From the NCBI GenBank assembly GCA_051599415.1, contig AP039693.1, positions 434,001 through 498,000 on the forward strand: a DNA stretch of 64,000 bases, written 5' to 3'. This DNA comes from Savitreella phatthalungensis. Lineage: Eukaryota. A program made the translations under genes and the position numbers. Shown in pieces: positions 1-64,000 of this stretch; the first letter of the stretch is position 1; every line of letters begins with the position of its first letter. The notes under the pieces were generated by a model that saw only the letters and a program-made list of their open reading frames with translations, ran no database searches and was not told the origin of the DNA.

Positions 1-1135
1 TTACCGGGAGTGATGGTGAGAAGAGTGGCTTGTCTGTAAGGAGGTTGTGGATGAGTGGGTGTGCGCCGCCCGCGGTGTGGTGGGATGCGGCAGTCTGGGG
101 CGTCGTCACCACTGCTGACGCACCATCACCCAAGTACCCAAGCGCCGTCCGGCACAACTCCAAATTCCGCAAGTGGTGATCAGCCACCTCCCCAGACCCT
201 TCAGACTTCACTCCACCAGCGGACAACTCCCTCGCCAGCGCATCCGCCTCCTGGTGCAGGTTGATGAAGACGTGCGCGTGGGTGTGTGCGTTGCCAGGCT
301 TGGCGGCGCCTGCGCTGCGCTGTGGCGAGTGAATTCCACCGACCTGGTCTACGACGATCAACTTGTCGATGACGAGTGCAGATCTGCCGAGATCGTGTTG
401 AAAGGCGACGGACTCTGGCCTATGGCCGAACGCCCTGCAGAGTGCGATCAGCGCAGAGTCGAGCGTGACGGTCGATCTCCTGCACGACCTGTTCCACACA
501 CCACGACATCGGATTACGGGCACCTGCTGCCTGAGCACTGGCGCCTTGAGCGTCCTCGTGTCGTACACGCCAACACGACGCTTCGACCGCCGCGGCGTCG
601 ACGTCTCACGAGAATCCTCGAGCGAGAACAATCCGTCCTCGATCGGCCGTGCAGCCACACCAGCACGCTCGAGCATCAACACCAACCTCCCAGCCTCATC
701 TCTCCCGCCATCCCCTTCATCCACCACGACGATCGGCTGCAGACCGAGTCTCAGCAACTGCGCAAGCGTGCCCACAATACTCTCCATCAGCGAGTCTGAT
801 ATCCGGGCGGGATCGCGGATGCCAAGGAGTGCAACGTGGAGCGGCGACCTTGTCGTGATGGACGGTTCAGCGTGGAGGAGTGCGCCGTCGTCTGCGGTGT
901 TGAAGTGGTCGAGTGTGGAGGAAGGTGCGATCGATAGGGAGTCTGGCTTGTGGTAGGGCTGCTGGTATCGCTCGAGGTAGGCTCTCGCATCGCGCTTGGT
1001 CGCAGTCGCAGCCAAGATCGTCAAGAAGAAGTCCTTGTTCCGTTGAGACTCCGCATAGCTCGGCTTCACCTGGTTGATGATCCACCGAACACCAAGCCGC
1101 GAAACAAAACCCCGTGCACGGACCCCGAGCATCAT
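1..1135 (-). CDS. ARG2: Mitochondrial N-acetylglutamate synthase (amino-acid acetyltransferase), 3' part runs off the window start
   Basis: Not in the ORF track. Manual translation from ATG 1135 gives MMLGVRARGFVSRLGVRW (presequence-like), then KDFFLTILAATATKRDARAYLERY and HVALLGIRDP...TLAQLLRLGLQPIVVVD, typical of the fungal Arg2/arg-14 N-terminus. Confidence 0.85.
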   Translation of the reverse strand, partial: MMLGVRARGFVSRLGVRWIINQVKPSYAESQRNKDFFLTILAATATKRDARAYLERYQQPYHKPDSLSIAPSSTLDHFNTADDGALLHAEPSITTRSPLHVALLGIRDPARISDSLMESIVGTLAQLLRLGLQPIVVVDEGDGGRDEAGRLVLMLERAGVAARPIEDGLFSLEDSRETSTPRRSKRRVGVYDTRTLKAPVLRQQVPVIRCRGVWNRSCRRSTVTLDSALIALCRAFGHRPESVAFQHDLGRSALVIDKLIVVDQVGGIHSPQRSAGAAKPGNAHTHAHVFINLHQEADALARELSAGGVKSEGSGEVADHHLRNLELCRTALGYLGDGASAVVTTPQTAASHHTAGGAHPLIHNLLTDKPLFSPSLPV

Positions 1136-1228
1136 TCGAGATCCGTCCGCGCTATTGAAAGGTACTCTCTCAAGCAGCCATAGAAACAGTACTCCCTAGC
1201 GCTGTGACTATTGCCTTCACTAGCTATG

Positions 1229-1235
1229 TGACTCA
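1229..1235. promoter_or_regulatory. Gcn4/Cpc1-type TGACTCA site upstream of ARG2
   Basis: Exact TGACTCA about 95 bp upstream of the ARG2 ATG; a TGACTA variant lies at 1205-1210. Confidence 0.4.
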
Positions 1236-1404
1236 ACAAAGCAGTGTCTGGGATATACCATTGCGTCTGGGCATGAAGGGGGAAAAACTCCGGCTCCGCA
1301 ATTCCCTTCTGCCCATCCGGACACGACATAGACGACGCACCGGCAAAGTCACCTCTTATACGGCTGCCAGTCTTAGCATGCACGCTATTTTGTCTGCGGG
1401 AGGC

Positions 1405-2190
1405 ATGTTCAGAGTGCCTGTGTCTTCCGGGCGACCGCGCGTTAGGAAACGAGCCTTACAAGATCGCGAACGTGTCGAACTCAACGAAGAGGTACAGCAA
1501 GCAGAAGCGTCAGGCAGCGCGACCAGCGAGTCGGAGGACGACGCTGACGCTGCAGACAATCAAGCGACACCTGTAAACGACGAAGACGATGACGATCTAT
1601 ACTTGGAACCACGCAACACGCTTGTAGGGCAGCGCGCACGGCATCTCCAGGTCCTCACAGAACTCGTCCACCGGCTGATGCTGTCTGGCGAATGGGAGCG
1701 TGCGTTCAGTGCATACTCGCTTCTTCTGAGGACGGACAAGGTGGATGTGCGGCTGTGTTATTCTCAGGGCGTGGTGATTCTTGACCACATCGACCTGACA
1801 GGTGAAAAGGCGTGCGCGTTCCTGCAGCGGTTGGCGATTGCGCATCCAGCCCCGACGTCACGCCGGCTACGGGGTCCCGTGGGATCGACGGCCAGCGCAG
1901 CTCACGCAGGCGCAGTCCCGGGTAAGGCAGACCCAGGCCGAAAGCCGAACGCGCACGAGTTCGTGAGGGATCTTGCCCGGCACAGATCCGCCTTCGCCAT
2001 GCACGTCCAGCTCGTTGACGACCTCGACGAATACCTCCTCGTGCCTCCCTTCTCAGACGATCTCGAATTATGGACGCTCTACAGAAACGCAGTGGTACAG
2101 TGCCAATCACAACCGACGGTAAACGCAGTAGGACTCGAAATGAAGCTGAATCGCGCATGCGAGCGCATCCGCATCCTCAGTCGGACATGA
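1405..2190 (+). CDS. RRN11: RNA polymerase I core factor subunit, Rrn11-like
   Basis: MFRVP start resembles yeast MFEVP. Contains RHLQVLTELVHRLMLSGEWERAFSAYSLLLR, an Rrn11-type helical motif. An alternative ATG lies at 1378. Confidence 0.7.
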   Translation: MFRVPVSSGRPRVRKRALQDRERVELNEEVQQAEASGSATSESEDDADAADNQATPVNDEDDDDLYLEPRNTLVGQRARHLQVLTELVHRLMLSGEWERAFSAYSLLLRTDKVDVRLCYSQGVVILDHIDLTGEKACAFLQRLAIAHPAPTSRRLRGPVGSTASAAHAGAVPGKADPGRKPNAHEFVRDLARHRSAFAMHVQLVDDLDEYLLVPPFSDDLELWTLYRNAVVQCQSQPTVNAVGLEMKLNRACERIRILSRT

Positions 2191-3047
2191 GCAACTTCGG
2201 AGATGCCGTGACGATCATGATAGATGATGACAATAATGACGATGATGATGATGAGTATAAGATTGTACAGTGACTTGATGTCGATCGCGATGGCCCTATG
2301 CCTGCTCTTGTTGCTGCTTCTCAAACTCCTTGACGCGACGCTTGAAGCTGTGAGGTGTCAGTCATCTGTGTACGTGCCATTCGATCCTGGAATTAATAGG
2401 GTGACGCACTCGTCGTATTGGCACTTCTCGTAGCTGTGGCGCTCGTCAACGCATCTGAACGGCATGTAGAAATTCTCGTTCCGGCACTGTTTGATTTGCG
2501 TCAGTCAAAATGTCCAGCGTCTCACCTCTGCCCTATATACGAGCGGTAGCGGAAGAAGATCAGCGTACCCTATTGAGCGGAATCAGGAGACCCGCGCAGT
2601 TGTCGCGCCAACCAAGTGGAAGTCTAGCAGCCTCCATCTCAGCGGCCGTCGCTGTCGTAGAAGGCTTCGACGTGCCGAAGACTGATTCCAGCATCTTCGA
2701 ACTTACAGTCTACAAAGCTGTAGCTTCGTTCAGAGGCGAGCTTCTTGAGAGATATCAAGAGGGAAGTATGAGTGTGTCAGTCTGTTGCTGATTCTGTGCT
2801 ACGCGATGCACAAGAATTTTTGTGGCGGGGGGATACACGTGATGTGGCGCTGACTGGGCCATGCACGTGTCTGGAGTATGTCTTCCGACGCGCTCAACGG
2901 CACATGCACCATCATTCAAGACCGGCTTCAGCGGGCACTTTCCTGCTCTTGAGTGCAGAACACCTTCGGGGGGTTGATCAGGATCAAGGGCAAGCTTTTT
3001 GTTTCGTCATCTCTTGCATCGTTCAGGCCCTAACGTGAGCTGCAGCC

Positions 3048-5213
3048 ATGGCGGCAGACACAGTCTATAAGGCTACCTACTCGAGCGTGCCAGTCTATGA
3101 GACGCTGATCAAGGGCGTGCCGGTCATGCGCAGGCGCAAAGATGACTGGCTCAATGCTACACAGATCTTAAAAGTTGCAGGATTTGACAAGCCCCAACGG
3201 ACACGGATCCTCGAACGTGAGGTTCAAATAGGCGAACACGAAAAGGTGCAGGGTGGGTACGGCAAGTACCAGGGAACCTGGATTCCTTTCCCTCGAGGGC
3301 AAGAGCTCTGCTCGCAGTACGAAATCGACGGGCTCATGAGACCTATCCTGATATTCAGACCTGGCTCAGTGTCGCCTCCGCCAGCACCGAAGCACATCAC
3401 AGCGACAAGAGCACCGAGAGTTCCTGGAGGTGCTGCGAATGCACGTGGCGCCGGTCGTAAGAAGCAGATCTCACGAGAGCAGCAGCAACAGAATCAGCAC
3501 CTCGAGGCACTCAGGCAGCAGCAGAAGCAGCTGGATCAGCAGCAACAGCAGTCGTCAGCGGCATATATGGCGAGAAGGGCCCCATTGCCGTCTGCTTCAG
3601 AGATCTCAGACGCAAGCATTGCCGATGAGGTGGAGAGCATGCGAAGTGCCTCACCAGATCGGACAGATGTATCGGAGGAAGTCCCATCTCCTCGCGCCAA
3701 CGAGGAGGAAGAGCCAGAGGACGACAATCGTGCGGCGATGTTCCACGACATGCATTACTCTTCAGCTCACATCTCGAGCTACGCCGAGAAGTTGCTCGAG
3801 TTCTTCACAGACCCAAAGCGATTCGCAATGCCCGATTTTTTGCGCGAACCACCGCCGGACTTCAATCCGAATGCGACGATCGACGACGAAGGCCACACAG
3901 CCTTGCACTGGGCCAGTGCGATGGGACTTCTTGAGGTCGTTGGCTATCTCCTGAGAGCAGGTGCCGATGTCACACAGGGCAATGCACAGATGCAGACGCC
4001 CTTGATGCGGGTGGTTGCGTTCTGCAACAACTACGATCTCAAGGTTTTTCCGCAGATTGTGGGCATGTTGCGCGACAGCGTTGTTTACGGCGACGACGAG
4101 AAGCGCACCGTCTTCCACCACATCGCCATCATGACTGCTCAGCACGGCCGCGCAAAGCAGCAAGCCGCCCGATACTACGCAGAGCAACTGCTCGCCCTTC
4201 TGACTAAGACGCTGCCCGCGCAAAAGCTGCAGACTCTGCTAAATGCGCAAGACAGATTCGGCGACACAGCACTGACCCTGGCCGCACGAAATGGCGCAAA
4301 GAAGCTCTGGAAGATCCTACTGGCCTACCAGGCATCTCCGGCAATACAGAACGCGGATGGTCGGACTGCGCAGGAGTACATCGATGCACACGAAGCGTCC
4401 GGGAGAGCGATGCTGCTCTCTTCATCCCCGATCGGCGCTGGCGGCAACATGGCTCATCTGCCTGGCGATGCTGGTGGTGTGACGTCGACAGTGCCTGCGA
4501 TCCTGTACGAGACGGAGGTGGCTCAGCGAACATCGCGTCGCGCAGCCCCGGAAATGCACGATCTCATGCAGGAGCTCGCCGATGGATACGAGCGCTCGCT
4601 GAAGGAGCTGGGTGAGAGTGTCGAGCAGGCTCGACAAACCGCGCGTGAGATGCGTGTGGAAATCGAGACATTGAGAAAGAAGCTCGATCGATCAGAAATC
4701 ATCGACCTCGATGTGCAGCTGCGTGCGGCCCGAGAAGACGAGCGGCTAGCAAAAGAAGAGCTCAAATCTGTGGTCGAGCGATCGCAAGCACGAGGACTCC
4801 AAGCACTCCTTGCAGACGAGCTGCAAAAGGACGAGGCAACTCTATCGAGCGACAACGATCTCCCAGACGACTGCGATCTGCTCCAGAAGAAGCTCAAGCA
4901 GGCGGTCGAAGACCGGAAGCGTCAAGTGGACGAGATTGTGACCATCTTCGGAGATGCAGGCACGGGAGAACGCATGTCAGACTATCGCCGGCTAATTGCG
5001 ATCTCGACTGGCCTTCACCCGGACGAAGTAGATGATATGCTCGGCCCCATGATTGAACTCCTCGCCGGAAGCGCAGACCCTGAGGAAGACGATCACGAGC
5101 ACGAGCCTGACAACAAGCACGAGCAAGAGCACGACACAACGCCGATGCCATTATTAGTCCATGAGGGATCCCACAAATCTGAAGTCAATGGTGACATCGC
5201 TATGACCGGATGA
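3048..5213 (+). CDS. MBP1: MBF/SBF-type APSES (KilA-N) transcription factor with ankyrin repeats (Mbp1/Res2)
   Basis: VMRRRKDDWLNATQILKVAG...HEKVQGGYGKYQGTW DNA-binding domain, ankyrin motifs GHTALHWA and GDTALTLAA, and a C-terminal coiled coil. Confidence 0.92.
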   Translation: MAADTVYKATYSSVPVYETLIKGVPVMRRRKDDWLNATQILKVAGFDKPQRTRILEREVQIGEHEKVQGGYGKYQGTWIPFPRGQELCSQYEIDGLMRPILIFRPGSVSPPPAPKHITATRAPRVPGGAANARGAGRKKQISREQQQQNQHLEALRQQQKQLDQQQQQSSAAYMARRAPLPSASEISDASIADEVESMRSASPDRTDVSEEVPSPRANEEEEPEDDNRAAMFHDMHYSSAHISSYAEKLLEFFTDPKRFAMPDFLREPPPDFNPNATIDDEGHTALHWASAMGLLEVVGYLLRAGADVTQGNAQMQTPLMRVVAFCNNYDLKVFPQIVGMLRDSVVYGDDEKRTVFHHIAIMTAQHGRAKQQAARYYAEQLLALLTKTLPAQKLQTLLNAQDRFGDTALTLAARNGAKKLWKILLAYQASPAIQNADGRTAQEYIDAHEASGRAMLLSSSPIGAGGNMAHLPGDAGGVTSTVPAILYETEVAQRTSRRAAPEMHDLMQELADGYERSLKELGESVEQARQTAREMRVEIETLRKKLDRSEIIDLDVQLRAAREDERLAKEELKSVVERSQARGLQALLADELQKDEATLSSDNDLPDDCDLLQKKLKQAVEDRKRQVDEIVTIFGDAGTGERMSDYRRLIAISTGLHPDEVDDMLGPMIELLAGSADPEEDDHEHEPDNKHEQEHDTTPMPLLVHEGSHKSEVNGDIAMTG

Positions 5214-8200
5214 GCTTGATGAACCCTGAGCATACTTCAAACAGCTACACAGGAGGTAGTGGATGTAACGATGATAACGAATTCAAAGTACAGTATCAGG
5301 ATTTCCATTAGCGCCAGTCGTTCATGCTGACTCAGAGTCTGCACTCAACAGCTGTTTCCTGATCATGCCCGCGATGTGCATATAATGTTCGGTTTCGACT
5401 AAGCGGTGCCGCCACTTCGAAAGTCAAATCTATTGTTTGTCAAGATCACCACAGATCTTATGTGGTGAGCGACACTTGATGACAAGATGCGATGAGCTGA
5501 GTTCTACCGCCGGGCGATGGTGTAGCAAATTGTGAAACGAGTCATCATAGTGGTAAGTTGAGGCAATGAGCATTCATAGTGCTCGATCATCTGAGAGCAC
5601 CGTTCACACACAGCTTGCTCGTAAGGACTCGCGGCTTGAACAATAAGAGAACATCTTTCACAGTGTGCTATGACGGCAGCTGAGGCGACATGACTACAAG
5701 GCTCATCCTTGCATTCCCGTACCCATGTCGATCACATGAAAGTCATTCATTTTCTACATTTCATCGTGAAGGCAAGTATGATCCAAAACACGAGTACTCA
5801 TCAGAATTTCAAAGATCGCCTTAAAGCTGTTCTTTAAGACAACCAGAGTGTCAAGATCTGGTATTCACTGAAGATTTGCAGTTCTCTCGTCGAAGTTACC
5901 CAATCGAGCAGTTTAAACCGGCCAGAGTTCGAGACTCGATTGAGAGAGTATCGTGGCTTCCATTGATATGATTCTAGCTTCTGTGGCTTTCAGAATCTCT
6001 TCACAAGACGACCAAACATAAGTCAGCTCAAGAGGAGTTGGAAGGTGGGGAACAAGATGAGTAAAATCCACTCTGGTGAGCACATGTGTCCTAGGTGAAA
6101 GCGTGTTTGGGAAGCCCACAGGGAAGAAGCTCTAAATTAATCTAAGCATGTCTAATTTGCCCTTTTTTGAGCCCCACGGCCGCAATCACGGAAGGCTATT
6201 GTGAATTTGATTCTTAGATGTACTATGACCAATTATGAAGTGGGCACCACCCGTGTTGAGTTAACTTTGCTGATCTTCGTATAGTACACCCACATGCCTA
6301 CTACATTTGCACGACATGAAACAGATCTTGAGCATCTTCAGCGTAAGGATCAGCAGATCAGATACTGGACTTAGCAGGTGTGTAATTTCCACTGTATCAT
6401 AGCAGCAGAGAAAACGTCTTCAGGATCTGCAAAAGCACGCATTAGGTCGCATGTTGGGTATGTATACAGCCATCCACATGTGCTCGAAGAAGTACCACCG
6501 GAAATGATGGATAACACGGTGATCTTACCCATAGAGAATACTCTGGCATGTCGTGTTGTTGTAGGCAAAGCCCCACTTGTCTCACAGACAGATCTGATTG
6601 TGATCGCCGACTTTGAAAGCCGTGGGACGACAGCCGTGGAATGGGTGGCGGACTATTACGCGAGCGCACTAGCTGCACATTCCGGCTCTTGTCACTGCAG
6701 GAGATAAGTGGCAGTGTAGACGCATGCAGCAACTCGAAGTCACGCGTCTCAATCAGCTCCGGTCTGCTCCCGATACATTCGGCGAAGACGGCGGCAAGAG
6801 CGGAAATTGCGGCTATAGTCTAGGCCAAACAATCAATCAGCTAAGGGACAACGCATTGCACGAGCCGTGACCGTTTTCCCAAACTGCACATGTCGTCGCG
6901 GTTAAAGTGTTCGGAGAAAACATGCGCGGCTAAAATGGGAAACAGGATGTACAGGTGGGGCCATGCTAGTCACTCTTCCCGGTGCTGGGTCCTGATCAAC
7001 ATCTAGGTGGATCCAAGCGACAAGTGATAGAGGATCACTGATCAGATTGTATGATCCTCAAGCTGGAGTCTGACTGATCTGCGAAGAGTATGGCTATGGC
7101 TGGCTGGTTGCGTGAGTCGTTGGAATGAGCCGGAGCGCTTACTTGATGTCAAATCTCCTGCGACTCGGACAACTCACCGAATCAATACAATATAATCAAC
7201 TCCATTCACAGACTCTCATACTTCACCGTGCACATTCATACGATGCTCGCGAGTTTCCTGAGACAGGAGCAGAATCTTACGCGTGAGGCACCTTTGTGAG
7301 AGTGGCCATGCTTATCCTCGTTCTCCGCCGATCTGATGCTCGTCACTGGCATTGCTAACAATTGTTGTGAAATCTTCCGAAGAGGAGGATCGCGTGGCAG
7401 ACTCGTGTTCATAGGTCATCTCTTCACATTCAATCAATAATGAAAGGAAGAGCAACAGAGACACCACTCAAACAACCTATAGGAGCCAGAGTCACACGCG
7501 TGATTAATTGCCGTGTGCTGCATGCGTCCTAGCGTGTGATAGCCATTTTGTGTCAGACAGGATGCAAATGTTAGCAGGCCAGCGACTGTAGCTCTAGCTC
7601 TTGCTATAGCTGTATCAGTAGCACTAGCAGTGGCTCCAGATAGCGGAGTTATGAGAGCAGATGACGATGCGTGTCAGAACGTGCGTCGTACAGTCAAGTC
7701 GCACAGAATTGAAATCTCATGTACAATGGTGATATTCAGCCTAATGCTCTACTCACACATCGCTCAGCTGGCTATCCCACCGTCGTCAGGTTGCAAATGA
7801 TTCAGGAGCATGGCGATGAGAGCAACAAGGCAAGCTAGCATCAGTCATGAAGGGCTTATATCAATAGCGCTCACGATCCAGAATTCAAAGACACTTTCAT
7901 TTTCCATCCCGACCATTCTCATCCACCTCTACGCACTTCTCTAGTCTTCTGTTTTCTGGTGAACTTCATTGGAGTCTGGAACTTGGTCCAGAGAGTCTGG
8001 AAGATTGAGCCCCGCTCACACTTGATCCTGTCGTTCGCTGTCTTGACCAGAAAGTTGATGGGTGCTCAGCTAGACCACATGCCGAAGAATATCTGATTGG
8101 TTTGTTGCCCGAGATAATTGACGCCATTCTACACGGCAGCACTTTGATTGGCGGACGGCTACGCCAGTCAAATCATCGTCCGACAGCCCCTTCAACCACT

Positions 8201-9295
8201 ATCAATTCATCTTAAAGTCTTCTTCGACCAGGGAATCCAGCTAGGATTTTACACCAGTAAGACTAGTGCGCTTGAGCTTCACATTGTCACAGTACGCGCC
8301 GACGTGTCCTCCGATTAGCAATCCAGGCCCCACTCACGCACAAATTCACGCATCCGCCAGGATTACCCTTACCAATCTATCGTTCTGTGGTAACAATACC
8401 TTGACGAGGAGCGGCAGCTGCAAAGTCCGCTTTGCTCCCAGCGTACACTGACCTTTACCAAGTCTGCGGACGAGGGGCATTCCGCTGTACAGCGCGGCCG
8501 CATATTCTACTGCTCGAATAACCGTCGTCCGCCCACATCGTCAGCGCTTCAACGTCGAGTCCTCTTCAAGTTCTTGATCACCTAGTCCTCGTTCATCCTT
8601 CAGAAACCATCCACTGGCCGTCCGGGAACCGAAACCCCAGCCGTCAGACAAAATACTTTGATCGCATTTCTCATTCTCGTTCTCTGGGTCTGTTCTTGCC
8701 AGACACTCGTTCCACTTTCTTAAAGCAATTGCATCGAATCGCTGGCTGAATCCCATCCTTGCAAAAGGCTCTCTTGCCGGACCTGGACAAATCTGGTCTT
8801 TTCTGTGGTCCGAGCGGTCCCGGCTCTGTGGTATTCAATCACAGGTCAAATTGGAGCAACTACGGCGCTGAAGCCATCGACTGAAGACTTGATCAAATTA
8901 CTCTAATCTGCACTCACAGGGAAAAGTCAGAAGCTCGTTTGAGAGGTCTCAGAAGGTGATTGTACAAGCTTGGAGGATCGGGACTAAAGTTTATCAGAGA
9001 CACCGAGCCACAGAATTGACCAGTCAGAACACCGCGTCTCACCTCGTACAGTGTGCACAAGAAGCATAGCTCAGCCATCATCACGAAGACAAGACTCATT
9101 GTCACGGACACTTTTTGCTTCTCGAACGGTCTCTCGTGAGTGATTCTGACATCTTGGATACTCACGCAGCGCACAAGGACAGTCGCTCGGCGCGGTATCA
9201 GTCTCATCATCTCGCTACCAACTCAACGTGACACTCCTTAAGGCTGACGGCGTCTCACCGCAAGAGCGATTCGCGATCCTGGAGAGGACTGTGCC

Positions 9296-11932
9296 ATGCC
9301 GATGGTAACCCCAAATGCTCACATGCCACCATATTTGGCTAATGCTGGGTCGGAGTTCGACTTTCTCGACCCTATAGTCGGCGGCTATGAGCTGCCACCA
9401 CAGTTCTTGCCTCCCACTGGCCCACAGGCGCGCCCGATGCTTCCGCCCACCAATACCGGCATGATGATGCAGGCAGGAACATGGCAGATGTCGGAATCGT
9501 CTCCGACGCATGCACAGGAGCCTAGATCTGCCATGACCTCGCCTGACACACCGTCAGGCAAAGCGCCGAAGAAGAGAGTCAAGTCCGGCTGTCTCACTTG
9601 CAGAAAGAGGCGAATCAAATGCGGCGAAGAGAAGCCAGTTTGCGTCAATTGCGCGAAGACGCGCCGTCACTGCGAACCGGCTGTGGTACCTCCACCGAGC
9701 GCGCGCCAACAGAAGGCTGCCTTAGCACGAGAACGCAGCAAGGCGAGGCGTCGGCAGTCAACAGGCGCCGCAAGCTTCGAGGAGTCAGACCTAGATATGC
9801 AGGCCTTGCGTCGCGAGTCAAACATGCTGTCCTCCTCGGCCGATCAAGCGCACGTGCCAGGCTCGTTCTTTCCGATAGGAAATTTCCACTCGCCACTCGA
9901 TCAGTCGGGTGCCTTCAGCAGCGCCAACCTCACACCAGACCTAGTCGATAGCCAAGTCTCTCCACAATTGCTACAGCCGCCGACCCAAGCTGTACATGGC
10001 CGGCAATACTCGCCGAACGAGCTCATTGGCCCAGGTTCCGGCGACGACCTGCTCTTCAACGAATGGGCACCCCCACTCACCACGCCGACCTCGATCCATG
10101 AGTCGCAGGACACGTACTTTCCACGGCAACAATCTTTCCGCTCAGTCGGCTCGTCTTCGTTTGATTCCTCGTCATACCACTACACGGCCGACCCTCCAAC
10201 GGCAACTGCTGCAACAGCTGCACAGCCTTCTTCTCTTGTGAAGCACGATGATTTGCTTCAGTACTTCATGACTAAAATTGCACTGCCATTCGTGGTGCTG
10301 GACGAAACACGTGAGGCTTACGGCACGGTCAGCTCCACGAAGATGTATATCCGACCGAGCAACTTTTGGTCGTTCGTCATTCCCGGCATGGCTGTCAAGT
10401 CACCGGCGCTGTTGCAATCGATCTATGCAATTGCGTCCCTGCAACGCGCCAACGCAGCAGGTGATCAGGTCCCGAGTACACTCGAACATTACTTTGGTGC
10501 CATAAAATCGCTTGGTGAAGCGCTCCAGCAGCCTGATGCCATGGATCGGGATGACATTCTAGCTTCCATGCTTCTGCTCGCCTACCATGATACCAGCTCG
10601 GGCGAAGTTCACAGGTGGGGCAAGCACCTGCGCGGCGCTAGGGATTTCGTCAGACATCGCATCATGCAGCGTCCGAAGCCAGGATCGAGCTACATCGCAC
10701 GTCCGACGCCGACAGACAATTTGATCTGGTGCTACATCTCACAAGACGTTGCACAAAGCTTCATCGGTGGCAATCGTCTCATGCTCGGTGCCGACATGAT
10801 CGAGGCAATGCCTTGTCGAGGCGAGCCTGGAGGCATCATGCACGCAAACGACGTCGTGCGCAAGGTCATTGCGCGACTCAACGATTTTGTGGCGATCGAC
10901 AGGCAACGTAAGGAGGCTATAGCCTCACGTGCAGAGCGCTCGCCTGCACCCCAACACGTTCTCGCGAACGACGCACGTGCACTCGCCCAAGCACAACACG
11001 ATTGGCGAGATATCTCTGCTCGCATCCAGAGCACGCAAGCACGTCTCAACGAGCAATTTAAGGGCTTCGATCTCATCAATGGCGAACCATCCTCGCAGAC
11101 TCCATTTGGACCAGCCCTCGCCTTTGCGCATCCAGGTATCTCGTCGGCTATGGCACTTTTGCTCACAGCCGCGCTCGTCTGCCATCGCTCCAGGCCCGAA
11201 TTGTCGCCAATCCCAGCAGAGGCGATCAAGGCTACTGCCCCGATGACTTTCGGCCTCAGTGTCACAATCATCCGCATCTTTGCTGGCATCGTCTCTTCGA
11301 CTGCAAAATCGATGAGACATGCGGCACCGACTCCAGTGTCTGTACCGGGAGGTTCTGCAGGAGCAGGTGGCTCCGCCGACAATGCGTCCTTCACTACAGC
11401 CGTCATCAATTGCGTTATTCCAGGTCTCGTGTCAGGAGTCGTCCTACGCGATAACTCACAGCGTGATTTCCTCTCGCGCATATTCGAGGACGCGTACGCT
11501 CTCACCAACTGGAAGACCTGCCTACGCTGCTTGCAGGCTTGCGATGTCGCGTGGGAGCGGCCCTCAGTTCGGCGATTTCCGAATCTTCCGATGAGTGTCA
11601 GCACTTACGACTCGGCCATCGAGCGGGAGCAATCTTCAGTAGGCCGCGCCTCGTCGATCGCCGGTGGGTCTCTTGCCCGCGGAGCGGCTTCGCCTTACTC
11701 GCGGCCCTCTTCTGCGCAAGCGTCGCAATCTCCTGTGTCGAAGTCGCATGCTCTTTCCTCCGCAGATACATCGAGCATTATGCCGACGAAATACATCGAG
11801 CTCGATTCCGCCCAGCGGCTCAACGAATGCGTTGGTATCCTCGGCAATCTGCAACTCAAGCAGGAAGTGGCCGCTATGCTCGGTGACCGTCGTGTTGGCA
11901 TGACAGACGACTGCGAAACCCTGCTCATGTGA
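9296..11932 (+). CDS. Zn(II)2Cys6 transcription factor with fungal-specific (Fungal_trans_2-like) C-terminal domain
   Basis: GCLTCRKRRIKCGEEKPVCVNCAKTRRHC binuclear cluster in an 878-aa intronless ORF. Confidence 0.9.
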   Translation: MPMVTPNAHMPPYLANAGSEFDFLDPIVGGYELPPQFLPPTGPQARPMLPPTNTGMMMQAGTWQMSESSPTHAQEPRSAMTSPDTPSGKAPKKRVKSGCLTCRKRRIKCGEEKPVCVNCAKTRRHCEPAVVPPPSARQQKAALARERSKARRRQSTGAASFEESDLDMQALRRESNMLSSSADQAHVPGSFFPIGNFHSPLDQSGAFSSANLTPDLVDSQVSPQLLQPPTQAVHGRQYSPNELIGPGSGDDLLFNEWAPPLTTPTSIHESQDTYFPRQQSFRSVGSSSFDSSSYHYTADPPTATAATAAQPSSLVKHDDLLQYFMTKIALPFVVLDETREAYGTVSSTKMYIRPSNFWSFVIPGMAVKSPALLQSIYAIASLQRANAAGDQVPSTLEHYFGAIKSLGEALQQPDAMDRDDILASMLLLAYHDTSSGEVHRWGKHLRGARDFVRHRIMQRPKPGSSYIARPTPTDNLIWCYISQDVAQSFIGGNRLMLGADMIEAMPCRGEPGGIMHANDVVRKVIARLNDFVAIDRQRKEAIASRAERSPAPQHVLANDARALAQAQHDWRDISARIQSTQARLNEQFKGFDLINGEPSSQTPFGPALAFAHPGISSAMALLLTAALVCHRSRPELSPIPAEAIKATAPMTFGLSVTIIRIFAGIVSSTAKSMRHAAPTPVSVPGGSAGAGGSADNASFTTAVINCVIPGLVSGVVLRDNSQRDFLSRIFEDAYALTNWKTCLRCLQACDVAWERPSVRRFPNLPMSVSTYDSAIEREQSSVGRASSIAGGSLARGAASPYSRPSSAQASQSPVSKSHALSSADTSSIMPTKYIELDSAQRLNECVGILGNLQLKQEVAAMLGDRRVGMTDDCETLLM

Positions 11933-12185
11933 TCCATCGATTCAGTAAATCCCTTAATGTCTCGCAACATCGCAGCATCGTTCCTTCACTCCATCATCTT
12001 CAACGATCTATCAAGTCAGCACATGCCTCGCCTGATCTCATCATATCAGCAGGCACTTCTACTCTTTTATCAACGAATTTCAACTCCTCCGGTGGCGTCT
12101 CGGCAAGTCTTTTAATTCTCTTATCTTGAACTCATAAAGTTTACCATCGTTGGTTTGTGCAAAACGTGACCTCGGTTGACTATCC

Positions 12186-13613
12186 TTATCGTCGTTTGTA
12201 CAAGCATGGCTTCAGTATCGCTGCAGCATCATCGCTGCGTATCTTGTCATCCTTCTTACCAGACTCGCCAATTTTGATGAAGTCAAAGCGCACAAACATC
12301 TTGTTGCTCGCGTCTCGTTTCCGCAAGACCAACCCATTCCGTTCTAACTCCCTGACAAAAGCCTTCTCCCCGTCTCCCATGGCATCTCCGTCCTTGCCTT
12401 CGACCCCACCTTCAGCATCGAATTCTCCACCATCCTGCTTGTCATCGCGACCAGTCTTCTTTGTCGTCCCGCTACCACGGTCGAATCGCGATTTGATCTC
12501 TGCCACCCAGAAGACGCCGCCTTTCGCGAGTACTCTGGCGACGTGACTTACAACGGACGGCCAATCGGTGCCCATCAGCGCCAGGCAAGCGACTGCGATA
12601 TCCACACTACTGTTCTCGAGCGGTAATCCAGCGGCAACGTCGCATACGGTCACGTCAGATGCTTCATTCCGAGATGCCAGGTCGAACGATTTGACCACAA
12701 CCCGAGCCCCCTCACCGTCCAGCGCTCTGGCGTGAGCCCCAAGCGCAGCCTCACCGCACCCAATATCCGCCACGACGTATGGTTGCCCCGGTGGCTTCGA
12801 TTTGATGTTAGGTAGAGCGTTTGCGAGGTCGATGTTCTCGTTGGTTTTAGAGGACCGCTTTCCTTTCTTGGACCACGACGACGTCAGGAGGGCCGATACA
12901 CGCGTCTTGTACAGATCCAGTGGATTCTCAGGCCACCCGAGCACTTGCTCTCTGAATCCCTTGTGGTACGCATCGAATACCTCAGGCCGGTCCCTCACGA
13001 GCGCAAGCGCCTCAGACCCACGCGTCGTGTACAGCTGCTCGTTGATCCAGCGGAAGTGAGCACCACTCAACCGAGACACCATCTTCCGCTGCATCGGCGT
13101 CAACTTCTCATCAGGAATGGATAGCAGAGAATCCGGCACTCCAGCAGATACTGGCGGCACGGCCGGTGACGGTGATTGACGAGCGCCATGCTTCTGCTGC
13201 GCCTTGCTCGGCTGTGTAGCGGACTGCTTCGACTTTTCGGACTTATTGAATTGCTGCTGTTGCGTAGGTTGACTATCAGGCCGCTTGTGTTCAAACGCGG
13301 TGGTCCACTTCCGCTCTCGCTTTTCAGAGCTGGCGTCCCGTTGTGGCTTTGGTCTGGAAGATGGCTTTGGTGGGGAAGACGACTGTTGTTTGGCGTCTCG
13401 CACAGGACGCTCATCACGCTTGCGCTTTTTGCTCGGGACGCCTTCCAATACAGGTGTCGTGCCTGTGAAGGCTCCCACAGAGTCGCCCTTCTTTGCGGTC
13501 GCATAAGGATTCTGTTGCACTGCAGCTGTCCCTTTCGCAGGCTTTCCGCCGCCTTCGCCACTGCCTCCTTGCTTGACACGTGAGGGTAAGTTCCAGCCTT
13601 CTACCTTGAACAT
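12186..13613 (-). CDS. RRP8: 25S rRNA (adenine-N1) methyltransferase
   Basis: MFKVEGW start, LSGAHFRWINEQLYT, YHKGFREQVLGWPENP, VADIGCGEA, AEIKSRF, and LKPCLYKRR end. Confidence 0.95.
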   Translation of the reverse strand: MFKVEGWNLPSRVKQGGSGEGGGKPAKGTAAVQQNPYATAKKGDSVGAFTGTTPVLEGVPSKKRKRDERPVRDAKQQSSSPPKPSSRPKPQRDASSEKRERKWTTAFEHKRPDSQPTQQQQFNKSEKSKQSATQPSKAQQKHGARQSPSPAVPPVSAGVPDSLLSIPDEKLTPMQRKMVSRLSGAHFRWINEQLYTTRGSEALALVRDRPEVFDAYHKGFREQVLGWPENPLDLYKTRVSALLTSSWSKKGKRSSKTNENIDLANALPNIKSKPPGQPYVVADIGCGEAALGAHARALDGEGARVVVKSFDLASRNEASDVTVCDVAAGLPLENSSVDIAVACLALMGTDWPSVVSHVARVLAKGGVFWVAEIKSRFDRGSGTTKKTGRDDKQDGGEFDAEGGVEGKDGDAMGDGEKAFVRELERNGLVLRKRDASNKMFVRFDFIKIGESGKKDDKIRSDDAAAILKPCLYKRR

Positions 13614-13922
13614 ATTCCCCTTCTCCTAGGGACCCCAACTCAAGAAAGAACGTCCTCTTGACCGCGAAGAGTGACAGGGTAGAGATGGTGCCTGCATTCG
13701 ATCACATGCGTCATACACGTGATCCATGATTCTCTGACCTGACACAGCTTCAGCCTCATTTGTGGCTTGTACCATTAATGTAAACAAAACACAAACGACA
13801 ACAAGTAACGGCTATCAAGCACTTCGAACGCGCCCGTCACAAGCACTGCAGAGCATATAGCTAGAAGCCTGTCTCTCACTGATCGGCACTTCAACTCACC
13901 GAGGCCCCTCACGCAGTCTAAT

Positions 13923-15467
13923 ATGTCGCTGATCCAGAGGTGGAAGAGAATTGTCGCTGCTCCCAGCGCTGCTGCTTTTACCAATGACGCCGAGCTCGTT
14001 TACGTGACATCCGCTCACCGCATCGCCGCACCACAGCGCATTGCACAGCAGCTGCAAGCCAATCATAAAGGACTCGCATCATGCAAGGACAAAGACGTTT
14101 TCATTCACGAGACTGATAGCACTCTCGTCCTTGAGCAGACCGTATCATTCAACCTCGACTTTGACAACAGCGCAGACAACTTCTTCATGCCCGGACAAGA
14201 CGACAGTCTGTTCTCTGGCAAGCCAGTCCAGCTCGTCATGATCTATTCTGTCGTCTTCTCCGGCGAGCAAGTCAAGCACGTCCGCGTCTTCTGGGACCAG
14301 GCAACAGTCCTGAAACAGCTCGGAGTCATCGGTATTCGTGGTCGTGGCTGGCCAGTGTATGACGGTTCGGACCAGTGCCGAGTGCTCGAGGTTGGCGCTG
14401 GCAGTGCCAAAGCGTCCGCTGCAACAGCACCTGTGACAGCCGATCGTCCCCTGACAGCTACCAAGGATCCTCATGCAACCCTTCGCCTCTTCGAAACTGT
14501 ACAGGAACCCAAACGCCAAACGTATGAGGCCATTGAGACACGTGACTCATGCAAACCCACAAACCGTGACTATGGCGAGCTCTTTGTCAATGCAGACAGC
14601 GCTCGACCGGACGACGCTGTAACTCGTTCCGGTAGAGGTGCGCTTCGCCAGGCATCGCTGAACCCGACAAGCCTGCCAGAGGAGGCGGAAGCTCCTCGGA
14701 AGGCTATCGCTCCTTCCGCTGGCAGACTTGCCCGCGACTCGCACTTCGAGCTGAACGGCGACGAATCCCAATACAACAACAAGGAGAATATGCACTCAAA
14801 GGCTGGCGTAATTGATCACAACGCAATGTCCTCATGGGACACGCCGGAGCACAAGCAGCAGTACAAGGCTCGACCGGATCTACAGTCTCACTTCGGTCCT
14901 CAGGACGGCAATGTCGATGCAGATGAGGAGACTGCTTCAAGAGCCGCACAGCGCGGTGCTCTCCATGGACGCGACTACAACATGGCTCGGCGAGGCCCAC
15001 CGTCCGCGTCGTTTGATGCTTTTAGTTCAGGCGAGTCTGAGCCTGCAGGCAACATCCACAACAGGGAGTACAACATGGCTCGTCGTCCGCCACCGCAAGC
15101 TCAATTCAGCGCATTTGAGGAAGAGCAGGCCCCTGTCGGTGGCAATGTCCACGGGCGTGAGTTCAACATGGGTCGTCGCGCGCCTCCGTCGGCACAATAT
15201 GACTTCACCACAGCCAGTGAGCTCGACAGACCGATTCGAGCCTCTCAGCAGCAGGAGCATGAGCACAAGCAAGCTCCAGCGCCACAGGAGGAGAACATCC
15301 ACGGTCGCGAGTTCAACATGGCCAGACGTCCACCACCACAGGCGCAGTTCGACTTTGTTTTTGACGAGGCAGACAACACAGCACGATCCAAGGACAACAT
15401 TCACGGAATGGAATTCAACCGTGCTCGCCGTGGCCCCCCTGCGCCGCAGCAGTCGTTGTGGGCTTAG
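13923..15467 (+). CDS. Hypothetical protein with NTF2/SnoaL-like N-terminal domain and C-terminal peptide repeats
   Basis: 514-aa ORF. VKHVRVFWDQATVLKQLG is typical of fungal NTF2-like proteins; a low-complexity tail carries five repeats. Confidence 0.7.
   Translation: MSLIQRWKRIVAAPSAAAFTNDAELVYVTSAHRIAAPQRIAQQLQANHKGLASCKDKDVFIHETDSTLVLEQTVSFNLDFDNSADNFFMPGQDDSLFSGKPVQLVMIYSVVFSGEQVKHVRVFWDQATVLKQLGVIGIRGRGWPVYDGSDQCRVLEVGAGSAKASAATAPVTADRPLTATKDPHATLRLFETVQEPKRQTYEAIETRDSCKPTNRDYGELFVNADSARPDDAVTRSGRGALRQASLNPTSLPEEAEAPRKAIAPSAGRLARDSHFELNGDESQYNNKENMHSKAGVIDHNAMSSWDTPEHKQQYKARPDLQSHFGPQDGNVDADEETASRAAQRGALHGRDYNMARRGPPSASFDAFSSGESEPAGNIHNREYNMARRPPPQAQFSAFEEEQAPVGGNVHGREFNMGRRAPPSAQYDFTTASELDRPIRASQQQEHEHKQAPAPQEENIHGREFNMARRPPPQAQFDFVFDEADNTARSKDNIHGMEFNRARRGPPAPQQSLWA
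14961..15440 (+). repeat. Five coding repeats of about 19 aa, consensus N-I-H-G-R-E-F-N-M-A-R-R-P-P-P-x-A-Q-F
   Basis: Copies start at about 14961, 15051, 15144, 15294 and 15396. Confidence 0.9.
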
Positions 15468-15602
15468 ACCACATTGCTCACAAACCCAATCGCTCCTGGT
15501 CTCAGTCAACGAGCTGGATACCGGTCTCCTGTCTTCTTCTCTCTTATGCATCTCTTATGCTTTTCAATGGATCATTATACAAACGGTGTTGTTGTAGCGT
15601 GG

Positions 15603-16388
15603 TCATGATGCGGTGATGCCCTGTGGTGTGGCTTGCCTTGCAGCTCTCCAACGGGCAACGTATTCGCGCATTCGCTTCTCTGCGGCAATCCTCGCACTGT
15701 TGCCTGACGTCCTGACATTTCCAGGAATAAGTGATCTGCCCGATCGAATCCATACAACAACACCGATCTTGCCATTGCGATTCTTGAACTCGCATCTGGC
15801 AGCCTCGACAGGAGACGTATGTGAAGCAAAGCCAAGCTTGCCCTTCTGTCGCGACACCACAGACTTTCTGCCAGCACCTTTTCGTCTACCCAGACGACCA
15901 GACACCTGTAATTTAAGTCCATCGACCGCCGCGCCAAGCGGCGTGCTCTTGATGAATCGCTGTGTGAGTGCTGTGAATGAGCGCTTCTTGCTCATGAGAG
16001 CGAGGTACTGTGCTGCGATTTCTGCATTCAGGTACGGTGCAGAGAGTGGCTGGACATCTAGCTCAATCTTTGTACCCTTGCCATACACCTTCTCGAGCAC
16101 TTTCGACTTCAGCCCATCGAGCGCGTATGAATTCGATGGCACACGCACCACTGACGGCTTGCACTCCTTTGACTCGTGGATGTACATCCTCAATCGCACG
16201 CGCCCAGGAGCACGCTCGACCTGTGGTGTAGAGCACAGATAGTGTTGAAAGTAGTGTTTCAGTAGCTTTCGAGCCTCAGCATCACGCTGCGTCACTGCAT
16301 TGTAATCTCGTCCTGTAAAGCTGAAAGTCGGCGTCCATCGTGAGGGTTTCAGAGCGATAGCCTGAATTGGCTTCGCTGTGAATGACAT
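15603..16388 (-). CDS. rps3: Mitochondrial ribosomal protein uS3m (rps3/Var1/S5 type), nuclear encoded
   Basis: KIELDVQPLSAPYLNAEIAAQYL, GLKLQVSGRL and NRNGKIGVVVWI match fungal mt-rps3 and the S3 C-terminal motifs. The protein is very basic. Confidence 0.8.
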   Translation of the reverse strand: MSFTAKPIQAIALKPSRWTPTFSFTGRDYNAVTQRDAEARKLLKHYFQHYLCSTPQVERAPGRVRLRMYIHESKECKPSVVRVPSNSYALDGLKSKVLEKVYGKGTKIELDVQPLSAPYLNAEIAAQYLALMSKKRSFTALTQRFIKSTPLGAAVDGLKLQVSGRLGRRKGAGRKSVVSRQKGKLGFASHTSPVEAARCEFKNRNGKIGVVVWIRSGRSLIPGNVRTSGNSARIAAEKRMREYVARWRAARQATPQGITAS

Positions 16389-16811
16389 TGACGTAGATCC
16401 TGTAGAATCCCTCTATCGAACAAGCTACGCTTCGACGTATGTCGTGAGTACTGGACTTTGGAGTAATCTCTGTCTTGACTTGTTGCTTGAAGGACTGTGG
16501 AAGCGCTGCATCTTTTTTCACCAAAGTCACGTGTATGTGAAGCTGCAGTTCAAGACTCAACACTCGAAGGACTTTAGTCGAAGATGCACAAAAGGATACA
16601 CTTCAAGGACATCATCATCATCATTCCCCTGACAACGTTGAAAGTCAAGTCACTACCAAAGTCACTGTGCCGTCAAGTGAGGTGTTTACACAGCCGTGCT
16701 TAATCCTCTATCGCTGGCTATCTATTCATATTGCTTCCTTTGCTGCTGCAATCAAACATGACCTCGAACTGCATGCTCATCTACTAGACCTATCTATATT
16801 CCTCTGAAGAT

Positions 16812-18524
16812 ATGTCACACTACGGCGGGAGCTTCGGGCATGCTACGCTGCCAACCAATGGTGAACCATATCCACTGCTCATGCCATTGCTCAGAGATCC
16901 ATTTTCACTCGCCGAACGCGTCTCATTTGAGTACTTCCAGCATTGGTTATTGTCACAGGCTCCGCAGACGCCCTTACCACCACCAGACGGGCTGAAAGAG
17001 CGATACGCCCACTATTTGACTGACCTGACGTGTAGGACAGCACGTGCATATGTCGCTACGCACTCAAGTGAGGCCTGGTTTGCAGACCTGTACTCGCCGC
17101 AGCCGGAGAGTCGTCCGAGCGAGAAGCTCGTGAGAGAATCCGCAAGCGTGCTTGATCTTCAGAGCTTCGGGTCAGACTGGTCACCATATGCTAGTCAAGG
17201 TCAAGCGGGCTTCCCGATGGACGAACCGCTTCCCGAGCCGACTTTCCCGCAAGTCACAGAAGCAAATCGCCACATCGTTCTCGTTCGCAACGTCCCGGCG
17301 CTTGTGACGACGCAAGAACTCAGAAAGTTCATTGAGGAAAACGCTGTGGACGTTGATCACCTCTCTCTATCGTCAACACGTTCCAGAGACGGTCTCAGAT
17401 ACGGCATGCTGCGAATAGGACCAGACTCGAGCATCGATTCGGCAATTGCAGCCGTCAGCAATCAAGCGTTCAACAGCGAGCGAGCTGGACAAATCTCATT
17501 AATAGCTACCAAATGGCATGGCACTTTCCACGACAAACCTATCATCCTGTTTCCCCAGCTGGATGACGACAAGGTCGTCAACGAATTGTGGCAGCGGTGT
17601 AAAAAGATCATTGATGACTGGCGGACACGCGACAGCACCGATGGTCTCGATCTCCAGCAGCATCTGAGCAAGTTCTTGGAGGGAGCATCTTCACTCGAGA
17701 GCAGCGGGAGCTCAAATCGCTATCTACTTGACATCACCATCGAGTTCATGCGTCATGCATATTTCTTCGACTTCTGGACAATGCGTAGATACGCGAGTCT
17801 GGAAGATGTCCTATTGCATGCGCCGTCATACAAGCGATCTATGGTGCCACCAGACAGTCCTGCTGCAGCCGCAGTCCTCGAGCGATACACTGCCTGGCGG
17901 CGCAAGTTTGATGCTGCTTGGACCGCTTACAGCTCTCCGGAAGATGGTCTCGCAGCGTACTCACGTGTCATGGGCCGGATCGAACCTGCTCCGGAACACC
18001 TGCCTGCACTGCTCAGGAAAGTTGAAGAGAAGGAGGACCGAGGCTGGCGTTGTCTCGTGCCGCAGGAACCTGTCTGTCGCAAGCTTTTCCAATCGCAAGG
18101 CTTCCTGGACAAGCACATCGCAAAACGACACGGAGGTTGGCTCGCAGAGCGCGTACTCGCCGCCATGTTGGCAAACTACCTGCTAGACCAAGATCGTCCG
18201 CCGAGCTATGCGATATTCAACGAACCTCCCTTACCACCGCTGCCGCCGCCTGGAATGGCCCTGATCGAGGCGCCTGTTCCGCAGCTTCCTTTTCCACCAG
18301 TTCCTATTCAGCCGCATCACATCGCCGCTGCCAAAAACATGTACACTTCACCTTCACCTCGGAACGGCAGGCCAGGTCAAGGTAACAACCGGCACAGATA
18401 CGGCCCTTACGACCGGCACGGTCATGGTCATGGTCATGGCGGTAGAAGGGGAGCACCCGGGGCAAAGGACTATCGAGACCTCGATGCTTCCGGTCCGGAC
18501 AGCACGCCTGAGCTCAATTACTAG
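16812..18524 (+). CDS. SERRATE/ARS2 (Pir2) homolog, nuclear cap-binding complex effector
   Basis: RRM-like segment (IVLVRNVP), C2H2 finger WRC..CRKLF..FLDKHIAKRH, and C-terminal YRDLDA..ELNY motif. Confidence 0.8.
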   Translation: MSHYGGSFGHATLPTNGEPYPLLMPLLRDPFSLAERVSFEYFQHWLLSQAPQTPLPPPDGLKERYAHYLTDLTCRTARAYVATHSSEAWFADLYSPQPESRPSEKLVRESASVLDLQSFGSDWSPYASQGQAGFPMDEPLPEPTFPQVTEANRHIVLVRNVPALVTTQELRKFIEENAVDVDHLSLSSTRSRDGLRYGMLRIGPDSSIDSAIAAVSNQAFNSERAGQISLIATKWHGTFHDKPIILFPQLDDDKVVNELWQRCKKIIDDWRTRDSTDGLDLQQHLSKFLEGASSLESSGSSNRYLLDITIEFMRHAYFFDFWTMRRYASLEDVLLHAPSYKRSMVPPDSPAAAAVLERYTAWRRKFDAAWTAYSSPEDGLAAYSRVMGRIEPAPEHLPALLRKVEEKEDRGWRCLVPQEPVCRKLFQSQGFLDKHIAKRHGGWLAERVLAAMLANYLLDQDRPPSYAIFNEPPLPPLPPPGMALIEAPVPQLPFPPVPIQPHHIAAAKNMYTSPSPRNGRPGQGNNRHRYGPYDRHGHGHGHGGRRGAPGAKDYRDLDASGPDSTPELNY

Positions 18525-18698
18525 GTTCTAAATTCTATAGCATGGCATGGCACGGCACGGCATGGCAATTTGTAGCATTACTTTCCCTCGACCTACGTAA
18601 TTTATGATCCGACTTCCAACGCGTCAACCACAACAATCGACCATATCTTCCAAGACGCAATCATCCAACCGTTTCCCTGAGCAGTGTCTCATCCAGTC

Positions 18699-19526
18699 AT
18701 GAGTCACGCTGGATACGACAGAGTGATTGACAGTGACGTCGACACTGTGTCTCCTCCCAAGTCAGTTCCCCCGCCACGCACACCAGCTTCCATCTCCAAC
18801 ACCACCCCAGCCGCCGACTTGTCATTCCACCAGTTCCACGCCACCGCTGACACGCATCCTACCCACCAAACTACGTCAGAGCCTCACACTCGTCCGATCT
18901 TCGACATCACAACAGAGACTCTCCTCTCGAAACTACACGCTGCGGTGAACCCATTCAGCCGGACGGCACTCGCGCCTGCGGAGGACGGGTACGGTGATGT
19001 GTACTGGGTTGTGTGGGGGAGCTTGAGCTTGTGTGGGTGTGTTTATGGGTCGAGTACGATGGCTGGTGGGATGGGTGCTTGGCAGACGCTGACGACCGCG
19101 CTCGTCCTCATCCTCTCGTACACCACAGCACTCCCACTCATCCTCAAACTCACCACCACCATCACACTCACACAAGCCTTCACACCAGTAGCCTACGCGA
19201 ACACGCCATATATCCCAGCACTCGCAATCGCAGCGCTCCCGATCGATATGGTAGCAGGTAACACGGCAGGCGCTGTTGTCAGGACTGTGGTGATCGGGGT
19301 AGCAGCGGCGGTAGGGGTGTTGACGTGTACTGTGCCGGTGGTCGGGAGGAAGTTGGTGGGGAAGGATCTTGACTGGTTGATTGAGAGGCTGCCAGGGGGA
19401 GCGAGTGTCGAAGGCGGTGGGGTCGATATCGATGGGACAGAGAAACGGAAAGGGAGAGTGATACTGCTGGCGCTGATTGTGTGTCAGCTCGCTTACGGCG
19501 CAGCCATAAGGCTTCTGTTCTACTGA
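18699..19526 (+). CDS. Yip1-domain Golgi membrane protein (YIP5/YIPF1-like), divergent
   Basis: MSHAGYDRVIDSD start, FDITT and DVYWVVW (compare DLYGPFW), and about five hydrophobic helices. Confidence 0.6.
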   Translation: MSHAGYDRVIDSDVDTVSPPKSVPPPRTPASISNTTPAADLSFHQFHATADTHPTHQTTSEPHTRPIFDITTETLLSKLHAAVNPFSRTALAPAEDGYGDVYWVVWGSLSLCGCVYGSSTMAGGMGAWQTLTTALVLILSYTTALPLILKLTTTITLTQAFTPVAYANTPYIPALAIAALPIDMVAGNTAGAVVRTVVIGVAAAVGVLTCTVPVVGRKLVGKDLDWLIERLPGGASVEGGGVDIDGTEKRKGRVILLALIVCQLAYGAAIRLLFY

Positions 19527-19645
19527 TGAAGAAAGACAACGACAGGCTCCAGGAGAGGTTTGCAATGCATTTGAGGATATGAAGGGGTTTGGGTGGTAGA
19601 GTAATTGGGTGTGCGAGTGTATGTATGTACAGTGGTCGAGTCGCC

Positions 19646-22600
19646 TTATTTGAGTTCCTTGTCTCGCTCATCGGCCTTGGCAAGGTCGGTGGCCCAGCGA
19701 GTGGCTGCGCGATGCTTGTCGATGGTCAGTGCGAAGATGCGTTCGTAGACGTCCGCATACCATGCTACAGGTACGCCTTCTAGACCCTCCTTGACGTTGT
19801 CCTCGAGCTCTTGCCAGTCGGCCGTGTTAGCCTCCGGGAACAAGATCGTCTTGACACCGGAACGCTTTGCAGCTACTGCCTTTTCTTTCAAGCCGCCAAT
19901 ACGAAGTACCTTGCCGGTCAGCGTTAGCTCGCCCGTCATGGCGACTGTCGGGTCGATTGGGTGATCGAGTGCGAGTGAGAGGAGGGCCGTGGCCATGGTG
20001 ATGCCTGCAGAGGGTCCGTCTTTGCCGACGGCGCCCTCTGGGCAGTGCAGGTGGATTTGAGCGCGCTCGAAGAATCGATTCTCTTCGAACTCACGAGCGA
20101 CGAATCCTTTGGCGAACGAGTATGCAATCGTCGATGACTCCTTCATGACGTCTCCGAGCTTGCCGGTCTGCTTGAAGGATGGCTGTCGTGATCGTGCGAG
20201 AGTAGACTCCAAGATCGACTCGATGTACAGCGCAGAGCCGCCCATGGACGTCCATGCTAGACCCATGACGGTACCAGGCGGGGTAACATCGTACAGGCGG
20301 TCGCTCAGGAAAATCGGCGAACCGACGTAGTCCTTCAGATTTTCCGGGTTGACGTCGACCTTGATGTGGTCTGGCACCTTGAGCTGCTTGCGAGGCTGCT
20401 CCGACGTCCCTGGTGCGGGCTCGTTCTCAGAGATCTTCTGACCGGGCGTTTCTTGGTTAGCCTCCTCGCGAACGGCGTCCCGCTTCGCTGTCTCTGCGGA
20501 CTCTGCTGCAGCCTTGCCCTCAGGAGTGATGCCAGCACTTTCCGGAAGGCCTTCTTCGCCAAGCTGCTTGACGATGTTGAAAGAAGCCTTGCGGAAGATC
20601 TTGTCGATTTGTTTCTTCAGATTGCGGACACCGGCCTCACGGCAGTACTCCTTGATGAGTTTTTCGATAGCATCGTCAGTGATGTCGACTTGCGCCTCTT
20701 TCAAACCTGCATTTTCCTTTGCGGTGGGAGCAAGGTACTGCTTTGCGATTGCCTTCTTCTCGTCAGCAATGTAGCCAGACAGCTGAATCACCTCCATGCG
20801 GTCGAGCAAGGGGCCCGGAATTGTGTCGAGCTGGTTCGCTGTGCACACGAACAAGACCTTCGACAGGTCAACTGGAAGGTCAAGATAGTGGTCTAGGAAT
20901 GAGGAGTTCTGCTCAGGATCGAGTAGCTCGAGCAATGCAGATGACGGGTCACCATTGTATCCACGTCCGACCTTGTCGATCTCGTCGATGAGAATCAAAG
21001 GATTTTCGGTCTGGACCTTCTTGAGAGACTGGATGACCTTGCCAGGCATGGCGCCCACGTATGTGCGTCGGTGTCCCTTGATCTCAGCCACATCTGTGAG
21101 ACCACCGACGGAGAAGCGGTAGAATTGCCGGCTGAGTGCTCTGGCAATTGACTTGCCGATCGACGTCTTTCCGACACCAGGAGGCCCAACAAAGCAGATG
21201 ATCTTGCCCTCGACTGTGCCGCGTAGCTTGCCGACGGCAATAAATTCGAGGATCCGATCTTTGATGTCTTTCAGACCGTAGTGATCCTCGTCAAGCACCT
21301 TTATGGCGTGCTGGATGTCAAAGTTCTCAGTAGAGCGCTGGCCCCATGGGATTGAAGTCAGCCAGTCGAGGTAATTGCGAGAGACGCTAAACTCTGAAGA
21401 CACGGGTTCGAGCGTTTGGAGTTTGGCAAGCTCCTCGTCAAAGACCGGACGAATGTGCTCTGGCATGGCCAGCTTTGTCGCGCGTTCCCGGAATTTTTCG
21501 ACGAGTTTATCCTTGCCGTCCGATTCGATGCCAAGTTCGCGCTTAATGCCTTTGAGTTGCTCGAGCAGGTAAAACTCACGCTGGCGCTTCTGAATCGAGC
21601 CTTCGACGTCCTTGGCAATCTTGCTCTGGAGCTGTGCGTTGAGTAGCTCTTTCTTAAGGATGACAAGTGACATGTGGATACGCTTCTCGATGTCGAGACA
21701 CTCCAGAATGTCCTGGAGCTCGGCTGTCTCACCTGCAGAGACGGCTGCAGCAAAGTCGGCTAGTCTTGCTGGCTCCTCAAACATGCTGCCAGCGCTCTGT
21801 GTCATGCTGAAGTTGGCGATCTGGTCGCGGAAGATCGGGTTCATGGTAGCGATGTCTTTGAAGGTGTTAACGATCTCAGCGGTGACTGCCTTGATCTGGT
21901 CAGCATTGCGGTCGTACGGCAGATCGTCCAAGTTCTCGACGGATGTTACAGAGACATCGTAGCCACGAAGAAATTGTGTCACGTGTAATGGAGCCTGTGC
22001 GGCGCCCTCGAGGAACTCAGGTGCTGCGTCTAGAGGAACGACGTCTCCAGACGAGTTCGGATTGGCATCCTCAGTCACAAGAGGTACTTTGCTCTTGTCC
22101 TTGGATTCTGACTCATTGGATGATGCAGACTCAGGCTCGACCTTGGCTTGCGAAGCGGCGCCCTTGTTGTGCACGATGGAGGTGGCGCGAATGCGTCTGT
22201 GTGGGAACAGCACGCAGGTCAGGGATTCATCCTCGCCATTGTTCCCTTTCGCACCGAAGATGGAAGTGATTTGTGCAAAGACACCTGTTGGGTAGACCTT
22301 GTCCATATCTGTGATTGTGTCGACGTCTGCCTTGTCATCCTTCAGGAGGAATGCACCGATGTAAGGCTGACCTCGACGGACGGCCTCCTTGATAGCATCG
22401 ATGACCGCTGGCTCCTTGACGACGACGGCCTTGTAGAATCCTGGGAAGAGTGGCCTTCTGACAATGGGCAAGGCTAGGACTTCTGGATAGACTTCTGGCA
22501 CCTGGAGCCTCGCCACTGCTTTGGGAACTCCATCGCCTGCACCATTCGAGGTACCACTGCCACTGCCATTGCCGACACCTGACTTTCCGGATGCTTTGGG

Positions 22601-22819
22601 GGAGCCATTGGCAGCTCTTGTAACTACCTCTGCAAGCTCTTCCGGCGGTGTTTTCTTCCGCTTTTTGTCGTCTGCGTCATCGTCTTTCCGACGTACGGTT
22701 GAAGGACGGAATGCGCCATGCAGAAGTCTGAGGTGTTGTGTGGGTCGAGGAGAAAGGAGCTTGAAGTTCCTGCCGGCTAGTCGGAGGGACGCGGAAGCCG
22801 ACAGCCTGGCGCGTAGCAT
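19646..22819 (-). CDS. PIM1: Mitochondrial Lon protease
   Basis: Presequence, GPPGVGKTS Walker A, LIDEIDK, KDGPSAG catalytic Ser and GGLKEK. Confidence 0.98.
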
Positions 22820-23595
22820 TGCTCCCCTCTAAAAGATGAAACAAGTTGACGGAGTCTATAAGATGAGATGATGGATTTTGCTGATGTAGCTTGAGATGGG
22901 AGGAAGTTGAAGGGTTGTCGACGGTGACTGCCGTGACTGCCCTTATGCCTGACCCCCTGAACGAATGTCTCCTTGAGGTGTGTGATCACAGAGAGTTGTG
23001 AAGGAGAAGGTTTCGGAGGAGTGTGGGTACGTGTGTCTATTACGTATGCGCTGGATAACTTCAATCTCACCATGGGCACGTGTAAATTCAGCGCTGAACT
23101 GCATATGTGCATTTAGCTTCAGCCTGACCATAGATTGACAATCAATAGTAGTTCGATTTGAAATTTTACTATTTTAGACTTTAAATTTTAAGTTTGGATC
23201 TCAGCACACATTGCATGCATGACAATTGAGTAGTGCGTATTGCCTCTATCTAACTCTGAGAACGTCAAAGCTAAATTTGTGAATAAGATTTGTCATACGC
23301 ATATGTGCATGCATCTGATGAACTTAACTATACTCAATTATCCATATGTGGAAGGATGAGAACAACTGACACGTGATGTAGCAGTCAAGTCCCTGTATGA
23401 ACGGATATCCGTCCCAGTGGATGCGTGGATGCTCAGGCGGACAAATGGATGGAAGGATGGATGGCCAACCGAGTGCTCGCGGGTCTTTGTCTACTTACAG
23501 GTTTAGAGGGGTTGGAACCGAGGATGATTGCCCACACAGAAGTTCACTCGATCGTATGCAGTCTCGGTCCATCTTCGTCACGTGCTACTCCCTCA

Positions 23596-24432
23596 TCAGA
23601 CGGCGCCATATACGTCTGTCCTTCTCATCAATGGAATGCCCTCCCTGACCTTCTCCAGTATGCCCAGATCGATGTCTGCGAGAATGTATGTAGGTCCATC
23701 GTCCGTTGGCACATCTGTCGCCTGTGCTACCACACTCCCCCATGGATCCACAATCATCGAATGCCCCCAAGAGACACGATTCTCATTATGCCGACCTGCC
23801 TGTGCCGCTGCAACAACCCAGGAACTCGTTTCGATCGCTCTCGCGCGTAGCAGCGTCTCCCAGTGTGCTTGACCTGTCCTGACTGCGAACGCAGACGGGT
23901 ACAGCAATACCTGTGCCCCGAGCTCCCTTAGCTTGAGTGACAGTTCTGGAAATCTGACATCAAAGCAGATCGCCATCCCGACTTTACCCACAGGCGTCTC
24001 GAAGGGCGTAACGATCTGGTCTCCTGCCTTTGTAGACTTGCTCTCCTTGATGACAGGTCCGTCGCGAATGTCGACGTCGAATAGATGCAGCTTCGTGTAC
24101 GTGTGTGTGATATCTCCTCTGTCGTTGATCCAGAGTGCTTGGTTGAGGAGCTTGTCTGAGGCCCCTGGTGTGGCTGCGTGGACACCAACATTCACGTGCA
24201 CCTTGTGTTCCCGCGCAGCAGCCTGGATTCCCTTCACAAACTCGCCACACCCCTCAGACCGTGCGAGCTCCCGCGATTGATCGCCATCGCGTGCAATGTA
24301 GTCTGCAGCTTCAGGCAGAAATACACACCGCGCACCGTTCCTGCTCGCCTTCGAGATCACCTGCACACAGTGCTCGAGGTTCCTCAAGATATTGCTGGTT
24401 GAACAGATCTGACCTGCAGCGATCCAGACCAT
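23596..24432 (-). CDS. NIT2: Nitrilase-superfamily amidase (deaminated glutathione amidase, Nit1/NIT2 type)
   Basis: FLPEA, YTKLHLFDVD and ICFDVRFPE triad motifs; AHWETLLRARAIE; SWGHSMIVDPWG. Confidence 0.9.
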   Translation of the reverse strand: MVWIAAGQICSTSNILRNLEHCVQVISKASRNGARCVFLPEAADYIARDGDQSRELARSEGCGEFVKGIQAAAREHKVHVNVGVHAATPGASDKLLNQALWINDRGDITHTYTKLHLFDVDIRDGPVIKESKSTKAGDQIVTPFETPVGKVGMAICFDVRFPELSLKLRELGAQVLLYPSAFAVRTGQAHWETLLRARAIETSSWVVAAAQAGRHNENRVSWGHSMIVDPWGSVVAQATDVPTDDGPTYILADIDLGILEKVREGIPLMRRTDVYGAV

Positions 24433-25128
24433 AGATTAGAGCTCGAACGAGTGTCGTTCTTTGCGTCTATGACACAGCACTAAAGCCTGTCTACGTTGGC
24501 GGAAATGAGAAGAGAGTCTATACCTGGCGTATGACGTTTTGACAGGTCTCTCGTATATCTATTGGATCAAAGGATCAAATTCGATGGCTGTTCATGCATG
24601 CTTTAGATTCAGGTGGAGATTTTAGTTTGCAGCAGGAGAACAAATTAATTGAGATCTAATGAAACAAAATACAAGTGCGGGTGGCGAGCGAGCGAGTGAG
24701 CGTAGAAGGAATCCAACCAGCTCGATCATCATTCCATCCATCCACTCAAGTCAGGATCGAGAGAACTCCCTGATGTCAGTTCCGCAGTCCCAGAGCTGAA
24801 CATAGTCATTATTGTGACTGACTCTACGTGTAGAAGTCGCAATAACTGAGTGAATAAGTTGCATGCGATCCGCTCGCTCCGTTCACTCATCTCATCTCTT
24901 CTCACCGAGTGAGCCGGCAGATTGGTTCCAACTGATGATTTCCCCTCGCATCTTCATAAACTATTCAGTGGTGTATCAAGCATCAAACGTAAGTCACTGA
25001 ACATGGGAACATGTATAGCGGGAGTTGATTTTTGCTTCAACACTCATTCACTCACTCACCAACGTAACTTTGATCTTCCAGGCAAATCACTCACTAACAA
25101 ATCGAAACCGTTGACAGGGCAGCGTAAA

Positions 25129-25136
25129 ATGACTCA
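25129..25136. promoter_or_regulatory. Gcn4/Cpc1-type ATGACTCA site upstream of GLY1
   Basis: Exact TGACTCA about 360 bp upstream of the GLY1 ATG. Confidence 0.35.
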
Positions 25137-25494
25137 CCCTCACTGATTTGACATCCGAGCATCTCTTGAATCCTCGAGCACGAAGATATGAAGGAACTGG
25201 AGAAGAACCACTGGTCTAAGTCGCTAGATGAGATCTTTGTTGAAGAGATCTCCAAGAATTTCGTGTATTATTTTATGACGGATTCGTGGCGTCCAATTAA
25301 AATCCATTGACTTGAAATCCAGCTCAAGAACTTATTCGATCAAATATTCTTCAATCCATTCCCGCATCGGCAAGCCCGATGAAAAAGATTCAATTCGATC
25401 TCACCTTACATGCGGTTCTTGTGGAGTGGGATATTTTAGTCGATCGACCCTCTACGCGTCCAGACGATTCATTCAACCTCCTACCATTCTTCCC

Positions 25495-26589
25495 ATGGCA
25501 GTCAATGGAGACTCAGGTCATGCTCCAGCCAGTGATGCGAATCTCACACGCAGAGAAGCTGATGTGGGTGCGGATTTCCGCTCAGATACAGTCACCATCC
25601 CCACAGATGGGATGCTGAAAGCGATGGTGAGCGCGCATTTTGGTGACGACGTCTACGGCGACAGCTGGAGTGCTACTGACTTGGAATCTTACGTTGCTGG
25701 GCTGTGTGGCAAGCAGGCTGGACTGTTTTGTCCGACAGGGACGATGGGCAACCAGCTGTGCCTCCGTACACACCTGAAGCAGCCTCCGTACTCGATCGTG
25801 TGCGACGCCCGCGCCCACATCGTCAACTACGAGGGCAACGCGCTCGCCATGTACTCCCAAGCGCTTCACGTCGGCGTCAAGCCCGCAAACGGCATGTACA
25901 TCACCCCGTCCGAAGTCGAAGAGGCCCTCATCACCGGCGACGACCAGCATCACGCAGACACGGCTGTCATAGCACTGGAGAACACGCTCGGCGGTGTAGT
26001 CATGCCGCTAGATAACATCCGTGAGATTGCGCAAATCGCTCGGAAACACGACATCAGCATGCACCTCGACGGTGCTCGAATCTGGGAGGCTTCTGCTGCA
26101 ACTGGGATTCCGCTTGCGACGTATGCAGCCGAGTTTGACTCTGTGTCGCTGTGCCTGTCGAAGGGTGTGGGTGCACCTGTTGGCACTGTGATTGTCGGAT
26201 CAGCGGCGTTTATTAAGAAGGCCCGCCACTTCAGGAAGATTTTCGGCGCAGGGATGCGACAGGTTGGCATTCTCGCCGGTGCTGCAAGGTTCGCCATCGA
26301 CGATGTCTATCCACAGAAGCTTAAGCAAGTTCATATCCGCACACGCAGGCTTGCAGACTACGCAAGCTCCCTCGGATTCGAATTCTCACTGCCGCCGGAC
26401 ACCAACATGATCTGGCTCGATCTTGCGAAGGCTGGCATCTCACCTGCCAGACTGATCGAGATTGGTCAGGAGCACGGGGTGAGGTTGTCTGGAGGCAGAC
26501 TTGTATTGCATCATCAGATCTCCGATGAAGGAGAAGAGAAAGTGAGAAAAGTTCTCGCCCAGGCGGCCGAACAAATTGTCAACAAGTAG
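25495..26589 (+). CDS. GLY1: Low-specificity L-threonine aldolase
   Basis: DFRSDTVT, GDDVYG, GTMGNQ, HLDGAR and CLSKGVGAP (PLP lysine). First in-frame ATG is at 25495. Confidence 0.95.
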   Translation: MAVNGDSGHAPASDANLTRREADVGADFRSDTVTIPTDGMLKAMVSAHFGDDVYGDSWSATDLESYVAGLCGKQAGLFCPTGTMGNQLCLRTHLKQPPYSIVCDARAHIVNYEGNALAMYSQALHVGVKPANGMYITPSEVEEALITGDDQHHADTAVIALENTLGGVVMPLDNIREIAQIARKHDISMHLDGARIWEASAATGIPLATYAAEFDSVSLCLSKGVGAPVGTVIVGSAAFIKKARHFRKIFGAGMRQVGILAGAARFAIDDVYPQKLKQVHIRTRRLADYASSLGFEFSLPPDTNMIWLDLAKAGISPARLIEIGQEHGVRLSGGRLVLHHQISDEGEEKVRKVLAQAAEQIVNK

Positions 26590-26731
26590 ATGTAAATCAA
26601 ACAGCATAATGCGTCACGCGTAAAGCATCTAGCCCAGACGTATCTCCATGCAAAACGCAACTCCGAACGATCTGCTTGTTGCCATATTCTCCAGACTCGC
26701 ACGATGGACTCTGTTTGCGAGCGTGGCAAAA

Positions 26732-26869
26732 CGCTGCCAGTAGGGTTCGAACCTACGCGGGCGATGCCCAGACGCTAATCTTTCGAGAGTTTGCCAAATT
26801 CGAAATTCAAATTTTTTCCGACAAACAGACGTTTCAAGGCGGCCTCCTTAACCACTCGGACATAGCAGC
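26732..26869 (-). tRNA. tRNA-Ser(UGA) with a 56-nt intron
   Basis: Minus strand: GCTGCTATGTCCGAGTGGTTAAGGAGGCCGCCT-TGA-A, intron 26832-26777, then AGCGTCTGGGCATCGCCCGCGTAGGTTCGAACCCTACTGGCAGCG. A and B boxes, a long variable arm, G73, an 82-nt mature length and a following TTTT. Confidence 0.92.
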
Positions 26870-27556
26870 TAATCTGCTTTTTGCCAAAATTCAATATATG
26901 ATCCTCGAGATTACAGCTTTAGATTCCGAATCCTCAGAAATCACAGCTTCGGGTTCTGGATGCACAGAGAATGCGTGATGCCCTTGTGTGATGCCAATAG
27001 TCAAGCAGCTCTCAGTCGCTATCATCACCTTGGCCATTCTGGAACTCATTCACGAGCAATATGGAGTGTGAACTATGGCTCAGCCTGAGAGTCAAGGTAG
27101 GAGTCATAGAAGCGTTTAGTCACGGTAGAGAGGGAGAACGCACCGATGCTATGACTCTTCCGCAAGATTCATGTATTTAGCCACTCTACATGGCAGCACT
27201 GGCTTCAAAACAGGATCTGTGACATTCTAGCTGCACTGGAGAATGATCGAGTACGTCTGCTTTGCCTGCTGTCAAGGGCAGGATAGCCTGTCTGCTAACG
27301 GATGTGTCGATATGGTGACTCTTTTTTTGGCCTGACTCGGGCTTCCTTCCCCACGTCCGGCTCCACTTGGAGAAGTCAGTCAATCCCGCTCAACGGGCAA
27401 TTTAAGCGGGATAATAAATATGGTTCAAGCACGCACGAGGATGACAAGTGTCTCTATAAGTACCTTCAGCTTCTCCCAATAGCTTACTCATCACATCCTC
27501 AACTCATCTCCCATCATTTACTGACATTTGTATCATTTCCACATCTCTCATTCTCT

Positions 27557-28495
27557 ATGGCAGTCAGACCAATCACCCCAGGCATCTACACGCCGACACT
27601 CACATTCTTCAACCAAGATGAGACTGTCAGCCTTGAACAAGTCACAAAACATGCAGTCTTCCTTGCACAATCAGGAGTCAAAGGTCTTGTCCTTCAAGGA
27701 TCCACAGGTGAAGCCTTCTCTCTGACGCGTGAGGAACGCAAAGAGATTGTTGCCGCTGTTCGCCAGGCACTTGACAATGCAGATCAGAAGTCCTGCCTGA
27801 TCATTGCTGGTATCGGCGGCCAGTCTCTGAGGGAGAGCTTGGCGTATGCACGTGATGCTGCAGATGCAGGTGCAGACTACGGTATTGCCCTCTCGCCGAG
27901 CTTCTTCATCAATCAGATGACCCCTCAGGTGCTCGAGCGATACTTCACTCAGCTCGCAGACAACTCCCCACTGCCATTCCTCATCTACAACTTCCCAGGC
28001 GTCACGAACGGCATCGATCTCCAAGCGCCGCTCCTAGCGAAGCTTGCTCAGCACCCCAAAATTGTTGGCACCAAACTGACCTGCAACACGATCTCCAAAA
28101 TCCAGTATCTGAACCCTGCCGCGGGCGCAGTCCCGCAAGGATGGGCCGTCTTCAGCGGGTCCTCGCAGTTCCTGCCTGCCGGCCACGCCGCTGGCTTCAC
28201 AGGCGCCATCACAGGTTTATCGAACATGTTCCCCAAGACGCTCGTCCACCTGTGGAAGCTGATTGAGGCAGATGAGAAAACGCATCGCTCCGAAATCGCT
28301 CGTCTCCAGCAACTGGTGGCCAAGTACGAGCTCATCATGATGAGAGACTTCATCCCTGGCAACAAGGCTACCCTCCAGCTGCTTGGCAGATACGGTGGTC
28401 CATCCAGGAGTCCACTCGTCGACGCCACACCCGAGCAGATCGCCATCTACAAGCAGGCTATCGGCGACATTCGCGCGTTCGAGGACTCCCTATAG
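27557..28495 (+). CDS. DHDPS-family class I aldolase (related to 2-keto-3-deoxy-L-galactonate aldolase GaaC/Lga1 and HOGA)
   Basis: GIYTPTLTFF, GSTGE, IYNFPGVTNGIDL and IVGTKLT Schiff-base Lys. ATG at 27557; TATA-like TATAAG at about 27454. Confidence 0.85.
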   Translation: MAVRPITPGIYTPTLTFFNQDETVSLEQVTKHAVFLAQSGVKGLVLQGSTGEAFSLTREERKEIVAAVRQALDNADQKSCLIIAGIGGQSLRESLAYARDAADAGADYGIALSPSFFINQMTPQVLERYFTQLADNSPLPFLIYNFPGVTNGIDLQAPLLAKLAQHPKIVGTKLTCNTISKIQYLNPAAGAVPQGWAVFSGSSQFLPAGHAAGFTGAITGLSNMFPKTLVHLWKLIEADEKTHRSEIARLQQLVAKYELIMMRDFIPGNKATLQLLGRYGGPSRSPLVDATPEQIAIYKQAIGDIRAFEDSL

Positions 28496-28818
28496 CGAAC
28501 CCATACAACCATGATAGAACATATATCTCTCTTCTAAAGCTTATTCTATATGAGACGCCACACATGCAGCGTGCTCCTGTCACATCCGGTCAGGTCTAGT
28601 CTGGATGTACCGACCGAGACCGGCGTCATTCCACTTCCATGCACGCACGCACGCATGCACGCATGCATGCAAGTCCTCGTGTCGATCAAAAGCGGTCACC
28701 TGTCACACCGCCCATCATGCCATCTACCAGCCAGACCAAGCCCTGTACCACACAAAAGTATATGTTCGCCCCGACCATATCATCGCGTCGCTTATAGACA
28801 CCGTGCTGACCTTCCTCG

Positions 28819-30054
28819 ATGCCTTCTTGCGTTCCAATCGTCCTCGTCATGCTCAGTGTCCTCTGCACCGCCAGCGCCGATGAACAGGCGCGTGACGGAT
28901 CCGATCTCGGATGGTTCGTGTGGAGCGGTGGGCTGAGATCTGTCGGTGGGCTTCTGCACCCTACGATTGCGCTCGGCGTGGAACGACGGTACGATGGGGT
29001 GAATGCTGTGCTAGTGGGCAGTGGTACTGCGTCTTCTGTGATGGCTGGGCTCGGGTACACGAAAGGTGTGGCGGTCGAGCGAGACGCGTACTTCCAGCCG
29101 CACACCCACTACGAGGTCCACAACACCTGCTGGGCCCTAGAGCGCGTATCCGGCCCCGACCCAATCGCCGAAGACCGACGCCATCTCGTAGGCGCACGCC
29201 AATTCAGCTACTTCTACGAAGACGACCGCACAGGCGCAGGCGTCACCATCTTCATCTTAGATGGTGGCGTCCTCTGCACCCACCAGGAGTTCCAGGGCAG
29301 GGCATCGTGTCCCGTGGAGGGAGACTTCGGTGCGACTGATCCTGAGAAACGGGCAAATCGGCCAATCACGGCGCACGGGACGATGGTTGCAGGCGCAGCG
29401 GCGTCACTGGATCTTGGAGTGGCGTCCGGTGCAACGATTGTGTCCCTGCAATTCATCAACCGCGACACGGGCTCCTACCTGGTCAGCAGCGCGATCGCCG
29501 GGATTGAGTACGCGAGGTCGCTCGTCCGCAAAGCTGCCAACGCTCCAGCCGTCATCAACATCTCAGGCGGCGCAGATCTCGAACTGCGACTCCTCGACGC
29601 GGCGGTCACCGCAGCCATCAACGACAACATCCCAGTCGTCGTTTCCGTGGGAAATTCGCCAGTCAATCGCTGTGGCTTTTCACCCTTGCGCGTCCCAGGC
29701 GTCATCGTTGTAGGCGCCACGACCATCGATGACAGGTTCAACCAAGAGTATTCATTTGGACCCTGTGTCACCGTTCTCGCCCCAGGCGTCGAGCTCACCC
29801 TGCCTATCTGGGACGACGAGGACCCTGATGCCACAGACGTCACCCAAAACGCTTCCGGCACATCCTTCTCCGCAGGCTACGTCTCAGGCGCAGTGGCTAT
29901 TTTCAGAGGCATGCGTCGCACAGGACCCTGGAGAGCAGATCGCCTCGGAATCTGGCTCCAGACCCAGTCAGAACCAGGACTCATCGAAGACGTTCCCAAG
30001 GGCACGCCCAACCTCCTCCTCCAGACCACCTTTGCCTGGAAAGACCGTCACTGA
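28819..30054 (+). CDS. Secreted subtilisin-like serine protease (S8, proteinase K-like), divergent
   Basis: Signal peptide MPSCVPIVLVMLSVLCTASA; ILDGG (Asp), HGTMVAG (His), VGN (oxyanion) and SGTSFS (Ser). Confidence 0.85.
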   Translation: MPSCVPIVLVMLSVLCTASADEQARDGSDLGWFVWSGGLRSVGGLLHPTIALGVERRYDGVNAVLVGSGTASSVMAGLGYTKGVAVERDAYFQPHTHYEVHNTCWALERVSGPDPIAEDRRHLVGARQFSYFYEDDRTGAGVTIFILDGGVLCTHQEFQGRASCPVEGDFGATDPEKRANRPITAHGTMVAGAAASLDLGVASGATIVSLQFINRDTGSYLVSSAIAGIEYARSLVRKAANAPAVINISGGADLELRLLDAAVTAAINDNIPVVVSVGNSPVNRCGFSPLRVPGVIVVGATTIDDRFNQEYSFGPCVTVLAPGVELTLPIWDDEDPDATDVTQNASGTSFSAGYVSGAVAIFRGMRRTGPWRADRLGIWLQTQSEPGLIEDVPKGTPNLLLQTTFAWKDRH

Positions 30055-30081
30055 AATCCCCCACCCTATCCGCGCTGGACC

Positions 30082-30441
30082 TCACTTTTCTAGAAACTCG
30101 GCCTGCGAAAGCAGGGTCTCCCAATCACCTCCTTCATCCAGCGTGAATTCAGCACGGTCGACGATATCCGACTGGAGCAGGTCGCCGTAGATGTGAGGGA
30201 AGGTGCCGTGGTTGGAGGATTGCTCCCACTTGAGCTTGTGGTCGATCGTCTGGAGACGCACTTTTATCAAGGTCACCTTCTTCACACCCTTGAAGAACCG
30301 GCCTACAGTCCCGGGAACCTGATCAGCCGTGCTCATATGAATAAACCCATCCTTCCTGTCCAACTCACTCACTGGAAGCGGCGTCTCCGAGGGAAACGAC
30401 TCGCCGATCTTGTAGGCAAACGTGTACTGCTCGTATGACAT
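30082..30441 (-). CDS. DUF952 family protein
   Basis: AYKI, DRKDGFIHMST..QV, LKWE and FPHIYG signature. Confidence 0.85.
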   Translation of the reverse strand: MSYEQYTFAYKIGESFPSETPLPVSELDRKDGFIHMSTADQVPGTVGRFFKGVKKVTLIKVRLQTIDHKLKWEQSSNHGTFPHIYGDLLQSDIVDRAEFTLDEGGDWETLLSQAEFLEK

Positions 30442-30594
30442 GACTTCCTGGCGGTCTGTTTATAGTGTCTATTTGTTTAGTGCGAGTCGTCAACTATGCG
30501 TTTCTTTTATGGCGTGCAATGCACATGGTTTGTCGTCTCTTACCCCATGGCGCAATGTTTCTAGGCTGTACAGGAACAGTGAACTTGCCAAATG

Positions 30595-31473
30595 CTATCT
30601 CCCTGCGTTCTCAATCTCTTTGATCATCCTGCGTATCCGGTCGCCGCCGTCAACAGCGTACGGGATCAAGTACTCCAATTCGAGTGGGTGGACGCGGTCA
30701 CCGACGAGAACGAGAGAGTGTAGTGGTGGACCGCAGTCTGTCTGTGCGAGTTCGGCCATCGTCCCACATATGATCCTCTGATCAGCCGCTCCGACTCTGG
30801 CAACACCTACAGCCAGCGTCTCCCCCGTGTAACATCCAGCAAACGAAGCGTCTTCCTCCACCTTCAGGTCGAGGATCTCAAGCATCTGCGTGCACGCCTG
30901 AGAGACACTCATATACCTCGGAGGCTCATACACCAGTCTTCCTCTTGCCATGTTCTCAATCGACTGCTCTTTGACCTTGATGTCGAGCAGCATGAGCGTG
31001 TGTAGTCCGATTGCCCTGTTTTCTTGGACGCGGTCGTAGAATGATGCTGGTTTCCAGGTATCTGTGAAGAAGACAAGTGAGACGGTCTGTCCGAAGTTGT
31101 ACAGCTGAAGGCCGCATGCGCCGATGGCATTCATGATGCTAGCGTTGTGAATGACTTCGACAGGGATCTTCCTCTCCCGTGCCCGGATGACAAGGTCCGT
31201 GTGCGTGGTCGCACCAAATGGGTCACCGACGACCAGGAACGCAACGTCCTCCGTATCAGCATCTCGCAGGATCTCCTCGCTCCCAGACTCCACAAGCTCA
31301 CGATCAGCCACCGTCACAGACTTGCCGTAGAACGCCTCCAGCTTCTCCTTTTCGCAAAGCAGAATCGACGTATAAGCCTCTAGATAGACCCGACTACACC
31401 GCTTCACAGCCTCCAATCCACGCACCGTGATATCCCGCTCATCTGCGAGGCCCAGACCGACGCAGTAGAGCAT
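30595..31473 (-). CDS. DPH5: Diphthine methyl ester synthase
   Basis: [38 protein letters not shown] and PLHSLV. Confidence 0.97.
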
Positions 31474-31732
31474 CCTTGCAGAGCACTTAGAGTTGTGTCA
31501 ACCTGTATCCTTCAAAAGAAAGTGTATATGCTAGGCAAGCTGTTGGCAATTTGCAACTGATATCATAACACTCTGCTCTTACAGAGGATACAAACACATC
31601 TTCACTCTCATCCTCGTCCTTCGCTACACTTCCCAGAACAATCACAAGACAGTGCAGTACAGCGAAGTACAGTACATCGGACGGTCAGACAGGGACTCGT
31701 TGGATAGCGCTCCCCAAGGGGCCCTCGTCGAC

Positions 31733-32707
31733 ATGGCTGCACAACAGTACAGGAGCGAGATCTCCCAGATGATGTTTGTGATCGGGGACAGTGAGCCTTC
31801 TGCGGAGACGACTGCGCTGATCGAGGAGATTGTGCGGGCGCAGGTGATTGAGCTTCTGACTCACGCTGCCGCACAAGCTGCCAAGCGCGGCACCAAATCC
31901 ATCACCACCGAAGACCTGATCTTCCTCATCAGACACGACCGCGCCAAAGTCAACCGACTACGCACCTACCTCTCCTGGAAGGACGTGCGGAAGAATGCAA
32001 AAGAGACAGAAGGCGGCGGCGCAGATGGCGTCGATCTGCTGGAGGATGCAGCGGTAGGTGGTGGTCCCGGAGGCGGACCAGGTGGATCTGGAGCTCCTGC
32101 GGATGCAGCGGCTGCGCGGTTGAAGTACAGGAAGGCCAAGGTCGGCTTGCCCTGGGATCTGAACAACATGTTCCCAGAGCAGGTGCCCGAGCGCGAGGAG
32201 GAAGAAGACGAAGAAGAGATCGAGGCGAATGCAGCGACAATGGAGCGACTCAAGAATGCAGACGACCGCACAAAGGACATGTCCAAAGACGAGTACGTCC
32301 ACTGGTCAGAGTGTCGTCAGGCATCCTTCACATACCGCAAGTCGAAGCGGTTCAGGGAGTGGTGTCACATGTCACAGCTCCTAGACTCGAAACCTGGAGA
32401 CGACATTATAGATATTCTTGGGTTCCTCACGTTCGAGATTGTTGCCGTAGCAACAGAGGAGGCACTCCGCATCAAAGCGAAGGAAGACGAGTCGCAGGAA
32501 TCAAGGCGGCGCGCAGAGTCAGATGGCGGCAACAAGCGTCGCAAGACAGACTGTACACTCTTCGAAGGGCCAGACGAAGGTCAGACACCACTCGAGGTCA
32601 GACACATCGAGGAAGCCTTCCGCCGTCTCCAACAACCCACTCGGCAAGCCTCATGTCTGCGCAATTTCCGCAACACTCGGTACAAGAGGCCGTTGACGTT
32701 GATTTGA
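31733..32707 (+). CDS. SPT3: SAGA subunit Spt3
   Basis: YRSEISQMMF, LIRHDRAKVNRLRTYLSWKDVRK and EYVHWSECRQASFT. ATG at 31733. Confidence 0.96.
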   Translation: MAAQQYRSEISQMMFVIGDSEPSAETTALIEEIVRAQVIELLTHAAAQAAKRGTKSITTEDLIFLIRHDRAKVNRLRTYLSWKDVRKNAKETEGGGADGVDLLEDAAVGGGPGGGPGGSGAPADAAAARLKYRKAKVGLPWDLNNMFPEQVPEREEEEDEEEIEANAATMERLKNADDRTKDMSKDEYVHWSECRQASFTYRKSKRFREWCHMSQLLDSKPGDDIIDILGFLTFEIVAVATEEALRIKAKEDESQESRRRAESDGGNKRRKTDCTLFEGPDEGQTPLEVRHIEEAFRRLQQPTRQASCLRNFRNTRYKRPLTLI

Positions 32708-32799
32708 GATTCAACATATACCTGTAAGTAGGAACGAATGTTATGTACACGAAGAAGAAGAGAGGTGTCTGGTCATCAACAATATCGTTACTACTGGGG

Positions 32800-33417
32800 C
32801 TAATCCTGTCTGCCCTTGAGGAGGCGTTTTGTGACGCCTTCCTTTGTGACGATGTATACGACGGCGCCCAGACCAGACAAGCAGTCTCTATCCTGAGCGT
32901 TCAAAAGTGCCTGCGAAATTGTCTCGAACAAGTCTTCTGGTTCGAGATCGGGCTCCCACAGAGACTCGCACATGCCGAATAACTGGTCTGCAGCTGTACC
33001 ACTGACGATAAAGTCCTTTGCGTAGTCGATGCACCCCAGTGAGTCAAACCCACAGACAAAAGGCCTATTTGTCGTGCTGTCGATCCCAGCAACGATCGGG
33101 TTCACGAACCAGGGTCCGAACCTGCGCTCGTACAGGGTGGATGAGATCAGGTGAGCGAATGTCTTTGGCTCAATCACCCGCTCCTCCTTCAGCTTGTACA
33201 TGTTTGTCTTGTACCGGAACAACTCGTGCAGGGAGATGACATCCGTCGCGAGGCCAGTCATCCCAAGCATCGTTCGCTGCGTCGTTGGGAAGATCTTCGA
33301 GAAGTTGTTGGCAATCGTCAATGCCTGCTGACCCAATCGCAGATCACTTGCAATTGCAACACAATCCTTTCCCACCATCGCCACGCAGGATCCGCCGTTA
33401 TACTCCATGATAGACAT
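32800..33417 (-). CDS. PUP3: 20S proteasome subunit beta-3
   Basis: MSIMEYNGGSCVAMVGKDCVAIASDLRLG ... LKGRQD. Confidence 0.98.
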   Translation of the reverse strand: MSIMEYNGGSCVAMVGKDCVAIASDLRLGQQALTIANNFSKIFPTTQRTMLGMTGLATDVISLHELFRYKTNMYKLKEERVIEPKTFAHLISSTLYERRFGPWFVNPIVAGIDSTTNRPFVCGFDSLGCIDYAKDFIVSGTAADQLFGMCESLWEPDLEPEDLFETISQALLNAQDRDCLSGLGAVVYIVTKEGVTKRLLKGRQD

Positions 33418-33828
33418 GCTGGGCAGGTACTAGAGCCCCTCAAGGCTACAGGAGATCGTGTTCGCGCGAGTGCGTATATGCAAGTGAATGAGCACCACGA
33501 GCACCAAGCTCTTTGAACACTCTCTTAAGGTGGTGTATAAACGGACACGTAGTCTATTGACGGCCTCGTGGCAAAGTACGACTTACTTGCCGATGTGCTT
33601 GAGCTTGTAGATAAGGTGACTTTGACTGTACTGGTAGTGTTGGCCGTGTGTTGCGTACGTATGCATTTACGCGTGCGTAACCTGTTTGACGACACGCAAT
33701 ACTCACCATCACAACCAAAGATGCACAAAATACATTCACACAAGTAGAAGACAGCACTGGCTCAACGACACAACAGTCCTCAAGGCAGTCCGAGTAGTTC
33801 AAGCAGACGGGTCAGCAGTGAGAAATAG

Positions 33829-35328
33829 ATGTCAACGTCGCACGTCGTCGTATACTATAACGCTAGAGGGTACAAAGTATCATGTACGCCGTCAAAATCC
33901 ATTTATGACATCCTCAAGGAGTCTACAGAGCGAGCAGGAGTCTCATCAGACAACTTCGGTCTACGTGTACAAGGCGCAAAGTCTCCATTAGATTTGTCAC
34001 TCACCTACAGGCTCGCTCACTTACCGCCTGGCGCAAAGCTTGATCTCATACAGATACAGGACACAGGCTCGATAGTCAATGTCGCGCTTGATGTTGCAGG
34101 TGTGCAGGGTCGCAAAACGGCCAAGTTTCCAGCAAGTACGACCGTATGGGACATACTCGGCGCGTTCGACTCTCCTGACGTGTCGCTACTCAACAGAATG
34201 TACCATGCAAAGAAAAAGGGATTGGGAAAAGGCCCACTGATGCGTGAGCAGCCTGTTGTTCTGCTTCTCAATCGAGAGCTTGTCACGGACGAGCAACTGC
34301 AGACGACAACGCTTGCCTCTCTCGGCGTAAGACAGGGCTCCGTCGCTATCAAAGTGTCCTTCAAGCAGGCCCAGCCTGGCGCACAGACAGGCTCACCCAC
34401 AATATCCTCACAGGCTGCACCGCCGCTTGCACGATTGGTCGAAGCACCACCAACACAAGCACCAGCCGCACCGGTGCCCGCAGCAAAAGTTCCTCCTGCC
34501 GAATCTACAGGACCAGTTCCTCCTGCCGAATCTGTAGCATCGAACAGCCCTTCTTCGGCACCGTCCGCCATGTTATCAGCTGCTGAGAATCCTTCTGCGG
34601 CCACGACGGAGCTCGTGCGCGATATTCAGGTGGTAGTGCCTGGCTCTAGCGCCTCGGCAGTCACTCGCAATGCATCTGACGATGAGCCTCGTGGAATGTC
34701 GGTCGATCAAGCAAAGGCGTACCACGCGTCGTTGCGACAGGCATCACGCGGCACCGTTCGTGCGAACGGCGAGCTTCTCGATTCCGAAGCACCCCTGATG
34801 ACAGCTGCCCAACGTGACGCAGCCCTTCAAAAACGCAGAGATGCTCGAAAGCCGCAAGCCTGTCGGATCAAGTTCAGATTCCCTGACGGCGTCCAGGCTT
34901 CAGGCACATTCTCACCAGACGAGCCAGCCACCGCACTCTACACATTCTGCACGCAGCTCCTGGTCGATGGGAGCGCGACAGCGACCAGCTTTGAGCTGCG
35001 TATGCCTGGCAACAGCATCGCCGGCGTTCCGAAAAGCGCGATGAAGGGTTCTGCTGCTGATATCGGCATTCCCAACGACCCCACCAAGCTCCTGTGGAAG
35101 CACCTCGACCTTGCCAGCGCTACGCTCCTTCAGGTCATCCCCGTCCCACGCGACCTCAAGCTGCGTGTGAAGGACGAGTACCGCGCATCCGCCTCCGTTG
35201 CAGCACCAACACAACAGACTTCGGAACCTGCACAAATGAGCGAAACATCACACGAGAAGCCGAGTGTCGGTGACAAACTCGCAAAGAAGACGCCAAAATG
35301 GTTGAAGAAAACGCTCGGGAAGAAGTAA
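33829..35328 (+). CDS. UBX4: UBX domain Cdc48 adaptor (Ubx4/TUG/ASPL)
   Basis: N-terminal TUG-UBL (LDLSLTYRLAHLPPGAKLDL), UBX RIKFRFPDG, and C-terminal PKWLK. Confidence 0.88.
   Translation: MSTSHVVVYYNARGYKVSCTPSKSIYDILKESTERAGVSSDNFGLRVQGAKSPLDLSLTYRLAHLPPGAKLDLIQIQDTGSIVNVALDVAGVQGRKTAKFPASTTVWDILGAFDSPDVSLLNRMYHAKKKGLGKGPLMREQPVVLLLNRELVTDEQLQTTTLASLGVRQGSVAIKVSFKQAQPGAQTGSPTISSQAAPPLARLVEAPPTQAPAAPVPAAKVPPAESTGPVPPAESVASNSPSSAPSAMLSAAENPSAATTELVRDIQVVVPGSSASAVTRNASDDEPRGMSVDQAKAYHASLRQASRGTVRANGELLDSEAPLMTAAQRDAALQKRRDARKPQACRIKFRFPDGVQASGTFSPDEPATALYTFCTQLLVDGSATATSFELRMPGNSIAGVPKSAMKGSAADIGIPNDPTKLLWKHLDLASATLLQVIPVPRDLKLRVKDEYRASASVAAPTQQTSEPAQMSETSHEKPSVGDKLAKKTPKWLKKTLGKK
34488..34533 (+). 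repeat. Perfect 19-nt direct repeat (period 27) within UBX4, encoding VPPAES twice
   Basis: AGTTCCTCCTGCCGAATCT at 34488-34506 and 34515-34533. Confidence 0.9.
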
Positions 35329-35405
35329 AAGACACGATTCATCATTGGGACGATCTGCCGTACGAGATGTATGATATGATATATGATATGGTATGAATTT
35401 CATGA

Positions 35406-36572
35406 CTATAGAAGCGTCCACGATCCGGCGGCGACAGCCACTGCCGCTGCTCCGACACCCAGCAGCACCTGGCTGCCGAGTGCAGAGTTGTCGTGAGCGA
35501 AGGACGATGCGCCTGCAGTGGCAATCACTCTGAGCGTGGACGACGATGCAGCTGCACCAGAAGCCGAGACCCTCCCGCTAGCACTCGCGCTGCCAGACGC
35601 CTTGACCGTCGGAATCCCAGAACCAACGGCCGACTGCGATGCGAGCGCATTCGCTGCACCAACGCCAGCTCCAGAGATCCCTGCAGTTGTGACCACACCC
35701 GTCGCCGACGCAGCTGACGTCGCGAACGATCTCGTGCCCGAGGCCGTCGTCGTCGTACCGCTCGATGCAGCGTTGGATGCGGCACCAGCAGATGACACGA
35801 CGACAGTCTGACCGTTGTCAGCATAGCTGTACGAGCCCGCGGGCGTGTACGGGTTGACGGTGAGCGACCTGAGTGTCATGCTGTACGGTCCCTTGGAGTA
35901 ATCGATCGGACCGCCTCCCCACTGGATCGTGCCTGCCGGGTTTGTCGGGTCCCCGCTCGCCCAGACACCGATCCTGATCTGGGATGGTGTGGAAGGATAG
36001 CCGTAGTTGGATGCGACGTCTGCCTTGTTGAGTGTCCTGACTGTGGTTCCGTCGATGATCCAGCGGAGGGTGGTGGGTGTCCAGTCGAGCTCGTAGGTGT
36101 GGTATCCTCCCTGCGGGTCTGACACTGGAGAGATCCCGCCACGGTCGTAGTTCGCAGTCTCACCGCGCCAGAAGTAGTTCGTCTGGACCTGCGTGTCATA
36201 CGCGCCAAGCCACTCCCAATCAATCTCGTCCTGCACATCCGACATCGTGATGAACGCAGATACCATGCCCACGCCAGGCGCAGTCTTGATCGACGCCTGG
36301 ATGTTACCGTATAGCACGTACGCCGTCGTCAGGAGTGTGGGTGCGTCACCTTGCTGTGCGAGCGAGAATACTACGCCGGACCCATCTGACGCAGCACTGA
36401 CGCGGTCAGGGAATTGGTAGTAGTAGTCTCCAGTTGTGTTGCTCGGAGTCAGGTTGTACGACTTCTTGCCAGTCAGTCCTGGCACAGGCGAGCAGGATCC
36501 TTTTCTCGGGTCACATGCAGCTGCCATCGAAATCGCAGCAGCCAGAGTTGCTGTCAGTGATCGGACGAACAT
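35406..36572 (-). CDS. GPI-anchored GH16 chitin transglycosylase (Crh1 family)
   Basis: Signal peptide, DEIDWEW catalytic motif, Ser/Ala/Thr-rich linker and hydrophobic C-terminus. Confidence 0.93.
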   Translation of the reverse strand: MFVRSLTATLAAAISMAAACDPRKGSCSPVPGLTGKKSYNLTPSNTTGDYYYQFPDRVSAASDGSGVVFSLAQQGDAPTLLTTAYVLYGNIQASIKTAPGVGMVSAFITMSDVQDEIDWEWLGAYDTQVQTNYFWRGETANYDRGGISPVSDPQGGYHTYELDWTPTTLRWIIDGTTVRTLNKADVASNYGYPSTPSQIRIGVWASGDPTNPAGTIQWGGGPIDYSKGPYSMTLRSLTVNPYTPAGSYSYADNGQTVVVSSAGAASNAASSGTTTTASGTRSFATSAASATGVVTTAGISGAGVGAANALASQSAVGSGIPTVKASGSASASGRVSASGAAASSSTLRVIATAGASSFAHDNSALGSQVLLGVGAAAVAVAAGSWTLL

Positions 36573-37246
36573 CTTCTCTTAAAGAAACCGCAGAGAGATG
36601 CCAAGTATAAGAGACGTATATGGGTTGAACGAGCCTGCTCGCGTGTGTGTATTGGTGGATGTGTCTATATCTCTGTGTCGATTGCAGAAGACAAAGCGAG
36701 GTTGAGCAGTGTACAAGTCCGTGCCAGACGTGACTTTAATAGATACTCCTTTTGGTCTATAGATGAAGTGTTTGTGGTGTCGTGGTGTCGTGATGAAAGG
36801 ACTCTTTGAACAGAGAACTTCGTGTAGGAGTTTGTGTGTTGAACGTCTTGTCCGTGCGAGGTGGTGGGTGTTGTCAGCTTTGCAATGTTACCATTTTAGG
36901 CTGGACGCCTCCTTTCCACGCGTGCCGGAAATTAGCCAATCATCAAGCTTTATTTCTTCTTGGCACCTGTCAATGGCAATCTATTTGTGACTTTGATCTG
37001 ACCTACTTTAGATTAGGTTTCAGCCCCTTGGAATGCTCACGATGCTCCTATTTTTAGATCTCTGGACTTCTCTTTCCCTTGCTTGCTCATTCTCTGTCTG
37101 TCTGGACGAAGATCACCTCGGACATAGATCGGGTCACGGCTGAAGCTCATACGCTGCATGCCATCAATCTCTCAATTGCATCTCTTTTCGACCATGAGTC
37201 ATGTTCAAATGACTCCGCACAAAGTCTTAGGCAGCATTCGAGGAGA

Positions 37247-38248
37247 TTATCTCGCAGCAGTGTGCTCTTTAATGAAGTCTGCGACAGTACCGACGTACAA
37301 AGGTCCTTGCACAGGCAGAGATGACGTCGCGTATCCGTGAAAACCACCCGAGACGATATCAATCTTGGCCCTGTTGCCAGCGGCGAGCCACCTAGCGTGC
37401 ATGAATAGCGTGTCGTCGAGAAGCAAATCCCTGGTACCGCACTGGAACAGCGCCGGCGGGAGATTCTTGAGGTCTGCGTAGAGTGGAGAGATCTGCGGGT
37501 GTTTGAACTCGTCGTCTGTGGATTTGTCAGGCAGATACGCTTGCCGGAACTTGAGCATGTCGGTGTACTCTAGCACGAGCGGGACTTTGCAAGCGCGCAC
37601 GCTCGGTGTGAAGGACAAGTCGAAGACACCGTACGTAAGCACGGCTCCCTTCAGCACGTCCGGCTTGCCGGTGTCCCGCAGATGCAAGGCAGTCAGCGCA
37701 GCTAGATGTCCTCCAGCCGATTCACCCCCAACGAACAAGTTCCGCTGGGCATCCTGATCGACCTCAAACACCGCGAGCGCGCTCTCACTTGCCATGTACA
37801 CCGCAGCATCGAAGCAGTCGTGCTCGGCTGCAGGACTTGCGTGTTCCGGTGCCAGCCGGTACTCGACTGTGGCGACAAGGAATCCCGTGGCGGTTGCAAT
37901 GTCGAGCAGGAGACCGTCATGTGCGTCTGCCGAACCTAGTACCCAACCGCCTCCGTGGATGTGGATGTAGATGCCCTTGGGTTGTGCGGTGCTTGGTGGC
38001 CTGAGGACTCTGACTGTGATTGAGCGGTGTGGGTCTCGCGATGGGATCTCGACGTTGTACGCTTGAGGGAGAACCTTCTTCGCTGGCCAGTTGGTCAATC
38101 CAGCCTCACGACGACGGCGGTACTCAGGTGCACCCACATGGTACCACCGCTGCGACGTCGCCTTCTCCTGCTCACACATCGCTAGCACCTTCTCACTCAC
38201 CACTCGGAACTCCTCCGAGCCCGCATCGGTGAACCGTGAAGAGTCCAT
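37247..38248 (-). CDS. HSL-family alpha/beta hydrolase (esterase/lipase)
   Basis: HGGG, YRLAPEH, GESAGG, D and H of the triad (DLLLDD, GFHG). First ATG at 38248; the track start is a GTG. Confidence 0.92.
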   Translation of the reverse strand: MDSSRFTDAGSEEFRVVSEKVLAMCEQEKATSQRWYHVGAPEYRRRREAGLTNWPAKKVLPQAYNVEIPSRDPHRSITVRVLRPPSTAQPKGIYIHIHGGGWVLGSADAHDGLLLDIATATGFLVATVEYRLAPEHASPAAEHDCFDAAVYMASESALAVFEVDQDAQRNLFVGGESAGGHLAALTALHLRDTGKPDVLKGAVLTYGVFDLSFTPSVRACKVPLVLEYTDMLKFRQAYLPDKSTDDEFKHPQISPLYADLKNLPPALFQCGTRDLLLDDTLFMHARWLAAGNRAKIDIVSGGFHGYATSSLPVQGPLYVGTVADFIKEHTAAR

Positions 38249-38462
38249 CAAGGGCTGTAATGGTCGAGATGTGCGTGGGGGCAAGCCGTGTTTATATGTG
38301 TGGGGAAATGGTCGCACATCATGCACGGCTTTCGGAATTTGAGTTTACGGTAAATTAATGGAGATTGATTTATGTGCACGGATGCCCATGAAACAATGAT
38401 TTGTAAAGGATCCATGGATGTGTACATGAACATATATGCCTGTTACTGATACATAGATGAGG

Positions 38463-41378
38463 TCAGATGCGCTCGTAGAAGACCAGATAAGCTCGACACT
38501 TGCTGACTTCCTCCCAGGTGGCTGGCCTGACCGTGGTGTCTGAAGCGAAGAGCCAGCGCCTGGTCTGACTACCTTTGCCACCGGGCAGGAGGTCTGTTTC
38601 TTGGGAGGTGGTAGATCCTCTCGCTGGCAAGACTTTGTGAGAGAAGAAGTAGGCGACATAGTGGCCTGAGTGAATGGAGCCAATGTGGACGATGCAGCCA
38701 ATGCATCTGTACATTATCTCGCGAGGATGGCCGCTATCGTCTGTCAAGGTGATCCCGTCAGTGCGAATGTCGGCTGGCATGAGGTATGGCGCCATGTCTA
38801 GCTCTCGCTCGAAGCGGACGTGCGTGTCGACTTTCTTCAAGCTCGAGTACATTGACTTGCCCGATTGCTGGAATCGCTTGAGATGGAGAACGAGGACCTT
38901 GGGCAGGTCAGCGACTAGGAATCTCTTATACGCTTTCCGGAGGATGTATTTGGGAGCAGGCTTGTCTTCACCTCCTGAGGCGCCACCTGCTGTGCTTCCA
39001 GCTGCCCCATCATCATCTGTTCCGATAGCCGTGGCTTCACTGCCCTTGTCGAGATCCATGTAGGATGAGCGTTGTGAGAGTGTAGGCCGGACTGCGGAGA
39101 GGGCGGGTGATAACGGCCCGTTGCTCGCGGCGTCGGACATTGGATCGCTCACGTTCGACATGGCTGCGATTGAACCGCGCTTGCCATTTGCTGATGCGGT
39201 CGCGGCGGCCTGAGCTGCCTCTGCTGCAGCTGCGGCGACGGCGGCGTTTGCTCGCAGGGTTAGACGCTCTTGGCGATACTTCGCCAGAATCTTGGCACAC
39301 TCCTCGCACGCAAAGGCGTTTGCACCTTCGAGTACCTCAACACGGACAAAATCACGCAGACTGTCCTCGATTGACCCCTTCATCGCGTCTGTTGGCTCAA
39401 TCTCCTGCAGCATGCGCTCAATGTACGCCAGACGGTCTCTGTCTGCGACAGAAAGGCTTTCGAGTTGAGATTGCTGGATTCCTTGAAGGCTTTCTAGTGG
39501 AGCGGATGCGGCACTCTGGCCGAGGACGCTTCGAGCTCCGGCCGAACCACCTGCGAAGGCGAATGACAGCCTCTCGAGCCGCTTCTTGGCCTCCGACAGA
39601 CTGAAATTCGATCGCTTCAATTGCTTCTCTGCTGTCACATTGTCCTCTTCCTCGGAGACAGCCTCTGATAGGGAGATTGGAACTGGACCTGTACGCACGC
39701 GGGAGCGCTCGCGTGGCGAGAGGAGGCCATTTGATACGTCCGAGTCCATGCCGGTGTCTGTGGCCTGGGTTGCTGGTGTGGCTGCTGCTGAAGCTGGCGC
39801 GTTTCGACTTGGTGTTTCGTTCAGGCCTGCTAGACGAGGACTCTTGCGTGACATGGATCTGCCAAGCCGCGAGCTCGATCGAGTCAGGCTCACGCCTTCT
39901 CGCGCTCGCCGACCAAATTCATTCACGGCACTGCGGAAACTGTAGCGGCCAGTGCGCTTGCCTTCATCCTCACTTGCACCGCTTTTGCCAGCGTTGTCCC
40001 GCACGAGTGACAGACTCAGCTCACCGAACTGGTCGTACGTCGTCGAAACAGACTTGCAAACAGAACAAACAACGACAGACGCAAGTCTCCCCTCGAATAT
40101 CTCTTCAACATAACCATGTGGTCTCCAAGGGCCTCTGTCTGGCGTGTCGGCCGGGACCATCTTCGGCGGTGGCATAGCCTGCTGGTCTGTCTCAGCGGAT
40201 ATGGATGCGATGGTGTGGATACTTTGTCGGTCGTCTTGCATCGAGCTAATGGTTGTTCTCCTGGAGCGAGTCCTCCGGATGACCGGAAGTTCATCATCAG
40301 CTGAATTTGTGGTTACCGCGCCGCTTTTGCTAGCCCGGTGCTCTTCCTCTTTCAGTCCGTCGAGCAGGTAGTGGAAGAGTTCCTGAGCATCCTGCTGGGC
40401 ACCCTTTGTGAATTTCGGAGCCTGCCGATGGAGCTCGCCAAAGAGGCTGCCAGGTCTGAGGGTGTGTCTCTCGAGGGTGTTTGCGTAGACTTCGTTGAGC
40501 AGCTTGGTGAAGGAGGCCGTCAGTGGAGCTTGCGGCGCCTGTGGCCGTGAGATCTCCGTCAACTGACCTGTGCTGTTGTATGGCTCTGCCAGGATGTCAT
40601 GCAGGCTGTCGACGCACGCCATGACCTGCATGACGGAGTTGAAATAGCACGTGTTGCCGAGATTGACGAGACCAGGTGAGACCGCTTTGAAGTCCAGCTT
40701 CTCCGGCATACCGACCTCTCGCGTCTCATCAGCGACCACATTCGCGACCACCGCCTCTTCCTTCTCCAGATCGCCAGCATGCTTCTCCCAGTACTTGTTG
40801 ACCGTGACGAGGACCTCGTTTCGCCGCTTGGCGACGTCCGGCCTGACGTCGTTGTCGCACTTGTAGCACCAGGCGGCGTGGGTGTCGATGTTCCACATGA
40901 CACAGTCCTGATCTAGCTTTGCGTGGTGCGCCTGAGCGTGAGCCTTGTCGTATCGTCCGCAGTACAGGTTGCCACAGCACAAGCAAAGCCACAGCTGTGG
41001 ACCATCGTCGCTGTTGTCGCCTGACGCTGAGGTTGTGTTTCCTCGTGCGCGGTCCTTTGTGCACGTCTTGCAGACTCTGAGAGACCGTTTCTTGAGCTCT
41101 CTGATCTTTGGTGAGATTCTGCCCATGCGACATGACTTCTTCAGGTGTGGACAAGGCTTCGCTTCCTCTTCTGGGATGTCCCAAGAGAAGTCTTCTGTGG
41201 CCGTGTGTGAGGCTGAGCGTCCCTCATTCTCGTCATCCAGTTCCGGTGGGATTGTTCGACCGCGGCGTTCCTGTTCTCGCTCGAGGTCATCGGCTAGAGC
41301 AGCATCAAACGCAGCTGCGTCACGTGTATCACCTCCGCCGCCATCATCACACGACACTCTGATCTCCGGCACGGTCAT
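38463..41378 (-). CDS. Ubiquitin-specific protease with ZnF-UBP domain (USP16/45-like)
   Basis: ZnF-UBP (WLCLCCG..CGR..HA..H), GLVNLGNTCYFNS Cys box, QQDAQE, and HIGSIHSGHY His box. ATG at 41378. Confidence 0.93.
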   Translation of the reverse strand: MTVPEIRVSCDDGGGGDTRDAAAFDAALADDLEREQERRGRTIPPELDDENEGRSASHTATEDFSWDIPEEEAKPCPHLKKSCRMGRISPKIRELKKRSLRVCKTCTKDRARGNTTSASGDNSDDGPQLWLCLCCGNLYCGRYDKAHAQAHHAKLDQDCVMWNIDTHAAWCYKCDNDVRPDVAKRRNEVLVTVNKYWEKHAGDLEKEEAVVANVVADETREVGMPEKLDFKAVSPGLVNLGNTCYFNSVMQVMACVDSLHDILAEPYNSTGQLTEISRPQAPQAPLTASFTKLLNEVYANTLERHTLRPGSLFGELHRQAPKFTKGAQQDAQELFHYLLDGLKEEEHRASKSGAVTTNSADDELPVIRRTRSRRTTISSMQDDRQSIHTIASISAETDQQAMPPPKMVPADTPDRGPWRPHGYVEEIFEGRLASVVVCSVCKSVSTTYDQFGELSLSLVRDNAGKSGASEDEGKRTGRYSFRSAVNEFGRRAREGVSLTRSSSRLGRSMSRKSPRLAGLNETPSRNAPASAAATPATQATDTGMDSDVSNGLLSPRERSRVRTGPVPISLSEAVSEEEDNVTAEKQLKRSNFSLSEAKKRLERLSFAFAGGSAGARSVLGQSAASAPLESLQGIQQSQLESLSVADRDRLAYIERMLQEIEPTDAMKGSIEDSLRDFVRVEVLEGANAFACEECAKILAKYRQERLTLRANAAVAAAAAEAAQAAATASANGKRGSIAAMSNVSDPMSDAASNGPLSPALSAVRPTLSQRSSYMDLDKGSEATAIGTDDDGAAGSTAGGASGGEDKPAPKYILRKAYKRFLVADLPKVLVLHLKRFQQSGKSMYSSLKKVDTHVRFERELDMAPYLMPADIRTDGITLTDDSGHPREIMYRCIGCIVHIGSIHSGHYVAYFFSHKVLPARGSTTSQETDLLPGGKGSQTRRWLFASDTTVRPATWEEVSKCRAYLVFYERI

Positions 41379-41452
41379 CCGCTCTGTGTTATGCACACAG
41401 AGGTGGAGAGCGAAGTGGTTGACAGGATGACTTGAGGGTCACGTACAAGAAT

Positions 41453-41553
41453 GGATGACTGACTGACTGGCTGGCTGACTGACTGACTGCCTGAAAGTCT
41501 CAAGCTGTTGATGTATGTGTGGTGTGTCTATGTGTCTCTGTATGTGTGTGTGT
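41453..41553. repeat. Composite microsatellite, (GACT)n and (GT)n, in a divergent promoter
   Basis: gactgactgactggctggctgactgactgact and tgtgtgtgtgt runs. Confidence 0.7.
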
Positions 41554-41668
41554 AGATAAGGAGGTGAGTACTGTGAGTAGAAGCGTGGGGGTGGTGTACG
41601 TATAGATTGACTATGCACGTGTGGCTGCATCAGGATAATTTAATAGGCAGCTGTCAACGATCCATCAC

Positions 41669-42613
41669 ATGCATCAGCTGTACTACGGCTACATGGATGC
41701 ACATAGCATATACAGTAGATATCTGTCTGGACGCCTGAAAGCCATACATCATACAACGGGAGCTTGTGGGAGAGATGCTGGTGTGATGGATCCCCATGAT
41801 GGGTATAGAGAAGTTGATGCAGTCTCCCATGACGGTCACAGGCTTTCTGGACTTTTATGCAAGGAGGATTTCATCTCGATTGAGCATGAGACCTCTTTGA
41901 TCCGGCTGTTCAGGTCGGTTCTGCAATGGCCGATGCGGGGTGAGTCTCTTGCGTCGAGGACGCTCGACGATGCTGGGTCTCTAGGTCCGACGCGGCTGTC
42001 ACTCCACTACGGCCACCACTTTGACTACAGGACGATGGGTGTTGACGCGGAATCGTTCGTTCCGTTTCCTGACTGGTTGATCCCGCTGCTGCCGCACTCC
42101 GACACAGGCCCGCCTGATCAGGTGTGCTTGCAGTACTATCCGCCTGGCGCTGGTATTCCACCTCACTGCGACACCCACAGCATCTTTGTCAGGTTGTGTG
42201 CGTTGAGCTTGGGCGCGCCTGTGTCGATGGAGTTTCGCAGACCGCCAGCGGGTGGGTCAGGCACGGCAACGTCAAACGGAATAGTTGCGCCGGAGACGGC
42301 GGATGCACATGATGCATGGCATAAGCTCGAGATCGATCTGCTCCCGCGGGCGATGATCGAGATGACCGCAGACGCTAGATATAGGTGGCAGCATGGGATC
42401 AAGAAGCGCAAGTCCGATCACTCTTCCGAGGCGAATGACGGACGCCGGCCAAGACAAGACAGATGGTCAATCACGTACAGGTGGCTGAGGAGACCATTTC
42501 CACCGAGGTGTGAGTGTGGCGATGCGACACTGTGCGATACTGCTCAGGCAGATGCTGGAATCGAGCGAGCGTTCAGATGGAAGGAGAAGGAGACGGAGAA
42601 GACGTTATCATGA
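41669..42613 (+). CDS. Stand-alone AlkB-family 2OG-Fe(II) dioxygenase (ALKBH8-like domain)
   Basis: HYGHHFDY, YPPGAGIPPHCD (HxD), WQHGI, RWSITYR, then CECG..CD. The start could be 41669, 41693 or 41786. Confidence 0.85.
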   Translation: MHQLYYGYMDAHSIYSRYLSGRLKAIHHTTGACGRDAGVMDPHDGYREVDAVSHDGHRLSGLLCKEDFISIEHETSLIRLFRSVLQWPMRGESLASRTLDDAGSLGPTRLSLHYGHHFDYRTMGVDAESFVPFPDWLIPLLPHSDTGPPDQVCLQYYPPGAGIPPHCDTHSIFVRLCALSLGAPVSMEFRRPPAGGSGTATSNGIVAPETADAHDAWHKLEIDLLPRAMIEMTADARYRWQHGIKKRKSDHSSEANDGRRPRQDRWSITYRWLRRPFPPRCECGDATLCDTAQADAGIERAFRWKEKETEKTLS

Positions 42614-42666
42614 CACGAATATACTATGTACAGGATATGAATGATTGACGCGGAGTCAGACGGTCA

Positions 42667-45600
42667 TTATGGAAGGTGGACAAAGAAGTCGCGCTCGCCA
42701 GCGCGTGGAGAAACATGCGCCCGCTTGGCGATGGGATCGCTCAAGCTTGTTCGGATTCGTTCGGTGGTGGCAGGGCTGTGGAAGATGAGTGGAGAGGTGT
42801 CGCCATGCTGTAGACGAGCCTGCTTGACAGCGTCCCGGAGAGCGAAGAAAGGTGCTAGGCCAAGAGCAAGGCCAGGCTCTCCGATACCCTTTGACGATTG
42901 GATCGTATTCAGATTCTTCCAGTCTGCTTTCTTCAGGAAAGAGACGCGGAAGTCACGCGGAATGTCCCTCGCTGAAGGGATTTTGTACGCGCCAGGCCCT
43001 TTGGTGAACAGTTGACCATTGTGCGAAGTCCAGAGGGATTCCTCCATTGTGAACAGACCCATACCCTGGACAAATGCGCCCTCCACCTGTCCATAGTCGA
43101 TCGCTGGGTTGATCGACCGCCCAATGTCCATCTTCAGGTCTGCGCGGAATAGCTGCCAGTCCCCAGTCAGACAATCAACCTCGACCTCGGCACACCCGAC
43201 ACCCTGGGTGAAGTAGTGATACATGGGCCTGGCATCTTCCGTGTGATTGTCTGAGCCCCAGACGTAGCCAATGTCAGGAATTTTATAGAAACCATTGGCG
43301 GAAAGGTTGACTCGGGCATAGTATGCATTTTTGACCCAATCGTCGAAAGTGCCATCGGGCTGTGCGTCCTTGAAGGGTTGCAATCGCTCCATGATCTGCC
43401 GGCATGCATCCTTGATTGCGCCACCATTCAGATCACTGCCTGCACTGGCGGCAGTTGGTGATGCGTTTGCCACGGTGGCTGTCGAGGTCTCGGACACAAA
43501 CACCTTGTCGAATGGCACGTCCAATTCCTCCGCACAGACCTGGATCATCTTTGTGTGAAGACCTTGGCCCATCTCCGTGCCGCCATGAGCAAGTAGAATG
43601 TTGCCGTCCTTGTACACATGCACGAGCGCACCGGCCTGGTTGTAGTGAAGCGCTCCGAACGAGATACCGTGCAGAACTGGCACGATCGCCAGACCACGCT
43701 TCTTCCACTCGCTCTTTTCGTTGAAAGCATCGACCTGCTTCCGGCGGGCGGCGAAGTCAGACTCCTCCTGCACTTCTTCCCACATTCGACGGACGTGCCA
43801 ATCGATTAGTTTCTGCCCGTAGTGCGTCTTGTGACCTTCCTCAGCAAGATGGAGCGTGCGGAAGTCGTGAGAGGACACACCAAGCTTGTCACACACCTGC
43901 TCGAGCATGTGCTCCATCAGGAAGCTGCCCTGCGGCGCCCCGAAGCCGCGGAACGCTGTGTTCGAGTGGATGTTGGTCTTGCAGCACCGGCCGCGGACGT
44001 GGACGTTCGGGATGGAGTAACAATTAGCGATGTGCGATAGGCACCGATCCATTGTCGGGCCGGACAAGTCGAGCGACCAACCTGCGTTGTTGAACACGTC
44101 CGCATCAAAGGCGAATAATTTGCCACCTTTGATGCCGACTCGCCACTTCGACATGTACGGGTTGCGTTGTCCGGACGAGATCATGTCTGCGTCGCGGTCA
44201 AGCATGCACCGCACAGGTCGATTTACCTTGGATGCTGCTAGTGCACTTATGGCCGCTAGCTGGACAGATCGAGACTCCTTACCACCAAATCCACCGCCCA
44301 TGCGGTTTACCCTCACATTGATTCGCGATGACGGGATACCGAGAAGCTCTGCTGTGGCAAGCTGGGTGAACATGGGGTTCTGCGTTGATGTAAAGATTTC
44401 GTACTCCTCATCTCCTCGAGGATTGACGACGACAGCCTGCGTCTCCAGATAGAAGTGCTCCTGACCGCCCATGCGCGATTCGCCCTCGATAATCTCGTCA
44501 CACTGCGCAAAAGCCTCGTCCATCTCGAGACCGCATCGGATGTACTTCTGGTACGGGTGATAGCTTTCTGCGGCGATCGCCTCGTCACAGGTGAGGATTG
44601 CTGGTAAATCCTCATACTTGACTCCGACCGCCTGAGCAGCGAGTCGTGATTCGGCATACGTCGTCGCCACCACCATACCGATCGGCTGGCCGTGGCAGAA
44701 GACTTCTTCCTCGGCCAAGTATGGCTCGTCCTTGATGACGTCGCCCCACAGATTGGCTCCTGGTCGAATATCAGCTGCATTCACCCAGCTGACGACGCCT
44801 GGCATGGACAACGCCGTGGACGGGTCGACTGACAACAGCTTCGCGTGGGCTTTTGACGACCAGACCATTGTGCCGAAAAGCTGATTCTGCAGTGTTGGTA
44901 GATCATCACAATACTTCGCTTCGCCGGTAACCTGCTTCATTGCGGCAGCATGAGGCATCGGCTGGCCCACGACTTTGGCATTGACGATTGCCGGGTCGAG
45001 GTCTCGCTTGGACGTCATCCGCTCTCTGCGAATCTCTGCTACTGCATCGCTCGTCAGCTCGCCAGCAATTTTGGCTCTCACGTCTTGCCAGAATCTATAG
45101 AAGAAGCCGAGAGCGAGAGAGCGACGATAGATAGCCATGCCTCCCGGTACACCAAAAGGTAGGTCGAATTCACTCTGCAGCGTGTCCAGCGCGCCCTCCA
45201 AAGTCGCCTTGTCTGCCCACAGTTTTCCCTCCAGATACGCTTGCGTCTTCGGTGCCATAACAGTAGTCGCGGCCATACCACCATATGCAAGGGCTGTCTC
45301 CTCGACCACTCCATCTTCGGACAACTTGACACGCATACCTGCAGTGACGATGGCAATATCGTCGTCCTTGCGCTTGCTCTGTTTGAAGTTGCGGACGTAT
45401 TCATGCTCGCGCGCTGCAGGGACTTCGATGCGCGTAAGGACGGCGTCATCGGGCAAGGCTGTCTGTCGGTAGCCCGTGAAAAAATGCGTCACGGGAAGCG
45501 CCTCCTCACTACCGCCAGCTCGCCTGTAGAATAGCGTACTTCCTGTGGCCATCAGCATCGGGTTCAGATCTGAGATGGGCGACGCAGTCGCAAGCGCGCC

Positions 45601-46740
45601 CGCTGGAGTGCCAACATTCCGGATCTGCCGCCCCGCAAAGTACTTCAGCTGTTTCACGATAGCCTCAAACGGCTGCCCAGCATGCTCACCGTACTTGGAC
45701 GGAGCTGCGTGCTCAAGCTGTGATTCTACCTCGCTCAGGGTCGTGTTGGCACCGATAATGACCTTTGCCTCATCAAAACGCACACCTTTGAGCTCTCCAA
45801 CATCGCCTGCATAAACACTCAGGTTGTACTGCACATGTTTGTACTTGATCTCAACCTGGATCTCGGAAGAGCCAGCGGTGATCTTTGCCGCCGACCCAGC
45901 GACATCTTTGATCTCCAGTAGCTCATCGAGATTGGTAGGCCGGATCCACGTCTTGCGCTCGTTTCCAAAGCACAGAGTCCTTGGTTCGTATCGCTTGAGC
46001 GCAGGAGGGAAGAGCAGCTCGGTCGTTGGATCGTATGGCTTGAGCTCGACCTTCGGAAAATGTCTGTGTGTCGGAAGCTCAAGTTCTCTGGGTCCACTAC
46101 AGCCTCCGGAGCCTCCCATCTTGCAACACTTGTCACCCATGGCACACCCAGCTGCATCGGCTGGCTTTTTAGCGAAGGTCCTCGCCGCATCAATGATGGG
46201 TCTGTAACCGGTGCAACGGCACAGGTTGCCATCGAATGACTCCTCTAGCTCCTCCTCTGTTGGCTCAGGATTGTTACGCAGTGTGGAGTAGAGTGACATG
46301 ACAAACCCCGGTGTACAGAATCCACATTGTGACCCGTGCAGCTTGGCAATGCGCTCCTGCGCAGGGTGCGGATTCCGTGAAGAGCCTATTGCCTCGACTG
46401 TGATGAGATGCTTTCCATCCAGGTAGACCAGTGGAGCAATGCATGCGTTAACAGAAGCATGATAGACCTTGCGCGTCACCTTGTCGTACTCTGCGACAAC
46501 GACTGTACAAGCACCACAACCTCCCTCAGCGCATCCTAGCTTTGTGCCGGTGAGTCCGATGGCGCGAATGTACTCAAGCACTGTAGACTCTGGATCAGGG
46601 TTCTTCAAGCTGATCTTGTTGCCATTGAGGTAGAATCGAAGCTCGTCTGACCATCCTCGTTGGCGTGCTAGAACCTTGATAGCATCTACAGGAGGTTGTT
46701 TGGCGGTTGGAACTTCTGGAAGAAGTATCCCAGGCGCCAT
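42667..46740 (-). CDS. hxA: Xanthine dehydrogenase (molybdo-flavoenzyme)
   Basis: 2Fe-2S motifs GTKLGCAEGGCGAC, QCGFCTPG and GNLCRCTGY; Moco-domain GGGFGGKE, AFRGFG and KGIGEP. 1357 aa, intronless. Confidence 0.96.
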   Translation of the reverse strand: MAPGILLPEVPTAKQPPVDAIKVLARQRGWSDELRFYLNGNKISLKNPDPESTVLEYIRAIGLTGTKLGCAEGGCGACTVVVAEYDKVTRKVYHASVNACIAPLVYLDGKHLITVEAIGSSRNPHPAQERIAKLHGSQCGFCTPGFVMSLYSTLRNNPEPTEEELEESFDGNLCRCTGYRPIIDAARTFAKKPADAAGCAMGDKCCKMGGSGGCSGPRELELPTHRHFPKVELKPYDPTTELLFPPALKRYEPRTLCFGNERKTWIRPTNLDELLEIKDVAGSAAKITAGSSEIQVEIKYKHVQYNLSVYAGDVGELKGVRFDEAKVIIGANTTLSEVESQLEHAAPSKYGEHAGQPFEAIVKQLKYFAGRQIRNVGTPAGALATASPISDLNPMLMATGSTLFYRRAGGSEEALPVTHFFTGYRQTALPDDAVLTRIEVPAAREHEYVRNFKQSKRKDDDIAIVTAGMRVKLSEDGVVEETALAYGGMAATTVMAPKTQAYLEGKLWADKATLEGALDTLQSEFDLPFGVPGGMAIYRRSLALGFFYRFWQDVRAKIAGELTSDAVAEIRRERMTSKRDLDPAIVNAKVVGQPMPHAAAMKQVTGEAKYCDDLPTLQNQLFGTMVWSSKAHAKLLSVDPSTALSMPGVVSWVNAADIRPGANLWGDVIKDEPYLAEEEVFCHGQPIGMVVATTYAESRLAAQAVGVKYEDLPAILTCDEAIAAESYHPYQKYIRCGLEMDEAFAQCDEIIEGESRMGGQEHFYLETQAVVVNPRGDEEYEIFTSTQNPMFTQLATAELLGIPSSRINVRVNRMGGGFGGKESRSVQLAAISALAASKVNRPVRCMLDRDADMISSGQRNPYMSKWRVGIKGGKLFAFDADVFNNAGWSLDLSGPTMDRCLSHIANCYSIPNVHVRGRCCKTNIHSNTAFRGFGAPQGSFLMEHMLEQVCDKLGVSSHDFRTLHLAEEGHKTHYGQKLIDWHVRRMWEEVQEESDFAARRKQVDAFNEKSEWKKRGLAIVPVLHGISFGALHYNQAGALVHVYKDGNILLAHGGTEMGQGLHTKMIQVCAEELDVPFDKVFVSETSTATVANASPTAASAGSDLNGGAIKDACRQIMERLQPFKDAQPDGTFDDWVKNAYYARVNLSANGFYKIPDIGYVWGSDNHTEDARPMYHYFTQGVGCAEVEVDCLTGDWQLFRADLKMDIGRSINPAIDYGQVEGAFVQGMGLFTMEESLWTSHNGQLFTKGPGAYKIPSARDIPRDFRVSFLKKADWKNLNTIQSSKGIGEPGLALGLAPFFALRDAVKQARLQHGDTSPLIFHSPATTERIRTSLSDPIAKRAHVSPRAGERDFFVHLP

Positions 46741-46931
46741 ATCTCTTGTAAATCAAGTCAGAACTGTCAAGTCAAGTCAAATCCGTTGAAGCGTGTTGAT
46801 GAGTGAAGAGCGTGACCTGAAGATGATGTTGGCCCGGTAAGAGGTTGAATGGTATACAGCCTGTTGACCACTCTGACTTTTGAAACGAGTGAAGACATGT
46901 ATGGTAAATCTTCAATTAGACGCGTGCTCGA

Positions 46932-47021
46932 TCGGATATGCCCGAGATGAATCTATCTGCAGTGGAAAGTGAACACTCACTTTATCTGAAGCTTGTGTGG
47001 AAGTCACAATCAAGTTTATCT
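46932..47021. promoter_or_regulatory. UaY/Ppr1-type TCGG-N6-CCGA site plus three HGATAR (AreA/NIT2-type GATA factor) sites
   Basis: TCGGATATGCCCGA at 46932-46945; CTATCT at 46953, TTATCT at 46982 and 47016; about 190-280 bp upstream of the XDH ATG. Confidence 0.65.
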
Positions 47022-47971
47022 GTCTGCTGATTGGCTGATACGACGGCTGTGGCTGATCTTCAGCTTCCTGAAACAAATTGTCCCACTTTCTGAAACACCT
47101 AAACTTTTGACCTGCTGTGGGTTCTCTCGATCTCAATATCCTTACTCTTCAACTGATCTGGCGGACGAGGACGCAGAGGAGTGTTGAACTCAAGACTCGT
47201 CCAACCGACTCTTGAATTGCTATAAAGCTTCTCAGTGGTTTATTCGGCGAGTACATGAGTGACTGACTTGGTAGCAGCTAGCTGCTCTATTGGATCCATG
47301 CATAGATCGATTGCTCGATCGAATGAGTCCCGAGACGATACAGCCATGCACAGCTAGCGAGATGTTTCTATCAGAGAGCTTGACGTTGACACCAGCCTGA
47401 ACTCTAATCAAATTTAGAAATGCTGCATGCTGGATGGTAAATGCATACATATGGGGAGCTATTCATCGTAACTTACTGTCCGAGCGAGTGTTGATGAGTC
47501 TTCGAGCGGAACTTCGGATCTCATTATGTCCGAATCAATCGATTTCTGAGAATCAACTCCAGCGAGTTCAGCCCGCTAGTCATTCATTCAGTCAAGCAAG
47601 AAGGCAGATAAAATGCAGCATATTCGTACAGTGTACTTATTCAGGCAGTCGAGCATATGAATGAGGATAGACATGGTGGGCCTTGCATTCAGATTCTCCT
47701 GCATCAATTTTCATACCCTGACGCAAACCACACACATGCGCATCTAACCACCCACGCAGCACAGCCGGACGGATGTCATGCCGCCGAACTCACCAGCTCA
47801 CCCACGCAATCACACAGTTCATACAACAAGCCTCGACAAGCTCCGACAAGCTCTGAAAGATCCACGAGACAAAACCTGCTGACCTGCTTACATAGCCTGC
47901 GTTGTTATCTCTGATCATCTTCACTCCGAACTCTCGATCGATACAGCCAGCATCTCTGATCGATCGAGGTC

Positions 47972-48957
47972 ATGGCGGTAGACACAAGAGCTTCCCAGAA
48001 GTCTACCGACTCCCCAGCATCATCCACAAGAGCCGCAGAAACACGAGCAAAGCGAGCTCTATCAACAGCAAATGAGCGTCAGGTCGATGCACTATCTACA
48101 GGTACGCATCATCCTAGCATCCTTCTCAAGTGCAGTCCTCGATGCGCATAACACATAATGATCAATTGATACAGAGAAAATAGCTACTGACGTCCCTCTG
48201 CAGATACCGAGAACGTCTACCTGTTCTATCCAAATCTAATCGGCTATGGTAGAGTCTTGCTCGCACTCGTCTCTCTCTACTACATGCCGTTTCACCCAAA
48301 GGTCTGTACCATTACCTACTGCGTCTCCTGCCTACTCGATGCATTTGACGGCATGGCAGCACGCAGATTCAACCAGTCGACAAAGTTCGGTGCAGTGCTA
48401 GACATGGTCACGGACAGATGCACCACAGGTTCGCTTCTGTGTTTCCTGTCATCGGCATATCCGCAGCACACGTTCATCTTCCAGCTGCTCGTGTCCATTG
48501 ATCTCGCCTCGCACTACATGCACATGTACTCTACCCTGAATCAAGGTGTAGCATCGCACAAGAAAATCCCGGAAGATCAGTCCTGGCTTCTCCGCTTGTA
48601 CTATGGCAACAACGTAAGTTATACCTGCCTTACCGCTTTTTCAATTCAATCGCGGACCACAGAGTTTCATCAGAGACTGACGGTCAGATTGTGCTATTTG
48701 CCATGTGCGCATTCAACGAGCTCTTTTTCGTCGCCTTGTACCTGCTTCACTTCCCCTCGAGGTCGGATTCTCCGCCAATCTTCGGCACACACTACGGCGT
48801 CGAGGTGTCATGGCCAATGTCGATCGCTGCAGTCTCTTTCCTACCCTGCGCTCTGAAGCAATGGATTTCCGTCGTCCAGCTCGTCAACGCCTCACGTGCC
48901 TTGGTGGAGCTGGACGTCGAGGAGCGTCGTGAAGCTCGCAGACTCAAGAGTCACTAA
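47972..48957 (+). CDS. PIS1: Phosphatidylinositol synthase, 3 exons
   Basis: Exons 47972-48101, 48204-48613 and 48688-48957. Introns GTACGC..TACTGAC..CAG and GTAAGT..GACTGAC..CAG. Spliced protein has ENVYLFYPNLIGYGR, DAFDGMAAR..FGAVLDMVTDR and NELFF. Confidence 0.95.
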
Positions 48958-49529
48958 CCTAGTCGAGCGAGTCAGCAGCATCCATCGCTTGCACCTCGCC
49001 TCCAAACAGGCTCAGCGTCGAGCTATCTCTATGTAGATTATGACATGCACAGCAAGTTGCATTCACCTGACAAAAAGCTGTCTCTACCAGTTGGTCTCCA
49101 CGGCCGAAGGAGTCACATGTTTTGAAAGAGTGATCATCGAGACTGACGGTGTTGTCCGACTTTGACTCTACAAAAACTGTGGGCTGGTCAGGGCAATTTG
49201 ACACCGTACTGTTTGGCTTCACAACCGGTCCCTCCTTTGACTCTGCTTCCTTTATGCTTCCTTTATGGTACCCGGAAGACGTAGCCGCGTGAGTGACGTA
49301 TGTGAGTTGTGGCCCACGGAACATCTCCCCTTAGCCTACAGTAGTATATGCATCCATGACTGGAAGATCTGTGCGCTGTATCTGTAGCCTGTGTGATATA
49401 AACACACAAATGAATTTAAAGTGTGCTCGTGAGTGTGATGAGCATATATGAGTAAATTATATTTGCGTGTGAGAGTGTGAGTGAAGTGAAGTTCAGATGA
49501 GCTCCATGCAGCGATTGAATGGAAATGTG

Positions 49530-49655
49530 ATCGATCGAATCTATCAACTCAAACTCAAATCAACTCAAACTCAAATCAATCAACATCAATCAATCAATTG
49601 AATCGATCGAATGATCGAATAAACGATCGAATGAACGAACGAACGAACGAATCAA
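49530..49655. repeat. Composite short tandem repeats upstream of the LAMMER kinase
   Basis: (ATCAACTCAAACTCAA)x2 at 49543-49574, then ATCA, ATCGA and ACGA runs. Confidence 0.75.
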
Positions 49656-50284
49656 CAGAGACGTTTTACTCTTTTGAATGCACGAGTAAAATGCACACCC
49701 GCTTATACACCACATATCCTCCCTCTATCACGAGCAATAAGGCAACTGATATGACGACAGTCTCACCATTCATCAGGTCACGCACAGCTCCCTTGTCCTC
49801 CTCAACCCCCATTACACCTTCTGATTCATTTGCGTAAGCCCAGAAGAAGTACCTGCTCAAGTCACAAGCATCACAGCGCTCTCTCTAAGCCTCTACAAGC
49901 CTCTACAAGATCGACAAACTCCACCGAAGTTGTCATTCCTACTACACCGACCAGCTACACCGCTCGCCGTTTTCCTGGCTCATATTCCCACACTCCAAGA
50001 ATCTTCGTTGATCGGAAGCACGCGTCACTCGATCTCTTACTGCGCTCGATGACTACACAGATCGGTTGTGGATCATTATCAGCTCGTATATTTGACTTTC
50101 AGCACATGAACAAGTGACCTTCAAGGCTCTCTTTGATTTTCCCTTTTGCAACTCTGGGCGTGTCACACTTAAGCAACAACACGAGACTTGATCTCATCAA
50201 ACCTGACCTTGCTTTTGCTTCCCGTCCCGCTTCAGCTTCAGCTTCTGCAGCTGTCTGAACGACACGCGCGCATACCAGCTTCAG

Positions 50285-52609
50285 ATGAACGATCCTCCAG
50301 TCCACAGCGCTGCATCAGCAGGTAGCAGGTCAGACAACATTGCCATCTCGCCCACAATCTCAACAGGCTCTAGGCATGTCGAGTCATCTGCACCGACCAC
50401 GTCGAACGCGCACATGTTCTACGGCGACACACGTGCTTTTTCCTATATGGACACTGGGGACTCCCAGCGCAATCCCTACGTCGCCTATTCCAATGCCTCA
50501 CAGCAGCCACAACGGATGCCCATACGGCACTCTGCTTCGTCAAGTGGCAGGGCAGACTACAACCCACAAGGGAGCGAGATAATCCTGATTGAAGACTCGC
50601 CCGATCCACAAAGGAGGCCACCGTTGGTGCCTCCGCCGCCAGCTCACGAGCAGCTGCAAGGCGAGATGTACGAGACAAGTCCGTATCGTGGACAATATGG
50701 CCACCAGGCCATCATCGGGACGAATCCGGGGACGCCAATCAACACCTCGCCGCAGCACATGCCCCCGATCAGCCACCCGGGTCCAGCAATGGCTAGCGGC
50801 GCTACGACACGCAGAATGGCTGCAGCAGCTGCAGCTGCAGCCGCTGGCGCAGCGGCAGCGACGACGCCTATGCGCGTACCAAATATGGTACACCAGAGTA
50901 CACAAACGCCGTATGGAATGGGGAATCTATCATCTTCTGCGCCGCAAGCAGGATACCTCTCAGGTGGTAGGCGCAGAGTCGTTCCACCTCCTCTGTACAA
51001 CTTTACCAATGTGCCGATATTCCCAGTGGGCGGCTACATGCAGAACACGCTTCAAACTCCGCCTGGCACCGCCTCACATGGCCTCATCAATGTGCCACCT
51101 GCTGTACCGGGATCTGCAGGTGCAACATTGTCCGCGTGGCAATCAAATTTCCCAAACCATGCGGTGCACACGCCGACAAGAGCGATGTCCGGTGTCGGGC
51201 TATTGATGACCGGTGACGCTCATGACAATGGTATGCTCCGTCTTCAGCAAGCACATCAGCAACAGCTTCTCCAAAACGAAGCGTATGCCCGACAGCACCA
51301 GCAGTCACTTGTCATGTCGGCACAGCAGCAGCCCAAGCGGAAGCGGGACGACCTCGCTGCGTTTGGCGTCAAGACCAACCAGCGAGAGGTCGCCGGTGAG
51401 AGTCATAGCGTATTGCAGCAACAGCGGCAGTACTACGATGACATGTACAATGGCACGCAGCAGCAGCCAATGACAAAGCCGAAGGCCAACAAGAATCGCG
51501 AAGTGCTTCTGCGGAAGGAGTACAGCTCTCATTTCGCCCAGGGAAAGATCTTTGACGACAAAGAAGGTCATTACAAGATTGTGCCCAACACGGCGCTTAC
51601 GTCGCGCTATCGGATTGTCAAGTTACTTGGGCAGGGCACGTTTGGAAAAGTGGTTGAAGCGTACGATACCCTTCGCAAGACCTCTGTCGCCATCAAGATC
51701 ATTCGAGCGATCCAAAAGTACAGGGACGCGTCAATGATCGAGCTCCGGGTGCTGAGGTCCCTGAACGAGAGTGATCCAAGCAACAAGAACAAGTGCATCC
51801 ACCTGCGCGACTGCTTCGACTATCGGAATCACGTCTGCATTGTGACGGACCTGTTGCAGATGAGCATCTACGACTTTCTCCAGCAGAACGAGTTCGCACC
51901 CTTCCCAGCTCGCCACATCCAAGAGCTAGCGCGGCAGCTTTTCACCAGCGTCGCATTCCTCCACCGCGAGCTACGGCTCGTCCACACGGATCTCAAGCCT
52001 GAGAATATCCTCCTGGTCGATGCAACATTCGCAGTCGAGCCCTATCCATCCGGTCAGTCACAATCGCGAACGAGACGCATCCTCCGATCGCCCGAGATCC
52101 GGCTGATTGACTTTGGCTCGGCGACGTTCGAGGACGAGTACCATTCAAATGTGGTCTCGACAAGACACTACCGCGCTCCTGAGATCATCCTCGGTCTCGG
52201 GTGGTCATATCCGTGCGACGTGTGGTCGGTCGGGTGCATCTTGGTCGAGTTGCTGCTGGGTGATGCTCTGTTCCAGACGCACGACGACCTCGAGCACCTT
52301 GCGATGATGCAGGTCGTCTGCGGTCGAATCGATGGCCACCTCGTCCGTGCGGCCTCTCAGTCTGCGAAGAAGCTCTTCAGGCCGTCTGGAAGACTGGACT
52401 ACCCGAATAGGGACACGAGCCGAAACGCTAGGAAATTCGTCAAGGACATGAGATCCCTTCCACAGCTACTCCCGCCCACCTCCAACTTCAACAACCACCT
52501 CTGCGACCTTCTCACCAAGGTCTTCATCTACGACCAAGCCAAACGGATCACCGCTACACAAGCTCTCGACCACGCCTTTTTCAGAACTCCGATTGACGTA
52601 GACAATTAG
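50285..52609 (+). CDS. lkh1: LAMMER (CLK/Lkh1/Kns1) dual-specificity protein kinase
   Basis: LGQGTFGKV, HTDLKPENIL, IDFGSA, STRHYRAPE and EHLAMMQVVCG, after a long disordered N-terminus. Confidence 0.95.
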   Translation: MNDPPVHSAASAGSRSDNIAISPTISTGSRHVESSAPTTSNAHMFYGDTRAFSYMDTGDSQRNPYVAYSNASQQPQRMPIRHSASSSGRADYNPQGSEIILIEDSPDPQRRPPLVPPPPAHEQLQGEMYETSPYRGQYGHQAIIGTNPGTPINTSPQHMPPISHPGPAMASGATTRRMAAAAAAAAAGAAAATTPMRVPNMVHQSTQTPYGMGNLSSSAPQAGYLSGGRRRVVPPPLYNFTNVPIFPVGGYMQNTLQTPPGTASHGLINVPPAVPGSAGATLSAWQSNFPNHAVHTPTRAMSGVGLLMTGDAHDNGMLRLQQAHQQQLLQNEAYARQHQQSLVMSAQQQPKRKRDDLAAFGVKTNQREVAGESHSVLQQQRQYYDDMYNGTQQQPMTKPKANKNREVLLRKEYSSHFAQGKIFDDKEGHYKIVPNTALTSRYRIVKLLGQGTFGKVVEAYDTLRKTSVAIKIIRAIQKYRDASMIELRVLRSLNESDPSNKNKCIHLRDCFDYRNHVCIVTDLLQMSIYDFLQQNEFAPFPARHIQELARQLFTSVAFLHRELRLVHTDLKPENILLVDATFAVEPYPSGQSQSRTRRILRSPEIRLIDFGSATFEDEYHSNVVSTRHYRAPEIILGLGWSYPCDVWSVGCILVELLLGDALFQTHDDLEHLAMMQVVCGRIDGHLVRAASQSAKKLFRPSGRLDYPNRDTSRNARKFVKDMRSLPQLLPPTSNFNNHLCDLLTKVFIYDQAKRITATQALDHAFFRTPIDVDN

Positions 52610-52667
52610 GCCCTCAACCACACCCAATAGGGGAGAAATGACATGACTCATGACTTTAAAGAGAGAT

Positions 52668-53675
52668 CTATCTACCTAGATCAGCGTCGTTGCCAACTGT
52701 CGATGGCGCCTCGCCGTGATTGCCGGAGTTGTCAGCGAAGGTGTCCCACTGATGTGGTGGTATGCCATGATGATCGACAGCTTCTGCCGCATCTCGATCG
52801 ACGAACTTGTCTCCATCGACGACGACCTCACCATCCCTGAGACTTCGCATCAACCGCATAAAGTCACTCGCTGCAAACTTATCATCAGTCTCGTCCCTGA
52901 GCGCATGGACCAACTCGCCTGCAGTCCTTGCCAAATCGTCCTGCTCCTTCCTAACCCCTTCCCGCTCGCCTACCTCGTGCGCCATCTCCTGATTGCCCAC
53001 CCCTAGCGATCTCATAATCGCCTCTCTCGTCCCTTCGCTCACGCGCTCTTCCATATCCATGTGGATGTGGGCGTCTGCCGGCAGCGCTTCTGCCTGTGAG
53101 AGCGGGTCGGCGTGTCTCTCGTCGTCCCGCAACCTCGTCTCTGCCAAACCACGCTCAGCCTCAGCAAAAGCAGCCTCATACGCCGCCCCATCCTCAACAT
53201 CCCTCACCCCACTCCGGACATCCATCATCAAAGGTCCAACACCGCCACCCATGTAACCCATCGGAAACACACCGCCCGAGGCGACATGCGTCCGCTGTGG
53301 TTGTTGTTGTTGTTGCTGCTGCTGCTGTTGGAATGCTAGGAAATCTAAACCCCAACCGCTGTGCGCCCTAGCCTGCTGGTGCTGCTGCTGGGGAATGTGT
53401 TGGTGTACGTGTTGGTGAGTAAAGTCGTTGGCCCAGGAGGATTGTGGCAGTGGTGCGGTGATATGGCGTAGGCGGTCGGCGTGGTTGTGATTGGTGCTGT
53501 TGTTGAAGTGGGCGGTGTGGGCGGAAGCGAGGGACCGCGTGGCGGTGTCACCTTCGCGGAAGGCGATCGGGCCAGAGGCGGAAGGGCGAGAGGTGTCTTG
53601 GTGCAGAGATCGGTCATGGTCCAGGTGAGAGCGGAGGCCCTTGAGCGCGTTGCTAGGCCCGCATGAAGCGTCCAT
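52668..53675 (-). CDS. PEX20: PTS2 co-receptor peroxin (Pex20/Pex18/21 type)
   Basis: N-terminal Cys (CGPSNAL), WxxxF motifs (WANDF, WGLDF), Pex7-binding KFAASDFMRLMRSLRDGEV, and no TPR domain. Confidence 0.8.
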   Translation of the reverse strand: MDASCGPSNALKGLRSHLDHDRSLHQDTSRPSASGPIAFREGDTATRSLASAHTAHFNNSTNHNHADRLRHITAPLPQSSWANDFTHQHVHQHIPQQQHQQARAHSGWGLDFLAFQQQQQQQQQQPQRTHVASGGVFPMGYMGGGVGPLMMDVRSGVRDVEDGAAYEAAFAEAERGLAETRLRDDERHADPLSQAEALPADAHIHMDMEERVSEGTREAIMRSLGVGNQEMAHEVGEREGVRKEQDDLARTAGELVHALRDETDDKFAASDFMRLMRSLRDGEVVVDGDKFVDRDAAEAVDHHGIPPHQWDTFADNSGNHGEAPSTVGNDADLGR

Positions 53676-54149
53676 GGGCGAGTGGGAGAGAAGAATCGCA
53701 CGTCTGGAGAGCTATCGGAATGGATTCTTGTGGAAGGTTAAGATGTCCTTGTGATGAAGGCAGAGTTGTGATACTCCACTTTTTCCCCCGGCATTTACCA
53801 ACTGGGAACATGTATATACGTACGTAGTGATAGCACATGTTTTGTGAGGCACGCACGTGTCAAATTTCACAGGGGAGATGAATCGTGAAGCACAGCACAG
53901 CACAGCAAACACATCATCCATGACAAAGATGACAGGGTCTACGGCAACGTGAACGCTGTTCCGAAGTCCATTGATGATCGTGTGTGTGGGAAGGGAGCAC
54001 AGTCTGAGAGGTTCTTTGGATGGAAGTCATGATGCCATTGAATGAAAAAAGAGAGAGGAAACAAGGTATCAAGCGAAGCTAGCTCTGCTGGTTGTGATAG
54101 TCAGATGTCCAGTAGCTTGTGCTTGTTTCTTTGACTGTTGCTCTTCGCT

Positions 54150-54797
54150 CTATGCCTCTGCCTCGATGGCGCGGGTGTAGATCTTCTGTGCGTGGTGGGT
54201 CTCGACCTCCTTGATGATGCCCTTCTCGGCAAGCTCGAGGAGAGCACGACGAGCGAGGGATCCGTTAATCTTGAGACGGTCGACCAGGACAGACACAGAG
54301 ACCAGACGGTAGGAACCGACCTCCTTGAACAGCTTGTCGTACTGGTTCTTGTCGAGCATGATGGCGTTCTGGCTGTGAGGGGTGTTAGTATCGGGCTCAT
54401 GAGTAATTCACATTCATATCAGCCATCGCGCATCGCAACAGCTCGAGTCGACAGGAGTCTGTCACATGGGGAGTACATGAGTTTGGACGTTATTGAGAGA
54501 AAGGAGGTCGCAGGCATGCGCTCCAGTGGGAGAAGCGCAGATCACCTGCGACCTGCCAACAGACTGTTGAAAAGCATTCTCACTCTGGACTTCCCCAAAA
54601 CACACACAGGCCTTCTTCCATCACCTGCTCTCCAAAAGAGCTCTTCCCGCTGTGGCCTGCCTGTGTATGCATGTATGTGACCTCGTCGTCGAGCTTGTAT
54701 CATCTGCGTGCTGGATGGTCCTGATATGATGAAGAGTTTCGAAAACTTACGCCTTCTCCTTGACCTTGCCCTTGCTCCACTTCTTCTTAGCTGCCAT
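54150..54797 (-). CDS. RPS25: 40S ribosomal protein eS25, 2 exons
   Basis: Exon 1 54797-54751 (MAAKKKWSKGKVKEK), intron 54750-54373 (GTAAGT..TACTAAC..CAG), exon 2 54372-54150 (AQNAIMLDK..LKINGSLAR..IYTRA). 89 aa. Confidence 0.96.
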
Positions 54798-55059
54798 TGT
54801 CGGTTGATGTGATAACCCTTTAGATTTCTTCTAGACTTGACTTTCAAGTAGACTAGCGGACGAGAGAGTGGTTGGGGAAGGCGCGCGTGCTCACTAGGTT
54901 TGAGAGGATTACAGAGAGGTCTGACGCCCTGGCTGACTGATTGACTGACTGGCTGACTAGGATCTCTGGAGGATGAGGCAGGTGCAGCTGGGATGGATGC
55001 TCAGGTGGGAACTCTCTGGCTGAGTGGACTGGCTGAGTGGAAGGTAGACCTGGTGATGG

Positions 55060-55081
55060 TAGGGTAGTGGGTAGGGTAGGG
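55060..55081. promoter_or_regulatory. Homol-E-like element upstream of RPS25
   Basis: TAGGGTAG at 55060-55067 and GGGTAGGGTAGGG at 55069-55081; the S. pombe Homol E consensus is AGGGTAGGGT. Confidence 0.5.
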
Positions 55082-55628
55082 CAGGTAGAGCAGAGCAGGT
55101 ACAGTAGAGCACGTAGGACAGTAGCTACACAATGCACTCTACACTCCTACAGTACTCTCACACACACACAGACCACAGACAGTAAGACGACAGAGAGAGA
55201 GAGAGTGTAGGAAGGGATGGATGGAAGGGATGGATGGATGGATACAGGCGAATGGGAGGTGAGATTGTCAGAGTGATCGAGTGAATGAGTGGAACAGGGC
55301 AGATTAGACCGTGTCTGATGGTTTCGATTGTTCATCAGTCTTACACGTCCGTGGGAAAACACAATCGATTTGGACAGACCCACGTGTACGCAGAATAATT
55401 CCAAAGTGAGAGAGGAGCACGTGCATGATCAGTTTCTAACCTTCAATTGACTGATCGATCGATCATTTACGTAAGTGACGTCAGTCTGAAATCTTCACAA
55501 ATATATACAGCATGCGATATAATATCTAATTATATATGTAAATTATCTCGTATGTTTTATATAGTCCTGGTGTTCAAACATCCTACATCCCATCGGTGTG
55601 GCAATACTCTATCCATACTATTGATGGA

Positions 55629-57272
55629 CTATACCCCGAGTAGCACGCAGGCTGCCCCAATCACTGCACCATGAGCAAATCTGACAAGCGTGTCTCCTGT
55701 CAACGATCCAATACACAGCAACTCCCCATTGTCAATTGCCAGTGCTGGACCGTGCTCATGCAGGTAATCACGTAGACCGTTCTTTGCTAGCCATGCAGAT
55801 GTCCTTTTTGTGGCTGCAGTTGCTGTAGCTGCCTGTAGAGCATCCTGGGTGTGGATGTCTATTAGGCTGTTGGATGGTTCCGCAGGCGTGTTTGCAAGGG
55901 ATGATAGGTTGAGCAAGTTCCTGACACGTGGTTCGAGAAAATGCATATTCGCTCGCCGGCCCAGCATCACCTGGACTGCGCTCACCTGGACCTTTGACAC
56001 AGAAGCTCCACCTGACCTGATCATAGACTCGATGGTGACCGTGTACGAAGGCTCAGAAGACCCTTCTTCGATTTCTGAAACATCCTCGTCTTCCACGTCG
56101 ACCACCTCGCAGTCGGCAATTCCGACGTACTGCTCGTGAGCCAGCTGCTCTTCATCTGTCTTCTCTGCAAGATCACAGGCTGCCTCTGCAGACCGCTTCA
56201 TCTGCCGGTACACGTCTGCATAGTCCGGATATGCAGATTTGTGACAGTACTTGAGCGGGGAAATGTACTGTGCCGTCTGCCACTTGAAGAGGTGGATGAC
56301 ACGCCGGCCCCTGTTCAAGTTCTCTGTAACTGCATCTGCTGCGCTGAAGCCTGAGCCGATCACCAGAACAGGTCTATCCGCCTTGGCAGATTTGGGAAGG
56401 TCGTCAGACCCGGTCTGGACTGCTTTGTCGAGGCGGGCTGCGATGGCATGTCTGGCGGAAAAGCGCTCGAGTACCGGCGGCGGTCTGACAGCCTCGTCGT
56501 ACAGCCCAGATGCAAAGACGACTTTGCGACACCGGGTGGCGAAGACTTCGCCGTCGGCACACGTGCCGTGGACAATGTACTCGGACGCATGCACGCGTTC
56601 GACCAAGGAAACGTCGACGCCGTTGTACAGGGAATCTGCGACACCTGCGCGGTCCGCGTAGGCTGCATAATACCCGGCGACTTCCTCCCTCTTAGGACGC
56701 TCGCTCTGTGGCATGGCTACCCCGAACGTGTCGAGGTAGTACTGCGCGTACGTGTACCCGAGCAGACCCAGGTGCTCCCTGTACGAAAGTGTCCTGGCCT
56801 CTCGTTCCTCGTCAGCCTCGATCGCGCAGTCGGCCCACTGGCCACCTGGCGCGCCTGCTCGACCAAACACAACGTGATCCCGCGCGTACCTGTCACACCT
56901 CCCGAACGACACACACGTGAAGTCCTTGACGTCATACCCATCCGCCGGTGCAATCAGCGCATCTGCAAGCACGTTCACAGGCCAAGCATCCGTCGTGTAT
57001 GTCTCATTCGACGGAAAATGCTGTGTGAGTGATCGCCATCGCTTCATCGCATCGTACAGGTGACGGTCACCCTTCTCCCGAACGAGCTTCTTGTGCAGCA
57101 GCATATCAGGGTGAGGGTGCGTTCGATCGTAACGCGGGACGTTCCCGTGGAGGAGGAAGGAGAGCTCCAGGGCAGATGGCCCATTGCCGACGATGACCAC
57201 ATCGGTTGTGGTTGGCGGTTGGCCAGTACACTTGTCGTGCATCATCGTCTTGTGGAAGTGCCTTGCCGGCAT
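55629..57272 (-). CDS. OSGIN1/2-like FAD/NAD(P)-dependent oxidoreductase
   Basis: DVVIVGNGPSA, HP..LLHKKL, PGGQW, VLVIGSGFSAADAV and GSLTGDTLVRF. First ATG at 57272. Confidence 0.82.
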   Translation of the reverse strand: MPARHFHKTMMHDKCTGQPPTTTDVVIVGNGPSALELSFLLHGNVPRYDRTHPHPDMLLHKKLVREKGDRHLYDAMKRWRSLTQHFPSNETYTTDAWPVNVLADALIAPADGYDVKDFTCVSFGRCDRYARDHVVFGRAGAPGGQWADCAIEADEEREARTLSYREHLGLLGYTYAQYYLDTFGVAMPQSERPKREEVAGYYAAYADRAGVADSLYNGVDVSLVERVHASEYIVHGTCADGEVFATRCRKVVFASGLYDEAVRPPPVLERFSARHAIAARLDKAVQTGSDDLPKSAKADRPVLVIGSGFSAADAVTENLNRGRRVIHLFKWQTAQYISPLKYCHKSAYPDYADVYRQMKRSAEAACDLAEKTDEEQLAHEQYVGIADCEVVDVEDEDVSEIEEGSSEPSYTVTIESMIRSGGASVSKVQVSAVQVMLGRRANMHFLEPRVRNLLNLSSLANTPAEPSNSLIDIHTQDALQAATATAATKRTSAWLAKNGLRDYLHEHGPALAIDNGELLCIGSLTGDTLVRFAHGAVIGAACVLLGV

Positions 57273-57544
57273 TTCCAAATGCTTTGTGCAAAGGAGGCTC
57301 TGGAAGGGTTACCTGCCTTCACACCGCCTATGACATACTTCTAGCATCCAAGGGGATCAAGTGCCAAAAGAAGTATGTAGCAATCTTTGAGCGCCTCGGA
57401 CACCAGGACCAGGAGTGCGAGCGCTCTCTCTTCCTTTTTCAAGAACCTCGTATTTGGTCAGTAAAGTCCGGCTCACTCTGTCATCATAGACTGATTGAAT
57501 GAGATGTGCATTTTCCCCTGCATGTTATGTTTACTTGCATTCAC

Positions 57545-57545
<1 letters not shown>

Positions 57546-57583
<38 letters not shown>
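57546..57583. repeat. (CTG)12 microsatellite, intergenic
   Basis: Uninterrupted CTG run. Confidence 0.95.
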
Positions 57584-58126
57584 AATGCTGCTAGTTAGAG
57601 AGCTCTGGTTAAATGAATTGAATTCTGAACTTCTTTTTTTGTGGAATCGGCATTTCTGCTTCACATTAAATTCAGGTTTGAATTTCCGTACTGAATTCCG
57701 ATCAAGAATCAGATTCGAAGCTTAATTTGATTACGAAGTGATCTCAGATTCTGATACAGGAACCTCCGCAGTGTACTGATTCTCTGTTATCAATATATTA
57801 TGAGCGGATACTTGCACGTGAGGCTGTGCGAGGCGAGGGTAGATGCCTTCACTTAAGCCATATGACCGTCTTCGCTGCTCCTCTGGAGTGATGGGCATCG
57901 CGCCTCTTCATTTTCCCGCATCCGTCCTATCGCTGCTAGTGCTTCTACAACTCATACAGCTACTCATCGTCATCAGTCATCATTGATTAGATTCGTCATT
58001 ATACTGGTACATCTCATCGTCGCACAACCCGACCGTATTCAGGTTCATCCACTTCTGCCCTGTTGCCATTCATCTTCATAGGATCAGGCCCTCTCGATTC
58101 ACGTGCAACATGTTCGTACTGCGCAG

Positions 58127-59125
58127 CTAGTGCTCTTCGAAGACCTCCTCAATCGCAGCTTGAAATTGCTGAACATTATACTCCATCAGTCCGGAAGAAG
58201 TATGACCGTGATCGCGCATCAGACAGATCAGAGCGAGGTACTGATTCAGCTCCCGGATGTACAGGACCATACCATTGTTGAGTTTGATCGTGCTCGATAC
58301 CTCTGCATCCCCGGTTGCTACGGGGCCTGGCACGTGCTCCCTGCCTTCCACAGGCAGTCTCCTGTACCCATAGATCTCAGAGACATCCAGTATCACATCG
58401 ATGTAGTCCGAGCAGATCTCGACAGACTGCACGTCCACTGGCGAAGAGTCTGTGGCGATGTAGATTTTCGACATCACATCAAAGATGAACGCTTTCTCCA
58501 CAACCGAATTCGCACAGAACGCATTCAGCAAGTTCTCCAGCGTCGGCAATTGAGGAATCAGTTTCTGGATCACCTTGGAAAACGCCTCGAATATGCTGTG
58601 ATCAAAGATCGATGTCAGATGGAAGGAGAGTGAGACATTGTCCATCCCGATATCTGTGAGCTCGTCCACAGTCCTCTGCTGAACGTCCCGCTGTGCATCG
58701 ATCCGGTAGTCGTCTGAGAGACCATCGATCTTGTGCACAAACACCTCGATGTTGATGTGTGGGTTGACAGACACGGCGCGAGTGATCGTGACGTGCAACT
58801 TCTGCAGCGCTTCCACATACTCGTCCTGCGCGTCGATCACAAAGATCAGCGCGCCCACGTCACCAAAAATCGCCTCGGCGTCAAACCCAGCATCGAAAAA
58901 GTCAATCTGACCAGGGAAATCCCAGACCTGGAAGTCGATGAAGCTGCTGATATTCTCCTTCACAATCTCACCTGTGCTCTCCAGGAAGAGCGTCTCATTC
59001 GGGGCCATCTTGTGGAACACGACTTTCTGGATCGACGATTTGCCAGATCGACGGAGGCCAAGCAATAGAAGCTTGACCTTGCTAGAGCGCAGCGGAGCCG
59101 GCGGTAGCTGAGTCGAGTCACTCAT
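58127..59125 (-). CDS. GTR2: Rag GTPase RagC/D
   Basis: [29 protein letters not shown] and [13 protein letters not shown]. Confidence 0.97.
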
Positions 59126-59480
59126 CGGTCACCAACAAGTTGGAAATAAAGAGAGAAGGTGTAGATAGAGAGTGTCTTGATGAGCGCGGTTGCGAGATGC
59201 GAGATGCGATCGAAAGCACAGAAGATCTTCCACGAGTGCAAACGATCTTGTGAGTGTCAGCAAAGGTACCGAGGACCCCGCGAGGATGGTCTGCGTATGC
59301 TGAAGAGCTAAGCCGGCGATGGGATGCGCGCTGGGAAGTAATGAATGAATGGGTTTGGGTTGCGCAGGTGTGACTCCTTATCAACATATCTCCTGCATGT
59401 TTGCATATGCGCCTGCTCGATTGATTGCATGCATCCTTCGATTCGGCCGATTCAGTGACTCGAGCAATGAAAATAGTGAA

Positions 59481-59509
59481 TTAGGGTTACACAAGTTAGG
59501 GTTACACAA
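59481..59509. repeat. Tandem duplication of TTAGGGTTACACAA (telobox-like)
   Basis: Copies at 59481-59494 and 59496-59509 in the GTR2/PUS7 divergent promoter. Confidence 0.85.
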
Positions 59510-59658
59510 ACCAACTTGCCAAATCGGGAAATCACTCTTGTGTCACTTTCTTCAGAAAGCCTATCATCTACAGCACTATACTCAAGCCATTCCTTCAGGA
59601 CACGACTCTCTCTGCCTGCAAAAGCACATCGAAGGCGACACTCAGAGTCTTCTAGTGA

Positions 59659-61791
59659 ATGCTTAGAGCTTCCAGACCATATCATTTACTTATCAGGTCT
59701 GATCATCGCAGCCACCTGCTTGTACGAGCTCACAGAACACCAGCGCTCTCCTCACAAGGCCTTCTCAGGCACACCTCCCCTTCAACCTCTCTGCATCGCT
59801 TGCATACTATGACAGACGCACCACCTGCAAAGCGCATACGGACCGCAGACTCCACAGGGAATACAAGTATTGAAGTCTTGGATGGTCCCGAGTCGGCCGG
59901 GCCGGACTCGAGTACCTTCATCCCAATCTCTGAGCAAGCTGTCGGTATCCGCTGCTTCGTCCGTGATGACCTTCCTCGCTTCACCTGTCAGCTCAAGCAG
60001 CTCAACTCGGACTTCCAAGTGTTCGAGGTCGATCCACAGGGGAAAATCGTCCGACTCGAGAATGTGCCCCGGAATGAGGATCTGCTGGCTGAGCAGGCAG
60101 AGCACCGACAAGTCGAACAGAAGCGGAAGCAGATGCTTGAGACCAAGTCTTTTGACCTTGAATCAGATACTGCCAAACGACTTCAAGCGGCGCTCGGTCA
60201 ACGCGTCTGGACAGAGCTTCTCACATTGGCAGGTGTGACGCCAGTCGCGGACTCTCCAGCAACTGTCTCGACAGAAGTCATCGATGACAAGGAGACACGA
60301 ACGCTCATCCACAAAGGGATTCGTGAGGTATTTGGGGATGGTCTAGACTCGACCTCTGCGAAGGACAGCACGATTGTAGTCCGGGTGAAGCGGGCTGGTA
60401 AAGGTCGTGGCGCTCAGGGTGGCGGGTTCAATGCTCGAGCGCGCTGGGAGCATCCGGGCGACTTTTGTCTCTTCACGCTTTACAAGGACGGCAGAGACAC
60501 AATGGACGCCGTCTCTGCCGTCGCATCTCAACTCCATCTGACCACGAAAGCATTCGGATTCGCAGGCACAAAAGACCGACGAGGCTGCACCACACAGCGT
60601 TTCACAGCCTACCGCGTCCCGGCCACGCGACTTGCCAACTGCAATCGCTTTTTAGACGGCATTCGCCTTGGTGATTTTTCGTACACGCGCAAGGGCTTGA
60701 CGCTGGGCGATCTATCCGGCAACCGATTCAGTCTCGTTCTTCGCCATGTCCAAGGTATAGACGAGGCAGCCATCCACGAACGCTTTGCGACGATCCGAGA
60801 CCGCGGTTTCATCAACTACTTCGGTCTTCAGCGATTCGGCACGTCCAACATCGGTACGCACGAGCCAGGGATCCTCCTGCTGCGCGGAGAGTACGAACAA
60901 GCGGTCGAGATGATCATGACCGCTTCCGCTGGAAACCTGCGTGGGCCAGCGGTGGCCGCGAAAGCGCACTGGCAGAATACGCACGATCCAGACGCCACCT
61001 TGCGATTGATGCCGTCGCGCAACGTTGCAGAGACTTCCATGCTCAAGCACATGGTCCAGGACATGCGCAAGCGCGCAGACGACAGCACTACCACCCCTGC
61101 TACTATCACTGACTGGCACGGCGCTTACATGGCCATTCCACGGAACCTCAGGACCATGTATCTCCACGCCTATCAGTCGTTTGTCTGGAATCACGCTGTC
61201 TCCGCGAGGATCGAGCAGTTCGGTTTCACGCCTGTGGAAGGTGACTTGGTGATCGACGATCGCACAGCTGTAGGCGAGGATGGTGACGGCAACGAACACG
61301 TATCACAGTATGTTCGCGCTCGAGCACTGACTAAGGATGACCTTCATCTGCACGCCATCACGGATATCGTCCTGCCTTTGCCAGGATACGATGTAGAGTA
61401 TCCCGCCAACGAAACTCTACGCAAGGTTTACGTTGACGTCATGCAACAGCACGGACTGGACCCCTTCGACATGCGCCGCAAGCTCAAAGACCTCTCCCTT
61501 CCAGGAGCGTACCGCAAGATCGTCAGCAAGCCAATCGACCTCGAATTCTCCACCCTGCATTACCCTCCCCCGAAGCTCGAGACAGACGCTGAGACTGGGC
61601 GCGAGCGAACGATCGAGGTCCAGCTTGCTGCGACTGACCTCGATCGGCTGGAAGGTCGAACAATTGAAGTCCCAGCGTCAGAGGGTGGGACTACGCTGTT
61701 AGCAGTCAAGTGTGAGTTCGGCTTAGATACAGCCGCGTACGCGACGATGATGTTACGTGAAGCTGTAGATGCATTACCTCGTCAGATCTAA
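59659..61791 (+). CDS. PUS7: TruD-family pseudouridine synthase
   Basis: SDFQVFE, FAGTKDRRG (catalytic Asp), GFINYFGLQRFG, HAYQSFVWN and YATMMLRE. A second ATG lies at 59809. Confidence 0.95.
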   Translation: MLRASRPYHLLIRSDHRSHLLVRAHRTPALSSQGLLRHTSPSTSLHRLHTMTDAPPAKRIRTADSTGNTSIEVLDGPESAGPDSSTFIPISEQAVGIRCFVRDDLPRFTCQLKQLNSDFQVFEVDPQGKIVRLENVPRNEDLLAEQAEHRQVEQKRKQMLETKSFDLESDTAKRLQAALGQRVWTELLTLAGVTPVADSPATVSTEVIDDKETRTLIHKGIREVFGDGLDSTSAKDSTIVVRVKRAGKGRGAQGGGFNARARWEHPGDFCLFTLYKDGRDTMDAVSAVASQLHLTTKAFGFAGTKDRRGCTTQRFTAYRVPATRLANCNRFLDGIRLGDFSYTRKGLTLGDLSGNRFSLVLRHVQGIDEAAIHERFATIRDRGFINYFGLQRFGTSNIGTHEPGILLLRGEYEQAVEMIMTASAGNLRGPAVAAKAHWQNTHDPDATLRLMPSRNVAETSMLKHMVQDMRKRADDSTTTPATITDWHGAYMAIPRNLRTMYLHAYQSFVWNHAVSARIEQFGFTPVEGDLVIDDRTAVGEDGDGNEHVSQYVRARALTKDDLHLHAITDIVLPLPGYDVEYPANETLRKVYVDVMQQHGLDPFDMRRKLKDLSLPGAYRKIVSKPIDLEFSTLHYPPPKLETDAETGRERTIEVQLAATDLDRLEGRTIEVPASEGGTTLLAVKCEFGLDTAAYATMMLREAVDALPRQI

Positions 61792-63395
61792 TTCTCGATC
61801 ACCTTCAGACCGCCGAATAAGGTCTCTCCTCCCTTCGATTCAGACCCTGACAAGGCTGCTCCTGAAGCTGCAGTCGTCTCCCGTTCCTTCTCGACCAACT
61901 TTGCCATCACGCGCAAGCAGTCGTCTACGCCGATCTTGTCCTTGGCCGACATGATGACCACGGGCGGAATGGTCGTCGGTTCCGATGCGTCCGGGTCTGT
62001 TATACGTGTATCCTCGAGCGCACACGCCGCGATTGTCTCCAGAAGCGCGGCGAGCTGACCTCGAGCACTAGGTAGGTCAGCTTTATTTGCCACCACCATC
62101 GTCCTCCGCCGCTCGAGTCCCGGCGAATGCAAAGCTAGCTCCTTCCGTAGTAACCTATACACCCGAGCAGGATCGATACCTGTCACTTCCCCGCGCGGAT
62201 CAAGCACCCCTCGATCACCATCTCCCATTTCTTGTGATCGTGACACCGTGCTAGTCGTAGCAGACAGATCAAGCACGATACACAGTACCCTTGCCCGTTC
62301 GACGTGGCGTAGAAAGTCGTGACCAAGTCCACGATCATCATTCGCCCCCTCAATCAACCCAGGAATATCAGCAACCGTGAATGATCTCTCCTCACCGAGC
62401 TTCCGACCGACCTTGACACCCGGCATTGTGTCTTGACCAGCTCCGGCACCGGAGGCAGGAACGGCAGCGTAGCTGACAGTGCCGAGATGTGGAGCGAGCG
62501 TTGTGAATGCATAGTCTGCCGTCTTCGGTCGAGCGTTTGAGAGTGCTCGGAGGAGGGTAGACTTTCCTGCGTTGGGTGCACCGACTAGACCGATGTCTGC
62601 GATTGTCTTGAGCTCGAGAACGAACTTGCGCCGCTGTCCGTCGAGCCCACGGGACGCAAACTTGGGCGACCGATTGTCAGTCGTCAAGAAGAAGCTGTTT
62701 CCAAATCCACCGACACCACCACGGCACAGCAACACAGGCTCATCAATCGGTGTCACCTCATCAAGGTCCAGCCGGAGAAGTGCCGCCTCAGGCTTCACCT
62801 TCGGTGTGTAGAACGGATTCGGGCTGCCCCTCGGGAGAAGAGCTCTGTACTGCCGACGCAGGATACGCTCTGCTTCTTTGAGCCTGTCTCCTGCATGGTT
62901 ATCGTCTTCCGACCGAGGGTAGTGTACCCAGAGGCCGCGCTTGGGCTTGTCGTATGCTGGCTCCTCCGAACGCCGCTCCCCTTCAGACAGCTCGACCTCC
63001 TGCACGACAGTCCCGACAGGCACCTTGATCAGCAAATCGTCGCCCTTTCGCCCATTCATGTTGCTCCCGCGGCCGTGCATGCCCACACCAGACCGCGCAC
63101 GGTACCCGACGTCCAGCGACGTCAGACCGGCGACCGCTGCAACGTATACATTCCCACCATGGCCGCCGCTCCCGCCGTTCGGCGGTCCCTTTGGCAGGAA
63201 CTTCTCTCGCAGGAAAGACACACATCCGTCGCCACCGCGGCCGGCCTCAGCGACGACGACTGCATGGTCTCTGAATGATGTCCCGCTGAATTTGTGTGAC
63301 AGATCCCGAGACGTCGACGTCGCCAGTGACCGTTTCCCGTACCGCGCTCTGCATGCCGCACAGACATGAGTCGTGCGTCGCAAAGTGAGCAGCAT
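61788..63395 (-). CDS. MTG2: Mitochondrial Obg-family GTPase
   Basis: Presequence, Gly-rich Obg fold, GAPNAGKST, YAFTTL, DIPGLIEGA and NKAD. Confidence 0.95.
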   Translation of the reverse strand: MLLTLRRTTHVCAACRARYGKRSLATSTSRDLSHKFSGTSFRDHAVVVAEAGRGGDGCVSFLREKFLPKGPPNGGSGGHGGNVYVAAVAGLTSLDVGYRARSGVGMHGRGSNMNGRKGDDLLIKVPVGTVVQEVELSEGERRSEEPAYDKPKRGLWVHYPRSEDDNHAGDRLKEAERILRRQYRALLPRGSPNPFYTPKVKPEAALLRLDLDEVTPIDEPVLLCRGGVGGFGNSFFLTTDNRSPKFASRGLDGQRRKFVLELKTIADIGLVGAPNAGKSTLLRALSNARPKTADYAFTTLAPHLGTVSYAAVPASGAGAGQDTMPGVKVGRKLGEERSFTVADIPGLIEGANDDRGLGHDFLRHVERARVLCIVLDLSATTSTVSRSQEMGDGDRGVLDPRGEVTGIDPARVYRLLRKELALHSPGLERRRTMVVANKADLPSARGQLAALLETIAACALEDTRITDPDASEPTTIPPVVIMSAKDKIGVDDCLRVMAKLVEKERETTAASGAALSGSESKGGETLFGGLKVIEN

Positions 63396-63569
63396 AATTG
63401 TAGGACAGGGGACGACGCGGAGAGGTCTAGAGCCTTGTGCCTTGCGTCAGTCACAGATGAAGTGAGCTGATATGACATGTGACTTGATAGTGACGGCTCC
63501 ACAAATTACACACCCGGCGTCCACTTCATCGAGACACAGCCTTACACACAGGGCACAGAGGTCGAGACG

Positions 63570-64000
63570 ATGTCGCGGGAGTACTCGCGCGTCTACATCG
63601 ATGGCTGCCTCGATATGTTCCACCACGGTCACTCCGGTGCGATTCTGCAGGCTCGGCGGGTGGGTGAATGGCTGGTGTGCGGTGTGCACTCTGACGAGGA
63701 GATTGCTGCGAACAAGGGTATCCCGGTGATGTCGATGGACGAGCGGTGTACGAGCGCTCGCGCATGCAAGTGGGTATCCGAAGTGTCTGAAGGCGCTCCG
63801 TACGTGATCAACTGCGCCTATCTAGACCTCGTCAACGCCCAAGTCGCCATCCACGGAGACGATATCACAACTGACGCAAACGGGAACGACTGCTACCAGG
63901 AAGTCAAAGACGCAAAGCGGTTCGTCGTCTGCAAGCGTACACCCCAAATCTCCACAACAGACCTGGTAGGCAGAATGCTCCTCCATACCAGAGACCATCA
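63570..64000 (+). CDS. ECT1: Ethanolamine-phosphate cytidylyltransferase, 5' part only
   Basis: Not in the ORF track. Manual translation: MSREYSRVYIDGCLDMFHHGHSGAILQARR..GVHSDEEIAANKG..HGDD..ISTTDLVGRML. Confidence 0.92.
   Translation, partial: MSREYSRVYIDGCLDMFHHGHSGAILQARRVGEWLVCGVHSDEEIAANKGIPVMSMDERCTSARACKWVSEVSEGAPYVINCAYLDLVNAQVAIHGDDITTDANGNDCYQEVKDAKRFVVCKRTPQISTTDLVGRMLLHTRDH

Follow-up and report, generated by a model that had tools for sequence, protein, structure and literature searches.

How did a gene for a mitochondrial ribosomal protein come to lie among the nuclear genes of the fungus Savitreella phatthalungensis? The gene, rps3 (its product uS3m, also Rps3 or Var1), was found in a stretch of 64,000 nucleotides (the window), and the original prediction took it for a functional transfer from the mtDNA of the fungus itself. 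Relocation of rps3 to the nucleus alone would be one more case of a known phenomenon; it is the origin of the gene that matters. One study lists rps3 as a gene that has seldom relocated to the nucleus, with fewer than 6 transfers, and states that its transfer works experimentally in yeast (PMC10809612). Nuclear rps3 has been described in Capnodiales whose mtDNA is without the gene (Wai et al. 2019, as cited in PMC7902536), and an earlier study reports no nuclear rps3 in Dothideomycetes and a free-standing mitochondrial rps3 in Taphrinomycotina (PMC5626475). Fission yeast mtDNA is likewise reported to keep rps3 (PMC10085805). For Taphrina, a description of the mitochondrial genomes gives 14 proteins annotated with MITOS, a metazoan tool (PMC4007546), a count that is consistent with there being no mtDNA rps3, but that comes from a metazoan annotator.

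An intact nuclear gene for uS3m

The gene and its immediate surroundings are as follows.

15603..16388, minus strand: nuclear, single-exon uS3m (Rps3/Var1) gene of 261 aa, from ORF, Pfam and fold
15741..16238, minus strand: VAR1 domain match, residues 51-216, spanning the KH-like N-domain strands and helices and the uS3 C-terminal domain
16389..16811, no strand: 423-bp spacer between the uS3m gene and the divergent ARS2-family gene
16812..18524, plus strand: ARS2/SERRATE-family gene (Pfam scan), the divergent neighbour, given for context only

The ORF runs from an ATG to a TGA with no internal stop and encodes a strongly basic protein (pI 10.9; 49 K+R versus 16 D+E), as predicted. Tryptophan is encoded by TGG (3 codons, with no in-frame TGA), there are only 7 Asn and the GC content is 53.2%, bearing out the claim that the gene is free of AT/Asn-rich bias. 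Its GC3 of 52.8% is slightly under the range of 55-68% seen in 27 other ORFs of the window; its mean log RSCU is 0.083 versus 0.077 ± 0.030 for window ORFs, and its synonymous codon preference is thus host-like. The surroundings are nuclear too. Besides the ARS2-family gene, Pfam identified Lon, Methyltransf_8 and a Zn2Cys6 factor as neighbours, all of nuclear type, and all 21 further long ORFs scanned in the window had Pfam matches of an ordinary nuclear kind.

The identity of the protein was assessed by profile and structure. It matched Pfam VAR1 (PF05316) with 79.7 bits, above the cut-off of 33 bits (E 4e-22), and the sole other Pfam family at E<=1 was Ribosomal_S3_C. The three motifs on which the original prediction relied are all present, the first with a slightly longer spacer than had been written. 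NCBIfam scores were 59 bits of 114.5 for rpsC_bact and 19 of 150 for uS3_euk_arch. An AlphaFold2 model (pLDDT 77.7) retrieved ribosomal small-subunit chains as its top Foldseek matches (E ~1e-13, probability 1.00), and the protein as modelled has the complete two-domain uS3 fold; the ESM Atlas is concordant with this identity and silent on origin. Fungal mitochondrial-type S3 sequences separate from the outgroup with support of 100/100 (here and below, SH-aLRT/bootstrap), the Savitreella protein falling on the fungal side. Two other identities were rejected: uS5m, since only VAR1 and Ribosomal_S3_C appear at E<=1 and there are no Ribosomal_S5 domains, and cytosolic uS3, which is a separate gene on another contig of the same assembly (C8). 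A bacterial origin was also discarded, with at most 45 bits to solved bacterial S3 versus 137 BLAST bits to Mucoromycotina, and by the tree.

Within the 12.7-Mb assembly the uS3m gene is the single VAR1 match, and neither an MRP-S24 match nor cox1 or cob was found there; mtDNA is not part of the assembly. The gene is a nuclear uS3m and not a NUMT. The protein very probably functions as uS3m, which in the mitoribosome belongs to the head of the small subunit, by the mRNA entry channel (PMC7337963), and its mitochondrial location and import would follow from its family and its conservation. The mtDNA-encoded Var1/Rps3/S5 proteins of yeasts, fission yeasts, Pezizomycotina and Basidiomycota belong to the same family (PF05316) and presumably have the same role; unlike the nuclear gene, they are AT/Asn-biased, and they are 24-26% identical to the Taphrinales group.

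Orthologues in Taphrinales-type fungi

Among 1094 candidates we found 11 close orthologues with 54-69% identity. They include Taphrina deformans (CCG83169.1) and a cluster with Protomyces lactucae-debilis (ORY85626.1), whose contigs measure 63 kb and 677 kb, respectively; the two are ~61% identical to the Savitreella protein, with equal start and length. By these orthologues, Savitreella is probably itself a fungus of Taphrinales type. Together the 12 Taphrinales-type sequences are conserved over their full length, with long invariant blocks that point to purifying selection. This conservation, the intact frame and the host-like codon use agree with the view that the gene is old and recoded rather than a NUMT. 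The Taphrina and Protomyces orthologues are already named uS3m by UniRef, although this is a database label only, and a nuclear uS3m is on record for Capnodiales; the novelty is therefore smaller than the original prediction implied. We found no literature on the origin or location of Taphrinales uS3m, or on a link to Mucoromycotina, in a search that covered subscription papers thinly.

As described, the Capnodiales gene resembles that of Savitreella in being a fungal uS3m in the nucleus. It is reported to be orthologous to the mitochondrial one, whereas the Savitreella gene stands apart from Pezizomycotina-type rps3 in the tree.

Affinity to the nuclear uS3m of Mucoromycotina

A profile built from the 12 Taphrinales-type sequences and run against 1.84 billion representatives gave 251 matches. 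The best non-self match was uS3m of Endogone (RUS22029.1; E 2.6e-42), followed by Mortierellaceae mitochondrial rps3 (E 3.9e-17) and then a Diversispora nuclear protein. The Endogone protein has 27 relatives, and 21 of these 28 sequences carry an organism name, in every case from Endogonales, Umbelopsis or Mucorales; 17 of these 21 come from contigs between 394 kb and 4.5 Mb long. Contamination as the source of the Endogone match is ruled out by these 21 identified species rows and the 17 contigs of at least 394 kb, and it is excluded on the recipient side as well, where the 12 sequences come from separate assemblies.

The nearest outside group is thus the nuclear uS3m of Mucoromycotina (Endogone, Jimgerdemannia, Umbelopsis and Mucorales), of ~260 aa and located on nuclear contigs. 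Like the Taphrinales proteins, these have no N-terminal extension, and signature residues are held in common along the length. They differ in a 25-30 residue insertion before a C-domain strand, absent from Taphrinales, and in having no Taphrinales C-terminal helix; they also belong to another phylum, at 38% core identity. Six other fungal groups share 24-31% core identity with Taphrinales. Fourteen residues are almost exclusive to Taphrinales and Mucoromycotina, versus 0-4 for other pairings, although 2 of the 14 occur in at least half of the 6 outgroup sequences and may be ancestral. Mucoromycotina is the group closest to Taphrinales in 10 of 13 alignment windows. An RR-type motif is also present in Pezizomycotina-like and early-diverging sequences and alone is not diagnostic. 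For Rhizopus and four Glomeromycotina, mtDNAs without rps3 are listed in Table 1 of PMC3630166, where Mortierella has the gene.

Scans for the locus elsewhere returned little. Of the candidate stretches in two metagenome scans for synteny, 0 of 29 and 1 of 167 carried it, and the sole locus (L004) proved to be a Mortierellaceae-like mitochondrial rps3; two scans of viral collections yielded none among 228 and none among 34. Targeted retrieval of ascomycete uS3m produced 10 sequences from 3065 candidates, with no identified ascomycete among them.

Phylogenetic placement

Our main tree held 54 sequences from 221 proteins over 219 columns, with fragments, near-copies and the long-branch sequence P0023 left out: 7 Taphrinales-type, 8 Mucoromycotina, 2 Mortierellaceae-type, 2 Glomeromycotina, 9 early-diverging-type, 5 Pezizomycotina-like, 2 putative early-ascomycete, 13 basidiomycete-type and 6 outgroup. 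Organism names were attached to Taphrina, six Mucoromycotina, Podila, Diversispora, Geosiphon and Apiotrichum gracile (one of the 13 basidiomycete-type sequences). The remaining labels, all ascomycete ones included, were assigned from motifs; the Pezizomycotina-like and putative early-ascomycete sequences are therefore ones that we take to be such. Schizosaccharomyces, Saitoella, Neolecta and Pneumocystis sequences lie outside the tree, which contains no Taphrinomycotina mitochondrial rps3.

Under LG+C20+F+G4 in IQ-TREE, Taphrinales and Mucoromycotina formed a clade with support of 100/99, and ascomycete-type (97/95) and basidiomycete-type (100/99) sequences formed separate clades. The phylogeny, proposed as a check by the original prediction, hence separates the gene from the mitochondrial rps3 of ascomycete type and of basidiomycetes and sets it beside a nuclear uS3m of another phylum, which speaks against descent from the lineage's own mtDNA rps3. 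Within the clade, Taphrinales was sister to Mucoromycotina, whose monophyly has support of 89/69. The three nuclear groups, Taphrinales, Mucoromycotina and Glomeromycotina, were joined weakly (85/26). The same Taphrinales-Mucoromycotina grouping appeared in a FastTree of 111 sequences, and it was kept after four-state (SR4) recoding (SH-aLRT 99, bootstrap 94), where Taphrinales nested with Endogonales at only 47-49% bootstrap. The stem branch is long (1.04).

A chimera of native and foreign halves was also considered and is not supported, as Taphrinales and Mucoromycotina separate from other fungi in the C-terminal half as well (98.5); support in the N-terminal half was 80, and the outgroup intrudes in the C-terminal-half tree. 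P0023, from a 5.2-kb contig, is a very divergent GC-type uS3m with its best matches in the Taphrinales group. It sits on the Taphrinales stem in the 111-sequence tree and forms a long branch there in a fungi-only tree without support values; it may mark a wider spread of the nuclear-type gene in early ascomycetes.

Origin of the gene

The placement of the gene contradicts the species tree with strong support (100/99, and 99/94 when recoded), and we favour cross-phylum horizontal replacement by a Mucoromycotina uS3m that was already adapted to the nucleus, with a probability of roughly 55%. An ancestor of Taphrinales, or an earlier ancestor within Taphrinomycotina, would have taken up, from an early member of Mucoromycotina, a nuclear uS3m gene that was by then adapted to nuclear expression and import. 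The native mitochondrial rps3 would have been lost afterwards, and uS3m would since have been made in the cytosol and imported with no added cleavable presequence. We infer this direction and timing from the placement of the gene.

An ancient hidden paralogue is possible but unlikely. On this account a nuclear copy was born once, beside the mtDNA copy, in the ancestor of Mucoromycota and Dikarya, and was kept only by Mucoromycotina and Taphrinales, perhaps also Glomeromycotina, while others kept the mitochondrial gene. Taphrinales is sister to Mucoromycotina and not clearly inside it, so such a paralogue would give the same pattern. The weak union of the three nuclear groups fits this history too, 38% identity would not be surprising between orthologues from two phyla, and the position of P0023 on the Taphrinales stem means that the gene may predate Taphrinales. 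The cost is high, however, since both copies would have to coexist until the Taphrinomycotina split, and separate losses would be needed in Mortierellomycotina, Basidiomycota, fission yeasts and other ascomycetes. In addition, Mucoromycotina is closer to Taphrinales (38%) than to Glomeromycotina (34%), and the best 150 of the 251 profile matches add no member to the Taphrinales-Mucoromycotina clade except P0023.

Slightly more doubtful is that the lineage, like Capnodiales, moved the gene independently out of its own mtDNA, the likeness to Mucoromycotina being due to retained ancestral residues and release from AT pressure. Such transfers are recorded in fungi and workable in yeast, and the two groups do share a low FYMINK content (0.28 and 0.30 for Taphrinales and Mucoromycotina versus 0.39-0.48 elsewhere). 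Yet other sequences of low AT bias (the nuclear Glomeromycotina copies and 3 basidiomycete-type sequences) stayed outside the clade, at 24-30% identity, and the clade itself persisted through SR4 recoding. Neither group is markedly nearer to the outgroup (23% and 20% identity versus 18-23% for others), so slow evolution does not explain their likeness. Against a joint profile of the two groups, yeast Var1 scored only 21 bits and Neurospora uS3m only 18 bits. The putative early-ascomycete sequences come closest to Taphrinales in one window (55% at columns 106-135), as vertical descent would have it, while an acquired N-terminal presequence, common in transferred genes but not obligatory, is absent.

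Topology tests bear on this reading in both directions. The species-tree constraint was rejected with AU p=0.004 under LG+F+G4 and p=0.009 under PMSF with the vertical tree as guide, at a cost of 43 and 38 log units, respectively, but not with recoded SR4 data (p=0.065); the vertical topology was thus rejected in two of three model settings. Looser constraints gave p=0.02-0.17 and were satisfied by zero-length branches that kept Taphrinales beside Mucoromycotina; among these, an ‘Ascomycota’ constraint under LG+F+G4 was not rejected (p=0.12-0.17), again with a zero-length branch beside Mucoromycotina. Constrained tree searches were short and the alignment, of 219 columns, is small. When vertical descent was simulated using site profiles and a composition shift common to both groups, the grouping arose in 0 of 56 cases and identities between Taphrinales and Mucoromycotina reached at most 25.5%, although the simulated values were 3-8 points lower than those of the real data. 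A cruder vertical simulation gave the grouping in 1 of 60, but is a weak control, as site rates were redrawn on the shifted branches. Descent from the native mtDNA survives mainly because the closest sister mitochondrial sequences are absent from the tree.

A transfer in the opposite direction, from an early Taphrinomycotina nuclear copy to stem Mucoromycotina, is very improbable. A sister relation does not fix direction, but the pair adjoins Glomeromycotina or Mortierellaceae sequences and never ascomycete-type ones, and the Mucoromycotina sequences branch as Endogonales, Umbelopsis and Mucorales, which is the order of the species tree. Finally, it is scarcely credible that the gene is a NUMT, a pseudogene or a derivative with a role outside mitochondria while the mtDNA keeps a working rps3: a classical presequence is absent and the assembly is without the host's mtDNA, but the frame, codons, modelled fold, full-length conservation in 12 sequences, single VAR1 match and nuclear neighbours all argue against it.

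Termini and import

Horizontal replacement would have delivered a protein ready for import, and two segments are candidate signals.

16308..16388, minus strand: residues 1-27, acid-free N-terminus and candidate uncleaved import signal, from alignment and composition; low pLDDT
15630..15701, minus strand: residues 230-253, Arg-rich C-terminal helix conserved in 12 Taphrinales-type sequences

Both the acid-free N-terminus and the Arg-rich tail had been pointed out in the original prediction, and both are there. The N-terminus has 4 K/R and its earliest acidic residue at position 28, with a hydrophobic moment of 0.42 versus 0.46 and 0.34 for two presequence-like neighbours, and an acid-free, basic native start was seen in all 7 Taphrinales-type sequences examined. 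Its residues are collinear with the native start of Mucoromycotina, Mortierellaceae mitochondrial and bacterial S3, so no presequence has been added to the Savitreella protein. The 423-bp spacer has no consensus 5' splice site on the uS3m strand and hence gives no sign of an upstream presequence exon. We therefore predict, from composition and alignment, that uS3m would be imported by an uncleaved N-terminal or internal signal. For comparison, the engineered nuclear version in yeast is described as carrying a Cox4 presequence (PMC7337963). The tail has 9 Arg in residues 215-261, and in its helix, which is unmatched in Mucoromycotina, R241 and W247 are invariant across the 12 sequences; the helix is a second candidate import signal, or a candidate rRNA contact.

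Implications

If replacement is the true history, the last ribosomal protein gene encoded in the mitochondria of Taphrinales was lost through uptake of a homologue and not through its own move to the nucleus. Organelle genes could then be lost because a homologue, already made importable in another lineage, arrives by horizontal transfer, and counts of independent organelle-to-nucleus transfers would be inflated. In plant mitochondria, nuclear genes derived from plastid or cytosolic counterparts have taken the place of rps13 and rps8. There, as in our proposal, a homologue already in the nucleus takes over from a lost mitochondrial gene; the plant substitutes come from the same cell, whereas that of Taphrinales would be from another fungal phylum. 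Informational proteins of large complexes are generally regarded as resistant to horizontal transfer, and this would be a fungus-to-fungus transfer of just such a protein, a core ribosomal subunit that fits a foreign mitoribosome and arrives import-ready without a presequence. Such a transfer would, moreover, record that early Taphrinomycotina and Mucoromycotina once lived in close contact. Whatever the history, the uS3m of Taphrinales and Mucoromycotina offers a natural test of presequence-free import of a soluble mitoribosomal protein.

Other uS3m sequences and window ORFs

Several further sequences came to light in the survey. Glomeromycotina uS3m was found on large nuclear contigs of 615 kb and 1.3 Mb, in Diversispora (P0021) and Geosiphon (P0216), and forms its own clade (100/99), matching mtDNA without rps3; it is probably a further nuclear relocation. 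P0027, on a 17-kb contig, is a basidiomycete-type uS3m of low AT bias with an Arg/Ala-rich N-terminal extension of ~60 residues, possibly another nuclear transfer, with a presequence. Two early-diverging-type sequences, P0034 and P0037, have a Gly/Ala/Arg/Pro content of 0.37-0.38, unusual for mtDNA genes.

In the window itself, a 514-aa ORF (13923-15467, plus strand) is convergent with the uS3m gene and carries a unit of ~17 residues five times in its C-terminal third, and a 275-aa ORF (18699-19526, plus strand) has a hydrophobic C-terminal half; both are without a Pfam or NCBIfam match. At 59659-63395, a TruD-family and an Obg-family gene converge and share 4 bases at their stop codons.
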